Below the pieces are notes generated by a model. It searched no databases. It was not told the origin of the DNA and was given only the letters and a program-made list of their open reading frames with translations. A DNA stretch of 64,000 bases, from positions 43,422-107,421 of the forward strand of contig DATJID010000035.1 in assembly GCA_035493515.1 (NCBI GenBank). The letters run 5' to 3'. How positions within the stretch are numbered: position 1 is the first letter of the stretch; every line of letters starts with the position of its first letter. The DNA is from Candidatus Binataceae bacterium (GTDB lineage: Bacteria > Desulfobacterota > Binatia > Binatales > Binataceae). Below, piece by piece: positions 1-64,000 of this stretch. The position numbers and the translations under genes were made by a program.

Positions 1-296
1 TGCTGCACGGCTATGAGTCGGTGCGCACCTTGTCGCTGGCGGAATGGGACGCCTTTCCCAACGAGTTGCGCTACTCTTCGCTGCGCTTCACCGTAACCCG
101 CCTGCACGACTTCTTTCTCCATCCTCTGGACAACAACCGCCGGGTCCATAAGGACTTCCGCGAGTTCTTCGACCGCCTGCGCATCCTGCGCCGCGAGCGC
201 GAGGGCGGGATGGAGGCGTTGTTGATGGCGATGGCGACCGGGTACGATTACCGCAAGTACCAGAAGGTGAAGGCGAACGAGCGGCTGAAAGCCTGA
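1..296 (+). CDS. C-terminal fragment of a protein that starts upstream of the window; function not recognised
   Basis: The open frame runs from nt 1; the track ORF 21..296 is only its internal Met. Codon usage matches neighbouring genes. I cannot place the family. Confidence 0.35.
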   Translation, partial: LHGYESVRTLSLAEWDAFPNELRYSSLRFTVTRLHDFFLHPLDNNRRVHKDFREFFDRLRILRREREGGMEALLMAMATGYDYRKYQKVKANERLKA

Positions 297-402
297 CGGC
301 GCCGAGCGCCGCGCCCGCCTGCGCGATGAATTCGCATCCGCCCTGCGCCGCAGCGCCGCCCCTTGGCTTCGCCTCCGCCGGGAATTTCCAGGGAAACAAC
401 CG

Positions 403-1305
403 ATGTCCGCGCTGCTGAAGCGCCTTGACGCGCACCAACCCGCGCTTTGGCTGGAGGTTGCTCCGCCGCGCGGAATCGCCGTTGACTCGATGCTTGTGCG
501 GCTTGCCGCGCTGCGCGGCCGCATCGACGCGATCAATCTCGCCGACAACGCGCTTGGCCGGGTCAAGCTTGCGCCGCTGGTGTTTGGCTCGATGATCAAG
601 TCGCGGCTCGAGTTGCCGGTAGTGATCAACTTTTCCTGCCGCGACCGCAATCGCTACGCGCTGAAGGCCGACTTGCTCGGCGCCGGTGCGCTCGGCATCG
701 ACGCCGTGGTCGCGCTGGCCGGCGACAAGCTGGCCGCCGATCCCGGGGGCGCGAGGCCGGTCCATGATCTCGACCCGTTCAGCCTTTTGCGTGCGATGAA
801 TGAACTGCGTCGCGGCGATACCGGCGAAGGGCGCCGGCTGCTCAAGACACTTCCGCAGTTCGCGATTGGCGCGGTCGCCAATCCCAATCGCAAAGCTCTC
901 GAGCGCGAACACGAATTGCTGGAGCGCAAAGCGCAGGCCGGCGCCGAGTTCGTGATCACGCAGCCGGTTTTCGACCTCGCGCTGGCGCGCGCCTTCATCG
1001 CGCGGGCGCGCCAGCACAAGCTCCGCGTCGTGCTCGGCATCTTGCCGGTCAAGCGCGAGTCGATGGCCAGCTACCTGAAAGACCGCATTCCCGATCTGGC
1101 CGGCGCCCATCAACACTTCGACCAATACGCCGGCCTCAGCGAAGAGGCGGCGCGACGCCGGTCGATTGACTCGAGCATCGCGCTGATGCGCGCATTGGCG
1201 CACGAGGTCGCAGGCTTTAACATAATGAGTGGCGGCGGACCCTCGCTCGCGATCGAGCTTGCGCTCGAGTTCAGCCGCTCGCTGGAGGATTCCGGTGCGA
1301 GCTAA
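403..1305 (+). CDS. metF: 5,10-methylenetetrahydrofolate reductase family protein
   Basis: Motif order typical of MTHFR (PF02219): LEVAPP, NFSCRD, ALAGD, TQPVFD, GILP, matching E. coli MetF FEFFPP/HLTC/ALRGD/QFFFD/GILP. ATG at 403; TAA at 1303-1305. Confidence 0.75.
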
Positions 1306-1309
1306 AAAA

Positions 1310-1942
1310 ATGCGACTGCAAGCGGCGCCGCGCCCGCCGCAACGTGAGACCGAGGACGCGCCGGCCGCAACTCCCGGCGGGGCCGCGGTCGAAGACGCGG
1401 TCCGGCTGCTTTTGCGCCATATCGGCGAGGATCCGGAGCGCGAGGGGCTTAAGCTCACGCCCAACCGGGTGCTCCACGCGCTTGAGTTTCTGACCCGCGG
1501 TTACAAAGAAGATCCCAAGGTCGCGATCAACGGCGCGGTGTTTTCCGAGGAAGAGTACCAGGAGATCATCCTGTGCAAGGACCTCGACTTCTACTCCTTG
1601 TGCGAGCATCACCTGCTGCCCTTCTTCGGCAAGGCGCATCTGGCCTACCTGCCCAACCGGCGCATCATCGGGCTCTCGAAGCTCGCGCGCCTGGTCGAAA
1701 TTTACGCGCGCCGCCTGCAAGTCCAGGAGCGGCTGACCACGCAGATCGCGCACACCCTGATGGAAGAGATCGAGCCGTTGGGGGTCGCCGTCGTGCTCGA
1801 GGCCGAGCATCTGTGTATGCGGATGCGCGGGGTCGAAAAGCAGAACTCCTATGTCACAACTTCGGCGATGCTCGGAGTGTTCCGCACCCATTTCGAAACC
1901 CGCCAGGAGTTCATGAACCTGCTGCGCAATGACAAGCACTAA
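1310..1942 (+). CDS. folE: GTP cyclohydrolase I
   Basis: Strong FolE signature [49 protein letters not shown] at 1310 lies just after the metF stop; the track start at 1229 would overlap metF. Confidence 0.85.
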
Positions 1943-2000
1943 GACGCTCGCGCCGGCGCGACGAACCAATAGCGCGACGAGCCAATAGCGAGCCAATAGA

Positions 2001-2690
2001 ATGACTCGACCGGTTTCACCCGAGGCGCTCGATCAACTGGGCGCGTACGCGCTCCGTTACGTCAAGCCTGGTCAGACTTTGGGTTTGGGTACTGGCCACG
2101 CCGCCTCGGCTTTCATCCGCGCGCTCGGCGTTCGCGGCCTCAAGGTGCGCGGCGTGCCGACCTCCGCCGCCAGTGCCGAACTTGCGCGTTCACTCGGAAT
2201 CGAGGTCGTTACGCTCGATCGCAAGACCCGCCTCGATGTCGATATCGACGGGGCCGACGAGGTCGATCCGCGGCTTAACATGGTCAAGGGCTATGGCGGT
2301 GCGATGGTGCGCGAGAAAGTCGTCGCCTGCGCTTCGCACAAGGTGGTGATTCTGATCGGCGCGGAAAAACGCGTCACCCGCCTCGGACAGCGTCGCCGAT
2401 TACCGGTCGAAGTCGTGCCCTTTGCGGCGCCCTACGCGATGCGCCGGATACGCGAGTTGGGGCTTAGGCCGGCCGTGCGAATCGACGCCAACGGGAGCGA
2501 GTTCTTGAGCGATAACGGCAACCTCGTGATGGACTGCGGCACCAGCGCGTTCGAGGCGCCCGCGCGCCTGGAGCGCGAGTTGCTCGCGATTCCTGGCGTG
2601 GTCGGCACCGGACTTTTCATCGGTATCGCCAACGTCGTGCTGATTGCCAATGGCGATGGTTCGATCACCACGCTCGAGCGCCGCCGTTAG
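2001..2690 (+). CDS. rpiA: ribose-5-phosphate isomerase A
   Basis: GLGTGHAAS, DGADEVD and KGYGGAMVREK motifs with RpiA length (229 aa). Confidence 0.85.
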   Translation: MTRPVSPEALDQLGAYALRYVKPGQTLGLGTGHAASAFIRALGVRGLKVRGVPTSAASAELARSLGIEVVTLDRKTRLDVDIDGADEVDPRLNMVKGYGGAMVREKVVACASHKVVILIGAEKRVTRLGQRRRLPVEVVPFAAPYAMRRIRELGLRPAVRIDANGSEFLSDNGNLVMDCGTSAFEAPARLERELLAIPGVVGTGLFIGIANVVLIANGDGSITTLERRR

Positions 2691-2705
2691 CGGACGGTCG
2701 AGTCG

Positions 2706-4085
2706 ATGGGCGACGCTTCAACATCGGCCGGCAATTCGCTCGCCCGGCGCGACTTGACGCGCATCTTCGCCGCGGCGGTTTCGGCGGTCGCGCCGGCGCA
2801 TCTGATTGCGCGCGCGTTGGCCGGTGAGCTTGGGGGCGCGGAAAAGGTGCCGGCGCTGCTGGCGGACGCATCGCGAATTTTCCTGCTCGCAGCCGGCAAG
2901 GCGTCGCTCGGGATGGCGACTGCGCTTGCGGCGCGGCTTGGTCCCAAAGTACGCGACGCGCTCGCGATAGTTCCGTCACCGCCGGCCGCAGGCGGTTCCG
3001 GAACGCAAATTGCGCCCTCCGATATTCCGAATGAGACGATCCGGGTCATCGCGGCGGCCCATCCGCTGCCCGACGCATCTTCGGAGCGCGCCGGCGCAGC
3101 CGCGCTCGAATTTGCCCGCCGCGCCGGCCTAGGCGATTTGTTGCTCGTTGCGCTGAGCGGCGGCGCCTCCGCGTTGATGGCCGCGCCGGCTTACCCCGTG
3201 ACGCTGGCGGACAAGGTTGCGATCAACGCCGCGCTGCTGACCTCGGGTGCGTCGATTCGCGAACTCAACGTCGTACGCCGTCATATCTCGGCGATCAAGG
3301 GTGGTGGATTGTTGCGAGCCTGCGGCGGTGCTCGGGTGCTGAGCCTTATCCTCTCCGACGTGGCCCGCAACGATCTTGCGACGATTGCCTCGGGACCGAC
3401 CGCCGCCGATCCGACGAGTTTCACCGACGCGGTCGGCGTGCTTAAGCGCCGCCGCCTATGGGGCCGCGCGCCGGAAGCGATCCGCGGACGGCTCGAGCGC
3501 GGTGCGGCCGGAGAAATTGCCGAGACGCTCAAGCCCGGTGATCCGTTGCTCGCGCGGGTCGACAACCTCGTTATCGGCGATAAAGAAATTGCCGTCGAAG
3601 CTGCCGCCGCCGCCGCCGCCGCAGCCGGTTACACGGTCGATCGATGGCGCGAGCTCTACGGCGACGCCGAGGACCTAGGCCGTGCGCTCAGCGCGCATCT
3701 CTCGGCGATCGCCGGCGGCGCGGGCGCGCGGGTATGCGTGGTCGCGGGTGGCGAGCCGGTGGTGACGATACGCGGGCGGGGGCGGGGAGGGCGCGCGCAG
3801 CAGGCCGCCCTCGCGATGGCGCTCGAGTTGACGCGGCTCGGCCGCGAGCATCGCATCCTGGCGTTGTTCGCCGGCACTGATGGAATCGACGGGCCCACCG
3901 ACGCGGCCGGCGCGTTCGTCTCGCCGCGCACTGCGGAGCGCGCGCGCGAGGCGGGCTTCGACGCCGCTTCGGCGCTCGCGCGCAACGACGCCTATCCGCT
4001 TTTCGCCGCCCTCGGCGATCTTCTGATAACCGGGCCGACGGGGACCAATGTGTCGGATATATTCATAGGGTTGCTCAACTATTGA
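2706..4085 (+). CDS. glycerate 2-kinase, MOFRL family (GckA/TtuD-like)
   Basis: 459 aa with DUF4147/MOFRL-like layout (LLAAGKASLGMA; C-terminal GTDGIDGPTDAAGAFV). Confidence 0.7.
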   Translation: MGDASTSAGNSLARRDLTRIFAAAVSAVAPAHLIARALAGELGGAEKVPALLADASRIFLLAAGKASLGMATALAARLGPKVRDALAIVPSPPAAGGSGTQIAPSDIPNETIRVIAAAHPLPDASSERAGAAALEFARRAGLGDLLLVALSGGASALMAAPAYPVTLADKVAINAALLTSGASIRELNVVRRHISAIKGGGLLRACGGARVLSLILSDVARNDLATIASGPTAADPTSFTDAVGVLKRRRLWGRAPEAIRGRLERGAAGEIAETLKPGDPLLARVDNLVIGDKEIAVEAAAAAAAAAGYTVDRWRELYGDAEDLGRALSAHLSAIAGGAGARVCVVAGGEPVVTIRGRGRGGRAQQAALAMALELTRLGREHRILALFAGTDGIDGPTDAAGAFVSPRTAERAREAGFDAASALARNDAYPLFAALGDLLITGPTGTNVSDIFIGLLNY

Positions 4086-4124
4086 TCCGTGGCCGCTGAG
4101 GGTTCGAAGTCGCGTTGATCTCGA

Positions 4125-5276
4125 ATGGAAGAAGAGAGTGGAAGAGGCAGGATGGCGAGCAAGAGTGTCAAGGCTGGATCGATAGTGAGGAAGGTCCGCA
4201 AGGCGGGCGTCAACGGGACGCATCGCGCCAAGGTAAATAGCGACGGACGGCGTGGCGCGCGCGGCAAGGGCGAGGGGACGGCGCGGGTGACGCTCATCCC
4301 CGGCGACGGAGTGGGCCCCGAGGTCATCGGTGCGGCGGTCAAGGCGATTGAGGCGGTCGGGGTGAAGATCGATTGGGATCGGCAATTGGGCGGCGCGATC
4401 GCGCTCAAAAGATTCGGCTCGCCGGTACCCGATCAACTTATCGATTCGCTCAAATCGACCAAAGTCGCGCTCAAAGGACCGCTCGAGACGCGCGTCGGCG
4501 AGGGCTACCGCTCGATCAACGTCTACCTGCGCAAGCTGTTCGATCTCTACGCCAACGTGCGTCCGGTACGCTCGCAATCGGGAGTGCATACGCCATTTAG
4601 CGGCGTCGACATTACCGTGATTCGCGAGAACACCGAGGATCTCTACGCCGGCATCGAGCATCAGGTCGCGCCCGGCGTGGTCGAGAGCGTCAAGATCATA
4701 ACGGCGCGTGCCTCGACCCGGATCGCGCGCTTCGCTTTCGAATACGCGCGCACCCACCATCGCCGGATGGTGACCGCGATTCACAAGGCCAACATCATGA
4801 AGCTCTCCGACGGGCTTTTTCTTAAATGCGCGCAGCGCGTGGCCCGCGACTATCCAGACATCGAGTATCGGGAGCAGATCGTGGACGCCGCCTGCATGCG
4901 CCTGGTGACCGATCCGCAGGCGTTCGATGTACTGCTACTGGAAAATCTCTATGGCGATATCGTGTCCGATCTCTGCGCCGGACTGGTCGGTGGGTTGGGC
5001 TTCGTGCCCGGCGCGAACTATGGCAGGCATGGCGCGATTTTCGAAACCGTCCACGGCACCGCGCCCGACATCGCGGGCAAGGGTATCGCCAATCCGGTCG
5101 CCGCGATAAAGACCGGCGCATTGCTGCTCGACTATCTCGGTTATGGCAGCGCCGGCGATCGGATTCGCGCCGCAGTGAACGCGGTCCTGCGCGCGGGACG
5201 GGTGGTGACGCCGGATATCGGCGGCAAGGCGGGGACCACGGAGATGACCGCGGCGGTGATTCGTGCGCTCAAATAA
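4125..5276 (+). CDS. isocitrate/isopropylmalate dehydrogenase family protein, likely NAD-dependent isocitrate dehydrogenase, with basic N-terminal extension
   Basis: VTLIPGDGVGPEV, NLYGDIVSDLCAGLVGGLGFVPGANYG, IFETVHGTAPDIAGKGIANP. About 50 Lys/Arg-rich residues precede the conserved core; an alternative ATG is at 4152. Confidence 0.8.
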   Translation: MEEESGRGRMASKSVKAGSIVRKVRKAGVNGTHRAKVNSDGRRGARGKGEGTARVTLIPGDGVGPEVIGAAVKAIEAVGVKIDWDRQLGGAIALKRFGSPVPDQLIDSLKSTKVALKGPLETRVGEGYRSINVYLRKLFDLYANVRPVRSQSGVHTPFSGVDITVIRENTEDLYAGIEHQVAPGVVESVKIITARASTRIARFAFEYARTHHRRMVTAIHKANIMKLSDGLFLKCAQRVARDYPDIEYREQIVDAACMRLVTDPQAFDVLLLENLYGDIVSDLCAGLVGGLGFVPGANYGRHGAIFETVHGTAPDIAGKGIANPVAAIKTGALLLDYLGYGSAGDRIRAAVNAVLRAGRVVTPDIGGKAGTTEMTAAVIRALK

Positions 5277-5334
5277 CAGCCCGCCTTTGCGCGCGCCTTT
5301 TCCGCACGATCGTACTTAGCTATGTATTTCCGTT

Positions 5335-5940
5335 ATGCGTAAACCGCCGGTGCCCGACGAACTCGCTGCGCGTATTCCTCCCGGCCAGCATCTGGTCGAA
5401 GACTTCCCCGTGCTGAGTTACGGGCCGACGCCGCGCTTCAATCCGCGAAAGTGGGACTTCCGGGTTCTCGGCCTGGTCGAAGAGCCGTTGCGATTCTCTT
5501 ACCAGGAATTCCGCGCGTTGCCGCTGGGCCGCCAACGTGCCGATTTTCATTGCGTCACCACCTGGTCGAAACTGGACAATCTGTGGGAGGGCGTCCGGGT
5601 CGTCGACCTGATGACGCGGGTGCGGCTCAAACCCGAGGCGCGTTACGTCGTGGTGCACTGCGCTGGCGATTACACGACCAATCTGCCGTTGGAGGAATTT
5701 GTCGACGAGGACGTGATGCTGGCGTGGCGGCATGACGGACGCGACCTCGAGCCGGACCATGGCTGGCCGCTGCGGCTGGTGGTGCCGAAGCTCTACGGAT
5801 GGAAGAGCGCCAAGTGGGTGCGGGCGATCGAATTCTCGTCCGAGGACCGGCGCGGCTTTTGGGAAGTGCGCGGCTATCACAATCACGCCGATCCATGGAC
5901 CCAGGAGCGCTATTCGTTTCAGGAAGATCCCGAAGATTGA
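5335..5940 (+). CDS. molybdopterin-dependent oxidoreductase, sulfite-oxidase/YedY-like catalytic domain
   Basis: 201 aa; HCVTTWS, WEGV, GWPLRLVVPKLYGWKSAKWVRAIEF are characteristic of the Oxidored_molyb domain. Confidence 0.7.
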   Translation: MRKPPVPDELAARIPPGQHLVEDFPVLSYGPTPRFNPRKWDFRVLGLVEEPLRFSYQEFRALPLGRQRADFHCVTTWSKLDNLWEGVRVVDLMTRVRLKPEARYVVVHCAGDYTTNLPLEEFVDEDVMLAWRHDGRDLEPDHGWPLRLVVPKLYGWKSAKWVRAIEFSSEDRRGFWEVRGYHNHADPWTQERYSFQEDPED

Positions 5941-5976
5941 GGATCGGGAAAAAAGATTAGCCGACCGCGGACACCG

Positions 5977-7587
5977 TTGCTGATTCGCGAAGAACAAATC
6001 GCGCGTCTTTCACGGGAAAGCTTCGACCTCGCAATCATCGGCGGAGGAATCAATGGCGCCGCGATTGCGCGCGACGCCGCGATGCGCGGCCTGAGCGTCG
6101 CGCTGGTCGAGCGCGGCGACTTTGCCGGCGCGACCTCCTCGCGTTCCTCAAAACTGATTCATGGCGGACTGCGCTACCTTCCGCAGGGCGAACTTCGCCT
6201 GGTGCGTACGGCGCTCGCCGAGCGCGAGCGCTTGCGCCGGGTGACCGCGCCGCATCTGGTAAAGCCGCTGCGGTTTCTCTTCCCGCTCTACTATGGGCGC
6301 GGCCCCGGACGAATCGCGCTGGGCGCGGGACTGTGGCTCTACGACCTGTTCGCGCGCACGCCGCGCGCCGAGCGCCATCGCCGCGTCAACCGCGATGGGG
6401 CGCTCGCGGCCGAGCCGATGCTCAATCCCGTGGCGCTGGCCGGTGGTGCTTTCTACCACGACGCGGGCGGCGATGACGCGCGGCTTACGATCGAAAACAT
6501 GCTCGACGCGGCTGGCCATGGCGGCGCAGTCGCCAACTACGTGGAAGTCGACCGCTTCGTGCATGCCGAGCGGCGAATCAGCACGGCAGGGATCCGGGAT
6601 CGCCTCGGCGATGCGCGCTTCGAATTGCGCGCGCGCTCGTTCGTCAACGCAGCCGGACCATGGATCGACGACGTCCGCAGGCTTGACGATCCCGCCGCCG
6701 CGCCCTCGGTCCGCCTGACCAAGGGGGTGCATCTGGTGGTCGACCGAAAGCGCTTGCCCGTGCGCGAGGCCTTGGTTTTGGGCGACGCACATGGCCGAAT
6801 CGTGTTCGTCATACCCCATGGCGAGGAGGTGCTTATTGGCACCACCGACACCGATTTCGACGGCGACCGCGAGCGCGTCGCGGCCGAACCCGAAGACCTC
6901 GAGTATCTCCTGGGTGTGGTTTCAGCGAGTCTTCAGAAAGCGGCGCTGACGGCGGCCGACGTCGTGGCGAGCTTTGCCGGCCTGCGTGCCCTGGCGGCGG
7001 CAGGCAACGGCCGCGCGCCGTCGTCGGTCTCGCGCGACGAAGTTATCGTCGAAAGCGGCTCGGGGCTGATTTCGATCGCGGGCGGTAAGCTGACGACCCA
7101 TCGCGAGATCGCCGAACGAATCGTGGATCGCGTCGTCTCGGCCCTGGGACGCGAAAGCGGATGTTCGCCCACCCGCGAAACGCCGCTGCCCGGCGCGCGT
7201 GCGGTGGAAATAGACGATCCTGGCGACGCCGTCCAAGCGCTCGCCGCGCTGCCTGCGGATTTGCACGCGGCGATGACTGCGCGCTACGGGACTCGCGCGA
7301 TTGTGCCGGCGAGCCTCATCCGCGAATCGCCCGAGCTTGCGCGGCCGCTCGCCGCTGGATGCCCGGTCGCGGCGGTCGAGGTAATCTATGCGATGCGCTA
7401 CGAGATGGCGATGACGGTCGCCGATTTCATCCGGCGCCGAATCGCGCTTTCATGGCGCCATCCGCGTTACGCCAGCGTGGCGACGGTGGCGGCCGCACGC
7501 CTGATGGCGGCGGAACTTGGATGGGGACACGCGCGCGAGCAGGCGGAAATCGAAGCGTGCAACCGGATTATGCGTGCGACGGGTTAG
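5977..7587 (+). CDS. glpD: FAD-dependent glycerol-3-phosphate dehydrogenase
   Basis: N-terminal DLAIIGGGINGAAIARDAAMRGLSVALVE...SSRSSKLIHGGLRYL is a GlpD/GlpA signature; 536 aa. TTG start in the track. Confidence 0.8.
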   Translation: MLIREEQIARLSRESFDLAIIGGGINGAAIARDAAMRGLSVALVERGDFAGATSSRSSKLIHGGLRYLPQGELRLVRTALAERERLRRVTAPHLVKPLRFLFPLYYGRGPGRIALGAGLWLYDLFARTPRAERHRRVNRDGALAAEPMLNPVALAGGAFYHDAGGDDARLTIENMLDAAGHGGAVANYVEVDRFVHAERRISTAGIRDRLGDARFELRARSFVNAAGPWIDDVRRLDDPAAAPSVRLTKGVHLVVDRKRLPVREALVLGDAHGRIVFVIPHGEEVLIGTTDTDFDGDRERVAAEPEDLEYLLGVVSASLQKAALTAADVVASFAGLRALAAAGNGRAPSSVSRDEVIVESGSGLISIAGGKLTTHREIAERIVDRVVSALGRESGCSPTRETPLPGARAVEIDDPGDAVQALAALPADLHAAMTARYGTRAIVPASLIRESPELARPLAAGCPVAAVEVIYAMRYEMAMTVADFIRRRIALSWRHPRYASVATVAAARLMAAELGWGHAREQAEIEACNRIMRATG

Positions 7588-7672
7588 GCCCGCGATGGCG
7601 AAAGCCGATGCGGTACGATCCTAATCGCGGAGATCGAATCGTAAGCCCGAATCGTAAATCCATCGTAAATCA

Positions 7673-8362
7673 ATGACGCGCGAACCGCGTAAAAAAATGT
7701 TCGAGCGGGCGAGCCGGGTTGGCGCGGCGCTCGCGCGGCTCTACCCGGAGGCCCGTGTCAGCCTTGATTTCACGAGCCCGTGGCAATGCCTCGTTGCGAC
7801 GATCCTGTCCGCGCAATGCACCGACAAGCGCGTGAACCAGGTGACGCCGCGCCTTTTCGCCGAAGTCCCCGACGCGCGCGCGATGGACGCCGCGCCTGCC
7901 GAACTAATCGAACGCCTGATCCTCGACACCGGGTTCTTTCGCCAGAAGACGCGATCGCTAAAGGGTGCGGCCCGCGCAATCCTGGAGCGCTTCGACGGCG
8001 AGGTGCCTGCGCGGATGGAAGATCTGGTCGCGCTGCCCGGCGTCGGCCGCAAGACCGCCAACGTCCTGCTCGGCCATGTCTTCGGCCAGCCGGGGCTGGT
8101 GGTCGATACCCATGTGCGGCGCGTTGCGTATCGTCTGGGGCTGACGCGGGAAAGTGATCCCGAAAAGATCGAACATGATTTGCAGGCGCTGCTCGCGCCG
8201 GCTGATTGGACACCGTTCTCGATGCGGCTGATACTGCATGGGCGAACCGTATGCAATGCGCGCAAGCCCCGCTGCGAAGTCTGCGTGCTGGCGGGCGATT
8301 GCCCCCGAATTGGCGTAGCCGCAACCCGGCGGGTCGGGAAACCGGAGGGTCGGCGCAGGTGA
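7673..8362 (+). CDS. nth: endonuclease III
   Basis: LVATILSAQCTDKRVN, LPGVGRKTANVLL, and the C-terminal CNARKPRCEVCVLAGDCP [4Fe-4S] cluster loop. Confidence 0.85.
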   Translation: MTREPRKKMFERASRVGAALARLYPEARVSLDFTSPWQCLVATILSAQCTDKRVNQVTPRLFAEVPDARAMDAAPAELIERLILDTGFFRQKTRSLKGAARAILERFDGEVPARMEDLVALPGVGRKTANVLLGHVFGQPGLVVDTHVRRVAYRLGLTRESDPEKIEHDLQALLAPADWTPFSMRLILHGRTVCNARKPRCEVCVLAGDCPRIGVAATRRVGKPEGRRR

Positions 8363-8426
8363 TAACTGTGTTTGACCTCGCGCGGCGACGTGCAATAATC
8401 GCTTCACACCAAAAGCGTGATGTGCC

Positions 8427-8999
8427 GTGAGACTGCGTATCGACGAAATAACCGCCGAGGCCAGAGAGGTCTCGTTTCTCCAGTCCGAGGAGGAAGTTAA
8501 CCGCCGCCTCACCCAGGGGCCGGTGCATGAGTTCCGGGTGGGCGGGGCGATCGCGGTCGACTTGTCATACTACCGGGCCGGGATGGAACTGTTTTTCGAA
8601 GGCCGGCTGAATGCCCCGATGGTCGCGTCGTGCGCGCGCTGCGCGGAGGAGTTCAGCACGCCCAATGCGCGTCCGTTTCGCTTCGTGCTGGCGCCGCGCG
8701 CGGCGGGCGACGACGATGACGGTCAGGTGCGCACCGAGGACCTGGAATTCTCGCTCTACGACGGCGATCAGATCGATCTTGCTCCGCTGGTCGCCGAACA
8801 ACTTATTCTGGCGCTCCCGAGCCGCGCGCTCTGCCGCGAGGACTGCCTGGGTCTGTGTCCGAGTTGCGGGACCAATCTCAACCTTCATCGGTGCGGTTGC
8901 GAAGCGCAGGCGCACGACCCGCGCCTGGCGGTTTTGCGAACGTTGAAACTCGAACCGCTTCTGAAGCCGCGCAAATCTTTATCCAAGGGAAAAGAGTAA
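8427..8999 (+). CDS. yceD: YceD/DUF177 family protein (23S rRNA accumulation protein)
   Basis: Lies immediately upstream of rpmF-plsX, the conserved position. CxxC...CxxC pairs near the C-terminus. Confidence 0.7.
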   Translation: MRLRIDEITAEAREVSFLQSEEEVNRRLTQGPVHEFRVGGAIAVDLSYYRAGMELFFEGRLNAPMVASCARCAEEFSTPNARPFRFVLAPRAAGDDDDGQVRTEDLEFSLYDGDQIDLAPLVAEQLILALPSRALCREDCLGLCPSCGTNLNLHRCGCEAQAHDPRLAVLRTLKLEPLLKPRKSLSKGKE

Positions 9000-9005
9000 C
9001 CAGCC

Positions 9006-9185
9006 ATGCAAGCACCCAAACGCCGTACCTCCCGCTCCAAGCGCAACAAACGCCGCGCCCATGACGCGCTGCGCGCGGTCAATCCCATCGCCTGCTCGCA
9101 GTGCGGCGAGCCCACGATGCCTCATCGCGTGTGCCATCACTGCGGCTCCTACCGCGGACGGCAGCTCGCAGAGACTGCGGAATAG
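9006..9185 (+). CDS. rpmF: 50S ribosomal protein L32
   Basis: Hand-translated 59 codons: MQAPKRRTSRSKRNKRRAHDALRAVNPIACSQCGEPTMPHRVCHHCGSYRGRQLAETAE. Absent from the ORF track because it is under 60 aa. Position yceD-rpmF-plsX is canonical. Confidence 0.85.
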   Translation: MQAPKRRTSRSKRNKRRAHDALRAVNPIACSQCGEPTMPHRVCHHCGSYRGRQLAETAE

Positions 9186-9203
9186 GCGGCGTGGGAGTGC
9201 CGC

Positions 9204-10595
9204 GTGAGAATCGCGCTTGACGCGATGGGGGGTGACCTCGCCCCCAAGGCGACCGTGGAGGGCGCGGTCGCGGCCGCGCGCGACTTCGGCATCGAGATCG
9301 TCCTGGTCGGCGACCTCGATCTGGTGACGCGCGAGGTAACCGAACACAGGACCGACGGGCTTAAAATAACCGTCGAGCACGCGCCCGAGAGCGTCGCGAT
9401 GGACGAGTCGCCGATGGAGTCGGTGCTTACCAAGCCGCACTCCTCGATCCACGTCGGCCTCGAAATGGTCAAGCGCGGCGACGCGAGCGCGTTCGTCAGC
9501 GCCGGCAACTCGGGCGCCGTGATGGCGGCGGCAATGATGATTCTAGGCACTTTGCCCGGAGTAGACCGACCCGCGATCGCTTCGCTGGTACCCGCCAGCG
9601 ATGGCTTCGCGCTGCTGATCGATGCCGGCGCCAATACCGACGTCAAACCGGCCAACCTCGCGCAATTCGCCGTGATGGGGAGCGTGTACGCCCATCGCGT
9701 GCGCGGAGTGCCCAACCCCCGCGTCGGTATCCTGGCCAATGGCGAAGAGGAGTCTAAGGGCAACGACTTGACCCGGGCTGCAGCGGCGATGCTCGGTGGG
9801 ATGCGCGAGTCGGTCGATTACATCGGCTACGTCGAGGGCCGCGACATCAACCGCGGCAAGGCCGACGTGGTGGTGACCGACGGCTTCACCGGCAACGTGG
9901 CGCTCAAGACCATGGAAGGCTTCGCGTCCTTCCTGCTCGGCAATCTGCGCGACGTGTTCGGCACTGTTTTCGGCCGTGTCGCCTACCTGCTGGTGCGCAA
10001 GCGCCTGAGCGCAATCCGTGAACGCCTGGATCCCTCCGAATATGGCGGCGCGCCGCTTTTGGGACTCGCCGGAGTCACCATCATCGCCCATGGCTCGTCC
10101 AATCCGCGCGCCATCCGCAACGCGATTCGCGCCGCCGCCAACGAGGCGCTGGTCGAGCGCGTCAACGCCGAAATTGTCGAGATGCTCGCGCGCCACATCT
10201 CCGCAATCCCCGCCAAGTCCGCGGGCAAGGGCTTTCGCGCGCTGCTGGATCGGATGCGCGAGCGGCTGCATCGCCATCCCCGCGAGGGCGCTCAGCCGCA
10301 GGCCCACACGGGGCCTCCTTCATCCGCGTCCTCGGCGACGCATCCGTCGACTTCAGACCAGGCGGCTACTACGACCCCGCCCGCGCCAAGCGCGAAAGCC
10401 GCCGCGCCCGAGCATCCGACGGCCGACCCTGTCGGCTCCGAGAAGGTTATCTCGGTCAACGGAGCCGCAGGGGGCGGCGGCGGGGGAATGCACGGCGATG
10501 GCGCCCATGATGCTACGCACAAGGCGGCCGGGGACACAGCGGAAGAACCGTCGCCTCATACCGAACCGACTCCGCATAAGCCCGAGCCGTCCTGA
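9204..10595 (+). CDS. plsX: phosphate acyltransferase PlsX with ~120 aa low-complexity C-terminal extension
   Basis: MRIALDAMGGDLAPKATVEGA... is a PlsX core of ~340 aa. A Pro/Ala/Ser/Thr-rich tail follows (PSSASSATHPSTSDQAATTTPPAPS...HKPEPS). Confidence 0.85.
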   Translation: MRIALDAMGGDLAPKATVEGAVAAARDFGIEIVLVGDLDLVTREVTEHRTDGLKITVEHAPESVAMDESPMESVLTKPHSSIHVGLEMVKRGDASAFVSAGNSGAVMAAAMMILGTLPGVDRPAIASLVPASDGFALLIDAGANTDVKPANLAQFAVMGSVYAHRVRGVPNPRVGILANGEEESKGNDLTRAAAAMLGGMRESVDYIGYVEGRDINRGKADVVVTDGFTGNVALKTMEGFASFLLGNLRDVFGTVFGRVAYLLVRKRLSAIRERLDPSEYGGAPLLGLAGVTIIAHGSSNPRAIRNAIRAAANEALVERVNAEIVEMLARHISAIPAKSAGKGFRALLDRMRERLHRHPREGAQPQAHTGPPSSASSATHPSTSDQAATTTPPAPSAKAAAPEHPTADPVGSEKVISVNGAAGGGGGGMHGDGAHDATHKAAGDTAEEPSPHTEPTPHKPEPS

Positions 10596-10736
10596 TATTC
10601 ACGCCCTCGAAATTCACAACCGCGCGAAAGCTCGCTTCGAAAACAACATCGTCCAAGATTTAGATCCTTAAGTAGAGATTTGCATCATGAAGATTGACAT
10701 CGGGAAGACTGGCGTTGGTGCCATTAAGGTTGGCAG

Positions 10737-11693
10737 ATGAAGGTTGCATTTCTGTTTCCCGGACAGGGGGCGCAGCGGGTCGGTATGGGAGCCGAGTTAG
10801 CGCGCGAATTTTCCGCCGCGCGCGAGGCTTTCAACGAGGCCGACGAGGCGTTGGGATTCAAACTGTCGAAGCTATGCTTCGAGGGGCCGGAGGAGGATTT
10901 GCGCCTCACCACAAATACGCAGCCAGCGACGCTGGCGACGTCGATCGCCGCGCTACGTGCATTTACGGCCGAGTATGGCGTCGAGGCCGAGATTGCCGCG
11001 GGCCACAGCCTCGGCGAATATACGGCGCTGGTCGCCGCGGGTGCGCTCGAGTTTGCGGCGGCGCTCCGCGCGGTCCGCGAGCGCGGCCGCCAGATGCAGG
11101 AGGCTTGCCCCGCAGGTCAGGGCTCGATGGCCGCGCTTATCGGGCTCGACCTTGCGGCAGTGCGCGAGGTCTGCGAGCAGGTCTCTCAAGGCGGCCAGAT
11201 CGCAGTGCCCGCGAATCTCAACGCGCCGGGCCAGATCGTGATCGCCGGGCATGCCGCGGCCGTCAGGCGCGCGATCGAAATTGCCAAGGAGCGTGGCGCC
11301 GGAGCGTCGGTCGAGTTAAAAGTGAGCGCGCCGTTTCATTCGCCGTTGATGCAACCGGCCCGAGACGGGATGGAGCCGGTGATCGCGGCGCTACAGGTGA
11401 CCTCGTTTCGCTTCGGCGTGATCGCCAACGTGACCGCGGAAGTTAATCGCGATCCGGCGCGGGTCAAGCCGCTGCTCCTGGAGCAGATCACCGCGCCGGT
11501 GCGCTGGGAGGAATCGATGGCGCGGCTCAGCGCCTCGGGTGCGGCCAGCGCGCTTGAGTTCGGCGCGGGCCGCGTGCTGGCGGGTCTGATGCGGCGTATC
11601 GAAAAGGGCTTCAAGGTGCGATCGGTGGAAGATGCGGCCTCGTTGCGGGCGTCCGGCCAGGCGCTGGCGGAGGAGGTCGCGCCAAGCACGTAG
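10737..11693 (+). CDS. fabD: malonyl-CoA:ACP transacylase
   Basis: FLFPGQGAQ, GHSLGEYTALVAAG, ~318 aa. Confidence 0.9.
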   Translation: MKVAFLFPGQGAQRVGMGAELAREFSAAREAFNEADEALGFKLSKLCFEGPEEDLRLTTNTQPATLATSIAALRAFTAEYGVEAEIAAGHSLGEYTALVAAGALEFAAALRAVRERGRQMQEACPAGQGSMAALIGLDLAAVREVCEQVSQGGQIAVPANLNAPGQIVIAGHAAAVRRAIEIAKERGAGASVELKVSAPFHSPLMQPARDGMEPVIAALQVTSFRFGVIANVTAEVNRDPARVKPLLLEQITAPVRWEESMARLSASGAASALEFGAGRVLAGLMRRIEKGFKVRSVEDAASLRASGQALAEEVAPST

Positions 11694-11984
11694 CAGGGCA
11701 CGCGTGGAAAGCGTGGCGGGGTATGGATGACGGCGGCCTTTGGCGGCTGGGAGCAGCCAGCGAAATCCGCCTTGCCGCTCTTTTCTCGGCCGAGGCCCCA
11801 ACTTGCCTAGTCGGGGCTAACTCCCTAAGCTGCGCTGTAACGTTTGCTGGCCCGGGGGAGATGCCGCCAATGCGCGTGCGGGCACGATCCGGCGCAGGCG
11901 GAACGGAATCAACCGTAGTCCAACGAATATAACGAGCGCGGCGCGCCACCCCCGGCGCAGACCGGCAGGAGGAAAGCAACCACG

Positions 11985-12224
11985 ATGGCTGGAGAAGTCG
12001 AAACCAAGGTTCGCGAAATTATCAGCGAGCAGCTCGGCGTGTCCGCCGATGAAGTGACCCCGGAGGCGTCATTTATCGAGGACCTCGGCGCTGATTCGCT
12101 CGATATCGTCGAACTGGTGATGGCGCTGGAAGAGCAGTATGGGATGGAGATTTCGGACGAAGACGCCGAGAAAATCCGCACCGTCAAGGATGTCGTCGCC
12201 TACATCGAAGCGCACAAGGCCTGA
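11985..12224 (+). CDS. acpP: acyl carrier protein
   Basis: [17 protein letters not shown] with the phosphopantetheine-attachment Ser; AGGAGGA RBS upstream. Confidence 0.9.
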
Positions 12225-12395
12225 CCTTCGCACTGCACCTCCGCTCTCCAAAGCTTGCGAACGGCGCCTCGACGCCGACCCCGAAGGACGTATGGGCGGT
12301 CTCCTTGCGGTGAATTCGAGGCGCATTCGCGAGCCCTCCCCTAACCGGGTGCGCCCGGGCTTAGCCGGCCGCAGTTGGCGCGCTAGACTCACTTC

Positions 12396-12929
12396 ATGAG
12401 ATGCCCGTATTGCCGCCATCGCGGCAACCGCGTGGTGGACTCGCGGCTGAGCGGTGATGGCGCGACGATCCGTCGACGCCGGATGTGCTCGTCGTGCAAG
12501 CGGCGCTTTACGACTTACGAGCGGGTCGAAGAATCCGTACCGATGGTGGTTAAGAAAGACAACCGGCGCGAGCCGTTCGATCGCGCCAAAATAGTTTCCG
12601 GTCTCAAGAAGGCGTGCGAGAAGCGTCCGGTCTCGATGGAGACCATCGAGCAGATCGCCGACCGCATCGAGGCCGCGGTTGCCGAGCAGGGCGGACGCGA
12701 AGTCCTGAGTTCCGTGATCGGCGGCGCGATCATGAATGAATTGCATAGCGTTGACCAGGTCGCCTACGTGCGCTTCGCCTCAGTCTATCGATCATTCAAA
12801 GACATCGACGAATTCATGCACGAGCTGGAAGACCTGATCCGGCTGCGCAAGGAAACCGGCGCGCCCCCCACGCCCACTCGCGACCGCAAAGGTGAGCACG
12901 CTTCCCGCAAGGGCGAGCCCGCTTCCTAA
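12396..12929 (+). CDS. nrdR: transcriptional repressor NrdR
   Basis: [19 protein letters not shown]...[15 protein letters not shown] is the zinc-ribbon plus ATP-cone NrdR signature. Confidence 0.9.
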
Positions 12930-12935
12930 GCCGCC

Positions 12936-14084
12936 GTGCCCGCCACTCCGGCCTCTTACGTCGATTCACGCTACATGCGCAAGGCGCTTGCGCTCGCGCG
13001 CCGGATGCTCGGACGAACCTCGCCCAACCCGGCCGTGGGATGTGTGATCGTGCGCGGCGGCCAACGTGGTGCACGGATCGTCGGCCAAGGAGCGACCGCG
13101 GCCGGCGGCCGCCCGCATGCCGAGGCTGTGGCGCTCGCCCGCGCGGGTGCCAGGGCGCGCGGCGCGACGGCCTACGTGACGTTCGAGCCATGCGCGCATC
13201 AGGGACGCACGCCGCCATGTGCGCGCGCGCTGGTGGAGGCGGGGGTGCGGCGGGTGGTGATCGGATGCGTCGATCCGTATCCGCCGGTGCGCGGGCGCGG
13301 CGTCGCCATGCTGCGCGCCGCGGGAGTCGAAGTCGTAAGTGGCGTACTCGAAGACGAATGCCGCCGCCTGAACCTTGGCTTCATCACCCGGGTAACCCGC
13401 GGACGGCCGTTTGTGACGCTCAAGCTCGCGCTCTCGCTCGACGGCCGAATCGCCGCCGCTTCGGGCGATTCGAAATGGATCAGCTCGCCCGCATCGCGCG
13501 CGCTGGTCCATCGCTGGCGCAATGAGGCCGACGCGGTGATGGTCGGTGCGGGGACCGTGGCGGCTGACAATCCGCTCCTGACCTGCCGAATTGCGGGCGG
13601 ACGCGACCCCGCGCGAGTCGTCATCGACGGACGCTTACGATGTTCTCCGCTGGCACGGGTGTTCGTTGAGCGGTCGGCGGCGGCGGCGCTTTTAGTGACA
13701 ACTTCGGCCAACGCGGCGCGCGCAAGGCGCCGTTGGGGCGCCGGCGGGCGCGTCGAGGTCATCGGATGCGCGGGGCGGGGCGGCGAAATCGACCTTCGCG
13801 CCCTGATGCGCGAGCTTGGGCGGCGCGGATGGTGCAACGTGCTGATCGAGGGCGGCGCGCATCTGGCCGGCGCGGCGCTTGGAGCGGGAATCGTCGATCG
13901 CGTCGCCTTCTTCGTCGCGCCGATCGTGATTGGCGCGGGCACCCCTGCGGTGGAGGGCCTCGGCTTCGCGCGCGTACGCCACGCGATCGCGCTTGGCGGC
14001 CTCGGCGTGCGGCGGCTCGGCGTCGACCTACTGATGGAGGCGGAAGTCGCCCCCCGGCGCCGCGCCCGGTCACGCCGGACCTGA
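12936..14084 (+). CDS. ribD: bifunctional riboflavin biosynthesis deaminase/reductase RibD
   Basis: Deaminase motif HAEAVAL...TAYVTFEPCAHQGRTPPC, then the reductase domain. GTG start in the track; an alternative ATG is at 12975. Confidence 0.85.
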   Translation: MPATPASYVDSRYMRKALALARRMLGRTSPNPAVGCVIVRGGQRGARIVGQGATAAGGRPHAEAVALARAGARARGATAYVTFEPCAHQGRTPPCARALVEAGVRRVVIGCVDPYPPVRGRGVAMLRAAGVEVVSGVLEDECRRLNLGFITRVTRGRPFVTLKLALSLDGRIAAASGDSKWISSPASRALVHRWRNEADAVMVGAGTVAADNPLLTCRIAGGRDPARVVIDGRLRCSPLARVFVERSAAAALLVTTSANAARARRRWGAGGRVEVIGCAGRGGEIDLRALMRELGRRGWCNVLIEGGAHLAGAALGAGIVDRVAFFVAPIVIGAGTPAVEGLGFARVRHAIALGGLGVRRLGVDLLMEAEVAPRRRARSRRT

Positions 14085-14141
14085 AATGGGCGCGCTGGTC
14101 AGCTTACGGAGGCGGTGATAATATTCGAGTCCGAATTCGCG

Positions 14142-15359
14142 ATGGTCAAGTCATCCAAATCGCTGGAAGAGATCTTCAGCCGTATCCGCGCCGCCAAGAT
14201 GGTCTTGATGGTAATGGAGGAAGGCGAGGAGGCGGAGGGTGACGTCGTGATGGCCGGCGAGAAAGTGACCCCGGATCACGTCAACTTCATGGCGCGGCAC
14301 GCGCGCGGCGTGGTCTCGGTCGCGTTGCCCGAGCGGCGGATGCGCGAGATGGGCATTCCGCTGGTCGCCTCGCCCCAGAGCGAGATCGCCGATGAGCAGG
14401 CAGGGTCGCTAGTCGAGGCGCGCGAGGGCGTGACCACCGGAATCTCCGCGCACGACCGCGCCCGCACCATCCAGGTGCTGGCCTCCGACAAGAGCGGTCC
14501 GCAGGACATCGTGATGCCGGGCCACGTGCTGCCGCTGATGGCGCTGAGCGGCGGCGTGATGATGCGGCTGGGACGCGCCGAGGGCGCAGTTGACCTGATG
14601 AGGGCGGCCGGCATGCGTCCGTGTGCTGCGATGTGTTCGGTATTGCGGGAGGATGGCGACGCTGCGCGCCTGGGCGAGTTGCGCGAGTTCGCCGCGGCCC
14701 ACGATCTTCCGATCCTGTTCGTCAAGGACCTGGTTTCCTATCGCCTGACCAACGAACTGCTGGTGCAGCGTGTCGCCGACGTCGACTTTCCGATCGATTC
14801 CGGTGAGCTTAAGGCAGTGGTTTTTCGCAGCACGGTTGACGGCCGCGAGCATCTGGCGCTGGTCAAGGGCAACGTTGGCGGCGGCCGGCCGGCGCTCGTG
14901 CGGCTGCACTCGCAATGCCTTACCGGCGATGTGTTCGGCTCCGAGCGTTGCGACTGCGGAGAGCAACTGGCGGAATCAATCGAGCGCATCCTGGCCGCCG
15001 AAGCCGGCGTGATCATCTATCTGCATCAGGAAGGGCGCGGAATCGGCCTTGCGAACAAGATCAAGGCCTACGCACTTCAAGACCAGGGCCTCGATACGGT
15101 TGAGGCCAATTTGCAGCTCGGGTTCAAGGAAGATTTGCGCGACTACGGAATCGGCGCCCAAATCCTGCGCGACCTCGGAGTGGGCGAGGCCCGGCTGTTG
15201 ACCAACAATCCGCACAAGATCGAAAGCCTGCAAAGCTACGGCGTGCGCGTGAGCCGCGTGCCGCTCGAAGTGGCGCCACACATGGGCAATATCGACTACT
15301 TGCGCACCAAGAAGGAGAAGCTTGGCCATCTCTTCTCCAAACTCAAGGTCATCACGTAG
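14142..15359 (+). CDS. ribBA: bifunctional DHBP synthase / GTP cyclohydrolase II
   Basis: RibB half (MVLMVMEEGEEAEGDVVMAGEKVTPDHVNFM) then RibA half (RLHSQCLTGDVFGSERCDCGEQL). ATG at 14142 is preferred over the track GTG at 14115. Confidence 0.85.
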   Translation: MVKSSKSLEEIFSRIRAAKMVLMVMEEGEEAEGDVVMAGEKVTPDHVNFMARHARGVVSVALPERRMREMGIPLVASPQSEIADEQAGSLVEAREGVTTGISAHDRARTIQVLASDKSGPQDIVMPGHVLPLMALSGGVMMRLGRAEGAVDLMRAAGMRPCAAMCSVLREDGDAARLGELREFAAAHDLPILFVKDLVSYRLTNELLVQRVADVDFPIDSGELKAVVFRSTVDGREHLALVKGNVGGGRPALVRLHSQCLTGDVFGSERCDCGEQLAESIERILAAEAGVIIYLHQEGRGIGLANKIKAYALQDQGLDTVEANLQLGFKEDLRDYGIGAQILRDLGVGEARLLTNNPHKIESLQSYGVRVSRVPLEVAPHMGNIDYLRTKKEKLGHLFSKLKVIT

Positions 15360-15430
15360 GTTGCGCCGGGGCTCCGTCGGCGGAGCCTGCGCGACCGGCG
15401 CGAGTATCAGAGGGCCGGCGGTTTTTGGCC

Positions 15431-15892
15431 ATGGGACTCAGACATCTGGGGCGAGAGTTCGCGCTCAAGGCGCTTTACCAAATCGACATCCGCGGCGGCA
15501 CCTCGGGCGAGGAGCTGGCGCTGCTGTTCGAGAGCTTCCAGGCCGACGACCGCGCACGCAAGTTCGCGGTCGAATTGGTCACGGGCGTGGAACGCGAACG
15601 CGGGGCGCTCGACCAGCAGGTGGCCGGCGCGCTAGAGCATTGGACGGTAGGGCGCCTTTCGCGGGTGGACCACAATATCCTCCGGATCGCGCTCTACGAG
15701 CTATTGTGGATGAACGAGATTCCAGCTCGCGTCACGCTGGACGAAGCGATCGAGTTGGCCAAGGCCTATGGCGACCAGGACTCGGGACGCTTCGTTAATG
15801 GCGTGCTGGACGAACTCGCGGGGCGGCTGGGACTCAAGCAAAAGGGTGAGGAGCGTGGCGTTGGCGAGCGAGGGTTCGACAAAGAGCACTAG
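15431..15892 (+). CDS. nusB: transcription antitermination factor NusB
   Basis: REFALKALYQIDI... NusB fold, located after rib genes as usual. ATG at 15431; the track TTG start is at 15425. Confidence 0.85.
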   Translation: MGLRHLGREFALKALYQIDIRGGTSGEELALLFESFQADDRARKFAVELVTGVERERGALDQQVAGALEHWTVGRLSRVDHNILRIALYELLWMNEIPARVTLDEAIELAKAYGDQDSGRFVNGVLDELAGRLGLKQKGEERGVGERGFDKEH

Positions 15893-15908
15893 GGTTTGGT
15901 TCGGGGCG

Positions 15909-16472
15909 ATGCTGGGCGTGCTGCTCGTGGCCTCGGGCTGCGGTTATCATTTCGCGTCGGCGGGAAGCGGTTTGCCGCAGGACGCCAAGACGATTTACGT
16001 CGCTCGCTTCAGTAATACCTCGCGCTTCACCGGCTACAACGATCAGTTCATGCGTTACATGAAGGATCAGATCGCCGAGCACAAACGCCTGCAATTGGTC
16101 GACGAGCCCGCACAGGCCGACCTTGTACTGACCGGTCAAATCCTGCGCGTCGAAACTACCCCGGCGGGCTTCAACGGGGTCTCCGAAGCCAGCATCTATC
16201 AGCAATACATGGTCGTGCGCGCGCAGTTGGAGGACCGGCACACCGACAAAGTGCTGTGGGCCAATGTGCTTAGCAGTATCGACCAGTTCCCGACGGTTTC
16301 ATCGACCGTGGTCACGACCTCGCCTGAATTCCTGCAGCAGAACCTGCGCTCGCAGGACATCGCCAACCTGCCCGACATACAGGTCGCGCAAACCCAACAG
16401 GCCGCCTCGAGCACCCAGATGATGACTAAGATGGCCCAGAACATTTACTCCGCGATGTCCGAAGGGTTCTAG
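15909..16472 (+). CDS. lipoprotein, LptE-like (LPS-assembly lipoprotein); assignment tentative
   Basis: Signal peptide with lipobox (MLGVLLVASGCGYHF). Size ~187 aa and the GCGYHF start resemble LptE GCGFHLRG. The ATG at 15909 follows the nusB stop; the upstream part of track ORF 15768 overlaps nusB. Confidence 0.45.
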   Translation: MLGVLLVASGCGYHFASAGSGLPQDAKTIYVARFSNTSRFTGYNDQFMRYMKDQIAEHKRLQLVDEPAQADLVLTGQILRVETTPAGFNGVSEASIYQQYMVVRAQLEDRHTDKVLWANVLSSIDQFPTVSSTVVTTSPEFLQQNLRSQDIANLPDIQVAQTQQAASSTQMMTKMAQNIYSAMSEGF

Positions 16473-16548
16473 ACAGTATCGATCGACCACCGTCATGGCC
16501 TGGTCGATCCAGCGCAGTAACCGACTCGCTTCGCCGAAAAATCACCAC

Positions 16549-17754
16549 TCATTTCCGCTGCGATGAAGGTGGCGGCGCCGGATTTGTTTGTGTCGCCGGC
16601 GGTGCGGTGTTGACCTCCGGGCTGTAGGGCAGCGGTTCGGCGGGCGTATAGCTCGGCGAGGCAGTGGTGCTGAACGGATGTGTCAGGCTGTACGCGCCTC
16701 TGAACAGTGAGAAGCCCCATCCACTTGCGCTCACCAGGTTGGTGGTTTTGTTGTACAGCGACGGATCGTTGACCAGCAGGCCGAGGGTGCCCTGGCGGCC
16801 GTTGATTTTGTCGAGAACCTCGCGCACGTCGTCCGAAGACCGGCGCAAGTTGCTCATCACCTGGCCGGCGTACGTCTGGTCTTCCATCAACTGCGGCAGC
16901 AGGCCACGGGCGCGATCCATGCGCGCCACCAGATCCTGAAGTTGCGTCGAGGTCTGCTGGAGGTTTGCCGACGCCGTGCGCATTGAGGCTGCCGCACTGG
17001 TGATATTCGCGACCACCCGCTTGCCGTCATTCTCCGGACTCAGCATGGCCCCGATTACGCCCTGGCCGCGGTCGACGCGATCGATCGCTAGGTCGAGTTT
17101 GGCGGTCAATGTCTGGAGACCGTCCAGAGTCTGCCTGATCGAAGCCAGAGTAAGCGTCTTTGCGTTCGGATTGGAGGGTCCCTTGATAAGTTCAGCGAGG
17201 ATCCCGTTGCCCTGGTTCGCCGTCTCGAGCAGCTGCCGCAGCGAGTTGGAGATCGCGATAACGTTGGCCACCAGGTCGCCGGTGCCGCGGGCCTGGAGCA
17301 GCGCCGCATAATTGACTGGATTCTGGCTTTTTAACAGCGCGTCGCCTTTTACCGACGCCGCCTCAGGGGTTCCTGCCGTCAGCAGCAGGAACTTATCTCC
17401 CAGCAACCCGAGCGATTCTATTTTCGCCACCGAATCTGTGCGCACCCGCTGAACCGCGTTAGCTTCGATCCTGAGCCGTACGACAACGTAGTTTGCGCGC
17501 CGATCGCTGGGAAACTGGATCGAGGCGACCGAGCCGATGTTCACGCCGGAGAGAAAAACCGGCGCCCCTATCTGCAGGCCGTTTACCCGCTGAAAGCGCG
17601 CCGTCAGCTCCTCGCTGCCACTGAGCCATCGCAGGCCGCCGCCGATCGAGAAGATCGCCATCGCCAGGATCGCGATTCCGATTACCATTACGATCCCGAC
17701 CCGCAGTGAATGACTGCCCTGTTCCGCCATGGTCTGAAATCTCCCTGCTGGCAC
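16549..17754 (-). CDS. mlaD: MCE-family protein (MlaD-like) with Pro-rich C-terminal tail
   Basis: N-terminal TM helix plus MCE domain (RFQRVNGLQIGAPVFLSGVNIGSVASIQ). Lies downstream of mlaF-mlaE on the same strand. Confidence 0.75.
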   Translation of the reverse strand: MPAGRFQTMAEQGSHSLRVGIVMVIGIAILAMAIFSIGGGLRWLSGSEELTARFQRVNGLQIGAPVFLSGVNIGSVASIQFPSDRRANYVVVRLRIEANAVQRVRTDSVAKIESLGLLGDKFLLLTAGTPEAASVKGDALLKSQNPVNYAALLQARGTGDLVANVIAISNSLRQLLETANQGNGILAELIKGPSNPNAKTLTLASIRQTLDGLQTLTAKLDLAIDRVDRGQGVIGAMLSPENDGKRVVANITSAAASMRTASANLQQTSTQLQDLVARMDRARGLLPQLMEDQTYAGQVMSNLRRSSDDVREVLDKINGRQGTLGLLVNDPSLYNKTTNLVSASGWGFSLFRGAYSLTHPFSTTASPSYTPAEPLPYSPEVNTAPPATQTNPAPPPSSQRK

Positions 17755-17760
17755 GCCGGT

Positions 17761-18507
17761 TCAAAACGCGGCCTTGAGAAACTCCCGCATCAATTCGTCG
17801 CCCGTGCTGCGCACTTCCTCCGCGCTTCCCATAAAGCGTATGCGCCCGTGATCGAGCAGGGCAAATCGGTCGCCTACCGAGAACGCGCTTTTGAGGTCGT
17901 GCGTCACTACCACCGAAGTAAAACCGAGGCGCCGCTGCATGCTGCGAATCAATTCGTTGATATGCATCGTCACGATCGGATCGAGCCCGGTGGTCGGCTC
18001 GTCATAGAGCACCGCGCGCGGCTCCAGCGCGATCGCGCGCGCCAGCGCGACGCGCTTCTTCATTCCTCCCGACAATTCCGCCGGATAAAGCCGCTCCGTG
18101 CCCTTAAGATCGACCATCGCGAGCAGTTCGGCGACGCGGGCGGCAATTTGCGGCTCGGTCAACGCCGCATGCTCGCGCAGCGGATAGCTGATGTTGCCGT
18201 ACACGGTTTGCGAGTCGAACAGCGCGCCCAGCTGAAAGACCATCGCCACCTTGCGGCGCACGTCGTAGAGCTGGTTTTCATCGAGTCCGTTGAGCGAGCG
18301 TCCGTCGATCCAGACCTCGCCACGGTCAGGCATGACCAGGCCGTTTAGATGGCGCAGGATCACGCTCTTGCCTTCGCCGCTTCCGCCCAGCACCACCAGG
18401 GTCTCGCCCTCGCGTACGTCGAAGTCGACCCCCTCCAGCACGGGCTTGCCGTTGAAGCTCTTGGCCAGACCGCGCACGCTGATATACGGCCGCTTTTGGT
18501 CGGTCAT
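17761..18507 (-). CDS. mlaF: ABC transporter ATP-binding protein MlaF
   Basis: Walker A GGSGEGKS, signature LSGGMKKRVALARA. Start MTDQKRPY at 18507 overlaps the mlaE stop by 4 nt; the N-terminal 44 aa of the track ORF are Arg/Gly-rich junk. Confidence 0.8.
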   Translation of the reverse strand: MTDQKRPYISVRGLAKSFNGKPVLEGVDFDVREGETLVVLGGSGEGKSVILRHLNGLVMPDRGEVWIDGRSLNGLDENQLYDVRRKVAMVFQLGALFDSQTVYGNISYPLREHAALTEPQIAARVAELLAMVDLKGTERLYPAELSGGMKKRVALARAIALEPRAVLYDEPTTGLDPIVTMHINELIRSMQRRLGFTSVVVTHDLKSAFSVGDRFALLDHGRIRFMGSAEEVRSTGDELMREFLKAAF

Positions 18508-19262
18508 CCGATCGCCATGAATAGCTTGGTCAAAAAGAAGTCGGAAACCAGCACGCCGATCGAGGCCGCCACCACCGCCGAAGTGGTCGCCCGCCCCACG
18601 CCGTCGGCCCCGCCGGTTGCGCCGAGGCCCTTGCTGCATGCGATGATCGAAATGAGATAGCCGAAGAACACCGCCTTGCCGAGGCCGCTGGTCAGATCGC
18701 CCAACCGCGTGTGTTGCACCATCGAGGAAAAAAAATAGCCGGCGGTGAGCCCGAGCTGAGTGACCGCGATTATCAGTCCGCCGACCAGTCCCACCGCGTC
18801 CGAGATAACCGTCAGCACCGGCAGCATCAGCACCGTCGCCAGCACCCTCGGGACCACCAGCTTCTTGACCGGGCTAGTCGCCAGCGCGCGCATCGCATCG
18901 ATCTGTTCGGTGACCTTCATGCTGCCGAGTTCGGCGGTGATTCCCGCGCCGACTCGCGCGCCGATCATCAGCGCGGTCAGCACAGGACCCATCTCGCGGA
19001 ACAGCGACAGCCCCATGATGCGGCTGATGTAAATCTTGGCGCCAAAGCGGGCGAGAAACTGGCCCATCTGCAGCGCCAGCACCATCCCGGTGAAGATTGC
19101 GGTAAGATTGACAACGTTGAGCGAGCGCACGCCAACGCTGTCGAGTTGTTCCACCAACAGGCCGACCTCGAACGGTCGGCGCAGCGCCTGGCGGACGCAT
19201 TCGCGAGTCAGCAGACCGATGTCGCCGAGTTGTTCGAGGAAACGCTTGAAGGCTTGACCCAT
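18504..19262 (-). CDS. mlaE: ABC transporter permease MlaE
   Basis: Multi-TM permease of MlaE length (252 aa), in the operon with mlaF and mlaD. Confidence 0.8.
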   Translation of the reverse strand: MGQAFKRFLEQLGDIGLLTRECVRQALRRPFEVGLLVEQLDSVGVRSLNVVNLTAIFTGMVLALQMGQFLARFGAKIYISRIMGLSLFREMGPVLTALMIGARVGAGITAELGSMKVTEQIDAMRALATSPVKKLVVPRVLATVLMLPVLTVISDAVGLVGGLIIAVTQLGLTAGYFFSSMVQHTRLGDLTSGLGKAVFFGYLISIIACSKGLGATGGADGVGRATTSAVVAASIGVLVSDFFLTKLFMAIG

Positions 19263-19350
19263 CGCTTAACCGCAGCCCAACGCCGAGAGGGTAGGTGAAG
19301 CCGCGCGACGCGGCAACCACAGCGGGCCGCCGCGAAAGTAAAAACGGCGC

Positions 19351-19725
19351 GTGAATTGCGCGCGAATTGCGATGACCGCGACAGAACCGGATAACCAGGG
19401 TGCGCTATTCGTATATGGCTCGTTGCTCGACGAGGCACATCGCACGGCCTTGCTCGGGCGCGAGGTCGCCTGGGCACCCGCGCGGCTTGCGGGCTACGAA
19501 CGCCGCCGAGGCCGCTACTTCTATATCGTCGCGCGCGCGGGGGCCGAGGTCGCCGGGGTGGTGCTCAACGGACTTGGCGAGCGCGATTTCACCGTGCTCG
19601 ATCGTTACGAGGAAGTTCCGAAGCTCTATACTCGGGTGACGATCGAAGTCGCGGCGGCTGGCGGCGTGGCGCTTCGATGCTGGGTTTACCTGCCTACGCC
19701 GGCCCTGCTCACACCCGAAACTTGA
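19351..19725 (+). CDS. gamma-glutamylcyclotransferase (AIG2/GGCT)-like protein
   Basis: ALFVYGSLLDE...VLDRYEE matches the GGCT fold signature (YGSL, E in the C-terminal half). Confidence 0.6.
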   Translation: MNCARIAMTATEPDNQGALFVYGSLLDEAHRTALLGREVAWAPARLAGYERRRGRYFYIVARAGAEVAGVVLNGLGERDFTVLDRYEEVPKLYTRVTIEVAAAGGVALRCWVYLPTPALLTPET

Positions 19726-19739
19726 ACGTGCGCAGCCCC

Positions 19740-21161
19740 TCAGGCTTTGATGTCGGTCGGCTGCGGGCGCCCGTCGGGCTTTTTGATTCCAAATTTGTCC
19801 AGCCGGTATTGCAGCGTGCGATAACTCATCCCGAGCATCTTGGCCGCCTTGGCGATTACCCACTCGGCGCGTTCCATCGCCTGCAAAATCAGATCGCGTT
19901 CGAGATTTTCGAAATTGATTCCCTCGGCCGGCATTTCGAAACGCTCTCCGCGCGCGCGCTCGGCCGGACGCGCAGGCATCTTGCGGGCGAGGACTTCCTG
20001 CGGCAGGTCATGGGGCATAATACGGTCGCCCTCGCACAGGAGGAGCGCGCGTTCGATCGCCGATTCGAGCTGGCGCACATTGCCCGGCCACGAATAGTCG
20101 AGCAGCACCTCCATCGCCTCGCGGCTGATTTCCTTGACCCGGTCGTGCGCCAGGTGGGCAAAGCGATGCTTGAGGGCGTTCTCCGCCAGCAGCGGGATGT
20201 CCGAGCGGCGGTCGCGCAGCGGCGGCAGCGTGATGGTGACGACGTTGATGCGATAGTAGAGGTCCTCGCGAAAGCGTCCCTGGTTGACTTCCTCGGCCAG
20301 CTCGCGGTTGGTGGCTGCGACCAGGCGGACGTCGACCCGAATCGACTCGTTGCCGCCGACGCGGCGCAGTTCGCGCTCCTGCAAGACGCGCAGGAGCTTG
20401 GCCTGGAGGCTGATGTTGAGGTCGGCAATCTCGTCGAGAAAGAGCGTTGACTTGTCCGCGCTCTCGATGAGTCCGATCTTGCGTTCGTTGGCTCCGGTAA
20501 AGGCTCCGCGTTCGTGGCCGAAGAGTTCGTTTTCGATCAGGCTGTCGGGAATCGCCGAGCAGTTGATCGCTACGAATGGCCGCGCCGCGCGCGGCGAGAG
20601 CTTGTGGATCGCGCGCGCGATCACTTCCTTGCCGGTGCCGCTCTCGCCCTGGATAAGCACCGTCGAATACGACGGCGCGACCTTGCGCACCACGCGAATC
20701 ACGTCCTCGATGGCCGGATGCTGTCCCACGATGCCTTCGACCTGGAATTTGCCCTCCAGCCGCCGGCGCAGCAGTATGTTCTCCTGCGCGAGGCTCGCGA
20801 ACTCAGCCGCCTTGCCTACCGTCATCACCAGCTTGTCGCGATCGGTCGGCTTGGTCAGGTATTCGAAGGCGCCGCTTTTGGTCGCCTTGACCGCGCTCTC
20901 GATAGTGCCGTGCGCGGTCAGCAGCACGACCTGGCTGGCCGGATAGGTCTGACGCACCGCGCCAAGGAGTTCTTCGCCGGTCATTCCGGGCATCATCAGG
21001 TCGGTCAACACCACGTCGAAGCTGCCGAGCGCGAGCTGTTCCATCGCGCGTTTGCCGTTAGGCGCCTCGTCGACCAGAAAGCCTTCCTCGCGCAGCGTCT
21101 CGACGGTTATCTGCCGCTCCAGGTCGTTGTCTTCGACCACCAGCACGGAAGGTTGGCTCAT
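19740..21161 (-). CDS. sigma-54-dependent response regulator, NtrC family
   Basis: Receiver domain (VLVVEDND...[14 protein letters not shown]), AAA+ sigma-54 activator ([21 protein letters not shown]) and C-terminal HTH. Confidence 0.85.
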
Positions 21162-22627
21162 GTACGTCTCCCTGGCGCGCCGAACGGCAGAATAAAAGTC
21201 ACCATCGTGCCTCGTCCGGCCGGGTTCGCGCCAATCCGGATGGTGCCGCCGTGACGCTCGACGATCGCTCGCGAGAAAAACAGGCCCAGGCCGATGCCCT
21301 CGCGCTTGGTGGTGAAGAATGGCTCGAAGACATGGCTTGCGACCTCGGGATCGATGCCCGCGCCGGTGTCGGAGAAGGTTATCACTTCGTTGTCGCCGTC
21401 ACGCTTGAACGCGATGTCGAGCTCGCCCCCTTCAGGCATCGCCTGGATCGCATTGGCCACCACGTTGATGAAACAGGCGTGAAGCTTCTCAGCGTCGACG
21501 TTGAGAATAACTGGTGCGTCGGCACCCTGCTGCAGGGCCTGGATCGACTGGCTGCGCAGCTTCGAATCCGACAGTTCCAGAACATTACCGACCAGCGCGC
21601 GCACGTCGGTGGGCGCGGGATGAACCTCTACCGGGCGGCCATAGTTGAGAAAACTCTGGATCAGCTCGGAGAGGCGATGGACCTCGTCCTTCATTACTCC
21701 GAGCTGGCGGCGATAGTTGTCCTGGTCGCTCTGAAGCTGCGGCGCGTACCGCGCGCGTAGCTGGTCGATCGCGAGGCTGATGAAATTGAGCGGATTCTTT
21801 ATCTCGTGCGCCAGCGCGCCGGCTAGCTGGCCGAGTGCCGTGAAGCGCTCCAGCCGGTTAAGTTCGGCTTCGCGCTCGCGCGCGCTGCGCAACTGGTCAA
21901 CCATCTCGTTGAAACTGCGGGTGAGCAGTCCGATTTCGTCGCGCCGATGAGCCGCGGGCACGGGTTCGAGGCCGCGGGCGGCGATATTTTGCGCCGCGGC
22001 CGCGACCGCGTGGATCGGCTCAACGTAGCGGTCGGCCAGCACGTACGAGAAAACCAGCCCGATCGCGAAAATCGCCAGCGCCACCGTCAACAGATGGATC
22101 CGATGCTCCTTCAGCGGCCGCGCGAAATCGGCAAAGTCGGCCACCACCTGGACGTATCCGAGCAGATGGTCCTCGACCTCGACCGGGATGAGATAGACGG
22201 TCTGCTCGCCAGCCGGGCCGACCGTGAAGGCCGGCACCGAGAGCGGGTCACCGCCGTGGACGCCGGTTTGCGTTGACACGTTGCGCACGGTGCCGCGGTT
22301 GATCGCTTCACCGATCAGCGCCGGGTTGGAGCTGTTGATGATCAGGTCCTTGCTCGAGGCAATCGAGACCTCGAGTCCATTGGTGTGCAGCGAGTTGACG
22401 TAGTTCTGCAAGCGATCCCGATCGAAACTGCCGACCGAGGTCAACTCCTGCACGCTTATCTGAATCGCGCTCGCCAGTTCTTTAACGTTGTCCTGGGTCG
22501 CCTCAACGATGCGCGACTGGGTGTTGAGACTGACCAGCAACTCGGCGCCGAGCGTCAGCCCGAGCAGCACCACCATCAGCGCCATCAGCTTGGCTTTGAG
22601 ATTCAGCGCCGGAAGTCTGAATTCCAT
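21158..22627 (-). CDS. sensor histidine kinase
   Basis: N-terminal TM, HisKA H-box (ALAHEIKNPLNFISLAID) and HATPase_c (DTGAGIDPE, GIGLGL). Overlaps the NtrC-family gene by 4 nt. Confidence 0.8.
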   Translation of the reverse strand: MEFRLPALNLKAKLMALMVVLLGLTLGAELLVSLNTQSRIVEATQDNVKELASAIQISVQELTSVGSFDRDRLQNYVNSLHTNGLEVSIASSKDLIINSSNPALIGEAINRGTVRNVSTQTGVHGGDPLSVPAFTVGPAGEQTVYLIPVEVEDHLLGYVQVVADFADFARPLKEHRIHLLTVALAIFAIGLVFSYVLADRYVEPIHAVAAAAQNIAARGLEPVPAAHRRDEIGLLTRSFNEMVDQLRSAREREAELNRLERFTALGQLAGALAHEIKNPLNFISLAIDQLRARYAPQLQSDQDNYRRQLGVMKDEVHRLSELIQSFLNYGRPVEVHPAPTDVRALVGNVLELSDSKLRSQSIQALQQGADAPVILNVDAEKLHACFINVVANAIQAMPEGGELDIAFKRDGDNEVITFSDTGAGIDPEVASHVFEPFFTTKREGIGLGLFFSRAIVERHGGTIRIGANPAGRGTMVTFILPFGAPGRRT

Positions 22628-22713
22628 ATTGAGTCTGAAGCGGGCGAAGGGTCACGGGTCGCGCCCATCGTTCATGCGCGGCCGCGTGGCGCCAAAATGC
22701 ATCAGGCGGCCTT

Positions 22714-23325
22714 CTAGGTAGGGGTTTCTCCGCGCTCTCGCGTGAACATCAGCATGCGCATCGCGATGACCCCGAGCGACAGCGCCATCACTACCCAGAC
22801 CATTTTCTCCACTCCGCCGATATAGTGCAGCACAACCTCAAGTTCGTTGCCAAAGAGGTAGCCTAGCGTGACCACGATCGGCACCGAGATCACGGCGCCG
22901 GCCAAATCGTACAGAAAAAAACGCAGCGGACTGACTCCCAGCGATCCCGCAGTGAGGTAGACCAGCGCGCGCAGGCCGGCGATGAAGCGTGCGTACAGGA
23001 TCGCCCGATGGCCGTAGCGCCGCATGAATTCCTTGAGCTTATCGATCTGGCGTTGCGAGCGCGGTCGCCCGATGCCGAGGTAAGTTACCAGCCCGGTGCC
23101 AAAGCGCCGCCCGAGAAAAAACAGCGAGTTGTCGCCGGCGACTACGCCGACCAGCGCGACCGCGAGCGTCATCGGGTACTGGATGACTCCGCGGTGCACC
23201 AGGAAACCGCCCGCGAGCAGTGCGACATCCTCGGGTATGGGCAGGCCCATCCCGCACAAAATCAAAACTGCCAGCAGTCCAGCATAGGTGAAATGCTGGA
23301 TATACGCCGAAACCAGACCCGCCAA
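22714..23325 (-). CDS. DedA/SNARE-associated family membrane protein
   Basis: LPIPEDVALLAGGFL motif; multi-TM; 203 aa. Confidence 0.75.
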   Translation of the reverse strand: MAGLVSAYIQHFTYAGLLAVLILCGMGLPIPEDVALLAGGFLVHRGVIQYPMTLAVALVGVVAGDNSLFFLGRRFGTGLVTYLGIGRPRSQRQIDKLKEFMRRYGHRAILYARFIAGLRALVYLTAGSLGVSPLRFFLYDLAGAVISVPIVVTLGYLFGNELEVVLHYIGGVEKMVWVVMALSLGVIAMRMLMFTRERGETPT

Positions 23326-23328
23326 GCG

Positions 23329-23772
23329 TCAATTCCCCTGAGCGTAATGCTCGCGCAGTACGCGGCGAATCTGTTCGACTGGCAGCCCTTCGTCCGCCAA
23401 CTTGGCCGCCTCCAGCGCTTCGCCGGTGCAGATCGGGCAATGGCCGCCGTGCTCGTCGCGATAACAGTCGAGCAGGCTCTGATGGCCGATTTCTTTATCG
23501 CATCCGCAGTAGCAATGAAGTTGTGCCAGCAGCGCCGGGTTTTTCTCGGCGACCTCGTAGGCCTGCCGCGCCGCTCCGTTAAAGCGCGCGGGATCGAGCG
23601 TCAGGCGCTCGCCCTTGGCGGTGGCGCCCGAAGGATCGGCCGCCGAGCGCATCGTCCACGCGGCCGCGCCGATCGAGACGATCGCGACCGCAGCCAGCAC
23701 CGCGATGATCCATCTTCGGTTGCTTCGATGGCGGCGTTTGCCGCCGCCCGAAGGATTGTTGGTCTTGGGCAT
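23329..23772 (-). CDS. membrane-anchored PCYCGC-motif domain protein (PF13798-like)
   Basis: Start MPKTNNPSGG at 23772, then an N-terminal TM and HCYCGCD...HCPICT Cys/His cluster. The upstream part of the track ORF has no coding character. Confidence 0.5.
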   Translation of the reverse strand: MPKTNNPSGGGKRRHRSNRRWIIAVLAAVAIVSIGAAAWTMRSAADPSGATAKGERLTLDPARFNGAARQAYEVAEKNPALLAQLHCYCGCDKEIGHQSLLDCYRDEHGGHCPICTGEALEAAKLADEGLPVEQIRRVLREHYAQGN

Positions 23773-23795
23773 ATGCTCACCAGATACCGGCAATA

Positions 23796-24521
23796 CTATA
23801 GCATTTCCACGACCTGCGGGTCGCGCCGGACGAAACTGTAAAGCGCGGCCGGACGATGGGCGCCGCGGCGTGTGGCCGGCAGGCGGCGCAGGATTCCCAT
23901 CGAGAGAATCCGTCGGCGAAAATTGCGCCGATCGATCGGGCGCTTCAGGATCATTGCGTACAGCGCCTCCAGTTCGGCGAAAGTAAAGGTCGCAGGCAGC
24001 AGGTTGCACGCGATGTTGGTGTACTCGAGCTTCGCCTTGAGCCTTGCCAGCGCATACTCCGCCATCTGCTGATGATCATATGCAAGCGCGGGCAGTGCCG
24101 AAACCTCGAACCAGCGACCATCGAGATACTTGCCGCCCGGCGCCGCCGCGCTGCGCGCATCGGCGATCAGTGCCATGTATGCCACCGAAACCACATGGGC
24201 GCGCGGATCGCGCGACGGATCGCCGAAGGTGAAAAGCTGCTCCAGGTAGGCTTCGCGGATGCCGGTTGAGGCGAATAGCTCGCGATGCGCAGCCTCGTCC
24301 AGCATCTCACCCATCCGCACCAGGCCGCCCGCGAAAGCCCATCGCTCACGCACCGCGCCGCGCCGCAGCTGCACCAGGTAGGTCTTGAGCCCCCCGCTTT
24401 CGACCGCGAACACCACCGTGTCGACCGCGACCTTGGGCCGCGCGACGCGCCGGCTGCGCGCGGCGCCCAGGCCGGCCGGCGGGCGAACGCTTCTCGATGG
24501 CGGTGGCGACTCGGAGTTCAC
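23796..24521 (-). CDS. Nudix hydrolase fused to C-terminal winged-helix domain (NrtR-like regulator)
   Basis: Nudix box region (RERWAFAGGLVRMGEMLDEAAHRELFASTGI), then a C-terminal wHTH-like segment (FTFAELEALYAMILKRPIDRRNFRRRILSMGIL). Confidence 0.6.
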   Translation of the reverse strand: MNSESPPPSRSVRPPAGLGAARSRRVARPKVAVDTVVFAVESGGLKTYLVQLRRGAVRERWAFAGGLVRMGEMLDEAAHRELFASTGIREAYLEQLFTFGDPSRDPRAHVVSVAYMALIADARSAAAPGGKYLDGRWFEVSALPALAYDHQQMAEYALARLKAKLEYTNIACNLLPATFTFAELEALYAMILKRPIDRRNFRRRILSMGILRRLPATRRGAHRPAALYSFVRRDPQVVEML

Positions 24522-24560
24522 CGGCGCAAGTATATCCGCCGGATTGCGCCTCGTTCAAAG

Positions 24561-26702
24561 TCAGCGCGTGCAGTTGATATACGTCCAGCAGGCGTCGAAC
24601 TCCATGCGGGGGCCGAACAAGGTATCGATTGCCTGCCGGATCAGCGAGAGCCGGTCGGCAATCGCCTCCGCAGTTGGCGCCCGCCCATCGACTTTCTCAT
24701 TGCCACCGACCCATCCGAGAACCGCGTCGTGGTAGGCGCTCAGGAATTCGTACCAGTCGTCGACCCGCGCCCGGATATTGTGCTCGGTCACGCTCTCAAT
24801 CTGAAAACCGGCGCTCCTTAGAGTGTTGAGGTAAAAATCGAGCCGCCGCGGTTCAACGAATACGCGATTGCGAAACGCGCTGTGAGCCTCCATCCGTTCG
24901 CCGTCGTCGAGAACGGATCTATATGCCACATAGCGTGGGTCGCTGCGGACGATTCCCTCGGCAAGATCATTTATGACCCATACCGTTTCATCGAGAATCC
25001 ATTGATTCGGCTTCGCTCGCGGATTGCGGATATTTCCGGAGTTGATAAACAGTTCGCCGCCCGGGCGCAGAACCGAAGCCCAGGCCGCGGCGGTCTCCTC
25101 GAAGTCAGTATAGAGATGGACCGCATTGGTGCACGCAATCTTGTCGATTCCGCGCTGCAGCAGCGCCGGACTCAGCACCTCGCCGATTCGTTGCAGCCGT
25201 TTCTCATCTTTCAGAAAACGCAGCAGGCGAAACGCTACGCGAGGATCGGTGGCGAACTTCTCGACTGCGACCCGCAAAAACCGCGGCGAGCTGTCGACGA
25301 TGAGGATGCCGGCGCCGCGGTCGAAAATCCTCAACTTCAGACGATCCAGGAGAATTCCGGTGCCACCCGAATAATCCACCATGATGTCGTTTTCTTTCAG
25401 ATTGGTGGCCAGGTCATCGACGATCGGATCGAGGTTTCCATACCAGCCGTGGCGCTCCACCTTGTCGTAGGCGAGGCCAAAACGTTCCACGGGCTGATGG
25501 GTCCAATCTTCGTCAGGTATCCGATCAAAACCGCCCGGCCATGCGAACGAGGCGTGCTGGTCGGCGGACGAAACCACCGGCTGCGCCACGCCGGCATGCA
25601 GCCTGAGCAGATCAGGGACGATCCGTTCGGGTTGGCGGCCCCATCCGCACACGGTGGCCGCGCCGAACCGGTCAACGTAGGAGCGCGCCATCCGGATTCG
25701 CTTGAAAGCTCCTTCTAGTCCATCCGATGGATCGATTACTCCAAGGTAAAGCTCGGTCTCCGGACGCAGCGTGAGGCCGGCCAGCGGCGAGAAGTACGAT
25801 TGTTCAGCATTGACCGGCACCGGCATGTGCAGCCAGTTGAGCGGGCGGTCCAGGCTGCCTGCCAGTGCGTTGGCGATTTCAACCAGCTTGCGCGCGTCCT
25901 TCGCCGGGGTGTGGCGATGGCGCCCGTCGCCGTAACACAGGTGATAGCCCAGTTCGACCGCGGCCGGGATTCGGCGGCTCAGCCGCAACAGCCGCTCCAT
26001 GATGCCCGCGCGCACGTCGCCGAACCATGCCGGCACCGAGCCCTCGAGCATCCCGAACTCGACATTGGTGTCCCACTGAATCGCCAGTTGATCGGCGGGA
26101 ACCGCGCGTATGATGAGCGCGACCTCCTCGAGCATTCGCGCTTCATAGATCGGTTCGACGGCGCCCTGCGCGTCGCTCGCGACGAAGGCGCTGATCGGCG
26201 CGAGCGGCGTCGGCAGCGAGACCTGGAACCGGCAATGCCCGGGTATTATACCGTCGCGCTTGAGCGTCGCGAACAGGCGGTAAGACGCGATCGCCGTCTG
26301 CGCGTAGCCGAGCCGCTCGAAGGCGATATCCGCCGCCGAGACCCCTTCGCCAAGCCGCAGCCGCGGCAGCGCCCGATAATGGTCAGGTCCCGGAGGGCAG
26401 ATCTCGAATTCCGGCCGCGAACTGAGGACCGGATACTGCCAGATGATCCAGTCGGCGCGCGGACCCGTCTCGCCATCCGGGATGCGTCGAAGGCGGTCGC
26501 CGAGTTCGGCGGTCACCCGCCGAAACACCTGTTCCGCATCCGCCAGCGGGATGCTGCCGACCAGGTGAACCCCGGAAGCCAGAGGTCCGTCGCGTAACGC
26601 CTCGGAAGATTCGGAAGATTCGGAAGATTCGGAAGATTCGGAAGAGGTTTTAGGAGATGACTCAGAGAATGATTCGGATGAAGATTCAACCGACTTCGGC
26701 AT
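24561..26702 (-). CDS. fusion protein: MetE-like (cobalamin-independent methionine synthase/UroD-like) Zn-methyltransferase domain + class I SAM-dependent methyltransferase domain; Ser/Glu repeat N-terminus
   Basis: N-terminal half has an HxC zinc-ligand motif (LGYHLCYGDGRH) in a MetE-like context. C-terminal half has SAM-MTase motif I (MVDYSGGTGILLDRL) and post-I (GILIVDSS...RPGGELFIN). Residues 8-35 are an SES/ESS repeat. Confidence 0.7.
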   Translation of the reverse strand: MPKSVESSSESFSESSPKTSSESSESSESSESSEALRDGPLASGVHLVGSIPLADAEQVFRRVTAELGDRLRRIPDGETGPRADWIIWQYPVLSSRPEFEICPPGPDHYRALPRLRLGEGVSAADIAFERLGYAQTAIASYRLFATLKRDGIIPGHCRFQVSLPTPLAPISAFVASDAQGAVEPIYEARMLEEVALIIRAVPADQLAIQWDTNVEFGMLEGSVPAWFGDVRAGIMERLLRLSRRIPAAVELGYHLCYGDGRHRHTPAKDARKLVEIANALAGSLDRPLNWLHMPVPVNAEQSYFSPLAGLTLRPETELYLGVIDPSDGLEGAFKRIRMARSYVDRFGAATVCGWGRQPERIVPDLLRLHAGVAQPVVSSADQHASFAWPGGFDRIPDEDWTHQPVERFGLAYDKVERHGWYGNLDPIVDDLATNLKENDIMVDYSGGTGILLDRLKLRIFDRGAGILIVDSSPRFLRVAVEKFATDPRVAFRLLRFLKDEKRLQRIGEVLSPALLQRGIDKIACTNAVHLYTDFEETAAAWASVLRPGGELFINSGNIRNPRAKPNQWILDETVWVINDLAEGIVRSDPRYVAYRSVLDDGERMEAHSAFRNRVFVEPRRLDFYLNTLRSAGFQIESVTEHNIRARVDDWYEFLSAYHDAVLGWVGGNEKVDGRAPTAEAIADRLSLIRQAIDTLFGPRMEFDACWTYINCTR
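26603..26647 (-). repeat. in-frame 9-bp simple-sequence repeat (cggaagatt ×4-5) encoding (SES)n at the N-terminus of the MetE-like/MTase fusion
   Basis: Plus strand reads cggaagattcggaagattcggaagattcggaagattcggaagagg; on the minus strand this encodes SSESSESSESSE. Confidence 0.8.
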
Positions 26703-27026
26703 CTGTCCTCTCCTTCGGTCTGCTAATCGCTCCTCACAACAACTTTGACTACAGGTGGATTCCTCGCACTTGCGGCCAGCGCCAATCGATCTTCCCCTAA
26801 ACTTAAGTATATGCGCGAAGCGGGTCTTCGCTCAAAAGAAAGAAAGGAGCGCAACGGTTCCTAGGACCGCCGAGTGTAGGCTGCAGCGGGCCACCAACCG
26901 CCGCGACGAGACGCTCGCGGCTGCTCGCCGACATCGACAACTGCTTCGCCTAAGGCTTCGACGCCACCGACCTCAAAGATGCACGGGGGCTGCTCGAACA
27001 GCTCAGCCAATAGCCTGCGCTCCTAC

Positions 27027-28052
27027 CTACGCGCCCAACTCGAGCATCCGCTCCAGCGCGCGGCGCGCGCCCTCGCGCACATCTTCGGGAAGTTCTATCT
27101 CGAAGCGCAGATTACGCAAGGAGTCGAGCGTGCCGCCGAGCGTGATCATCTTCATATAGCGGCAGAGCTTGCACGCCTTATAGAAGTGCTTGTTGGGAAT
27201 TTCCATCAGCAGCCGGTCCGACAGTCCGCACTCGGTCACCACCAGGAACTTGTCGGCGTCGCTGGTTTCGGCATAGCGCACCATCGCGCTGGTCGAGAGC
27301 ACCGCGTCGGCCAGACGCAACACGTCGGTCCGGCATTCGGGATGGGCCAGGACCTTGATTCCGGGAATCGAGCGTTTGACCTTCTCGACCTCCTCGGCGG
27401 TTATCTGATGATGCACGTAGCAGTTGCCGTCCCATGAGATGATCTTCTTGCTGCTCTGGCTCTGCACGTAGTTGGCGAGGTTCTGGTCGGGGACGAACAG
27501 CACGTGCTCGGAGTCAATCGCCTCGACCACTTTAAGCGCGTTGGCGGAAGTGCAGCAGGCGTCCGACTCGGCCTTAACGTCGGCCGTGCAGTTGACGTAG
27601 GAGACGACCTTGAGGTCGGGATATATCTCGCGCAACTCGGCCTTGCGTTCGGCCAGCGCTTCTGCCGTGACGCTCTCCGCCAGCGAGCATCCGGCCCGCA
27701 GGTCCGGCAGCAGCACCATCCGCTCGGGATTGAAAACCTTGGCGGTCTCGGCCATGAAATGGACGCCGCAAAATACGATAATTCCGGCCTCGCGCACCTC
27801 GCGCGCCTTGTATGCAAGTTCCAGCGAGTCGCCGATGAAGTCGGCAACCTCGAATATTTCGGGACGCTGGTAGTTGTGCGCGAGCACCACGGCGCCGCGC
27901 TCGGCCTTGAGCCGGTTGATTTCGTCGATCTGGGCGGCGTAGCGCTCGCAAGCCGCGAGATCGTAGCCGTCCTGTCCCAGGGCGGCGAGCTTGCGATGTA
28001 GCCGCGCGGCGGCAACGGAGCTGGTGGTCGAGGGCTGAACTTCAAGCGTCAT
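27027..28052 (-). CDS. nadA: quinolinate synthase
   Basis: VLAHNYQRPEI, VFCGVHFMAETAKV, C-x-x-C-x-x-x... NadA motifs; 341 aa. Confidence 0.85.
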   Translation of the reverse strand: MTLEVQPSTTSSVAAARLHRKLAALGQDGYDLAACERYAAQIDEINRLKAERGAVVLAHNYQRPEIFEVADFIGDSLELAYKAREVREAGIIVFCGVHFMAETAKVFNPERMVLLPDLRAGCSLAESVTAEALAERKAELREIYPDLKVVSYVNCTADVKAESDACCTSANALKVVEAIDSEHVLFVPDQNLANYVQSQSSKKIISWDGNCYVHHQITAEEVEKVKRSIPGIKVLAHPECRTDVLRLADAVLSTSAMVRYAETSDADKFLVVTECGLSDRLLMEIPNKHFYKACKLCRYMKMITLGGTLDSLRNLRFEIELPEDVREGARRALERMLELGA

Positions 28053-28796
28053 CTATTAAGACCTCAAGGGGCGGGCGCACTGCGGTAGTTCCGGATGCGC
28101 CTGTTTTACGGCTGTTTGAAGATTGTCTGAAATCCCGTACTTTGCGTCAATTTGACATTTAGTCTATCAACAGGTCCGCCGCGTCCGCAAGGGCAGGATG
28201 CCGGCGCGCCGGGGGTTACGCAGGCGCACTCGGCCGGGGCGTCGATGCAAGCTGTTCCTGCCGCGTCTCAGCGAGCTTCACCAGCCGAGACTTGGTCACA
28301 AGTTGCCAATCCGGAAGGGTCGGCTGCGAACGGTATGTGATTTGCTCATACATCCGTACCGTGAGGTCGCCAATGCACAAATCGATAACCGGATCGCCCA
28401 TCGTCATCGTCGTGCAACCGACCCTCATCGATGAGGTCGAGCTACGTTCGATCATGCTTTTCATCTTACTGTCGTTGGCTTTCATCGCGATCCTGACCCT
28501 TCGCGCGCATGTGCTCGCCCCGCTCGGCGCAAACGCTGCTGCGCTCGCGCCGGGGGCGCCTTTAACCGCGCTCGCCGTCAAATCTTCGTCGCCGCGGCCG
28601 GATTTCTGACGCTCTGGTTTCTGGATGCTTTGCGCGCCGCGCTGAGAGCGCGCTTGGGCTCCGGCCGGCACTCGCGGCGCTCGATCATCCGGGTTGGCAG
28701 CCGCCCGATTCCTTCTGTTAGTCTCTCGCCGCAAGCGGGCGCCTGGGCGCCCGCCGATTCTCAACATCATCTGTGACTGCGGAAAGGAATTGCGCG

Positions 28797-29945
28797 ATGG
28801 CAGAGACGCTGGACCACGATGTAATCGAGGCGGTACGCCGCTTTGTTGACCGCGACGTTATACCGGTGGCCTCCGAACTGGAGCATGCCGACGAATACCC
28901 GCACAAGCTCGTTGCAACGATGCGCGAGCTGGGATTGTTCGGCGCGACCATCCCGGTCGAGCATGGCGGCCTGGGACTTAGCTTCGTCAGCTATGCGCGG
29001 CTGATGGCGGAGCTCTCGCGCGGCTGGATGAGCCTCGCTGGGGTGATCAACAGCCATCTCATCATGGGCTACATCATCACGCACCACGGCACCGACGAGC
29101 AGCGCAAACGCTTCCTGCCCGCGATGGCGGCCGGTGAGAAACGCGGCGGCCTCGCGCTAACCGAGCCGCACGCCGGCAGCGACGTGCAGTCCATCCGCAC
29201 CACCGCGGTCCGCGACGGCGACAACTACGTGCTCAAGGGCAGCAAGATGTTCATCACCAACGCCCGCCACGGCACGATGCTGGCCGTCGCGGCCAAGACC
29301 GATCCCAAGGCCAAGCCAGCGTATGCCGGAATCAGCATGTTCGCGGTCGAAAAGAACCAACACGGGCCGACCGTCAGCCGCAACATCAAGAAGCTTGGCT
29401 ACAAGGGCGTCGATACCTGCGAGGTGTTGTTCGAGGAACTCGAGGTTCCGGCCGGCAATCTGATCGGCGGCCAGGAGGGGCAGGGATTCAAGCAGGTGAT
29501 GAGCGCGCTCGAAGTCGGACGGATTAACGTCGCCGCGCGCGCGGTGGGGGTCGGACAGGCGGCGTTCGAGAACGCAATCCGCTACTCCCAGCAGCGTACC
29601 ACCTTCGGCAAACCGATCTGCGAGCATCAGGCGGTGCAACTGTTGCTCGCCGACATGGGGACGCGCGTCGAGGCGGCGCGCCTGATGGTCGAAAGCGCGG
29701 CCCAAAAGAAGGACGCCGGCGTGCGTTGCGACGTCGAGGCGGGGATGGCCAAGCTGTTCGCCTCCGAGGCCTGCGTCAAAGTGACGCTGGACGCGATGCG
29801 CGTGCTGGGCGGCTACGGCTACACCGCCGAGTTCCCGGTGGAGCGGTTTTACCGTGACGCGCCGTTGATGATTATCGGAGAAGGGACCAGCGAGATTCAG
29901 GCGCTGGTAATTGCGCGCGGCCTACTCAATCGCAATAAAATTTAA
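28797..29945 (+). CDS. acyl-CoA dehydrogenase
   Basis: Typical ACAD N-terminal alpha domain, middle beta domain (GGLALTEPHAGSDV) and C-terminal domain (YRDAPLMIIGEGTSEIQ). ATG at 28797 (MAETLDHDV). Confidence 0.85.
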   Translation: MAETLDHDVIEAVRRFVDRDVIPVASELEHADEYPHKLVATMRELGLFGATIPVEHGGLGLSFVSYARLMAELSRGWMSLAGVINSHLIMGYIITHHGTDEQRKRFLPAMAAGEKRGGLALTEPHAGSDVQSIRTTAVRDGDNYVLKGSKMFITNARHGTMLAVAAKTDPKAKPAYAGISMFAVEKNQHGPTVSRNIKKLGYKGVDTCEVLFEELEVPAGNLIGGQEGQGFKQVMSALEVGRINVAARAVGVGQAAFENAIRYSQQRTTFGKPICEHQAVQLLLADMGTRVEAARLMVESAAQKKDAGVRCDVEAGMAKLFASEACVKVTLDAMRVLGGYGYTAEFPVERFYRDAPLMIIGEGTSEIQALVIARGLLNRNKI

Positions 29946-30410
29946 CCTTTCACTCCGTCTGCGATCAATTTCAGGATTGCGGCCCCGGTCATGCAGGACC
30001 TGCGTTTGTCTATGTGAATCAGCATAGTTGGTGAATCGACTCGAACCGCTTTTTGAAATACTTACTCGCGTGGAGCTCACCCCAGTGTGGTGACGAAACG
30101 CTGCCGGAAAGCCACGCCAGGGTGTAGCGCGATCGCCATTTTCTTGTCGCTCGAATTCTTAAAGTACTTGTTTCTTAAGCGCGTTTTCGGCGGCCCGCCT
30201 TTTGCTGACAGGCAGTACGGAAGGTTTTTACGATAGCGCCGTAAGACCGCGTGCGGCTTCACTGGTGAAGTTGCCGGGGGGCAATCGGAACCGTTTGGTT
30301 TCTGTGTGGCTGAAGCCGCGCGGACCGCAAAGGGGGGGCGGCCTATCGAAAAATTCCGACCCGATTGAGCCAAGGCGGCAACGAGAGCAAAAAGGGGGGA
30401 GGGCGGCGTT

Positions 30411-32618
30411 TTGTCAAACCCGATCCGCAAGCGGTCGGCGACCGCTGGGCGGCTGACGGTTTTGCTGATCACGGGATGGACGGCTCTCGTTGTCGCCCGG
30501 CCATGGGCCTCGGCGAGTTCGGTTAGCGGCGAGCCTGCCGCACGGGAACTCGCATCAAAGTCCGGGCAGCCCGCACTGCGGACAGGCCGCGAACCTTCGG
30601 TCCTCGCAGCCTGGACCGCGTCCGCGACGGATCGCGCATTCCGATCTCCACACGACCACACTTTCCCCCAAAGTATTGCTGGACGCTCCGACCGCGCCGC
30701 CGCGCACACGTCGATTAACTTCAGCGCGCTCGCCCGCGAAGAAGTGCGCGGCGCGTTTGGGCCGGCGCACCGCAATCGCGCGATGCGCCCGCGGAGCAAT
30801 CCTTTCGAGCACAATAGCCAGTTCGTTCCGACTCCACCATCCACTCCTGCACTCCGCGCGCGCCGACGGCGGACCGGTAAAGACCCAGCCGGCAAACACG
30901 CAGCACTCCTCGGATTTCCGGGACTCGGCGACAACCAAACCGCGATCCCGCCCGACACCGGGGGCGCCGTCGGTCCGGCTCATCTGGTAGTTGCGCTCAA
31001 TAGCCAGATCGAAATTCAAACTCGCGCGGGAACTTTTGTTAGCTCGATCAGCCTGCTCGGTTTCTGGTCCAGCCTGGGCGTTGGCTCCGTCACCGATCCG
31101 CGAGTGATTTATGACCCATATGGGCAGCGATGGGTCATCGTCACCGCGGCCGACCCGGAAACCACGGCCTCGGCGGTCTTGATCGGTGTCTCGCACAACA
31201 GCGACCCGACCGCGGGCTGGAATCTCTACCGAGTGCCGGTCGATCCGGCGGGCCTGCGATGGGGCGACTTTCCCACGCTCGGTTTCAACAAGAACTGGAT
31301 CGTGGTCGGGATCAACATTTTCACCATCGAGGGCACTTTCTACGAGTTCGCGAACCTTTATGTCTTCGACAAAGCGAACCTGTATGCGGGAGGCTCGGGC
31401 CTCTTCACCTTGCTGCAGGACGACACGGGCGGCTTCGCGATGAATCCGGCCCTCACGTATGATCCCAACCTCGCAACGCTCTATGTTCTGGAGTCGTGGA
31501 GTTCGGCCAACGGCTTGCTGCGAATGAGCACTGTCAGCGGTGCTGTCGGCTCCGAAGTGCTCACCACGGGCGTCGCTTTGCCCGCCGCCTCACAGCCCTG
31601 GCATGCGGTCGAACCCGCGATCAACTTCGCGCCGCAACTGGGTTCCGCCAACCGCATCGATATGGACGACGACCGGCTGGATTGGACCGTCTATCGAAAC
31701 GGATCGCTTTGGACTGCGCAGACGGTCTTCCTCCCGGCCAGTGGCACGCCGAATCGATGCTCGGTGCAGTGGTGGCAGATTGACACTGCGGCGGGCGACG
31801 TGGGCGGTATTCAGCAGCTCGGGCGGATCGACGATCCGACCGCGGCGCGATTCTTCGCCTATCCGTCGATCGGGGTAAATCGCGAGAACGACGCCCTGGT
31901 CGGCTATTCGCAATTCTCCGCCTCGCAGTATGCCGGCGCCGGGTTCTCGATGCGGATGTTCAGTGACCCGTCAGGCACTATGCGCGCCGGCGTCGTGCTC
32001 AAAGCGGGAGAGGCGCCGTACTTCAAGGATTTCGGCACCGGAGATAATCGATGGGGTGATTTCAGCAGCACGACGGTCGATCCACTTGACGACTTGACCC
32101 TCTGGACGCTTCAGGAGTACGCCGCGGCTGGCAACAAATGGGGCACCTGGTGGGGCGAGGTATCCGTTGGACCGACTCCGACTCCCACCGCAACGCCGTC
32201 GCCCACACCCACTGCATCACCGACTCCCACTGCAACCCCGACGCCTACGCCCACACCGAAGCCCACGCCAACACCTACGCCGACTGTGACGCCGTCGCCC
32301 ACACCGACGCCGTCACCCACACCGACGCCGGTACCAACCGCGACGCCCACTCCTAGCTTGACCATCCTCGCAACTGCGCTCCCCGCAGGTAGAGTAGGAG
32401 TCTTCTATCACGCCTCGCTGGGACTGAGCGGCGGCACGCCGCCCTATTTGGTTTATGTCAGTGCAGGCGCGCTGCCGCGAGGACTGGCGCTCAATACCTT
32501 CAATGGTTCAATCAGCGGGACGCCGGGCGCCGCGGGCCTCTCGACATTTATGGTCTACGCCACCGACCGGGGCTCCGAATCGGTGAGCGAAGTCTTTCAG
32601 ATATCGATCATTCGTTGA
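30411..32618 (+). CDS. large secreted protein, paralog A: signal peptide + ~550 aa unrecognised domain + Pro/Thr-rich linker + C-terminal putative-Ig (PF05345-like) domain
   Basis: Signal peptide [37 protein letters not shown] linker [27 protein letters not shown].... C-terminus [50 protein letters not shown] matches the putative-Ig domain pattern. Confidence 0.7.
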
Positions 32619-34339
32619 CGAGTCCTTACGCGCGAAAAATTCTCTATAAATTTTCATGAAATGTGCGCGCCACAGACTATCGCTCTGATAGCCAATTTAT
32701 AGGCGCAGCCATTCGTACTGATTTCTGCGGCGGGTCGTGCATTCAATTCTCGTTTACACAAAGTTTGACGGGGAATTCTCTTTGACGCGGAGTGTTGACG
32801 TGTAGCCCATTGCGATGAAGCGTCTTGGTTCGATCGAAATATGAGTGTCATCAAGCAGCGTTCTGTTTACTCGTTTCGTGCTCGAAATATAATGAACCTT
32901 GTTCTGAAATTTGCAGACTCGCAGCAGTTTGCTCCAAGCGAGATTTTTCTAAATGCAGAAGGTATCCCCCCGAAGAAGGCCTGACAGCAGGGTACCGAAG
33001 GCCTCATGGTTTTCTTCCGCACGATGGGCGAATTCGTCTGCGCGGCTCACCGGACGGTTGTTCGTGGCCAAGGGACGTGAAGTCCGACAGGCGAACGAAG
33101 TTGAAGGTGTAAAAAGTGACTGGGTCGAATCGTCCGGGGACCGGCTGCGTGCCGACGATCAGACCGATAGATCCGGACGGAGCCTCACGCGGGTGGTTCT
33201 TTTCGTTCCGGGACCTATCACCGAAGCTGACCTGCATCGTGAGAATCTCAAAGTCGCCGCGACTATTAGGCATCGTCGCCGGCGGTTTAAACGATTTCAA
33301 TGGCTAACCGAAAACATCGGCACCATCATGTTCGTGACGGCACTACTCGCTGTCATCTGGTTCGTAACGGGCAGATAAACGGCTTGTGGAAAATGGTCCG
33401 AAGCGCGCTGGCGACGGTTCGGACTTAGCGTGAGGACAGGCGCGACCAGTCGCGTCTTGGGCGCAGGCGGCTACAGCGTGCCAGCGATCTAGGAGGTGGG
33501 GCCGGTCAGAGTAGTGTAGAGGCTGTAAAGGACCACGGCGATCAAGGCTGCGGCAAGCACATATTCGGTCGTGGTTTGGCCACGCAGCGATTTTCGTATG
33601 TGTTTATATAGTATTTTCATCTCAAACCCCCTCACGTCACTACATAACGCTACTAAGCGACAATAAAGGAGTCAAGACGGCTGACCCTCCGACTCGTTAC
33701 CTGCTCGATAATTTGGCTATGAGTCCGTATTTATATCTATAATAATCTTTATTATCACGCCTCTGTAAAAATGTCTCGAGGGGGGCTCTGGAAGTCTGTG
33801 CCCATAGCGACGGTCGAGCGTAGGGCCGCGTGCTGCCAGATGGAACGCTTCGACAACCCGACCGCATCAGGCCAGCGGAGCCTTGCGATGGTGCGCCGGC
33901 GGATTTCCCCCTTTGCGGCCTTTCCATTACGCTCGGCTTCGCATTGCTCAAACACGCGCGCCAAAGTAACGCCGGGGCGCAGCCTGTCTCGCGACCGTGC
34001 TAGCGGGTCTAATTTGGACCCCGTGTCCGATCGCCAGGGAACGAGTTGCCGCCTCAGTGGTTTGTGTATCGTGGCCGATACGGTGGGAACGATCACAGCG
34101 TCAGCGTTAGGGCGTTCTCCACTGATACATCCAGAAGCGAAAACCTCCAGCCGCTAACCGTACTCATTCGCACATTACGCTTCGGATCGAAGCATGAGCG
34201 CTTTCGATCTGCCGATGTCTCGCCGGGCCCGCTCAACTGGGCCGAATCCCGACACTGATCTTGTGTCAGGGATAAAAATCGCCAGCCCGGCCTTGTCATT
34301 GCGTTCCATAGCCTTGAACCGAGAGTCGGTCCCGACCGG
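32619..34339. other. AT-richer island lacking long ORFs, between two paralogous secreted-protein genes
   Basis: Base composition is visibly lower in G+C than the flanks (runs like tctctataaattttcatgaaatg, tatttatatctataataatctttattatcac). Only short, ambiguous ORFs in the track. Contains the Flp pilin gene listed next. Confidence 0.7.
33489..33620 (-). CDS. flp: Flp/Fap family type IVb (Tad) prepilin
   Basis: Hand-translated 43-codon ORF not in the track: MKILYKHIRKSLRGQTTTEYVLAAALIAVVLYSLYTTLTGPTS. Basic leader ending in Gly, then QTTTEY + hydrophobic LAAALIAVV, i.e. the Flp motif (G/xxxxEY + hydrophobic core). Strong SD (GAGGGGG) 7 nt upstream; AT-rich promoter-like DNA upstream. Confidence 0.6.
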   Translation of the reverse strand: MKILYKHIRKSLRGQTTTEYVLAAALIAVVLYSLYTTLTGPTS

Positions 34340-36433
34340 GTGTTCCAGAGGCTAACGAAAATGACGACTGCTAAAACTTTAATTTTGAAAGCCATCCTCT
34401 CGATGGCACTCGCGCTGGTGAGCATCCCGTGCGTCCAAACTTTGGCCGCGGCGGCAGCGGTTCGTACCACAGGTACTGCGGGCCATGCGAGTCAGCACAC
34501 CTCCTTCAACTTTGACGCGGCGGCGCATGAAGAGGCGCTTGGCCCGATGCCTCTTAACGAGCATCGTGCAATTCATCGCCCCTTGTCCCCGCAGAATCAA
34601 AGCACCTTACAGAATGAGGACGCGGCTGCCGCACCTCAGAGTGCCGCGGAGGCGCCATCCGCTTCAACTCTGCAGGCGCTGGCACCGGTCAACAGTTTCG
34701 CGGCGATTGGCGACGATGGCACGGTGATTCCGCCGGATACCGAGGGTGCGGTGGGCCCTCATCATCTTATGGAGGCGCTCAACAGCCAGGTCGTTATTCA
34801 AGACCGGTCAGGCAAAATTCTAAGTGCGATCACCAACTGGACCTTTTGGGCTGCTCTGGGTGTCACGCAGTCGTTCGACGCACACATCCTCTACGATCCG
34901 TATGCCCAACGCTGGATCTTCTCCTCCGCCGCCGGCCAGAACTCCTCGGCCGCGGCCATCCTGATCGGGGTCTCGCAAACTAACGATCCCACCGCCGGAT
35001 GGAATATCTACAAGGTAAACCTTGGCTCTTCCGTCAACTGGGTCGATTATCCGACGCTTGGGTTCAACAAAAACTGGATTGTCGTGCAGGCCAACATTTT
35101 CACCGTCGCGGGCAATAGCTTTGTCAACTCGAAGATTTGGGCTTTTGACAAGGCGGACCTATATGCCGGCGGCACGGGCAAATATACCGCGCTCACGCCC
35201 AGCGGTGGCTTCACCCAGGTTCCGGCCACCACGATGGATCCCGATCTCTCGACGTTGTATCTGCTCGAGCAGAGCAGCTCGGGTTCCGGCAGGCTTCGGG
35301 TCGATACCATAACCGGCGCTGTCGGCTCCGAGGTACTGACCAGCGGCGTGGCTTTTCCGACCGGGCCGACAGCCTGGCAAGCTTTCTCGCCCGTCGCCAA
35401 CTTCGCTCCGCAACTCGGCTCCAGCGAGAATATCGCTACTGAGGACGGGCGTATCCAAAGCTGCGTATACCGCAACGGCTCGCTCTGGGCTTCGCATACC
35501 GTCTATCTTCCAGCCACTGGAACTCCGACGCGTACCGCCGCGCAGTGGTGGCAGATCGACATGAGTGCTGCAGCATTCGGACACGTGCAGCAGTTCGGAC
35601 GCATCGATGATCCCAGCGGAGCCAACTTTTACGCCTATCCGTCGCTCGCCGTTAACCGCAACGGCGATGTGATGCTCGGCTATACGCACTTCGGAGTTGG
35701 AATTTATGCGAGCGGAGCCTACTCGATCCATCTGGCGAGCGACGCTCCCAACACCATGGAGAGCGAGGTCATTCTAAAGGCCGGAGAGGCCCCTTATTTC
35801 TGGGACTTCGGCACTGGCGTAAACCGATGGGGCGACTTTACCGCAACCGTGGTCGATCCGACCGACGATACTTCCATGTGGACGATTCAGGAGTATGCGG
35901 GTCAAAGCAATATGTGGGGCACGTGGTGGGGTTCGATAACGCCCGGAGCGTCCGCTGCGACGGCCACGCCCACAGCCACCGCGACACCTGCTCCCACCGC
36001 GACGCCGACACCCCAGCTGACCGCGACGCCAACCCCCGCCGCCACTTCGACCCCGACGCCGGCGGCAACTCCGACGCCCTCAGCGTTGATCATCGGCGCT
36101 CACGGAGCGCTACCCCATGGGCATAGAACGGCGACTTACAGCGCCTCGTTAGAGGTGAAGGGTGGCAGCCAACCTTACCTCATGGCAGTGGTGATGGGCC
36201 ATCTGCCTCCGGGCCTCTCTATCGATCAGACCTCTGGCGCGATCACGGGAGTCGCGCTCAAGGCAGGTATTTGGTATCCGACAATTCGGGTGATCGACGC
36301 CGCAGGCAAAAGGGCACGCAGGAAATTCTCGCTGACCGTGAAGCAAGTCACGGCTGCATACTGTGAGCGGACGCTGCTATGCCAGGAGCCAAAAACGAAC
36401 GTCCTGTTGGCCAGTGCCAGGATCGGAAGCTAA
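34340..36433 (+). CDS. large secreted protein, paralog B: same architecture as 30411..32618
   Basis: Signal peptide (MTTAKTLILKAILSMALALVSIPCVQTLAAAAA). Extended collinear similarity to paralog A (e.g. IPPDTEGAVGPHHL / [14 protein letters not shown]; ILYDPYAQRW / [10 protein letters not shown]; TNDPTAGWNIYKV / [13 protein letters not shown]; [14 protein letters not shown] / [14 protein letters not shown]; NRWGDFTATVVDPTDD / [16 protein letters not shown]). PT linker, then putative-Ig C-terminus. Confidence 0.7.
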   Translation: MFQRLTKMTTAKTLILKAILSMALALVSIPCVQTLAAAAAVRTTGTAGHASQHTSFNFDAAAHEEALGPMPLNEHRAIHRPLSPQNQSTLQNEDAAAAPQSAAEAPSASTLQALAPVNSFAAIGDDGTVIPPDTEGAVGPHHLMEALNSQVVIQDRSGKILSAITNWTFWAALGVTQSFDAHILYDPYAQRWIFSSAAGQNSSAAAILIGVSQTNDPTAGWNIYKVNLGSSVNWVDYPTLGFNKNWIVVQANIFTVAGNSFVNSKIWAFDKADLYAGGTGKYTALTPSGGFTQVPATTMDPDLSTLYLLEQSSSGSGRLRVDTITGAVGSEVLTSGVAFPTGPTAWQAFSPVANFAPQLGSSENIATEDGRIQSCVYRNGSLWASHTVYLPATGTPTRTAAQWWQIDMSAAAFGHVQQFGRIDDPSGANFYAYPSLAVNRNGDVMLGYTHFGVGIYASGAYSIHLASDAPNTMESEVILKAGEAPYFWDFGTGVNRWGDFTATVVDPTDDTSMWTIQEYAGQSNMWGTWWGSITPGASAATATPTATATPAPTATPTPQLTATPTPAATSTPTPAATPTPSALIIGAHGALPHGHRTATYSASLEVKGGSQPYLMAVVMGHLPPGLSIDQTSGAITGVALKAGIWYPTIRVIDAAGKRARRKFSLTVKQVTAAYCERTLLCQEPKTNVLLASARIGS

Positions 36434-36550
36434 TCGAGAATCGATTAGATAACTGAGCGGTAAGACCGACCGAAAAAAATAGGGCCGGCCCTTTGCGGGG
36501 CCGGCCCTTTGGTTCGTCGCGGATAACCGACTTAACGAACCGGGTGTGCC

Positions 36551-45670: not shown

Positions 45671-46540
45671 ATGGCGGATATTATCGGGCCCACTTCGCAC
45701 TACTTCTACTCGCAGCGGCTCAAGCTGCATTACGTCGACTGGGGCAACACGGACAAGCCGATGGCGATCCTGGTGCACGGCGGACGCGACCATTGCCGCA
45801 ACTGGGACTGGGTCGCGCTCGAGCTGCGCCGCCATTTTCATCTGATCGCTCCCGACCTTCGCGGTCACGGCGATTCCGACTGGGCGATCGGCGGCAGCTA
45901 CGCAATGATCGACCACGTGCTCGATCTCTACCAGCTCATGAACGCGATCGCCGGCGGCCCGGTCACCTTGATCGGCCATTCGCTCGGCGCGGGAGTGGCC
46001 CTGCAGGCGGCCGGCGTATTCCCCGATTCGGTCAAGGCACTGGTCGCAATCGAGGGTCTGGGGCCGCCCTCCGCGATGCTGCGGGAGACGCCCGCTTACG
46101 AGCGGATGGACCACTGGGTGGGCGACATGCGCGCGCTCGCTCAGCGCAAACCGCGCGAGTACCCGAACATCGAAGAGGCGCTGGAACGGATGCGCGTCGC
46201 AAACCCGCATCTCAGTCCGGAGCAGGCGCGCCATCTGACCATCCACGGCGTGCGGCGCAATGAGAACGGCACCTATTCATGGAAGTTCGACAACTATACG
46301 CGCGCTCACTCGCCCTACCTGTTCAACCTCAAGGACGCGACCGAAATCTGGAGCCAGATCCGCTGCCCCACGCTGATGGTGCGCGGCGACGAGTCGTGGG
46401 CCGGTGACTGGGAACGCGACGGACGCCTGGACTCTTTCCGCACCGCCGAACTGGTGACAATCCGCAAGGCCGGCCACTGGGTGCATCACGATCAGCTCGC
46501 GGAATTTCTCGCTGTGGTGCGCCGATTCCTTGGCGTGTAG
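45671..46540 (+). CDS. alpha/beta-fold hydrolase
   Basis: HGGRDHCRNWDWV...GHGDSD, nucleophile elbow GHSLGAG, 289 aa. Confidence 0.8.
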   Translation: MADIIGPTSHYFYSQRLKLHYVDWGNTDKPMAILVHGGRDHCRNWDWVALELRRHFHLIAPDLRGHGDSDWAIGGSYAMIDHVLDLYQLMNAIAGGPVTLIGHSLGAGVALQAAGVFPDSVKALVAIEGLGPPSAMLRETPAYERMDHWVGDMRALAQRKPREYPNIEEALERMRVANPHLSPEQARHLTIHGVRRNENGTYSWKFDNYTRAHSPYLFNLKDATEIWSQIRCPTLMVRGDESWAGDWERDGRLDSFRTAELVTIRKAGHWVHHDQLAEFLAVVRRFLGV

Positions 46541-46654
46541 CGGATGGGCCCGGCAAAGTGTGCTGGCAAAGTGTGCCGCCAAAGTGTCTTGGCAAAGTGC
46601 GCCGGAGGGGAGCCCGCGAAGCGCGCGGGGCGAGGATGAGGAGGGAGCCGGCTG

Positions 46655-48679
46655 ATGCCGATGTCGCGGCCGTTATCGCTACGCACTGATGAGTTCAACT
46701 ACACGCTGCAGATTCTGCTGGCGGCGGCGGTCGGCGTGTTGGCCGCGCTGGGTAACTTGGGTTTTCGCGTACTGATCGAATTCTTCACCTGGGTCTTCCT
46801 GGGACTGGAATGGGGCGCGCTCGAAATCGACCGCGGCGGCTGGCAACTCGGACTGGTGCCGGTGGTTCTGCTGAGCGGCGGCGTCGGTATGATCCTGCTC
46901 AACCGGCTGTTTCCGGGCGACGTACTCGGCTACGGCTTCCCGAATTTTCTCGAAATGGTGAACCTCGGCAGCGCGCGGATCAAGCGGCGCTGGATTGTGC
47001 TCAAAGCGGTGGGCGCGGCGCTGTCGCTCGGATGCGGCGCCTCGGTCGGACGCGAAGGACCAATTGCGCAGATTGGCGGAGCGATCGGCTCGGCCGTCGC
47101 CCAATTGCGACGCCTGCCGGCTAACCGCGCCAAGGTCCTGATAGCGGCCGGCGCGGGCGCTGGAATCGCTACCACCTTCAACGCCCCGGTCGGCGGCGTG
47201 TTGTTTGCGCAGGAGATCGTGCTCCTCGGCGAGACCGAGCTCGGCAATCTGACATTATTGCTGGTTGCGACTGTGAGCGCAGTAGTCTTTTCGCGCGCGG
47301 TTACCGGCGATGGAGCGGTCTTTCAAACCCCGGTGTTCGTGATGCGCAGTTATTGGGAGCTGCTGCCATACGCCATGATGGGTGTGTTGTTGGGTGTGCT
47401 GGCCGCCGGCTACATCCGGTTCTTCAATACCACCGCCGCAGCCTTCCGCAAATTTAAGGTGTCACAGTGGGCGCGCCTGGCGCTGGGTTTGCTAATCGTC
47501 GGACTGATCGCGATTCCGTTGCCGCAGAACCTTTCCGACGGTTACCCGATAATAAATCGCGCGATGGAAGGGCGCTTCGAGATCGGGATGACGCTCGCGC
47601 TTACCGGGGCCAAGTTCTTCAGCTCCAGCGTGTCGCTCGCCTGCGGTGCGCCGGGCGGCGTTTTCGGCCCGACCTTTTTCATCGGCACGATGGCGGGGGC
47701 GACGTTTCAGCGCGCGATGGCTTTGCTACTGCCACAGATGACCGGCCCGCGCGGCTCCTACGCGCTGGTCGGATTGGGCACGTTTCTGTGCGGCGTGACC
47801 CACGCCCCCCTGACCGCGCTTTTTTTGCTGCTCGACATGACTCAGGATTACCAGATTGCACTGCCCGCGATGATCGCGATCGTTACTGCGCTGGTGGTCT
47901 CGCGCTCGCTCGAGCACGAATCCATCGACACCTATCGCCTCGCGCGCGAGGGCAAAACGCTCGAAATCGGCCGCGAACGGCTGGTGCTGACGCAGGTTCC
48001 GGTCGAAAGCGTGATGACGCACGATCCAGCGGTCGTGCACGCCGACGCGCCGCTCACGGCAATCCTGCAGGCGGCGGGCGAAACCGCGCAAACGACTTTG
48101 CCGGTGGTCGACGGCGCAGGCGAACTCGTCGGCCTCATCGTGACTCACGACCTGGTTGCGATGCTGGGCAGCCAGGCCGACGTCGCGGGCCTGGTCAACG
48201 CCTATGACATCTGCCGCCGCAACTGCCCGGTGGTGAGCAGCGACTCCAATCTCGACGAAGCCGCGCAATTGATGGAATCCGAGGGCCTCGAGGAATTGCC
48301 GGTGGTGGATGGTGCCGGCGGACCGCGCGCGCGTCATCTTGCCGGCCTCGTCGCACGCAAGGATATCGGCCAGGTCTTAAACCGCATGGCGGTGTCGCTC
48401 TCGACGCTGGCCAGCACCGGCACCAGCATCTTCTGGGCGACCGGCTATCGCCTGATCCGCGTCCTCGTGCCGCCGAGCGCGGAAGGCAAAACCATGGTTG
48501 AACTGGCACCGCGCGCGCGCTTCGGCGTGAGCGTGCTCGCGGTTCAGAAATCCGGATCGGACGAAGACGGGTTTACTCCCATTTCGCCTGACCGCAAGCT
48601 CGACGCCGGCGATACCATCATGGCCGCCGGGCGCCCGTCCGATCTGCGCCGCTTCATCCGCGAGCTTGAGGGAATGTAG
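46655..48679 (+). CDS. ClC-family voltage-gated chloride channel with tandem CBS domains and C-terminal TrkA-C domain
   Basis: GREGPIAQIG, GAPGGVFGP/GxFxP motifs, two CBS units, and a C-terminal TrkA_C-like segment (VSVLAVQKSGSDEDGFTPISPDRKLDAGDTIMAAG). Confidence 0.8.
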   Translation: MPMSRPLSLRTDEFNYTLQILLAAAVGVLAALGNLGFRVLIEFFTWVFLGLEWGALEIDRGGWQLGLVPVVLLSGGVGMILLNRLFPGDVLGYGFPNFLEMVNLGSARIKRRWIVLKAVGAALSLGCGASVGREGPIAQIGGAIGSAVAQLRRLPANRAKVLIAAGAGAGIATTFNAPVGGVLFAQEIVLLGETELGNLTLLLVATVSAVVFSRAVTGDGAVFQTPVFVMRSYWELLPYAMMGVLLGVLAAGYIRFFNTTAAAFRKFKVSQWARLALGLLIVGLIAIPLPQNLSDGYPIINRAMEGRFEIGMTLALTGAKFFSSSVSLACGAPGGVFGPTFFIGTMAGATFQRAMALLLPQMTGPRGSYALVGLGTFLCGVTHAPLTALFLLLDMTQDYQIALPAMIAIVTALVVSRSLEHESIDTYRLAREGKTLEIGRERLVLTQVPVESVMTHDPAVVHADAPLTAILQAAGETAQTTLPVVDGAGELVGLIVTHDLVAMLGSQADVAGLVNAYDICRRNCPVVSSDSNLDEAAQLMESEGLEELPVVDGAGGPRARHLAGLVARKDIGQVLNRMAVSLSTLASTGTSIFWATGYRLIRVLVPPSAEGKTMVELAPRARFGVSVLAVQKSGSDEDGFTPISPDRKLDAGDTIMAAGRPSDLRRFIRELEGM

Positions 48680-48775
48680 TGCCGGGCCGGACAGTTACCC
48701 GGTTTCACCTCGAGGTGATAGAAAGATTTCCGATTGCTCTCTACCGAGCCCGACGAAAACCCGGAGGACAAGGTC

Positions 48776-49861
48776 ATGCGCGCTGCCGTCATGCGTAACA
48801 AAAAACTCGTGGTCGACGATATTGCGACGCCCGCGCCGGGTCCCGGCGAAGCGCTGGTCAAGACACTCGCCTGCGGAATTTGCGGCTCCGATCTGCATGC
48901 GCTCAAGCACGCCGAGAAACTGGTTGAAGGGGCGCGGCGCTCCGGCGGCCCGTTCATCATGGATCTGGCGCGCGACGTCGTGATGGGCCACGAGTTCTGC
49001 GCCGAGGTCGTCGACTACGGACCCAAGACCCAGCGCCGCTTCAAGCCCGGCGCGCGAGTTTGTGCGATGCCCGTGCTGATTCGGCCGACCGGGGCCGAGA
49101 CGGTCGGCTACTCCAACGACCATCCCGGCGGTTACGGCGAGTTCATGCGGCTGACCGAGAAGCTGTTGCTCGAGGTGCCTAACGGGCTTGCGACCGAGCG
49201 CGCCGCGCTGACCGAGCCGCTCGCGGTCGGCTATCACGCGGTGGCCAGGGCCCGGATGGAGAAGGATGACGCGCCGCTGGTAATCGGATGCGGCCCGGTG
49301 GGCCTCGCCGTCATCGCCGCGCTCAAGCTCAAGGGCGTGCATCCGATCGTCGCGGCGGATTTCTCACCGCGCCGCCGCGCGCTGGCGCAGGAGATGGGCG
49401 CCGACGTGGTGGTCGATCCCAGGGAGAAGTCGCCATACGAAAGCTGGCGCGAACTCGCGGCCTATAGAGATCCCGCGCGCGCGCCGCAACTGCCGCCCTG
49501 GATGCCGGGGCCGGTGCTGCGGCCGGCGGTGATCTTTGAATGTGTGGGGGTGCCGGGCGTGATCGAAGCGATAATGGCCGCGGCGCCGGCCCATGCGCGG
49601 ATGGTAGTGGTCGGCGTTTGCATGGAGCGCGACCATATCGAGCCGCTGTTCGGGATCAACAAGGAATTGAACCTGCAGTTCGTCCTCGGCTATACCGGCG
49701 AAGAATTCGCCGACACGTTGCGCAACCTGGCCGAGGGCAAGGTCAACGGCGATCCGCTGGTGACCGGGAAAGTCGGAGTCGAAGGGGTCGCGCAGGCCTT
49801 CGAGGATCTGGCCTCGCCCGAGCGGCACGCGAAAATTCTAGTCGAGCCATGGCGTAGCTGA
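48776..49861 (+). CDS. zinc-dependent alcohol dehydrogenase (MDR family)
   Basis: CGICGSDLHA catalytic-zinc motif; GCGPVGLAVIAALKLKG Rossmann. GGAGGA RBS 8 nt before the ATG at 48776; the track start at 48734 is a TTG. Confidence 0.8.
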   Translation: MRAAVMRNKKLVVDDIATPAPGPGEALVKTLACGICGSDLHALKHAEKLVEGARRSGGPFIMDLARDVVMGHEFCAEVVDYGPKTQRRFKPGARVCAMPVLIRPTGAETVGYSNDHPGGYGEFMRLTEKLLLEVPNGLATERAALTEPLAVGYHAVARARMEKDDAPLVIGCGPVGLAVIAALKLKGVHPIVAADFSPRRRALAQEMGADVVVDPREKSPYESWRELAAYRDPARAPQLPPWMPGPVLRPAVIFECVGVPGVIEAIMAAAPAHARMVVVGVCMERDHIEPLFGINKELNLQFVLGYTGEEFADTLRNLAEGKVNGDPLVTGKVGVEGVAQAFEDLASPERHAKILVEPWRS

Positions 49862-49869
49862 ACGCGGGT

Positions 49870-50544
49870 CTATTCGCTCGCCCCCGGAGCCGCCGCGTCT
49901 TCGAAACGAAAGGGGCGGGCGCGGCCCGCGCGCAGTTCCGTGCACAAACCCTCGACGTCGCTCACCGCGCGCTCAAGTTCCGTCGCGCAAGTGAGGAACC
50001 ACTTCGGCGTTACGAAATGCGCGTCGCTGCCACCGACGCCGACCAGCCCGAGCTTCTCGGTCGCGACCCGGGCCGCCTCGTTTTCACGTGGCGAATTCTG
50101 CCCGTTGAGCGCCTCGATCACGCCGAGCGCCGCGCCATGGCGCGCCAGCAGATCGTCGAGCTGCGGACCGAAGCCGGAGTCGCGGAACGGATGCGCCGGA
50201 ATCGCGATTCCGCCTTCACCGTGGACCACTTCGATAAGCTGGTCGCTCTTGAGCATCCGCGAACTCAGGTCGAAGCGCCGTAGCACCTCGCGCGTGACCC
50301 CGTACAGCAGCAAATGGCCCAGGTTGGTGTCGGCCTCGATCCCCTTGAACACCATCACGCCGAACCGCTCCGTCAACTCGGCGTAACGCAGGTCGAGCGC
50401 CGGATCGGCCGGGAACAGGCGATGCTCGGTGAAGCAGATCGCGTCGAGCCGCCGCGGCGACCGCGCCGCGGCCTCAACGTAGGCGTCGGGCGCGATGTTG
50501 GAATCCGAAGAGAGCAGCGTATGAACATGCAGGTCGATAAGCAT
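49870..50544 (-). CDS. PHP-domain phosphoesterase
   Basis: MLIDLHVHTLLSSD N-terminal PHP motif, further His/Asp clusters (CFTEHR, IPAHPF, GGSDAHF); 224 aa. The upstream 140 aa of the track ORF are Arg-rich junk. Confidence 0.7.
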   Translation of the reverse strand: MLIDLHVHTLLSSDSNIAPDAYVEAAARSPRRLDAICFTEHRLFPADPALDLRYAELTERFGVMVFKGIEADTNLGHLLLYGVTREVLRRFDLSSRMLKSDQLIEVVHGEGGIAIPAHPFRDSGFGPQLDDLLARHGAALGVIEALNGQNSPRENEAARVATEKLGLVGVGGSDAHFVTPKWFLTCATELERAVSDVEGLCTELRAGRARPFRFEDAAAPGASE

Positions 50545-50633
50545 AATTGATGATTCCCGGCTTGCCGGTGCGGCCTTGAAACGCGTCCTGCAATCGCGCG
50601 CGGCGGACGAATTACGGCTCTGTCGCGGGCGCT

Positions 50634-52256
50634 CTACGGAACGCCGCTTTGCACTCGTATATTGTCTTTGAGCGAAACCACGCCCGCGACGTTCAACGCC
50701 AGCATCTGCACCATCGCTTCGTCGGTCGCGGTCGGTACCGTGCCCGTCAGCACCATCGTGTCTCCGACCATACGGAAGTGCACGCCGGTCAGGCCGCCGG
50801 CGTCGAGCGCGGCGCGAAAAGCGTCCAGCCGCGCGGCGCGAAATTCCAAGGGCGGCGAATCGGGGCCCGGCGCTCCGGGCTCCGCCTCCGGCGCTGGCAG
50901 GCCAGGTGCGGGCGCGTCGGCGCGGGTCGCGTCGGGCGGATTGGCTCCCGAATCGGTTCCGCCTCCGACCAGGTTCAGGCACGAGACCGCTCTGACTGCC
51001 GCGAAAGTTCCCACGAAGATCAACACCAGCACCAGGATCGGACGGCGCGCGCCGCGCGTGCGGCGAGATACCGGCGCGCCGCTGGGCGCGAAACGCGCGC
51101 GCTCCTCGCTCGCGGGTGGAACCGACAAGAGCACGGTAGAGGCTTCATGATCGGCCGGAGCGCCGGCTGGGGCGGCGGGCGGCGCGAAACTCACCTCCGC
51201 GCCGCAGAAGGAACAGAAGCGCGAGTCGGAGGGAATCGCCCGTCCGCATTCGCGGCAATCGAATTCCGCCTCCGTACGGAGCACCGTGGGCGCCGACGGT
51301 GACGCGGCTCGCGGAGCGCCGGCGCTCCCGAGCGGCAGCTGAAGCTGCGAACGTGCGCCGGAGGGCGGCGGCGCCGGCGCGGCTGATTGCGCCTCTTCCG
51401 TCGCGCTCGCTTGTGCTCCGTCGTTGGCGTGCTCCGGCCGGTCCGCCCCAACGCCGCCGAGGCGAATCTCTTCCAGCCGGCGCTTGAATTCCGCTGCGCT
51501 TGGCACGCGCCGCTCGACGTCGTAGGCGAGCGCGTCGTCCACCAGCGCCGCCAGCGCGGGCTCGACCTCGGGACATAACCTGCCGAGCGGCGGAAAGCTG
51601 AAGGGCGCTTCATTGGCCGGGTCGCGGCCGCTAAGCGCGTGATGCATCGTGGCGCCGAGCGCGTAAAGATCCGAGCGCTGCTCGACCTTGCCGCGGTATT
51701 GCTCGGGCGGCGCATAGCCCTGGGTGCCGATCATGGTCGCGTTTTGCTGCGGCTGGAAATGGCGCGCGATACCGAAGTCGATAAGCTTGGCCTGTCCGTT
51801 GACCATCATCATCACGTTGGACGGCTTGAGGTCGCGGTAAATCACCGGCGGTTCGAGTCCGTGCAGGTACTCAAGCGTGGCGAGAATTTGCAGCGCGATA
51901 TCGATTGTGCGCGGCTCGGCCAACCGCCCACCGGTTTGCTTCATCTCCTCTTCGAGCGTCGCGCCGTCGATATATTCCATCACCAGGTAATGACGGTTCT
52001 GTTCGCTGAAGCGGTCGAAGACGCGGGGGATGTGCTCGTTGTTGAGCCGCGCCAGCATGTCGGCCTCGCGCTGGAAGGCGTCGACCGCCTGGCGCTGCGC
52101 GTCGGGGTTGGTGAAATTGTCCACCACCTCGGCCAATGCGCAGCGGCGCGCGGCGAGGCGCAGGTCCTCGGCCAGGTAAACCAGCTTCATCCCGCCGCCG
52201 CCCAGTGGCTTCACGACACGGTAGCGGCCGCCGACTATGGTGTTTGGAGCAATCAT
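50634..52256 (-). CDS. Hanks-type Ser/Thr protein kinase with Zn-ribbon, TM segment and C-terminal BON domain
   Basis: GGGGMKLVY Gly-loop/Lys, HRDLKPSNV catalytic loop, DFG, APE. Then CRECG...CSFCG, a TM (ILVLVLIFVGTFAAV), and a BON-like C-terminus (VHFRMVGDTMVLTGTV...SLKDNIRVQ). Confidence 0.8.
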   Translation of the reverse strand: MIAPNTIVGGRYRVVKPLGGGGMKLVYLAEDLRLAARRCALAEVVDNFTNPDAQRQAVDAFQREADMLARLNNEHIPRVFDRFSEQNRHYLVMEYIDGATLEEEMKQTGGRLAEPRTIDIALQILATLEYLHGLEPPVIYRDLKPSNVMMMVNGQAKLIDFGIARHFQPQQNATMIGTQGYAPPEQYRGKVEQRSDLYALGATMHHALSGRDPANEAPFSFPPLGRLCPEVEPALAALVDDALAYDVERRVPSAAEFKRRLEEIRLGGVGADRPEHANDGAQASATEEAQSAAPAPPPSGARSQLQLPLGSAGAPRAASPSAPTVLRTEAEFDCRECGRAIPSDSRFCSFCGAEVSFAPPAAPAGAPADHEASTVLLSVPPASEERARFAPSGAPVSRRTRGARRPILVLVLIFVGTFAAVRAVSCLNLVGGGTDSGANPPDATRADAPAPGLPAPEAEPGAPGPDSPPLEFRAARLDAFRAALDAGGLTGVHFRMVGDTMVLTGTVPTATDEAMVQMLALNVAGVVSLKDNIRVQSGVP

Positions 52257-52274
52257 CGCAACGGGTCGCGGTAG

Positions 52275-52682
52275 TTAATGCGACGGCGGTCCTGCCGTCA
52301 ACGCCCGGGAGGCGCGAATCCCGCGCCGCTCCGCGTCCAGCGCCGCGGCGCGCGCCGCTGACACTGCGCAAACCAGGTGAATAAGTAGGCCCAGCGACGT
52401 CGAAATTCCGTAAGCGAACAGCGCCCCGAAAAACCATCCGACCGCGCGCCCCGTGCGCCCCGCGTAAAAATGGCCGAGCCCCGGCACCATACTCAGCACG
52501 AACGCGATAAGCGCGGGCGAATTCAGATCGCCGAACCATCCCGCAACTCCGAGCCGCGCGCCGCACTGTTTGCAGAACACCGCCGCCGGGACTACCACCG
52601 GCTGGCCGCACTGCGAACAGAAACGCGCCCGCGTGGTTGCCGTTTGGGCGATTCCCGTGCCGGCCATGCGGATTTCAGCCAT
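52275..52682 (-). CDS. zinc-ribbon + TM2-domain small membrane protein
   Basis: MAEIRMAG start at 52682 overlaps the FHA-gene stop. CSQCG...CKQCG, then TM2-like GLGHFYAG with two hydrophobic helices. Confidence 0.5.
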   Translation of the reverse strand: MAEIRMAGTGIAQTATTRARFCSQCGQPVVVPAAVFCKQCGARLGVAGWFGDLNSPALIAFVLSMVPGLGHFYAGRTGRAVGWFFGALFAYGISTSLGLLIHLVCAVSAARAAALDAERRGIRASRALTAGPPSH

Positions 52683-53982
52683 GGAACACAAACGGTGCGT
52701 CGCCCAGCCGCACTTCGTCGCCGTTGGCGAGCTGGCGTGACCCGTCGATCCGCTGGCCGCGGATGAAGGTGCCGTTCTGGCTGGAGAGGTCGCGCAGCGC
52801 GAAGCCGCCGTTTTGCGGCACGATAGTGGCGTGATGGCGCGAGACCGAAGCGTCGGCGACCACGATGTCGTTGTCGATCGCGCGGCCCAAATTCGTGGGC
52901 GCGCGCGGTCGCAACTCGTGCCGGCTGCCGTTTGCGTCAACCAGGCATGGCGTCGCCATCCGACCGACGTGCGGCGGCACCGCGGGCCGCGCGGGTTCGC
53001 CGTATTGACCCTCCTGGCGCACGACGGCGGGACGCGGCCCGGCACTCGCGCGCTTGAGATGGAAGCTCAATTCGTAGTCGGAAATTTTGATCCGGTCGCC
53101 CTCGCGCAGCTCGGCGGTTTCGATTCGGCTGCCATTGAGCGACACGCCCTGCTGCACGGCGAGGCTTTTCAGCACGTAGGTGTTGCCATGGCGCTCGATC
53201 ACCGCATGGCGCGGCTGCACGCCGGGGTCGCCAAAAAGTCCGACCGCATTTTCTTCGGCGCGCCCGAGCGTAGCCGCGGCGCGATCGATATTGAAGCTGC
53301 GCCCGCGCAGCCGCCCGGCCTCGACATTTAGCCACGCGCTCTTGGTCAGCTCTTGCACCAGCCCGATCAGCAGTCCGACCGCCAACCCGAGCGCGCACAA
53401 TCCGAACAGCCGCGAATATAGCCCGCTGGCGTTGGCTCCGATGACGTCGAAGGCCACGCCGCCAGCGAAGCCGCCCACCCATCCGCCGACTGCGCCCTTT
53501 ACGATGTTGCGTAGCGAACCCCCGAGGTCCTTGAGCGAGCCGCTCGCGAGGCCCACGCCGGCGCCGCAGATAAAGCCCATCAGGACCCATCCGATTACCC
53601 GCGCGATACGCAGATAGATCTCCGAACCAGGCTGGTTGGCGCCCCATCCGCCGGCCGACAGGATCATCGTGAAGACGAGATTGGAGTAATAAACCGCGGG
53701 CAACCCGATGAGGAAGCAGACCACGAGTCCGATTAAAAAGCGCCGCGTTGCCGCCGGCGAAAACTGCAGGCTTTTGCCCTGCGCCGCCACGATCAATCCA
53801 CCGACCAGCCCCCAGAACAATGCCATAGAGGCGACGCCCGCTATTTGGGTCCAGACGTCCTCGACCTGCGTGATGCTGTGGCCATGGCTGACCAGCTCGA
53901 CCGGAATCCATCCGAGCGCCCCGCCGATGAGTCCGGCCAGGGCCAGAAAGGTAAGTTCACGGCGGTCAATGGCGTCGTTCAT
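52675..53982 (-). CDS. polytopic membrane protein with two C-terminal FHA domains
   Basis: ~230 aa multi-TM N-terminus. FHA1 (GRAEENAVGLFGDPGVQPRHAVIERHGNTYVLKSLAVQQGVSLNG) and FHA2 (GRAIDNDIVVADASVSRHHATIVPQNGGFALRDLSSQNGTFIRG). Confidence 0.75.
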   Translation of the reverse strand: MNDAIDRRELTFLALAGLIGGALGWIPVELVSHGHSITQVEDVWTQIAGVASMALFWGLVGGLIVAAQGKSLQFSPAATRRFLIGLVVCFLIGLPAVYYSNLVFTMILSAGGWGANQPGSEIYLRIARVIGWVLMGFICGAGVGLASGSLKDLGGSLRNIVKGAVGGWVGGFAGGVAFDVIGANASGLYSRLFGLCALGLAVGLLIGLVQELTKSAWLNVEAGRLRGRSFNIDRAAATLGRAEENAVGLFGDPGVQPRHAVIERHGNTYVLKSLAVQQGVSLNGSRIETAELREGDRIKISDYELSFHLKRASAGPRPAVVRQEGQYGEPARPAVPPHVGRMATPCLVDANGSRHELRPRAPTNLGRAIDNDIVVADASVSRHHATIVPQNGGFALRDLSSQNGTFIRGQRIDGSRQLANGDEVRLGDAPFVFHG

Positions 53983-54273
53983 CGCGGCGAACCCATCCTC
54001 ATAATTTGGGCCTCGTGGTGTGAACAGAAGGCTGTCACAGGGCTCGACAAAGGGTTCGGCATCATCATTGAGACTTCAAATGCGCCATCCGTCGCGGCGC
54101 GCAATTAGTATAATAACCCGGCTTACGGATGCGGCAAACATCGAGCGAAGCCACATCCGCTCACCACTATATGTGAGCCGGAGTGCATCGAGGTTGGCGC
54201 GCGCGGGTTGCCCCTCTCAACGCAAACGGTACATTATTCGGATTCACGGATGGAGTAAGAACGGCAGGAGGTC

Positions 54274-55515
54274 ATGATGGCGGAGAATACCCTTGTACCT
54301 GAGGCATTTGGACCGTTGCAGGGGGTGAAAATCGTCTCGAGCGGCACCCTGATCGCCGAGCCGTTTGCCGCCGCGCTCGCCGCCGACATGGGAGCCGAGG
54401 TGATCCAGGTCGAACGCCCCGGCGTGGGCGACATGGGATGGCGGACGGTCGGCATCCGGCTCAAGACACGCGACGGCAAGGGCGAGACCGCGACCAACTG
54501 GGTACAGGAGCGGCGCAACGTTTTTTGCATCTCGCTCGACCTTACCCGGCCGCGCGGGCGCGAGTTGTTTCTGCGTCTGCTCGAACGCGCCGACATCTGG
54601 ATGGAAAGCTCCAAAGCCGGAACCTATCCGAAATGGGGTCTCGACGATCCCTCAGTATGGAAGGTCAATCCCAAGCTGGTGATCACTCACGTCAGCTCCT
54701 ATGGTCAGTACGGACATCCCGACTATGTCGGCCGCACGTCGTACGACATCGTGGGGCAGGCCTTCGGCGGCATCATGTACCAGACCGGCTTTCCCGATAC
54801 GCCGCCCTCGCGCGCCGCACCGTGGACCGGGGACTACCTGACGGCGCTGTTCACGCTATGGTCCTCGCTGGCGGGACTGACTTACGCGCGGACCTTCGGC
54901 AAGGGACAAGCGATCGATCTCGCGCAATACGAAGCAATTCATCGCACGCTCGGCGGCACGATGGTCGAGTACTTTCAGCAGGGCCTGGTGCGCGAGCGCT
55001 CGGGCAACAAGGCGCAGGGCTTTCAGCCGCTCGATAGCTTCGAGGCGAGCGACGGATGGGTGGTGCTGGGCGCGATCGGCGAGGTTTACGATCGCGTGGT
55101 GCGCGCCATCGGTCTCGATCCGGCCGACTCGAAGTGGCAAAAAGCGCGGCTGGACATCGAGTCGATGGAAGGGATCGAATTCGACGCGCTGTTGCGCGGA
55201 TGGATCAACGAACGGCCCGCGCTGGAAGTCGTACGGCACATGAACGAGCACAACGTCGCCTGCAACCGCATCATGTCGAGCAAGGATATGGCGGAGAACG
55301 AGCAGTATCGGGCACGCGACATGCACGTCGAATGGACCGACGAGCAGGCGGGCAAGGTCAAGGGCGTTGGGATCGTGCCTAAGTTCTCGGAGACGCCAGG
55401 CAAGATTTTCCGCGGCGCGGTGGGCGTCGGCCACGACAATGATCGGGTGTACGGCGAGCTTTTAGGCCTGAAGCCGACGGAGATTGAAGCGCTCAGGCGC
55501 GAGAAGCTGATTTAG
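54274..55515 (+). CDS. CoA-transferase family III (CaiB/BaiF) protein, second copy
   Basis: LQGVKIVSSGTLIAEPFAAALAADMGAEVIQVERP family III N-terminus; 413 aa. Confidence 0.8.
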   Translation: MMAENTLVPEAFGPLQGVKIVSSGTLIAEPFAAALAADMGAEVIQVERPGVGDMGWRTVGIRLKTRDGKGETATNWVQERRNVFCISLDLTRPRGRELFLRLLERADIWMESSKAGTYPKWGLDDPSVWKVNPKLVITHVSSYGQYGHPDYVGRTSYDIVGQAFGGIMYQTGFPDTPPSRAAPWTGDYLTALFTLWSSLAGLTYARTFGKGQAIDLAQYEAIHRTLGGTMVEYFQQGLVRERSGNKAQGFQPLDSFEASDGWVVLGAIGEVYDRVVRAIGLDPADSKWQKARLDIESMEGIEFDALLRGWINERPALEVVRHMNEHNVACNRIMSSKDMAENEQYRARDMHVEWTDEQAGKVKGVGIVPKFSETPGKIFRGAVGVGHDNDRVYGELLGLKPTEIEALRREKLI

Positions 55516-55587
55516 CTTAGCCACGCTGCGCACAAGACGCGCGGAATGCTGCGCGGGACGCGCGTCAGATGATGCGCGGCACGCGGC

Positions 55588-64000: not shown

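Follow-up and report, generated by a model that had tools for sequence, protein, structure and literature searches.

A widely conserved fusion of a core-MetE-like barrel with a class I SAM methyltransferase in uncultured soil bacteria

What might a cell do with one polypeptide that joins a methionine synthase-like zinc barrel to a SAM-dependent methyltransferase? A gene for such a protein lies on a 64,000-nucleotide stretch of a Candidatus Binataceae genome (hereafter the window). Methionine synthesis and SAM recycling belong to central metabolism, and to our knowledge little has been learnt about which methyl donors the single-barrel core MetE enzymes use. The gene, its expression signals and its neighbours are as follows.

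24561 to 26702, minus strand: complete coding sequence for the MetE-like barrel and class I SAM methyltransferase (ORF listing, homologues, relatives' loci)
26710 to 26715, minus strand: Shine-Dalgarno sequence AAGGAG, 8 nt 5' of the ATG, read from the sequence
26806 to 26835, minus strand: putative sigma-70-like promoter, TTGAGC-18-TATACT (consensus scan only)
27027 to 28052, minus strand: nadA, the upstream neighbour (Pfam NadA, 386.9 bits)
23796 to 24521, minus strand: nrtR, the downstream neighbour, 39 nt past the fusion stop (Pfam NUDIX and NrtR winged helix)

The reading frame encodes 713 amino acids plus a stop codon and begins with MPKSVESSSESFSESSPKTSSESSESSESSESSE. The motifs quoted when the gene was first noticed were located at residues 252-262 (GYHLCYGDGRH), 443-451 (DYSGGTGIL) and 546-554 (RPGGELFIN). 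No other in-frame ATG, GTG or TTG precedes the conserved core in the window, and the Shine-Dalgarno sequence is unchanged in the related loci L001 and L002. The putative promoter lies ~105 nt 5' of the start codon in a region conserved in L001. Between nadA and the fusion gene we found no inverted repeats that could serve as an NrtR operator; a palindrome present in two relatives was considered and set aside as not general.

At least 892 database clusters matched the protein at E≤0.001, and the fusion is an intact single-frame ORF in 88 of 88 related loci; it is therefore a real gene and not a chance ORF. The same intactness rules out a gene-call artefact or a chimeric assembly, and with it a frame disrupted in independent assemblies. 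The original prediction had called two methyl-transfer modules in one protein unusual, a description that did not hold, as the fusion is no one-off and belongs to a family that is strongly conserved in many phyla. Among the 120 matches listed all were full-length, at 60-98% identity, and relatives occur in at least 196 species-level genomes, all of them soil MAGs, from Binatia, Rokubacteria/Methylomirabilota, Dormibacterota, Acidimicrobiia, Solirubrobacterales and others. The two halves are equally conserved (58-67% for the N-terminal and 57-68% for the C-terminal half), the interdomain linker is highly conserved and the predicted full-length model reached a pTM of 0.81. Judged by conservation and model, each half appears to be functional and rigidly attached to the other. 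Our literature search found no published description of a MetE-like barrel fused to a SAM methyltransferase, and the family appears uncharacterised.

The N-terminal half and its MetE-equivalent positions map as follows.

25548 to 26585, minus strand: single MetE-type (βα)8 barrel, core-MetE-like, with no Pfam model, residues 40-385
26553 to 26555, minus strand: Ser50, at MetE Ser433 (homocysteine carboxylate contact); global HHalign and 3RPD alignment
26469 to 26471, minus strand: Glu78 (PDGETG), at MetE Glu484 (homocysteine amino-group contact); HHalign and 3RPD alignment
26070 to 26072, minus strand: Asp211 (IQWD), at MetE Asp599 (homocysteine amino-group contact); HHalign and 3RPD alignment
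25935 to 25943, minus strand: His254-Leu-Cys256, at MetE zinc ligands His641 and Cys643; HHalign and 3RPD alignment
25827 to 25829, minus strand: His292, where MetE has its zinc ligand Glu665 (Glu to His); HHalign, LHMPVP opposite VLEFAN
25647 to 25649, minus strand: Cys352 (ATxCGWGR), at MetE zinc ligand Cys726; HHalign and 3RPD alignment

The AF2 model of the N-domain shows a MetE-type (βα)8 barrel (pLDDT 89, pTM 0.90). In the Pfam scan neither PF01717 nor PF01208 matched this half even at E≤1, and none of the NCBIfam methionine-synthase models did; the same scans of ten relatives were likewise negative, and eight standalone homologues and a tandem form gave no PF01717 or methionine-synthase match. 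Searches of PDB sequences with the single sequence and with a profile returned weak methyltransferase matches and a marginal match to 1YPX (E 0.036). When the N-domain family was compared by HHalign with a 27-member neighbouring PF01717 family, the two aligned both locally (97.8%, E 7.5e-13) and globally (99.0%, E 3.4e-17), a significance reached only with family profiles and not against one neighbour sequence. Because sequence and HMM scans miss the N-domain, its relationship to MetE is seen only by structure and profile-profile comparison, and the HMM scans proposed as a check would have overlooked the domain if used alone.

Seven functional positions of MetE, whose roles in homocysteine contact and zinc ligation are known from earlier work (E. 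coli numbering, PMC7857596), correspond in the 3RPD alignment to S50, E78, D211, H254, C256, H292 and C352. Across 74 fusions the last six are invariant and S50 is at least 90% conserved; across 101 standalone homologues and the window all seven are at least 90% conserved. The departure from the MetE family is at the fourth zinc-ligand position, which holds an invariant His292 in place of Glu665 (Asp in MesB). Histidine is chemically able to bind zinc. The early recognition of a His-x-Cys zinc motif in a MetE-like context was therefore sound, with His-x-Cys and the distal Cys both at MetE zinc positions, and the possibility that this half is unrelated to MetE- or UroD-like folds and lacks a zinc triad was not borne out. 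The suggested MetE/UroD-like barrel held in its first part, by structure and HHalign. Its UroD part did not: no PF01208 model matched, the best structural match is outside the UroD family and the fold is less similar to UroD than to MetE. From alignment and residue conservation we infer that the N-terminal half is a divergent single-barrel core-MetE-type domain that would bind zinc and homocysteine. The second, folate-polyglutamate-binding N-terminal barrel of canonical MetE is absent, the protein consisting of a single barrel and a Rossmann methyltransferase.

With core MetE (MesD, PDB 3RPD; MesA/B/C; the MetE C-terminal domain, PF01717) the barrel shares the order of functional positions (Gly-Ser at β1, DGE, QxD, HxC, a next-strand ligand and a last-strand CG), a size of ~345 residues and the lack of a folate-binding second barrel. 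In contrast to core MetE, to which it is only 13-17% identical, it escapes the PF01717 and NCBIfam methionine-synthase models, carries His where core MetE has Glu or Asp, has no MesX (DUF1852) or corrinoid-protein partner near its gene, and is joined to a SAM methyltransferase. The UroD-family MT2 enzymes (MtaA/MtbA, methylcobamide:CoM methyltransferases) are structurally less similar than MetE. Unlike them, the barrel has MetE-type amino-acid-binding residues, and its gene, hosted mainly by soil lineages, has no corrinoid proteins and no sign of methanogenic methyltransferase systems nearby. In Phaeocystis and other protists a 'MetE-fusion' (PMC10861871) likewise places a single MetE-type barrel in a larger multidomain protein overlooked by automated annotation, but there the barrel is joined to PKS/ACP and CzcO-type flavoprotein domains and to no SAM methyltransferase; that protein is also eukaryotic and marine, and its MetE domain is recognised by standard models.

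Barrels of this kind are common outside the fusion. Standalone homologues formed 3081 clusters at E≤0.001, and the 150 listed are mostly single-domain proteins of ~340-355 residues; the barrel family, with no Pfam or NCBIfam match, comprises ~3,000 clusters at 50% identity. Other homologues are fused to a GST or to an ornithine-cyclodeaminase/mu-crystallin domain. Among 74 metagenome loci, 30 of them fusions, the standalone neighbourhoods had no neighbour common to more than five loci, and individual contexts, in Nocardia and elsewhere, were uninformative. The abundance of standalone forms means that the barrel must have a function of its own, which argues against its being a non-catalytic module that senses homocysteine or methionine, or presents substrate, and so regulates or scaffolds the methyltransferase as sole catalyst. 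Canonical MetE does carry a non-catalytic, degenerate, duplicated N-terminal barrel (PMC10861871), and the N-domain fails the curated MetE models. However, degenerate barrels lose their metal ligands and substrate contacts, which here are invariant or at least 90% conserved, and we consider a purely regulatory barrel very unlikely.

The C-terminal half comprises the following.

24564 to 25490, minus strand: class I (Rossmann) SAM methyltransferase with a C-terminal cap domain, residues 405-713
25356 to 25376, minus strand: motif I, D443-Y-S-G-G-T-G449, the predicted SAM-binding glycine-rich loop, read from the sequence
25293 to 25295, minus strand: Asp470, the acidic residue ending β2, a predicted SAM ribose contact (invariance and predicted strand)

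Consistent with its first description as a class I SAM methyltransferase, this half has a Rossmann-like methyltransferase fold, and D443, G446, G447, T448, G449 and D470 are invariant in 74 homologues. In class I methyltransferases the acidic residue that ends β2 contacts the SAM ribose, and Asp470 ends a predicted strand (465-470) in the model. Methyltransf_12 scored 28.4 bits, against a Pfam gathering cut-off of 30, and other methyltransferase models scored lower; many homologues carry precomputed PF08242/PF08241 matches. Taken on sequence and model, the C-terminal half is a capped class I small-molecule SAM methyltransferase with predicted SAM binding. Its nearest structural matches are the natural-product methyltransferases OxaG, RoqN, TleD, TmtA/GtmA and RebM, and its structural neighbours include phosphoethanolamine, sarcosine/dimethylglycine and glycine-sarcosine N-methyltransferases. 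From the capped class I enzymes (UbiE/COQ5-like: OxaG, TmtA/GtmA, 4VPMT2, Coq5, PMT, SDMT) it differs in being only 11-22% identical and below Pfam gathering thresholds, in an invariant SGNIRNPRAxPNxWILDETVW segment and Trp-rich linker of its own, and in being found here only fused to the barrel. A likeness to MmtN was considered for this domain and for the methyltransferase half of a neighbouring fusion (below); structural comparison did not support it.

Pfam confirmed the two neighbours named in the original prediction, an NrtR-like Nudix regulator and nadA. nrtR adjoins the fusion in 9 of the closely related Binataceae loci, the window included, and the nadA/NrtR neighbourhood is restricted to Binataceae. 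In other phyla the genes found around the fusion are metK and ahcY, one for a PfkB kinase, another core-MetE-like gene and one for a separate fusion of a homocysteine S-methyltransferase with a methyltransferase. Counted over 84 loci, metK lies within 5 kb of the fusion in 14 and ahcY in 5 (7 loci within ~10-kb flanks). The core-MetE-like gene, of 384 aa, lies within 5 kb in 26 loci and is adjacent in 15, and the S-methyl_trans and class I methyltransferase fusion occurs in 10, always adjacent. Operons of the order ahcY-metK-fusion-thiolase were observed in some loci. Many loci, that of the window among them, have no methyl-cycle neighbours, and no riboswitches (SAM/SAH or others) were detected in seven methyl-cycle loci or the window. 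Since metK, ahcY and other homocysteine methyltransferases recur nearby, the surroundings of the gene speak for the activated methyl cycle and not for a natural-product or detoxification cluster.

This bears directly on a reading that follows the role first proposed for the protein, namely that it tailors or detoxifies a specialised small molecule, with the barrel alkylating a thiol or selenol other than homocysteine and the methyltransferase adding a further methyl group. The resemblance of the C-domain to natural-product methyltransferases, the fusion of N-domain homologues to GST and ornithine-cyclodeaminase/mu-crystallin domains, and the thiolase, acyl-CoA dehydrogenase, AMP-ligase and luciferase-like monooxygenase genes near some loci would all suit such a role. 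In contrast, PKS, NRPS or other core biosynthetic genes occurred in none of the 84 contexts, and homologues from distant phyla are still ~60% identical, as is more usual for central metabolism than for a specialised pathway. The conserved S/E/D triad, which binds the amino acid in MetE, implies a homocysteine-like substrate. We therefore regard a tailoring role as unlikely.

The fusion probably works in the cell's methyl cycle. Our preferred reading, to which we assign a probability of about 0.5, is that it is a two-active-site activated-methyl-cycle enzyme in which a zinc/homocysteine barrel and a SAM methyltransferase are coupled on the homocysteine/methionine/SAM pool. The barrel (residues ~40-385) would hold zinc through His254, Cys256, His292 and Cys352, bind L-homocysteine or an alpha-amino-acid thiol much like it by means of Ser50, Glu78 and Asp211, and use the metal to turn the thiol into a methyl-accepting thiolate. 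The C-domain (residues ~405-713) would bind SAM, methylate a small molecule and release SAH. The SAM domain could supply an activated methyl group, as SAM or as an S-methylmethionine-type onium made from SAM, which the barrel would pass to homocysteine; alternatively, it could S-methylate methionine just made by the barrel. Together with MetK, AhcY and adenosine kinase, the fusion may then act as a relay or valve resembling an S-methylmethionine cycle. The coupling of the two sites and the identity of methyl donor and acceptor are what we infer here. [quoted passage not shown]

A bacterial and archaeal S-methylmethionine cycle has been proposed from linked MmtN and HMT genes (PMC9135737). With the PF02574 homocysteine S-methyltransferases (MmuM/HMT/BHMT/Bmt) the fusion would share zinc-thiolate activation of homocysteine, as predicted here, and with these enzymes and the cycle built on them (plant MMT, or predicted prokaryotic MmtN, with HMT) the use of free onium donors such as S-methylmethionine, SAM, betaine or DMSP, as proposed here. 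The linkage of a SAM methyltransferase to a homocysteine methyltransferase is also common to both, and a PF02574-methyltransferase fusion adjoins the gene in 10 genomes. In contrast to PF02574 enzymes the barrel is of the MetE lineage and the C-domain has no specific similarity to MmtN, so that the fusion is not itself a pairing of a PF02574 HMT with an MmtN-like methionine S-methyltransferase.

An alternative that we hold possible, if tentatively, is that two independent functions were fused for stoichiometry. The C-domain would methylate an unrelated metabolite at high flux, for example an N-methylated osmolyte or lipid head group, and the barrel would regenerate methionine from the resulting homocysteine with a donor other than SAM. 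The operons with metK, ahcY and PfkB kinase resemble clusters for heavy SAM use, the N-methyltransferases among the C-domain's structural neighbours fit such substrates, and the common standalone N-domains evidently work without a methyltransferase. Conversely, the C-domain was seen only in fused form: no standalone C-domain gene was found near any N-domain homologue, in the flanks of 56 loci with only a standalone N-domain. The rigid two-domain model and the conserved linker suggest a composite enzyme, and the adjoining, non-homologous fusion of a zinc-homocysteine barrel with a methyltransferase argues for direct coupling. A bolder extension of the coupled reading, which we think rather doubtful, is that the fusion and the standalone barrels make up a new homocysteine methyltransferase class that needs neither folate nor cobalamin, and that in the fused form the SAM domain makes or presents a methyl carrier for the zinc barrel.

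On present evidence the fusion family is a variant related to known core MetE and class I methyltransferase enzymes, widely conserved in uncultured soil bacteria. A MetE-like barrel family invisible to Pfam and NCBIfam has one conserved branch welded to a SAM methyltransferase, repeatedly within metK/ahcY operons. Chemical coupling of the halves, if real, would open a new route for methyl groups between SAM, methionine and homocysteine, and would give an annotation to a gene that thousands of metagenomic records name only as 'class I SAM-dependent methyltransferase' or 'UbiE'. Were the new-class reading true, dominant but uncultured phyla of soil (Binatia, Rokubacteria, Dormibacterota, Acidimicrobiia, Thermoleophilia) would have a self-contained S-methylmethionine-type methyl relay or a new means of methionine/SAM homeostasis. 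Even with independent halves, the protein would offer a compact, testable entry point to the core MetE methyl donor in aerobes.

The extreme N-terminus carries a simple-sequence repeat.

26589 to 26702, minus strand: codons 1-38, a Ser/Glu-rich, low-complexity disordered tail (pLDDT 29-41 over residues 1-38)
26602 to 26645, no strand assigned: perfect 9-bp tandem repeat TCGGAAGAT (as read on the plus strand), encoding (SES)n; Tandem Repeats Finder

The repeat (4.9 copies, 100% identical, score 88) is a rotation of the cggaagatt unit first reported. Family N-terminal tails are 3-28 residues long (median 11) and not conserved, and the Ser/Glu tail is missing from most of the fusion family. The claim of a contingency-type in-frame repeat stood as far as the repeat and its variable copy number are concerned: among relatives at ≥96% amino-acid identity the tail measures 43 residues in the window, 30 in L009 and 46 in L002, all in frame. 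A phase-variable locus that turns the gene on and off is already largely refuted and most improbable. Repeat length does vary among four relatives at ≥96% identity, and in L001 a +2-nt alteration of the tract throws the gene out of frame with the upstream ATG. However, the unit is 9 bp in the window and 12 bp in relatives, so that slippage preserves the frame, and three of four length variants are in frame. The broken copy keeps a TTG start just downstream, and the repeat is lacking altogether in relatives at 87-90% identity. As the units keep the frame and the tail is disordered and not conserved, the repeat is a variable disordered tail and not an on/off switch; this tail would be dispensable, with its length drifting through replication slippage. 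The frame-broken L001 copy lies on a long-read metagenome contig, and indels split several genes on a contig that comes from a different sample of that series (ERZ25039548).

The fusion is encoded on the minus strand by an ORF whose product begins MPKSVESSSESFSESSPKTSSESSESSESSESSE and contains every motif named in the original prediction (GYHLCYGDGRH, DYSGGTGIL and RPGGELFIN). The two neighbours proposed there, nadA and an NrtR-like Nudix gene, were both confirmed directly in the window. The local features are:

24561-26702, minus strand: fusion CDS, 713 aa
8 nt upstream of the fusion ATG, minus strand: Shine-Dalgarno AAGGAG, from sequence reading
26602-26645: perfect 9-bp tandem repeat, TCGGAAGAT, 4.9 copies (Tandem Repeats Finder)
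27027-28052: NadA
23796-24521: protein with Nudix and NrtR winged-helix domains
23329-24009, minus strand: PCYCGC-motif protein (PF13798), after nrtR and followed by a VTT/DedA-family membrane protein

The N-terminal tail is genuine and translated in this strain: the window has no alternative in-frame ATG, GTG or TTG ahead of the conserved GVHLVGS strand, and relatives share exactly the same Shine-Dalgarno sequence and ATG.

Searched against 5.8 billion proteins, the product matched at least 892 clusters at E<=0.001, and the best 120 of these were all full-length (∼650-715 aa, 60-98% identity). At one genome per species, relatives occurred in 196 species; all 80 genomes fetched were MAGs. These derive from Binatia (labelled 'delta proteobacterium'), Rokubacteria/Methylomirabilota, Dormibacterota, Acidimicrobiia, Solirubrobacterales/Thermoleophilia and Chloroflexota, with single bins from Terriglobales, Verrucomicrobiia and Nitrosocosmicus. 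The closest relatives (96-98% identity) are Binataceae MAGs, which makes membership of that family almost certain for the window too. Both halves lay within one frame in 88 of 88 loci, and neither is better conserved than the other (N-half 58-67%, C-half 57-68%). The ORF is thus a real gene and the two-domain fusion a real, widespread and uncharacterised enzyme family, for which source labels go no further than 'class I SAM-dependent methyltransferase' or 'UbiE', the closest member being labelled 'hypothetical protein'. We found no description of this architecture in the literature; the 'MetE-fusion' of Phaeocystis differs in having PKS/ACP and CzcO partners rather than a SAM methyltransferase (PMC10861871). 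The Nitrosocosmicus homologue (59% identity; DASRWT010000012.1, 'Candidatus Nitrosocosmicus sp.') sits on a 68.8-kb contig binned as thaumarchaeon, so that either the gene moved between domains or the contig was wrongly binned.

The HMM scans suggested for the N-half gave nothing: neither Pfam nor NCBIfam matched even at E<=1, and PDB sequence searches were blank across it. An exhaustive HMMER search with residues 40-385, clustered at the 50% identity level, yielded 3,081 clusters at E<=0.001. Among the 150 matches listed most were standalone proteins of ∼340-355 aa (38-52% identity), which makes the N-half a domain in its own right. Where clusters were looked up, their names went no further than 'hypothetical protein', including that from cultured Nocardia gipuzkoensis. 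Scores of unrelated TIM barrels were 13 or less. When an N-domain profile (123 sequences) was aligned by HHalign to a bona fide PF01717 profile built from 27 genes neighbouring the fusion, the families matched both locally (97.8%, E 7.5e-13) and globally (99.0%, E 3.4e-17). Chaining this alignment with that of a PF01717 protein to the core MetE structure 3RPD, and using the residue definitions of Price et al. (PMC7857596), we could place all seven MetE functional positions on the N-domain:

Ser50: counterpart of MetE Ser433
Glu78: counterpart of MetE Glu484
Asp211: counterpart of MetE Asp599
His254: counterpart of MetE His641
Cys256: counterpart of MetE Cys643
His292: counterpart of MetE Glu665
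Cys352: counterpart of MetE Cys726

The model sets them on successive strands, at the C-terminal ends, and their order is that of MetE. In 74 fusion proteins six of them show no variation and Ser50 is conserved to at least 90%; in a set of 101 standalone homologues plus the window, conservation is at least 90% at all seven. The claim of a MetE-like zinc barrel is therefore borne out, and sharpened to a predicted His2Cys2 site in place of HisCys2Glu. A purely regulatory barrel is unlikely given the invariant metal ligands. The alignment further suggests homocysteine, or an analogue very close to it, as the substrate, and not just any thiol. Fold and active-site layout are shared with core MetE (MesD, 3RPD), but curated family models fail and a histidine replaces the core-MetE Glu ligand; for these reasons we place the barrel outside PF01717, on a new and divergent branch within the MetE superfamily.

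The C-half gave weak Pfam class I methyltransferase matches at residues 443-555, the strongest being Methyltransf_12 (28.4 bits; cut-off 30). Its motif I (D443-YS-GGTG) shows no variation, nor does Asp470, which lies where β2 ends, and the bacterial methionine S-methyltransferase MmtN is absent from the C-domain matches listed. The C-half looks like an ordinary class I methyltransferase with a cap, and the structural assignment of both halves in the original prediction was right.

ORFs in genome-derived loci were called and clustered, recurrent clusters were annotated, and 84 loci were scored. Two contexts recur outside Binataceae. The first, in Solirubrobacterales, Actinomycetes and Dormibacterota, has two typical orders. 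One is ahcY-metK-fusion-thiolase. In the other, one arm of GCV_T-like, core MetE and thiolase genes diverges from a second arm running from the fusion through an S-methyl_trans + class I methyltransferase fusion, GAF-LuxR, PfkB kinase, metK and 3-hydroxyacyl-CoA dehydrogenase to acyl-CoA dehydrogenase. Two of these loci also carry a divergent homocysteine-methyltransferase/MTHFR fusion. In the second context, from Acidimicrobiia, a Peripla_BP_6-type ABC transporter diverges from the fusion and a 384-aa core MetE, followed by an Rph-like PEP-utiliser. Within 5 kb of the fusion we counted a core-MetE-like gene in 26 loci (15 adjacent), thiolase in 19 (16 adjacent), metK in 14, the S-methyl_trans fusion in 10 (all adjacent) and ahcY in 5 (rising to 7 across the ∼10-kb flanks). 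Together these neighbours point to the activated methyl cycle. The scored contexts contained no PKS, NRPS or other core gene of natural-product synthesis, and a riboswitch search of seven methyl-cycle loci and the window found none. The specialised tailoring or detoxification role first suggested is accordingly less likely, disfavoured both by these contexts and by the conserved amino-acid contacts. Standalone N-domain genes had no conserved neighbour and no C-domain-like gene nearby.

In the adjoining S-methyl_trans fusion, a further zinc-homocysteine barrel, not homologous to the first, is likewise joined to a class I methyltransferase:

L050:5446-7290 (a relative's locus): PF02574 + class I methyltransferase fusion, directly adjoining the MetE-like fusion

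It recurs in L057, L060, L069, L074, L081 and L084-L087, totals about 595-614 aa, and comprises a homocysteine S-methyltransferase barrel (residues 46-332) and a PrmA/MTS-like methyltransferase (residues ∼400-485) that is not MmtN-like by sequence. This is a convergent counterpart of the MetE-like fusion.

The reading we find best supported, with a probability of roughly 0.5, is a methyl-cycle enzyme with two functions: a barrel generating a zinc-homocysteine thiolate and a SAM methyltransferase would work on the same homocysteine/methionine/SAM pool. The analysis shows the folds, the conserved residues, the conserved fusion and its genomic context; the binding of zinc and homocysteine, the methyl donor and acceptor, and the coupling of the halves are inferred from these. 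In one form of coupling, homocysteine would receive its methyl group from SAM or from an S-methylmethionine-type carrier derived from SAM; in another, methionine produced by the barrel would be S-methylated. The main rival, rather unlikely in our judgement, has independent halves, one performing high-flux methylation of some other metabolite and the other regenerating methionine. Chemical coupling is favoured because the C-domain was seen only fused, conservation of the linker is high, the two-domain model is rigid, the same pairing arose independently in the PF02574 fusion, and there is an existing proposal for a prokaryotic S-methylmethionine cycle of linked MmtN and homocysteine S-methyltransferase (HMT) genes (PMC9135737).

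The Ser/Glu repeat, described earlier as a contingency-type in-frame repeat, is indeed perfect, in-frame and length-variable: among sequences at least 96% identical, tails measure 43 aa (window), 30 aa (L009) and 46 aa (L002). It is a slippage-prone microsatellite. An on/off contingency switch was rejected, and with it the emphasis on the repeat: units are 9 bp (SSE) or 12 bp (SSSE), in relatives at 87-90% identity the tail measures 13-16 aa and lacks the repeat, and tails are predicted disordered and not conserved family-wide (3-28 aa). A single out-of-frame copy, on a long-read metagenome contig (L001:9932-10001, ENA contig_51857), has 2 extra nt inside the repeat, breaking the frame from the conserved ATG; it keeps a downstream TTG, which gene callers used to give a 678-aa product. 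On a long-read contig from a different sample in that ENA series (ERZ25039548; L007/L014) the Nudix/NrtR, VTT and sigma-54 regulator genes are split, which suggests indel errors.

The order nadA-fusion-nrtR-PCYCGC-VTT-two-component system is confined to roughly ten Binataceae loci, across which nrtR-PCYCGC-VTT-histidine kinase-sigma-54 regulator is kept. PF13798 is a cysteine-rich domain of unknown function, possibly metal-binding. Consensus matches to sigma-70-like promoters (TTGA[G/A]C-18-TATACT) lie at 26806-26835 (minus), ∼105 nt upstream of the fusion, and at 24529-24558 (minus), in the 39-nt gap region ahead of nrtR; as each gene has its own, the two may be transcribed separately despite their tight spacing. 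Just upstream of the fusion in two Binataceae relatives (86-87% identity; L014:9960-9973, L015:9973-9986), though not in the window, lies a perfect palindrome, ATTGCGCAAT, inside AATTGCGCAATAGT, which could be a regulator site.

Rare N-domain architectures (database proteins P0121, P0142 and P0205) comprise a 712-aa tandem double barrel, named 'methionine synthase II' by JGI, and fusions of the barrel to GST or to ornithine-cyclodeaminase/mu-crystallin. A trio of N-domain (fused or standalone), divergent 384-aa PF01717 core-MetE-like protein and ∼550-aa Rph-like PEP-utiliser with swivelling His domain occurs in L038, L040, L045, L053, L064, L066, L070, L079, L080 and L088, often accompanied by a gene of the metallo-β-lactamase fold and by a Peripla_BP_6 ABC transporter running divergently, and is repeated at one standalone locus (L094:1983-6026). 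In actinobacterial clusters a 228-aa GCV_T folate-binding-domain protein beside the core-MetE-like gene (L087:6744-7430; equivalents in L052, L074, L082, L085 and L086) could be a separate folate-binding partner of the single-barrel MetE.

Follow-up and report, generated by a model that had tools for sequence, protein, structure and literature searches.

Described pilins of Tad systems have mature lengths of 40–60 aa, with 45 aa for the PilA of Caulobacter, and pilins carry a Ser or Thr at mature position 2 and a Glu at position 5 (PMC10710030). Orphan flp genes whose products are probably assembled by distant tad machinery have been described in Sinorhizobium and Agrobacterium (PMC10934763). 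The locus considered here lies in a 64-kb stretch of DNA from a Candidatus Binataceae bacterium, the whole of which is referred to as the window, and consists of a 43-codon gene on the minus strand (mini-flp, product mini-Flp) in the gap between two large genes, paralogues A and B (Table 1). Mini-Flp is a shortened, stand-alone relative of the Flp pilins that make up the Tad pili of Binataceae and not a new kind of system.

Table 1. Positions of mini-flp, its signals and its neighbours in the window
Feature	Position	Strand	Description
mini-flp CDS	33489..33620	-	43 codons + TAG; from ORF list and sequence
mini-flp leader	codons 1-14, 33620->33579	-	MKILYKHIRKSLRG
mini-flp predicted mature peptide	codons 15-43, 33578->33492	-	QTTTEYVLAAALIAVVLYSLYTTLTGPTS, 29 aa
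Shine-Dalgarno GAGGGGG	33627..33633 (33633->33627)	-	6 nt before ATG
Candidate sigma-70-type promoter	33647..33675	-	-35 TTGACT 33675->33670, 17-nt spacer, -10 TAGCGT 33652->33647
orf141	32953..33378	+	141 aa, conserved, convergent with mini-flp
Intergenic region, mini-flp to paralogue B (divergent)	33621..34339		GC 0.45 at 33621-33800; contains the stretch least conserved against L010
Paralogue A	30411..32618	+	Signal peptide, ~500-aa domain without Pfam match, Pro/Thr linker, He_PIG Ig-like domain
Paralogue B	34340..36433	+	Architecture as paralogue A

The mini-flp gene, its product and its Flp relatives

Translation of the minus-strand ORF reproduced the 43 aa given in the initial annotation, along with the architecture described there, namely a basic leader up to Gly14, then QTTTEY and then a hydrophobic helix. 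The product thus has the Flp motif, in which a basic leader and a Gly precede G/XXXXEY (...SLRG14/Q-T-T-T-E19-Y20), and in its mature part the Ser/Thr2, the Glu5 and the hydrophobic alpha1 helix of about 20 residues, with Thr2 and Glu5 being invariant. Its homologues form 27 clusters, nearly all of them 43 aa long, among which G14, T16 and E19 do not vary, Y20 is present in 27 of the 28 family members, and the mature core TEYVLAAALIAVVLYSLYTTLT hardly varies. AlphaFold models the peptide as one helix over residues 2–39 (pLDDT 87–91 over residues 21–40). As the C-terminal ~13 residues are missing, the predicted mature peptide has 29 aa, which places it below the 40–60 aa of described Tad pilins.

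The search with the Pfam Flp_Fap model (PF04964) that had been proposed as a check yielded a match of 16.8 bits (E 0.006), under the gathering cut-off of 32.2, which is an operational threshold and no biological feature. Only 25 of the 46 model positions were covered because mini-Flp is truncated. All 28 family members match Flp_Fap weakly, with a best E of 3.3e-5, and NCBIfam gave no meaningful match for the 43-aa peptide. While the Pfam match was thus sub-threshold, profile-profile homology was decisive: in hhalign, A1 aligned with A5, the profile of the tad-linked Binataceae-type Flp, at 98.9% (E 1.1e-17) across both leader and helix. This bears out the assignment of mini-Flp as a homologue of Flp-type prepilins.

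Searching 1.84 billion proteins with the mini-Flp family profile retrieved 47 at E<=1e-3, mostly Flp-like and including bona fide Flp_Fap proteins. Several of the 47 are longer or fragmentary calls. Among the 21 retrieved proteins picked for alignment A4, three clear the Pfam cut-off approximately, the best with E 5.4e-20. In the PDB the profile matched just two sequences, 8u1k and 8u2b, both mature Tad pilins, with E values of 0.17–0.19 that are not significant alone; the alignment is in register, with the residue after G14 falling on mature residue 1.

The strong Shine-Dalgarno sequence reported for the gene was confirmed, and in other mini-flp lineages GAGGTGA occupies this position. Further upstream, TTGACY-17-TAnnnT is kept in seven mini-flp lineages despite unrelated flanks, and conservation in alignment A2 runs from the -35 element to the stop codon, which points to a sigma-70-type promoter. 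A generic promoter/terminator scan did not flag this conserved element and returned no convincing terminator for the gene.

Tad loci in Binataceae and the predicted role of mini-Flp

The initial annotation had described a stand-alone gene with no tad/cpa genes in the 64 kb, and this was borne out by a Pfam scan in which none occurred among the ~45 window ORFs of at least 150 aa in a GC3-based gene map, nor among the genes with Pfam annotation on a matching contig that spans about 33–44 kb. No second G-x4-EY pilin-like ORF was present in the six frames of the window, and in four different contexts of relatives no tad genes lay within 10 kb of mini-flp. No A24 peptidase genes were found in these window ORFs or in the neighbourhood of the Binataceae tad loci examined.

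Complete tad loci accompany the 62–63-aa Flp relatives of mini-Flp (P0118 and P0182; A5 profile), with the gene order flp, cpaB, cpaC, cpaE, cpaF/tadA, tadB, tadC, on contigs whose HemA and TadA are named Candidatus Binataceae by NCBI. The exact sequences of the tad CpaE P0279 and of the mini-Flp P0246, which belongs to a sister lineage with ~92% identity to the window and the same synteny, are both found in samples ERZ25039543, 546, 548 and 458. This co-occurrence in four of six samples, against 0.4 expected (P~1.5e-4), is one of sample and not of genome. The accession numbers of MGZ6175360 and MGZ6184811 at NCBI are 9,451 apart, so the two do not evidently belong to one MAG. What is demonstrated is same-sample co-occurrence. 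That a tad locus elsewhere serves the pilin, as proposed earlier, is plausible in light of this co-occurrence with the sister-lineage copy and of the complete Binataceae tad loci, whose Flps have the same leader and helix. A literature search on pili in Binatota/Binatia yielded nothing relevant; the present data put on record, for this uncultured soil lineage, complete tad loci together with a truncated, unlinked Flp paralogue.

The favoured reading, to which a probability of roughly 0.6 is assigned, is that mini-flp is a single-copy gene for a C-terminally truncated Flp paralogue, predicted to be a minor or alternative core-only Tad subunit. The gene would be expressed alone, off its own conserved sigma-70-type promoter, and the 14-residue basic leader would hold its product in the inner membrane in N-in orientation. 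Cleavage after Gly14 by a prepilin peptidase of the TadV/CpaA type would then leave a 29-residue, all-helical peptide starting with QTTTEY (Thr2, Glu5, Tyr6), which tad machinery from another part of the genome may build into the Tad pilus in this core-only role. The leader cleavage, the presence of tad genes in the window's own genome and the incorporation into a filament are inferred.

The mature length of 29 aa, the sub-threshold Flp_Fap match, the silence of NCBIfam, the distance of more than 10 kb from tad genes in all four contexts and the lack of an A24 peptidase gene beside the Binataceae tad loci examined speak against this reading.

Somewhat improbable, on balance, is the alternative that mini-Flp is a pilin-derived small membrane peptide which is no longer a filament subunit. 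A single inner-membrane helix, cleaved or not, would act on a partner such as the TadB/C platform or the prepilin peptidase and might thereby modulate, compete with or prime Tad assembly, or it would target a membrane protein unrelated to Tad. The mature peptide is shorter than described pilins and its surface-exposed tail is gone, the gene has a promoter of its own and is in no case linked to tad, and even interchangeable hydrophobic residues are near-invariant, which suggests one specific helix-helix partner. The same conservation is, however, explained by tight packing in a filament core, and the invariant Thr2 and Glu5 are characteristic of the processing and assembly of type IV pilins (PMC10710030), a charged residue being costly for a plain membrane anchor. 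Moreover, no conserved neighbouring gene for a partner was seen in the contexts examined.

It is also unlikely that mini-Flp constitutes a distinct functional class, in which a "core-only" peptide of 29 residues, shorter than any known type IV pilin, is encoded by a very strongly selected stand-alone gene. Such a peptide would build or seed an unusually thin Tad filament, or tune the Tad machine as a pilin-derived membrane peptide, rather than act as an ordinary alternative subunit. If the 29-aa peptide polymerises, the lower size limit known for type IV pilins would drop and a minimal model of helix-only filament assembly would be available; otherwise mini-flp would be a routine orphan flp gene.

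Genomic setting and conservation of mini-flp

The 1721-nt gap holding mini-flp has a GC content of 0.545 and is the lowest 1.7 kb of the window (mean 0.638, sd 0.028), as had been claimed. The drop is patchy, with values of 0.45 at 32619–32952 and 33621–33800 and of 0.57–0.66 elsewhere in the gap. The accompanying claim that the gap has no convincing long ORF is wrong because it holds the conserved orf141. The product of orf141 is basic, contains an RHRRRR stretch and has a transmembrane helix at its C-terminus. The gene is intact in the related locus L010 (11, 4 and 25 differences at the three codon positions), has homologues down to 40% identity and is annotated by NCBI in a 104-aa version (HTJ09041.1). 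It does not form a conserved pair with flp, and an unrelated gene occupies its position in other lineages. The other ORFs of the gap (128, 113, 95, 98, 66, 53 and 47 aa) were each rejected, being broken in L010, devoid of third-position bias or out of frame over orf141. The least conserved part relative to L010 is 33700–34100 (identity 0.61–0.79), where the ORFs are broken in L010, and Rfam returned nothing at E<=1 for 32400–34500.

The flanking genes are indeed paralogous, with 50% identity over 497 aa; a 697-aa gene at 36551–38644 was considered as a third paralogue and ruled out. No functional tie between mini-flp and these surface proteins was seen, and other lineages hold the gene in three unrelated contexts.

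That the gene lies on horizontally acquired or hypervariable DNA, as initially suggested, is not supported, because relatives keep the synteny of the whole locus at ~92% identity, over 16.8 kb in L010 and in the same context on contigs of 1.2–3.0 Mb (among them those of 2.2 and 3.0 Mb), and the locus bears no marks of mobile elements. A cargo pilin that arrived on such an island together with the flanking surface-protein genes would fit the lowest GC of the window and the reduced GC3 of flp (0.61), orf141 (0.59) and the flanking paralogues (0.69–0.72) compared with ~0.80 in typical genes. The GC3 of mini-flp is, however, low in every lineage and context (0.55–0.68), and the DNA between genes around canonical flp is likewise low in GC. 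Window scans showed neither tRNA, flanking repeat, integrase nor transposase, the tRNA and repeat scans of the locus gave no island boundaries, tblastn against plasmids and phages returned no match, and the mini-flp family appears confined to Binataceae. Taken together, an island origin is very improbable.

The 43-codon ORF is a real, conserved gene under purifying selection. Comparisons of homologues gave dN/dS values of 0.05–0.29, with pS reaching 0.6–0.75 and pN of the mature part 0.0–0.13, and the differences from L010 are concentrated at third codon positions (2, 1 and 10). In the GenBank record of the source MAG the gene is unannotated, with just two proteins accessioned between HTJ09041 and HTJ09044, while the sister-lineage product P0246 is named "Flp family type IVb pilin" by NCBI; a conserved small gene is thus absent from the annotation of one MAG, and its homologues in others are already called Flp pilins. 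A decaying remnant of canonical flp or a chance ORF might be expected from the shortness relative to canonical Flp and from this missing annotation, but is hardly credible given a 43-aa length that is constant across lineages saturated at synonymous sites (dN/dS ~0.1), the conservation of start codon, Shine-Dalgarno sequence and promoter alike, and a stop that is TAG, TAA or TGA by lineage and followed by unconserved DNA. For these last two reasons, an extension of the gene by read-through or frameshift was likewise rejected.

Comparison with described pilins

The tad-linked Flps of Binataceae, such as P0118 (L020) and P0182 (L022), have 62–63 aa and follow the pattern RGQTMTEYALILAAIAVVVYGxY..LGNNIGSLANGVDSxLTNA. 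They have in common with mini-Flp the leader xYVRIRES..RG, the cleavage motif G/QTxTEY and the hydrophobic helix, and both keep Thr2, Glu5, Tyr6, Tyr18 and Tyr21. Mini-Flp ends in ..YTTLTGPTS, without the C-terminal ~13 residues, so that its mature peptide has 29 instead of 42 aa. In addition, mini-flp never adjoins tad genes and has a lower GC3 than canonical Binataceae flp, and six MAGs each gave a single match for it, whereas canonical flp can be tandem.

Among solved structures, the PilA of Caulobacter crescentus and a second Flp-family type IVb pilin (PDB 8u1k, 8u2b/8ucr) align with mini-Flp from mature residue 2 over TxxEY.L.AALIAVV...TTL. Both PilA and the mini-Flp model are single-helix, but PilA, with 45 aa in its mature form, heads the cpa locus, while mini-Flp is 16 residues shorter and unlinked from a tad/cpa locus.

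The split pilin PilA-N/PilA-C of Geobacter sulfurreducens resembles mini-Flp in its truncation, PilA-N being helix-only and of 65 aa (PMC10710030). PilA-N is, however, a type IVa pilin (Phe1, Pro22, short leader) with PilA-C encoded directly downstream. A split pilin of this kind was rejected for mini-flp since no partner gene is conserved downstream, where the neighbouring gene is convergent and differs between lineages.

Similar in arrangement are smc02446 of S. meliloti and pilA/ctpA of A. fabrum, which like mini-flp are Flp-motif paralogues away from the tad/flp cluster (PMC10934763). These rhizobial orphan Flps are full-length, and smc02446 is co-transcribed with a gene for a membrane protein, whereas mini-flp belongs to an uncultured lineage and is both truncated and monocistronic. 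Mini-flp is an ordinary orphan flp paralogue that is unusually short.

The mini-flp gene and its relationship to Flp pilins

The 43-aa translation proposed in the initial annotation was matched exactly by a minus-strand ORF, mini-flp, whose product is MKILYKHIRKSLRGQTTTEYVLAAALIAVVLYSLYTTLTGPTS, and the Shine-Dalgarno sequence claimed for it was found 6 nt 5' of the ATG. A search of 5.8 billion proteins gave 27 homologue clusters (63–95% identity), 20 of them of 43 aa, one of 42 aa, one of 44 aa and five of 51 aa with a longer leader. G14, T16 and E19 are invariant in this family, and the core TEYVLAAALIAVVLYSLYTTLT almost so. Compared with L010, a related locus 92% identical to the window, mini-flp differs at 2, 1 and 10 sites in codon positions 1, 2 and 3, while nine further loci gave dN/dS values of 0.05–0.29, with synonymous differences near saturation (pS 0.6–0.75) and a pN of 0.0–0.13 for the mature part. 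In a DNA alignment of seven lineages, conservation began at TTGACY, ran on in the 3' direction through a 17-nt spacer, TAnnnT, a short leader and GAGG, and ended at the stop of the ORF; outside this unit the lineages were unalignable, and nothing was conserved 3' of the stop. Since conservation is confined to this stretch, the unit comprises about 190 nt with one promoter and one small gene, and because the stop codon also varies (TAG, TAA or TGA), a longer product is excluded. The mini-flp ORF is a real gene.

Positions of mini-flp, surrounding window genes and Binataceae tad loci
Feature	Sequence	Position	Strand	Description
He_PIG paralogue genes	window	30411-32618; 34340-36433	+	signal peptide, Pro/Thr linker and He_PIG Ig-like domain each
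orf141	window	32953-33378	+	141 aa, conserved gene
mini-flp -35 box	window	33675->33670	-	conserved TTGACY
mini-flp -10 box	window	33652->33647	-	conserved TAnnnT
Shine-Dalgarno	window	33633->33627	-	GAGGGGG
mini-flp	window	33620->33489	-	43 codons
697-aa protein gene	window	36551-38644	-	no Pfam match
tad locus	L020	10001-19593		
tad locus	L022	8273-20189		
tad loci	L024-L033; L041-L050			

The peptide did match the Pfam Flp_Fap model (E 0.006, 25 of 46 model positions matchable), but at 16.8 bits it fell under the 32.2-bit cut-off; the match was equally weak in all 28 family members (best E 3.3e-5), and an NCBIfam search with the peptide returned no match. Stronger comparisons proved decisive. 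When the family profile was run against 1.84 billion representatives, 47 proteins were found at E ≤ 1e-3. The majority are Flp-like; many are 50–70 aa long and of the type RGQTMTEYALILAAIAVVVYGxYxxLGNNIGSLANGVDSxLTNA, and several are longer or fragmentary calls. Of the 47, 21 were aligned with three mini-Flps, and three of the 21 approximately reach or exceed the Pfam threshold (best E 5.4e-20). Profile–profile comparison of the family with twelve tad-type Flp proteins gave a probability of 98.9% (E 1.1e-17) over positions 2–41, a span that includes the leader, and this homology supports the proposed Flp-type prepilin identity. The only two Protein Data Bank matches were both mature Tad pilins (8u1k, PilA; 8u2b, a Flp family type IVb pilin), aligned so that mature residue 1 corresponds to the residue after G14, at E-values (0.17–0.19) not significant alone. 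The AlphaFold model consists of one helix (residues 2–39).

Genomic contexts and tad machinery

Genome matches to mini-Flp were Candidatus Binataceae MAGs, some labelled 'uncultured delta proteobacterium'. The window DegQ is identical to HTJ09044.1 of a GenBank TPA MAG (Candidatus Binataceae), and HTJ09041.1, called there at 104 aa, matches orf141 at 99% identity; as only two accessions lie between HTJ09041.1 and HTJ09044.1, mini-flp is unannotated in that record. Homologues in other MAGs are named 'Flp family type IVb pilin' by NCBI (MGZ6184811.1), and the IMG label is 'Flp pilus assembly pilin Flp'. Among relatives, mini-flp occupies at least four contexts: between He_PIG paralogues, between gltBD/RidA and an amino-acid permease, upstream of rpmG-secE-nusG, and between a thioesterase gene and a FAD enzyme gene. 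No tad genes were found within 10 kb of it in any of the four.

As initially reported, the window lacks tad/cpa assembly genes (T2SSE, T2SSF, secretin, RcpC, TadZ and A24), and no second Flp-motif ORF was found in it. Its housekeeping genes are MTHFR, rpiA, icd, plsX, nrdR, ribD, ribBA, lptE, mla, nadA, prfA, prmC and aroA. At 50634-53982 (minus strand), a zinc-ribbon Ser/Thr protein kinase adjoins a double-FHA protein, and an NtrC-type sigma-54 response regulator lies with its histidine kinase at 19740-22627 (minus strand), neither with any link to mini-flp.

The 62–63-aa Flp relatives head classical loci ordered flp, (tadE-like), cpaB, cpaC, cpaE, cpaF/tadA, tadB, tadC, whose proteins bear NCBI names from Candidatus Binataceae MAGs; the family Binataceae therefore possesses tad machinery. 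L022 carries a run of three flp-like genes. In every locus whose downstream flank was covered (L020-L022, L024-L033), the tad genes are followed by a sigma-54 response regulator in divergent orientation, and no A24 prepilin peptidase was found within 10 kb of L020-L022. One NCBI TPA MAG names exact P0279, the CpaE of L041-L050, 'Bryobacteraceae bacterium', probably through binning or taxonomy noise, the rest of its 90% cluster being Candidatus Binataceae.

Exact P0279 and exact P0246, the mini-Flp of a sister lineage about 92% identical to the window and of the same synteny, both occur in samples ERZ25039543, 546, 548 and 458. This overlap, which is by sample, covers four of the six samples listed for P0246, with ten listed for P0279, against 0.4 expected (P~1.5e-4, assuming about 148 samples). 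In ERZ25039548, both contigs are also in NCBI. The co-occurrence argues strongly, if indirectly, for a tad locus elsewhere in genomes with mini-flp.

Proposed role and the low-GC gap

Mini-Flp is most likely a truncated Flp prepilin paralogue that a distant tad system uses as a helix-only subunit, either alternative or minor, a reading to which we assign a probability of about 0.6. The peptide would insert into the inner membrane, be cut after Gly14 by a prepilin peptidase and be taken up by a presumed tad system of the source genome. Its shortness and the strict unlinking of mini-flp from tad would also suit a stub that no longer polymerises, a small membrane peptide acting on the Tad machine or another partner; we regard this as the main but less probable alternative, since the invariant Thr2 and Glu5 argue that selection has acted on processing and assembly rather than on mere membrane anchoring.

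The 1721-nt gap between the He_PIG genes is, as first described, low in GC (0.545), the window minimum (mean 0.638, sd 0.028 for equal-sized stretches). The drop is patchy, with 0.45 at 32619-32952 and 33621-33800 and 0.57–0.66 in the rest. That mini-flp is island cargo is nonetheless very improbable: the region is syntenic with L010 over 16.8 kb at about 92% identity, poor conservation within the gap being limited to 33700-34100 (identity 0.61–0.79), and contigs of 1.2, 2.2 and 3.0 Mb carry it too; no tRNA, flanking repeat, integrase, or plasmid or phage match was found; mini-flp GC3 is low in every lineage (0.55–0.68); and intergenic GC around canonical flp is also low (0.51–0.55). Recent horizontal acquisition is therefore unsupported, and the low GC is explained by long spacers that carry promoters and by the weak codon bias of two small genes. 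A pseudogene or chance ORF is less credible still, given 27 clusters near 43 aa, the low dN/dS at the loci compared and the conserved promoter and GAGG.

The initial annotation was thus largely right in its observations, with homology behind its pilin reading, but wrong in seeing no convincing long ORF in the gap, where orf141 differs from L010 by 11, 4 and 25 sites by codon position with no indels. The product of orf141 is basic, belongs to no Pfam family and appears specific to Binataceae; its homologues, the most distant at 40% identity, share an RHRRRR stretch and a membrane helix at the C-terminus. The gene is convergent with mini-flp and is not a conserved partner, since its place is taken in other lineages by an unrelated coiled-coil gene. 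The remaining small ORFs of the gap failed the codon-position test that orf141 passed.

The He_PIG genes are indeed paralogous (50% identity over 497 aa), and their N-terminal domain of about 500 aa has no Pfam match in either. Relative to L010, the linker of the first carries insertions of 48 and 36 nt at 32100-32300. The 697-aa protein gene, equal in length to one of them, was rejected as a third paralogue for lack of similarity to the pair. A second long gap without a long ORF (38645-39771; 1127 nt, GC 0.575) shows a 30-nt indel against L010 and an identity of only 0.63 near 38700; a 98-aa ORF is called in its counterpart on a related contig.

Mini-Flp among known Flp pilins

Mini-Flp adds to the Flp family a new member that is unannotated, unusually short and from an uncultured lineage. 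Its novelty is modest because automatic annotation already names its homologues Flp pilins, and the predicted mature length of 29 aa is the sole feature deserving pursuit. Canonical Binataceae Flp extends about 13 residues further, to a predicted 42 aa when mature; Tad pilins are generally 40–60 aa, and the PilA of Caulobacter, at 45 aa, is likewise longer than mini-Flp (PMC10710030). In its proposed use by a distant locus, mini-flp resembles the orphan flp genes of rhizobia, which are served by distant loci (PMC10934763).

What the first reader, a model, noticed from the sequence alone, without database searches (positions are those of the whole stretch)
49870..53982. Compact eukaryotic-like signalling module: double-FHA membrane protein, Zn-ribbon/TM2 protein, Hanks kinase with BON domain, PHP phosphoesterase
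Four co-directional, tightly spaced or overlapping genes on the minus strand, in transcription order:
- a polytopic membrane protein ending in two FHA phosphothreonine-binding domains;
- a small zinc-ribbon protein with a TM2 domain (GLGHFYAG), overlapping the previous stop;
- a Ser/Thr kinase whose C-terminal half has another zinc ribbon, a TM segment and a BON domain, a fold associated with membrane or phospholipid binding;
- a PHP-family phosphoesterase.

FHA plus STK pairing is well established. A PHP-domain enzyme, rather than a PP2C, in the phosphatase position is unusual; PHP phosphatases normally partner BY-kinases. Combining BON, TM2 and double-FHA modules is uncommon.
Basis: partly seen in the sequence, partly recalled or inferred. 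Interest (0 to 1): 0.6.

Follow-up and report, generated by a model that had tools for sequence, protein, structure and literature searches.

The report
Binataceae kinase–FHA–PHP membrane signalling operon
The four genes are real and keep the same order in about 80 related soil-bacterium genomes; they form a membrane-bound protein-phosphorylation module with a kinase wired like animal WNK kinases and two membrane genes that elsewhere belong to a ubiquitin-like system, but the PHP enzyme's role as phosphatase is unproven.

Summary
Four co-directional minus-strand genes lie at exactly 49870-53982:
- a 6TM protein with two FHA domains;
- a zinc-ribbon/2TM protein;
- a Hanks kinase with zinc ribbon, TM segment and BON domain;
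- a PHP phosphoesterase.

The order recurs in 75 of 79 informative species-level Binataceae genomes and survives changes of flanking genes.

Three findings change the picture.
1. The kinase lacks the canonical beta3 lysine (A42). It carries an invariant lysine in the glycine-rich loop (K24), at the position of WNK1 K233. This defines a monophyletic clade of at least 50 bacterial 50%-identity clusters.
2. The first two genes are an older pair. In 21 other metagenome loci, 6TM-FHA homologues sit inside E1–JAB–RING–E2 ubiquitin-like operons with no kinase or PHP gene beside them (one unrelated kinase about 7 kb away in L096), and a Zn-ribbon/2TM gene follows them in most.
3. The PHP protein is not a CpsB/YwqE-type tyrosine phosphatase. 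Its nearest characterised relatives are RNase AM and nucleotide phosphoesterases. Adjacency breaks in about 5 genomes.

Its role as the kinase's phosphatase remains an inference from position and writer/eraser analogy (about 0.3). I file the locus as a new variant of kinase–FHA signalling.

The parts
54110..54137 (-). Sigma-70-like promoter candidate (TTGCCG-16-TATTAT) about 128 nt upstream of the FHA start, in the divergent intergenic region
   Evidence: It was the only promoter-like site in 49500-54400. The expected number is 0.6, so this is weak evidence.
52675..53982 (-). Gene 1: 6TM-FHA-FHA membrane protein, 435 aa
   Evidence: Orthologues are 43-97% identical in L007-L086.
53320..53982 (-). 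Six-helix membrane domain (aa 1-221), glycine-rich (GGWVGGFAGG), ending in the invariant IGLVQELTKxAW helix
   Evidence: Hydropathy. AF2 model has pLDDT 86 with six helices. No Pfam hit. No PDB fold match: best E 0.07, TM 0.30 or lower. It is homologous to the 6TM-FHA proteins of E1-E2-RING-JAB operons.
53068..53271 (-). FHA1 (aa 238-305), non-canonical. It keeps G240-R241 and H259, but has Q256 in place of the pThr-contacting Ser and Q278 in place of Asn
   Evidence: The same type of FHA is the only one in the ubiquitin-operon homologues.
52702..52893 (-). FHA2 (aa 364-427), canonical pThr reader: G366-R367, S381, H384, N403
   Evidence: Pfam best stretch. Best PDB relatives are Rv1747 FHA (2.5e-16), EmbR and GarA. 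Absent from the ubiquitin-operon homologues.
52275..52682 (-). Gene 2: Zn-ribbon + 2TM hairpin protein, 135 aa. Start overlaps the gene 1 stop by 8 nt. Zn ribbon at 52551-52625 (CxxC...CxxC invariant); TM hairpin at 52338-52520 (PGLGHxYxG motif)
   Evidence: Overlap with gene 1 occurs in 60 of 62 complete loci.
50634..52256 (-). Gene 3: receptor-type Hanks Ser/Thr kinase, 540 aa
51462..52223 (-). Kinase domain (aa 12-265). K24 codon is at 52185-52187 and A42 codon at 52131-52133. E64, Y140-R141-D142, K144, N147, D160-F161-G162, T174 and T178 are intact
   Evidence: StkP alignment puts A42 opposite the VAVK lysine. WNK1 alignment puts K24 opposite K233 and A42 opposite C250. K24 and A42 are invariant in 72 orthologues. 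Codons checked.
51192..51257 (-). Cytoplasmic Zn ribbon of the kinase (aa 334-355). It is flanked by conserved Thr324 (SAPT) and Thr374, which are candidate FHA docking sites
   Evidence: The docking role is inference.
50976..51044 (-). Single TM segment of the kinase (aa 405-427), preceded by a basic stretch
50643..50837 (-). Extracytoplasmic BON domain (aa 474-538)
49870..50544 (-). Gene 4: cytosolic minimal PHP-fold metal-dependent phosphoesterase, 224 aa. Candidate metal ligands H6, H8, D14, H41, E70, H77, H118, D174 and H176 are invariant

Best explanation
This is a vertically inherited, membrane-anchored Ser/Thr phospho-signalling operon found, with the searches possible here, only in the uncultured family Binataceae.

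Proposed mechanism, step by step:
- Sensor and writer. The kinase is a receptor-type Hanks kinase. Its C-terminal BON domain faces the periplasm and probably reports on the envelope or membrane state. Its cytoplasmic catalytic domain is predicted to be active, using a lysine moved from strand beta3 (A42) to the glycine-rich loop (K24), as in eukaryotic WNK kinases.
- Phosphorylation. On activation the kinase phosphorylates threonines in its activation loop (T174/T178) and probably in its linker (conserved T324, T374) or in its partners.
- Reader. The canonical second FHA domain of the 6TM-FHA protein reads these phosphothreonines.
- Effector or target. The 6TM-FHA protein, with the translationally coupled Zn-ribbon/2TM protein, is the membrane effector or target.
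- Origin of the pair. This gene pair is older than the cassette. Elsewhere it is embedded in E1–JAB–RING–E2 ubiquitin-like conjugation operons. In Binataceae that writer/eraser set is replaced by kinase plus PHP, and a pThr-reading FHA2 has been added.
- Eraser. By position and by this analogy the PHP enzyme is most likely the eraser (phosphoprotein phosphatase) or another kinase-linked hydrolase.

Shown: the genes, the domains, conservation of order, the lysine relocation, and homology of the pair to the ubiquitin-operon genes.

Inferred: topology, kinase activity, FHA2 docking, the signal sensed, and above all the PHP substrate. I put about 0.75 on the three-gene kinase/FHA circuit and about 0.3 on PHP being a protein phosphatase.
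For: Conservation of order:
- Same order and strand in 75 of 79 informative species-level genomes.
- PHP follows the kinase in 9 of the 10 Binataceae-type metagenome loci that reach past the kinase gene.
- The cassette persists with different flanks: CoA-transferase/CLC, CoA-transferase/ADH, FemAB/luciferase-like.

Operon-like junctions in 62 complete loci:
- FHA|Zn genes overlap in 60.
- Zn|kinase gaps are 1-74 nt.
- Kinase|PHP gaps have a median of 50 nt. 24 are 17 nt or less, and 2 overlap by 4 nt.

Kinase:
- All catalytic motifs are present except the beta3 lysine.
- K24 and A42 are invariant in 72 orthologues.
- Alignments to StkP and WNK1 support the residue assignment.
- Among 150 nearest 50%-cluster representatives, 59 alignments are K24/A42 and 97 have no K24 but K42. 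None has both lysines.
- The K24 sequences form one exclusive NJ clade.

Other domains:
- BON is confirmed at family level.
- FHA2 is canonical and closest to STPK-regulated mycobacterial FHA domains.

The older gene pair:
- All 21 non-Binataceae loci of 5 kb or more carry ubiquitin-system genes (E1, JAB, RING and/or E2) beside the 6TM-FHA gene. The full E1–JAB–[6TM-FHA]–[Zn-ribbon-2TM]–RING–RING/Trypsin–E2 order is seen in the longest loci.
- None of these loci has a kinase or PHP gene beside the 6TM-FHA gene; L096 has one unrelated kinase about 7 kb away on the other strand.

PHP:
- Candidate metal ligands are invariant.
- No PP2C-like ORF was found in the window or in L001-L086.
Against: PHP:
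- Sequence and fold neighbours are TM0559 (uncharacterised), RNase AM, PsfC, Cv1693, the PolIII PHP domain and EndoQ. No protein phosphatase is among them.
- PHP is more conserved (62-98% identity) than the other three genes (38-97%), as a housekeeping enzyme might be.
- PHP is separated from the kinase by inserts or an inversion in L030, L053 and L044, and stands alone in L056.
- PHP is precisely absent between kinase and CLC in L153.

Synteny:
- Flanking genes (CoA-transferase in roughly 50 of 80 loci, CLC in 44 of 80) are also syntenic. Within-family adjacency alone is therefore weak evidence of functional linkage.
- Three other K24/A42 kinases have no FHA, Zn-ribbon or PHP neighbours.

Limits:
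- No experiment exists for any component.
- The organism is uncultured.
- The cassette was not seen outside Binataceae-type genomes in these searches.
Confidence: 0.5

Rival explanations
1. The signalling unit is only the first three genes. The PHP gene encodes a housekeeping nucleotide or oligoribonucleotide phosphoesterase (pAp phosphatase, nano-RNase or similar) that happens to lie at the end of a syntenic block, and may be co-transcribed without acting on phosphoproteins.
For: - Closest characterised relatives are RNase AM/YciV (profile E 9.8e-7) and Cv1693. JGI annotates the family as TrpH.
- PHP is the most conserved of the four genes.
- PHP is kept next to CLC without the trio in L056, and after rearrangements in L030, L044 and L053.
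- The trio is kept without PHP in L153.
- The kinase|PHP gap is wider than the other two junctions.
Against: - The protein lacks the roughly 75-aa insertion domain of RNase AM and Cv1693.
- It reaches only 31 bits against a cut-off of 375 for NCBIfam RNase RNM.
- PHP stays with the kinase when the flanks change to FemAB/luciferase-like.
- 24 of 62 gaps are 17 nt or less, and 2 junctions overlap by 4 nt.
- No other phosphatase gene was found in the cassette.
Confidence: 0.3
2. The cassette is a conflict or anti-phage system. The kinase senses infection, and the glycine-zipper 6TM-FHA protein is a membrane-damaging effector. The relatives in E1–E2–RING–JAB operons would resemble other bacterial ubiquitin-like immune pathways.
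For: - The kinase domain hits PADLOC PD-T4-6 and mad6 models.
- The PHP N-terminus hits candidate PDC-M49A at 2e-8.
- 6TM-FHA homologues live in ubiquitin-like operons that also encode a trypsin-like protease.
- Some bacterial ubiquitin-like operons are immune systems (PMC11601596).
Against: - The PADLOC kinase hits are generic kinase-domain matches.
- The FHA and Zn-ribbon proteins hit nothing in PADLOC.
- The cassette sits at a conserved chromosomal position among metabolic genes in about 80 species. That pattern fits vertical core-genome inheritance, not a variable defence island.
- No mobile-element signature was seen, apart from integrase-like ORFs upstream of the lone PHP gene in L056.
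Confidence: 0.1
3. The kinase is a pseudokinase or scaffold because it lacks the VAIK lysine. The module would then signal by binding, not by phosphotransfer.
For: - A42 replaces the beta3 lysine.
- The seven bacterial STK families described as pseudokinases all show loss of the VAIK lysine (bioRxiv 10.1101/2025.01.12.632604).
Against: - D142, K144, N147, D160-F161-G162, E64 and the Gly-rich loop are all conserved.
- K24 is invariant and sits at the position of the catalytic WNK1 K233.
- G24->K and K42->A co-vary among the nearest relatives, and no sequence has both lysines.
- WNKs with the same arrangement are active kinases (PMC1821047).
- A canonical pThr-reading FHA2 is encoded in the same operon.
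Confidence: 0.1

Closest known systems
Mycobacterial PknA/PknB – FhaA/FhaB(FipA) – PstP cluster, and other Hanks kinase/FHA/PP2C operons such as T6SS PpkA–Fha1/TagH–PppA
   Same: - A receptor-type Hanks kinase is encoded with FHA-domain partners and one hydrolase gene in a single operon.
- FHA2 is closest to STPK-regulated mycobacterial FHA domains: Rv1747, EmbR, GarA.
- NCBIfam's best FHA hit is FhaB/FipA.
   Different: - No PP2C is present; a PHP-fold enzyme sits in its place.
- The extracellular sensor is BON, not PASTA.
- The FHA protein is a 6TM protein with one degenerate and one canonical FHA domain.
- A Zn-ribbon/2TM protein is added.
- The kinase lacks the beta3 lysine.
- No cell-wall, division or T6SS genes are nearby.
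Eukaryotic WNK ('with no lysine') kinases
   Same: - The catalytic lysine is moved to the Gly-rich loop. GGGGM-K24-LVY matches WNK1 GRGSF-K233-TVY.
- The beta3 motif is ALA42-E versus WNK1 AWC250-E.
- Both have PP[VI]I[YH]RDLK before the catalytic loop.
   Different: - Identity to WNK1 is only 29%. The best relatives are bacterial StkP and PknB, and the sister clade has a canonical lysine. This points to convergence, not orthology.
- The metal-binding motif is DFG, not WNK's DLG chloride-site motif.
- No CCT/PF2 domain was found by Pfam.
PHP-family protein tyrosine phosphatases (CpsB, YwqE, PhpA, Php1) paired with BY-kinases
   Same: - PHP superfamily fold with an HxH motif and a metal site.
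- The gene lies next to a protein kinase gene.
   Different: - There is no detectable subfamily similarity. hhalign probability is 3.6% and covers only motif I.
- CpsB and YwqE are absent from the PDB profile hits at E up to 10 and from Foldseek hits at E up to 1e-3.
- The partner here is a Hanks kinase, not a BY-kinase.
- Known PHP-PTPs are pTyr-specific (PMC6759763).
TrpH/YciV (RNase AM), Cv1693 and TM0559 group of small PHP phosphoesterases
   Same: - Best sequence hits are RNase AM 7ug9 at 9.8e-7 and Cv1693.
- Best fold hit is TM0559 2anu at 1.8e-11, TM 0.69, of the same length.
- PHP_C is present.
   Different: - The insertion domain of RNase AM and Cv1693 is missing. About 55 aa stand where they have about 130.
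- Scores are far below the NCBIfam equivalog cut-offs.
- Operon context is a kinase. TM0559 itself is uncharacterised.
Prokaryotic E1–E2–RING–JAB ubiquitin-like conjugation operons. The Pfam Prok-RING_1 family comes, from memory, from Burroughs, Iyer and Aravind 2011; I could not check this in the held library.
   Same: - Genes 1 and 2 of the cassette are homologous (6TM + FHA1) or architecturally equivalent (Zn ribbon + 2TM) to the adjacent gene pair in these operons.
- The two genes are in the same order.
   Different: - Those operons have ThiF E1, UQ_con E2, two RING proteins (one fused to a trypsin-like protease), JAB and DUF2752. They have no kinase or PHP gene beside the pair and no second FHA domain.
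- The Binataceae cassette has none of the ubiquitin-system genes.

Membership tests
Hanks-type (eukaryotic-like) Ser/Thr protein kinase, Pfam PF00069 | Significant match to the Pkinase profile above the gathering score | tested here: met
   122 bits against a cut-off of 31.7. StkP and PknB are the best PDB hits, at 1e-34 to 1e-29.
Hanks-type (eukaryotic-like) Ser/Thr protein kinase, Pfam PF00069 | Beta3 VAIK lysine pairing with the alphaC glutamate | tested here: not met
   A42 aligns with the StkP VAVK lysine. This is invariant in 72 orthologues. The alphaC E64 is present.
Hanks-type (eukaryotic-like) Ser/Thr protein kinase, Pfam PF00069 | Catalytic loop HRDxKxxN, DFG, and an activation loop ending in APE | tested here: met
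   Y140-R141-D142-L-K144-P-S-N147, D160-F161-G162, and T174/T178 followed by PPE.
WNK kinases | Catalytic lysine in the Gly-rich loop (beta2) with a non-lysine at beta3 | tested here: met
   K24 aligns with WNK1 K233, and A42 with C250. The covariation is clean and clade-specific.
WNK kinases | Closest relationship to eukaryotic WNKs, and WNK-specific features (DLG chloride site, CCT/PF2 domains) | tested here: not met
   Identity to WNK1 is 29%, while bacterial StkP and PknB score higher. The motif is DFG, not DLG. Pfam finds no CCT/OSR1_C domain. It works like a WNK in lysine placement but is not a member.
FHA domain (PF00498), phosphothreonine reader | Profile match, two copies | tested here: met
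   116 bits over 2 stretches.
FHA domain (PF00498), phosphothreonine reader | pThr-contact residues: GR, Ser, His, Asn | tested here: inconclusive
   FHA2 has all of them: G366-R367, S381, H384, N403. FHA1 has GR and His, but Q256 and Q278 replace Ser and Asn. Binding was not assayed.
BON domain (PF04972) | Profile match above the gathering score | tested here: inconclusive
   The window protein scores 18-21 bits against a cut-off of 27. 19 of 26 orthologues match at E up to 0.05, best 1.4e-6. The family profile hits OsmY at 1.8e-6 and the Rv0899 BON domain at 4.6e-6. I accept it as BON at family level.
TM2 domain (PF05154) | Profile match above the gathering score | tested here: not met
   17.4 bits against a cut-off of 27.9. 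DUF6677 scores higher and in more orthologues: 22 of 23 versus 14 of 23. It is a TM2-like 2TM hairpin, not a confirmed TM2 member.
PHP superfamily (PF02811 + PF13263) | Profile matches above the gathering scores, and conserved metal-binding His/Asp/Glu motifs | tested here: met
   PHP scores 30.8 against 26.4, and PHP_C 35.3 against 21.3. H6, H8, D14, H41, E70, H77, H118, D174 and H176 are invariant. The model shows a PHP fold with pLDDT 82.
PHP-type protein tyrosine phosphatases (CpsB/YwqE) | Subfamily-level sequence or fold similarity to CpsB or YwqE | tested here: not met
   hhalign probability 3.6% over 42 columns. Neither is found at E up to 10 in the PDB profile search or at E up to 1e-3 in Foldseek.
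PHP-type protein tyrosine phosphatases (CpsB/YwqE) | Phosphoprotein phosphatase activity | not testable with these tools
   This needs an enzyme assay.
RNase AM / TrpH (COG0613) | Equivalog-level match, including the insertion domain | tested here: not met
   NCBIfam RNaseRnm scores 31 bits against a cut-off of 375. Only the N- and C-terminal barrel parts align, and about 75 aa are missing.
PP2C/PPM phosphatase partner | A PP2C gene in or next to the cassette | tested here: not met
   tblastn with PstP and PrpC found no hit at E up to 1 in the window or in L001-L086, nor at E up to 1e-4 in L091-L170.
6TM-FHA proteins of E1–E2–RING–JAB operons | Homology across the membrane domain and the first FHA domain | tested here: met
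   P0436 is 31% identical over 95% of the membrane domain, E 1.7e-6 database-wide. tblastn gives 1e-14 to 1e-25 against 21 loci. Invariant motifs are shown.
6TM-FHA proteins of E1–E2–RING–JAB operons | Operon context with E1, E2, RING and JAB genes | tested here: not met
   None of these genes is present in any Binataceae-type locus. The context there is kinase plus PHP.

The most novel reading that the evidence does not exclude
The PHP protein is the cognate phosphoserine/phosphothreonine phosphatase of the kinase. It would be the first PHP-fold Ser/Thr protein phosphatase. It would pair with a bacterial kinase clade that reinvented the WNK catalytic-lysine arrangement. Together they would have replaced an E1–E2–RING–JAB ubiquitin-like writer/eraser set on the same 6TM-FHA/Zn-ribbon membrane module. 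That would be a natural swap of one post-translational modification system for another on a conserved target.
Probability: 0.25. Interest if true: 0.8.

Novelty: new variant of a known kind. Interest (0 to 1): 0.6.

Why it matters
Three points are each testable with simple biochemistry.

1. A large, monophyletic bacterial kinase clade uses a Gly-loop lysine in place of the beta3 lysine. WNKs have been called the only functional ePK family lacking that lysine (PMC1821047). Such bacterial proteins risk being mis-scored as pseudokinases. In the term searches possible here, recent bacterial kinome surveys did not describe this arrangement.

2. The same membrane gene pair, 6TM-FHA plus a Zn-ribbon/2TM protein, is served by a ubiquitin-like conjugation system in many environmental bacteria. 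In Binataceae it is served by a kinase and a PHP enzyme. This links two modification systems to one unknown membrane function and gives a handle on both.

3. If the PHP enzyme dephosphorylates the kinase or its targets, the set of bacterial Ser/Thr phosphatase folds grows by one. If it does not, the cassette couples phospho-signalling to nucleotide or RNA-end hydrolysis, which would also be new.

Tried and rejected
- CpsB/YwqE-type phosphatase: rejected.
- Known defence system: the PADLOC kinase hits are generic, and the FHA and Zn-ribbon proteins hit nothing.
- Internal terminator or promoter separating PHP: terminator-like sites are at chance level (5 found, 4.5 expected), and none lies in the kinase|PHP gap.
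- General property of K24/A42 kinases: three other members (L088, L089, L090) have no FHA, Zn-ribbon or PHP neighbours. L087 was just another cassette copy with a split kinase.
- Chloride or WNK link through the neighbouring CLC gene: CLC is convergent next to PHP in 44 of 80 loci, but this is ordinary synteny. The kinase has DFG, not the WNK DLG chloride site. Not pursued beyond.
- Single-sequence metagenome scan with P0436: found nothing. The alignment-based scan worked.
- Taxonomy of the K24/A42 clade: cluster look-up gave no organism names. The only names seen were Binataceae and Candidatus Acidoferrum.
- Literature: term searches found no description of this cassette, of a bacterial beta2-lysine Hanks clade, or of 6TM-FHA proteins in E1–E2–RING operons. 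The held library lacks many subscription papers, so absence is not proof.
- tRNA and Rfam scans of the window: nothing found.
- Distribution outside Binataceae: this could not be resolved, because every capped search returns the many Binataceae orthologues first.

Full report
**Observation**

Four minus-strand genes occupy 49870-53982 exactly as described.
- A 435-aa protein at 53982..52675.
- A 135-aa protein at 52682..52275, whose ATG overlaps the previous stop by 8 nt.
- A 540-aa kinase at 52256..50634, after an 18-nt gap.
- A 224-aa PHP protein at 50544..49870, after an 89-nt gap. The longer 370-aa GTG ORF is an artefact of ORF listing.

The block is bounded by a divergent CoA-transferase gene and a convergent alcohol-dehydrogenase-like gene. 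A single promoter-like site lies upstream of gene 1, and no convincing terminator lies inside the block.

Pfam confirms two FHA domains, a protein kinase domain, a zinc ribbon in the kinase and in the small protein, and PHP plus PHP_C.

Hydropathy gives six TM segments in the FHA protein, a two-TM hairpin in the small protein, one TM in the kinase and none in PHP.

- BON is below threshold in the window protein. It is found in 19 of 26 orthologues, and a profile of the C-termini hits OsmY and the Rv0899 BON domain at about 1e-6.
- The 'TM2' hairpin is below threshold and is matched better by DUF6677.

**Source and conservation**

Homologues of the PHP protein are named Candidatus Binataceae wherever a name exists.

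A scan of one genome per GTDB species found 238 genomes with a relative. The best 80 are all Binataceae/Binatia-type MAGs.

In 75 of the 79 informative loci the order FHA – Zn-ribbon – kinase – PHP is kept on one strand. Protein identities to the window are:

| Gene | Identity |
|---|---|
| FHA | 43-97% |
| Zn-ribbon | 38-96% |
| Kinase | 50-94% |
| PHP | 62-98% |

Junction spacing is operon-like in 62 complete loci.
- FHA|Zn genes overlap in 60.
- Zn|kinase gaps are 1-74 nt.
- Kinase|PHP gaps have a median of 50 nt. 24 gaps are 17 nt or less, and two junctions overlap by 4 nt.

The flanks are partly conserved too: a divergent CoA-transferase in roughly 50 loci and a convergent CLC channel gene in 44. 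Synteny within this family is therefore generally high. Even so, the four genes stay together where the flanks differ (FemAB/luciferase-like, ADH and others).

Exceptions concern only PHP.
- Inserts of 3.3 and 2.3 kb separate it from the kinase in L030 and L053.
- The trio is inverted and lies 5 kb away in L044.
- PHP stands alone in L056.
- PHP is precisely absent between kinase and CLC in the metagenome locus L153.

**The kinase**

All catalytic motifs are intact except one: the Gly-rich loop, alphaC E64, Y140-R141-D142, K144, N147, D160-F161-G162, and activation-loop T174/T178.

Alignment to StkP places A42 opposite the VAVK lysine. An invariant lysine, K24, follows the Gly-loop Met (GGGGM-K-LVY). 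Both residues are invariant in 72 orthologues.

BLASTP then aligns K24 with WNK1 K233 and A42 with C250. This is the same relocation that defines WNK kinases, which Kannan et al. call the only functional ePK family lacking that lysine (PMC1821047).

Overall identity to WNK1 is only 29%, and the nearest solved relatives are bacterial. This points to convergence.

A HMMER search of 1.84 billion cluster representatives, followed by residue extraction, gave these counts among domain alignments to the 150 nearest proteins:
- 59 are K24/A42;
- 97 have a canonical K42 without K24;
- none has both lysines.

In a neighbour-joining tree of 132 kinase domains, the 51 K24 sequences form one exclusive clade.

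Clade members carry varied C-terminal domains: zinc ribbons, TPR, Sel1, FGE-sulfatase and BamE. The feature is therefore older and wider than this cassette.

A recent atlas of bacterial STKs and a pseudokinase review list seven families lacking the VAIK lysine. All are treated as pseudokinases, and WNK is mentioned only as a eukaryotic analogy. I found no description of a bacterial beta2-lysine clade, but I searched by terms only.

**The FHA protein and its partner**

FHA2 is canonical (G366-R367, S381, H384, N403). It is closest to mycobacterial FHA domains that read STPK phosphorylation: Rv1747, EmbR and GarA.

FHA1 keeps Gly-Arg and His but has Gln in place of the phosphate-contacting Ser (Q256) and Asn (Q278).

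The N-terminal 221 residues fold with confidence into a six-helix bundle (pLDDT 86). This domain has no Pfam family and no structural relative in the PDB.

A word-indexed search found almost only Binataceae fragments, plus one distant homologue, P0436. P0436 is encoded between a JAB gene and zinc-ribbon and RING genes.

An alignment-based metagenome scan then returned 185 relatives.
- All 21 non-Binataceae loci of at least 5 kb carry ubiquitin-system genes beside the homologue.
- In the longest loci the full operon order is ThiF-type E1 – JAB – [6TM-FHA] – [zinc-ribbon + 2TM protein] – Prok-RING_1 – Prok-RING_1/DUF4190/trypsin – UQ_con E2 – DUF2752. Pfam on L091 is, tblastn across loci, and the partner's architecture.
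- The zinc-ribbon/2TM partner was detected by tblastn in 14 of these 21 loci.
- None of the 21 has a kinase or PHP gene beside the 6TM-FHA gene. L096 carries an unrelated kinase about 7 kb away on the other strand.
- These homologues have only the FHA1-type domain.
- The 14 Binataceae-type loci from the same scan have the Zn-ribbon gene and the kinase (plus PHP where the contig allows) and none of the ubiquitin-system genes.

Genes 1 and 2 are therefore an older membrane module. In Binataceae its ubiquitin-like writer/eraser set has been exchanged for a kinase and a PHP enzyme, and a phosphothreonine-reading FHA2 has been added.

**The PHP protein**

The candidate metal ligands are invariant: H6, H8, D14, H41, E70, H77, H118, D174 and H176. 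The AF2 model is a PHP barrel (pLDDT 82).

Fold neighbours are TM0559 (uncharacterised and of the same size), RNase AM, BVU_3505, PsfC, Cv1693, PolIII/PolC PHP domains and EndoQ.

Sequence profile hits are RNase AM (9.8e-7), PsfC, histidinol phosphatases and Cv1693.

CpsB and YwqE, the PHP protein-tyrosine phosphatases, are not detected. A direct profile comparison with a validated CpsB sequence gives 3.6% probability over the HxH motif only.

Known PHP phosphatases are pTyr-specific partners of BY-kinases (PMC6759763).

The protein lacks the insertion domain of RNase AM and Cv1693, and is far below every NCBIfam equivalog cut-off. Its substrate cannot be read from homology.

For a kinase-linked role:
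- operon spacing;
- retention with the kinase when flanks change;
- no detectable PP2C gene in the window or in the neighbourhoods examined;
- the writer/eraser logic of the homologous ubiquitin-type operons, where JAB is the eraser.

Against it:
- nucleotide- and RNA-acting relatives;
- higher conservation than its neighbours;
- the five loci where PHP and the trio are uncoupled;
- three other K24/A42 kinases that have no PHP neighbour.

**Mechanism proposed**

- The BON domain senses an envelope or membrane cue.
- The WNK-type kinase domain autophosphorylates, on activation-loop T174/T178 and possibly on the conserved linker T324 and T374.
- FHA2 of the 6TM-FHA protein docks on phosphothreonine. 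This changes the state of the 6TM/Zn-ribbon membrane pair, whose function is unknown.
- PHP resets the system, or acts as a co-regulated hydrolase.

I put about 0.75 on the three-gene phospho-circuit, about 0.3 on PHP being a protein phosphatase, and about 0.3 on it being a nucleotide or RNA-end hydrolase unrelated to phosphoproteins.

A defence-system reading is unlikely. The cassette is a syntenic core-genome locus, and the PADLOC hits are generic. A pseudokinase reading is unlikely given the invariant K24 and the intact catalytic residues.

**Verdict**

The locus is not a member of any characterised system. It is a new variant of kinase/FHA signalling with three unusual features: WNK-type lysine placement, a PHP gene where a PP2C is expected, and a membrane module shared with ubiquitin-like operons. 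Nothing here has been tested experimentally, and the organisms are uncultured.

Noticed in passing
window 52131-52133 (A42) and 52185-52187 (K24), in the kinase gene 50634-52256 (-): The kinase lacks the beta3 VAIK lysine and has an invariant lysine in the Gly-rich loop at the WNK1 K233 position. This defines a monophyletic clade of at least 50 bacterial 50%-identity clusters with varied C-terminal domains.
   Followed up: yes
L091 5727-13030; also L095-L097, L102, L104, L105, L110, L113, L129 and others: Homologues of the 6TM-FHA protein sit in conserved operons: ThiF E1 – JAB – 6TM-FHA – Zn-ribbon/2TM – Prok-RING_1 – RING/DUF4190/trypsin – UQ_con E2 – DUF2752. The samples are marine, soil and sediment metagenomes. 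I found no description of this operon type with an FHA membrane protein in the held literature.
   Followed up: partly
window 46655-48679 (+); L001 8633-10693 and 43 other loci: A CLC channel gene with CBS and TrkA_C domains lies convergent to the PHP gene, 30-60 nt away, in 44 of 80 Binataceae loci. It stays next to PHP when PHP is separated from the kinase (L030, L044, L053, L056). In the window an ADH-like gene is inserted between them. This is probably plain synteny, but it is curious next to a WNK-like kinase.
   Followed up: partly
L153 9710-13447: A Binataceae-type locus with CoA-transferase | FHA–Zn–kinase | CLC in which the PHP gene is precisely missing. The kinase stop and the CLC stop are 16 nt apart.
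   Followed up: partly
L056 4400-7700: The PHP gene is present without the FHA–Zn–kinase trio within 7 kb. A TetR-like gene and integrase-like ORFs lie upstream, which suggests a rearrangement or an insertion.
   Followed up: no
L089 6001-8090: Another K24-type kinase (436 aa; S42 rather than A42 at the beta3 position) is followed by, and overlaps, a gene for a TIR_2-domain protein. This is a possible kinase–TIR conflict module.
   Followed up: no
L087 6001-7663: A cassette copy from a long-read assembly has the kinase split into 433-aa and 127-aa ORFs. This is probably a frameshift error, not a real truncation.
   Followed up: no
P0129 and P0177 (contig of 23,529 bp); P0131 and P0200 (contig of 17,439 bp): Pairs of different K24/A42 kinases, with TPR or FGE-sulfatase C-termini, are reported on contigs of identical length. 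This hints at several paralogues on the same contig.
   Followed up: no
window 56423-58099 (-): A 558-aa PfkB sugar-kinase/SIS fusion gene is part of the same syntenic block (PfkB-SIS, luciferase-like monooxygenase, CoA-transferase) upstream of the cassette in many Binataceae loci.
   Followed up: no
window 1-64000: There are no tRNA or tmRNA genes, and no Rfam family reaches its gathering score anywhere in the 64 kb window.
   Followed up: yes
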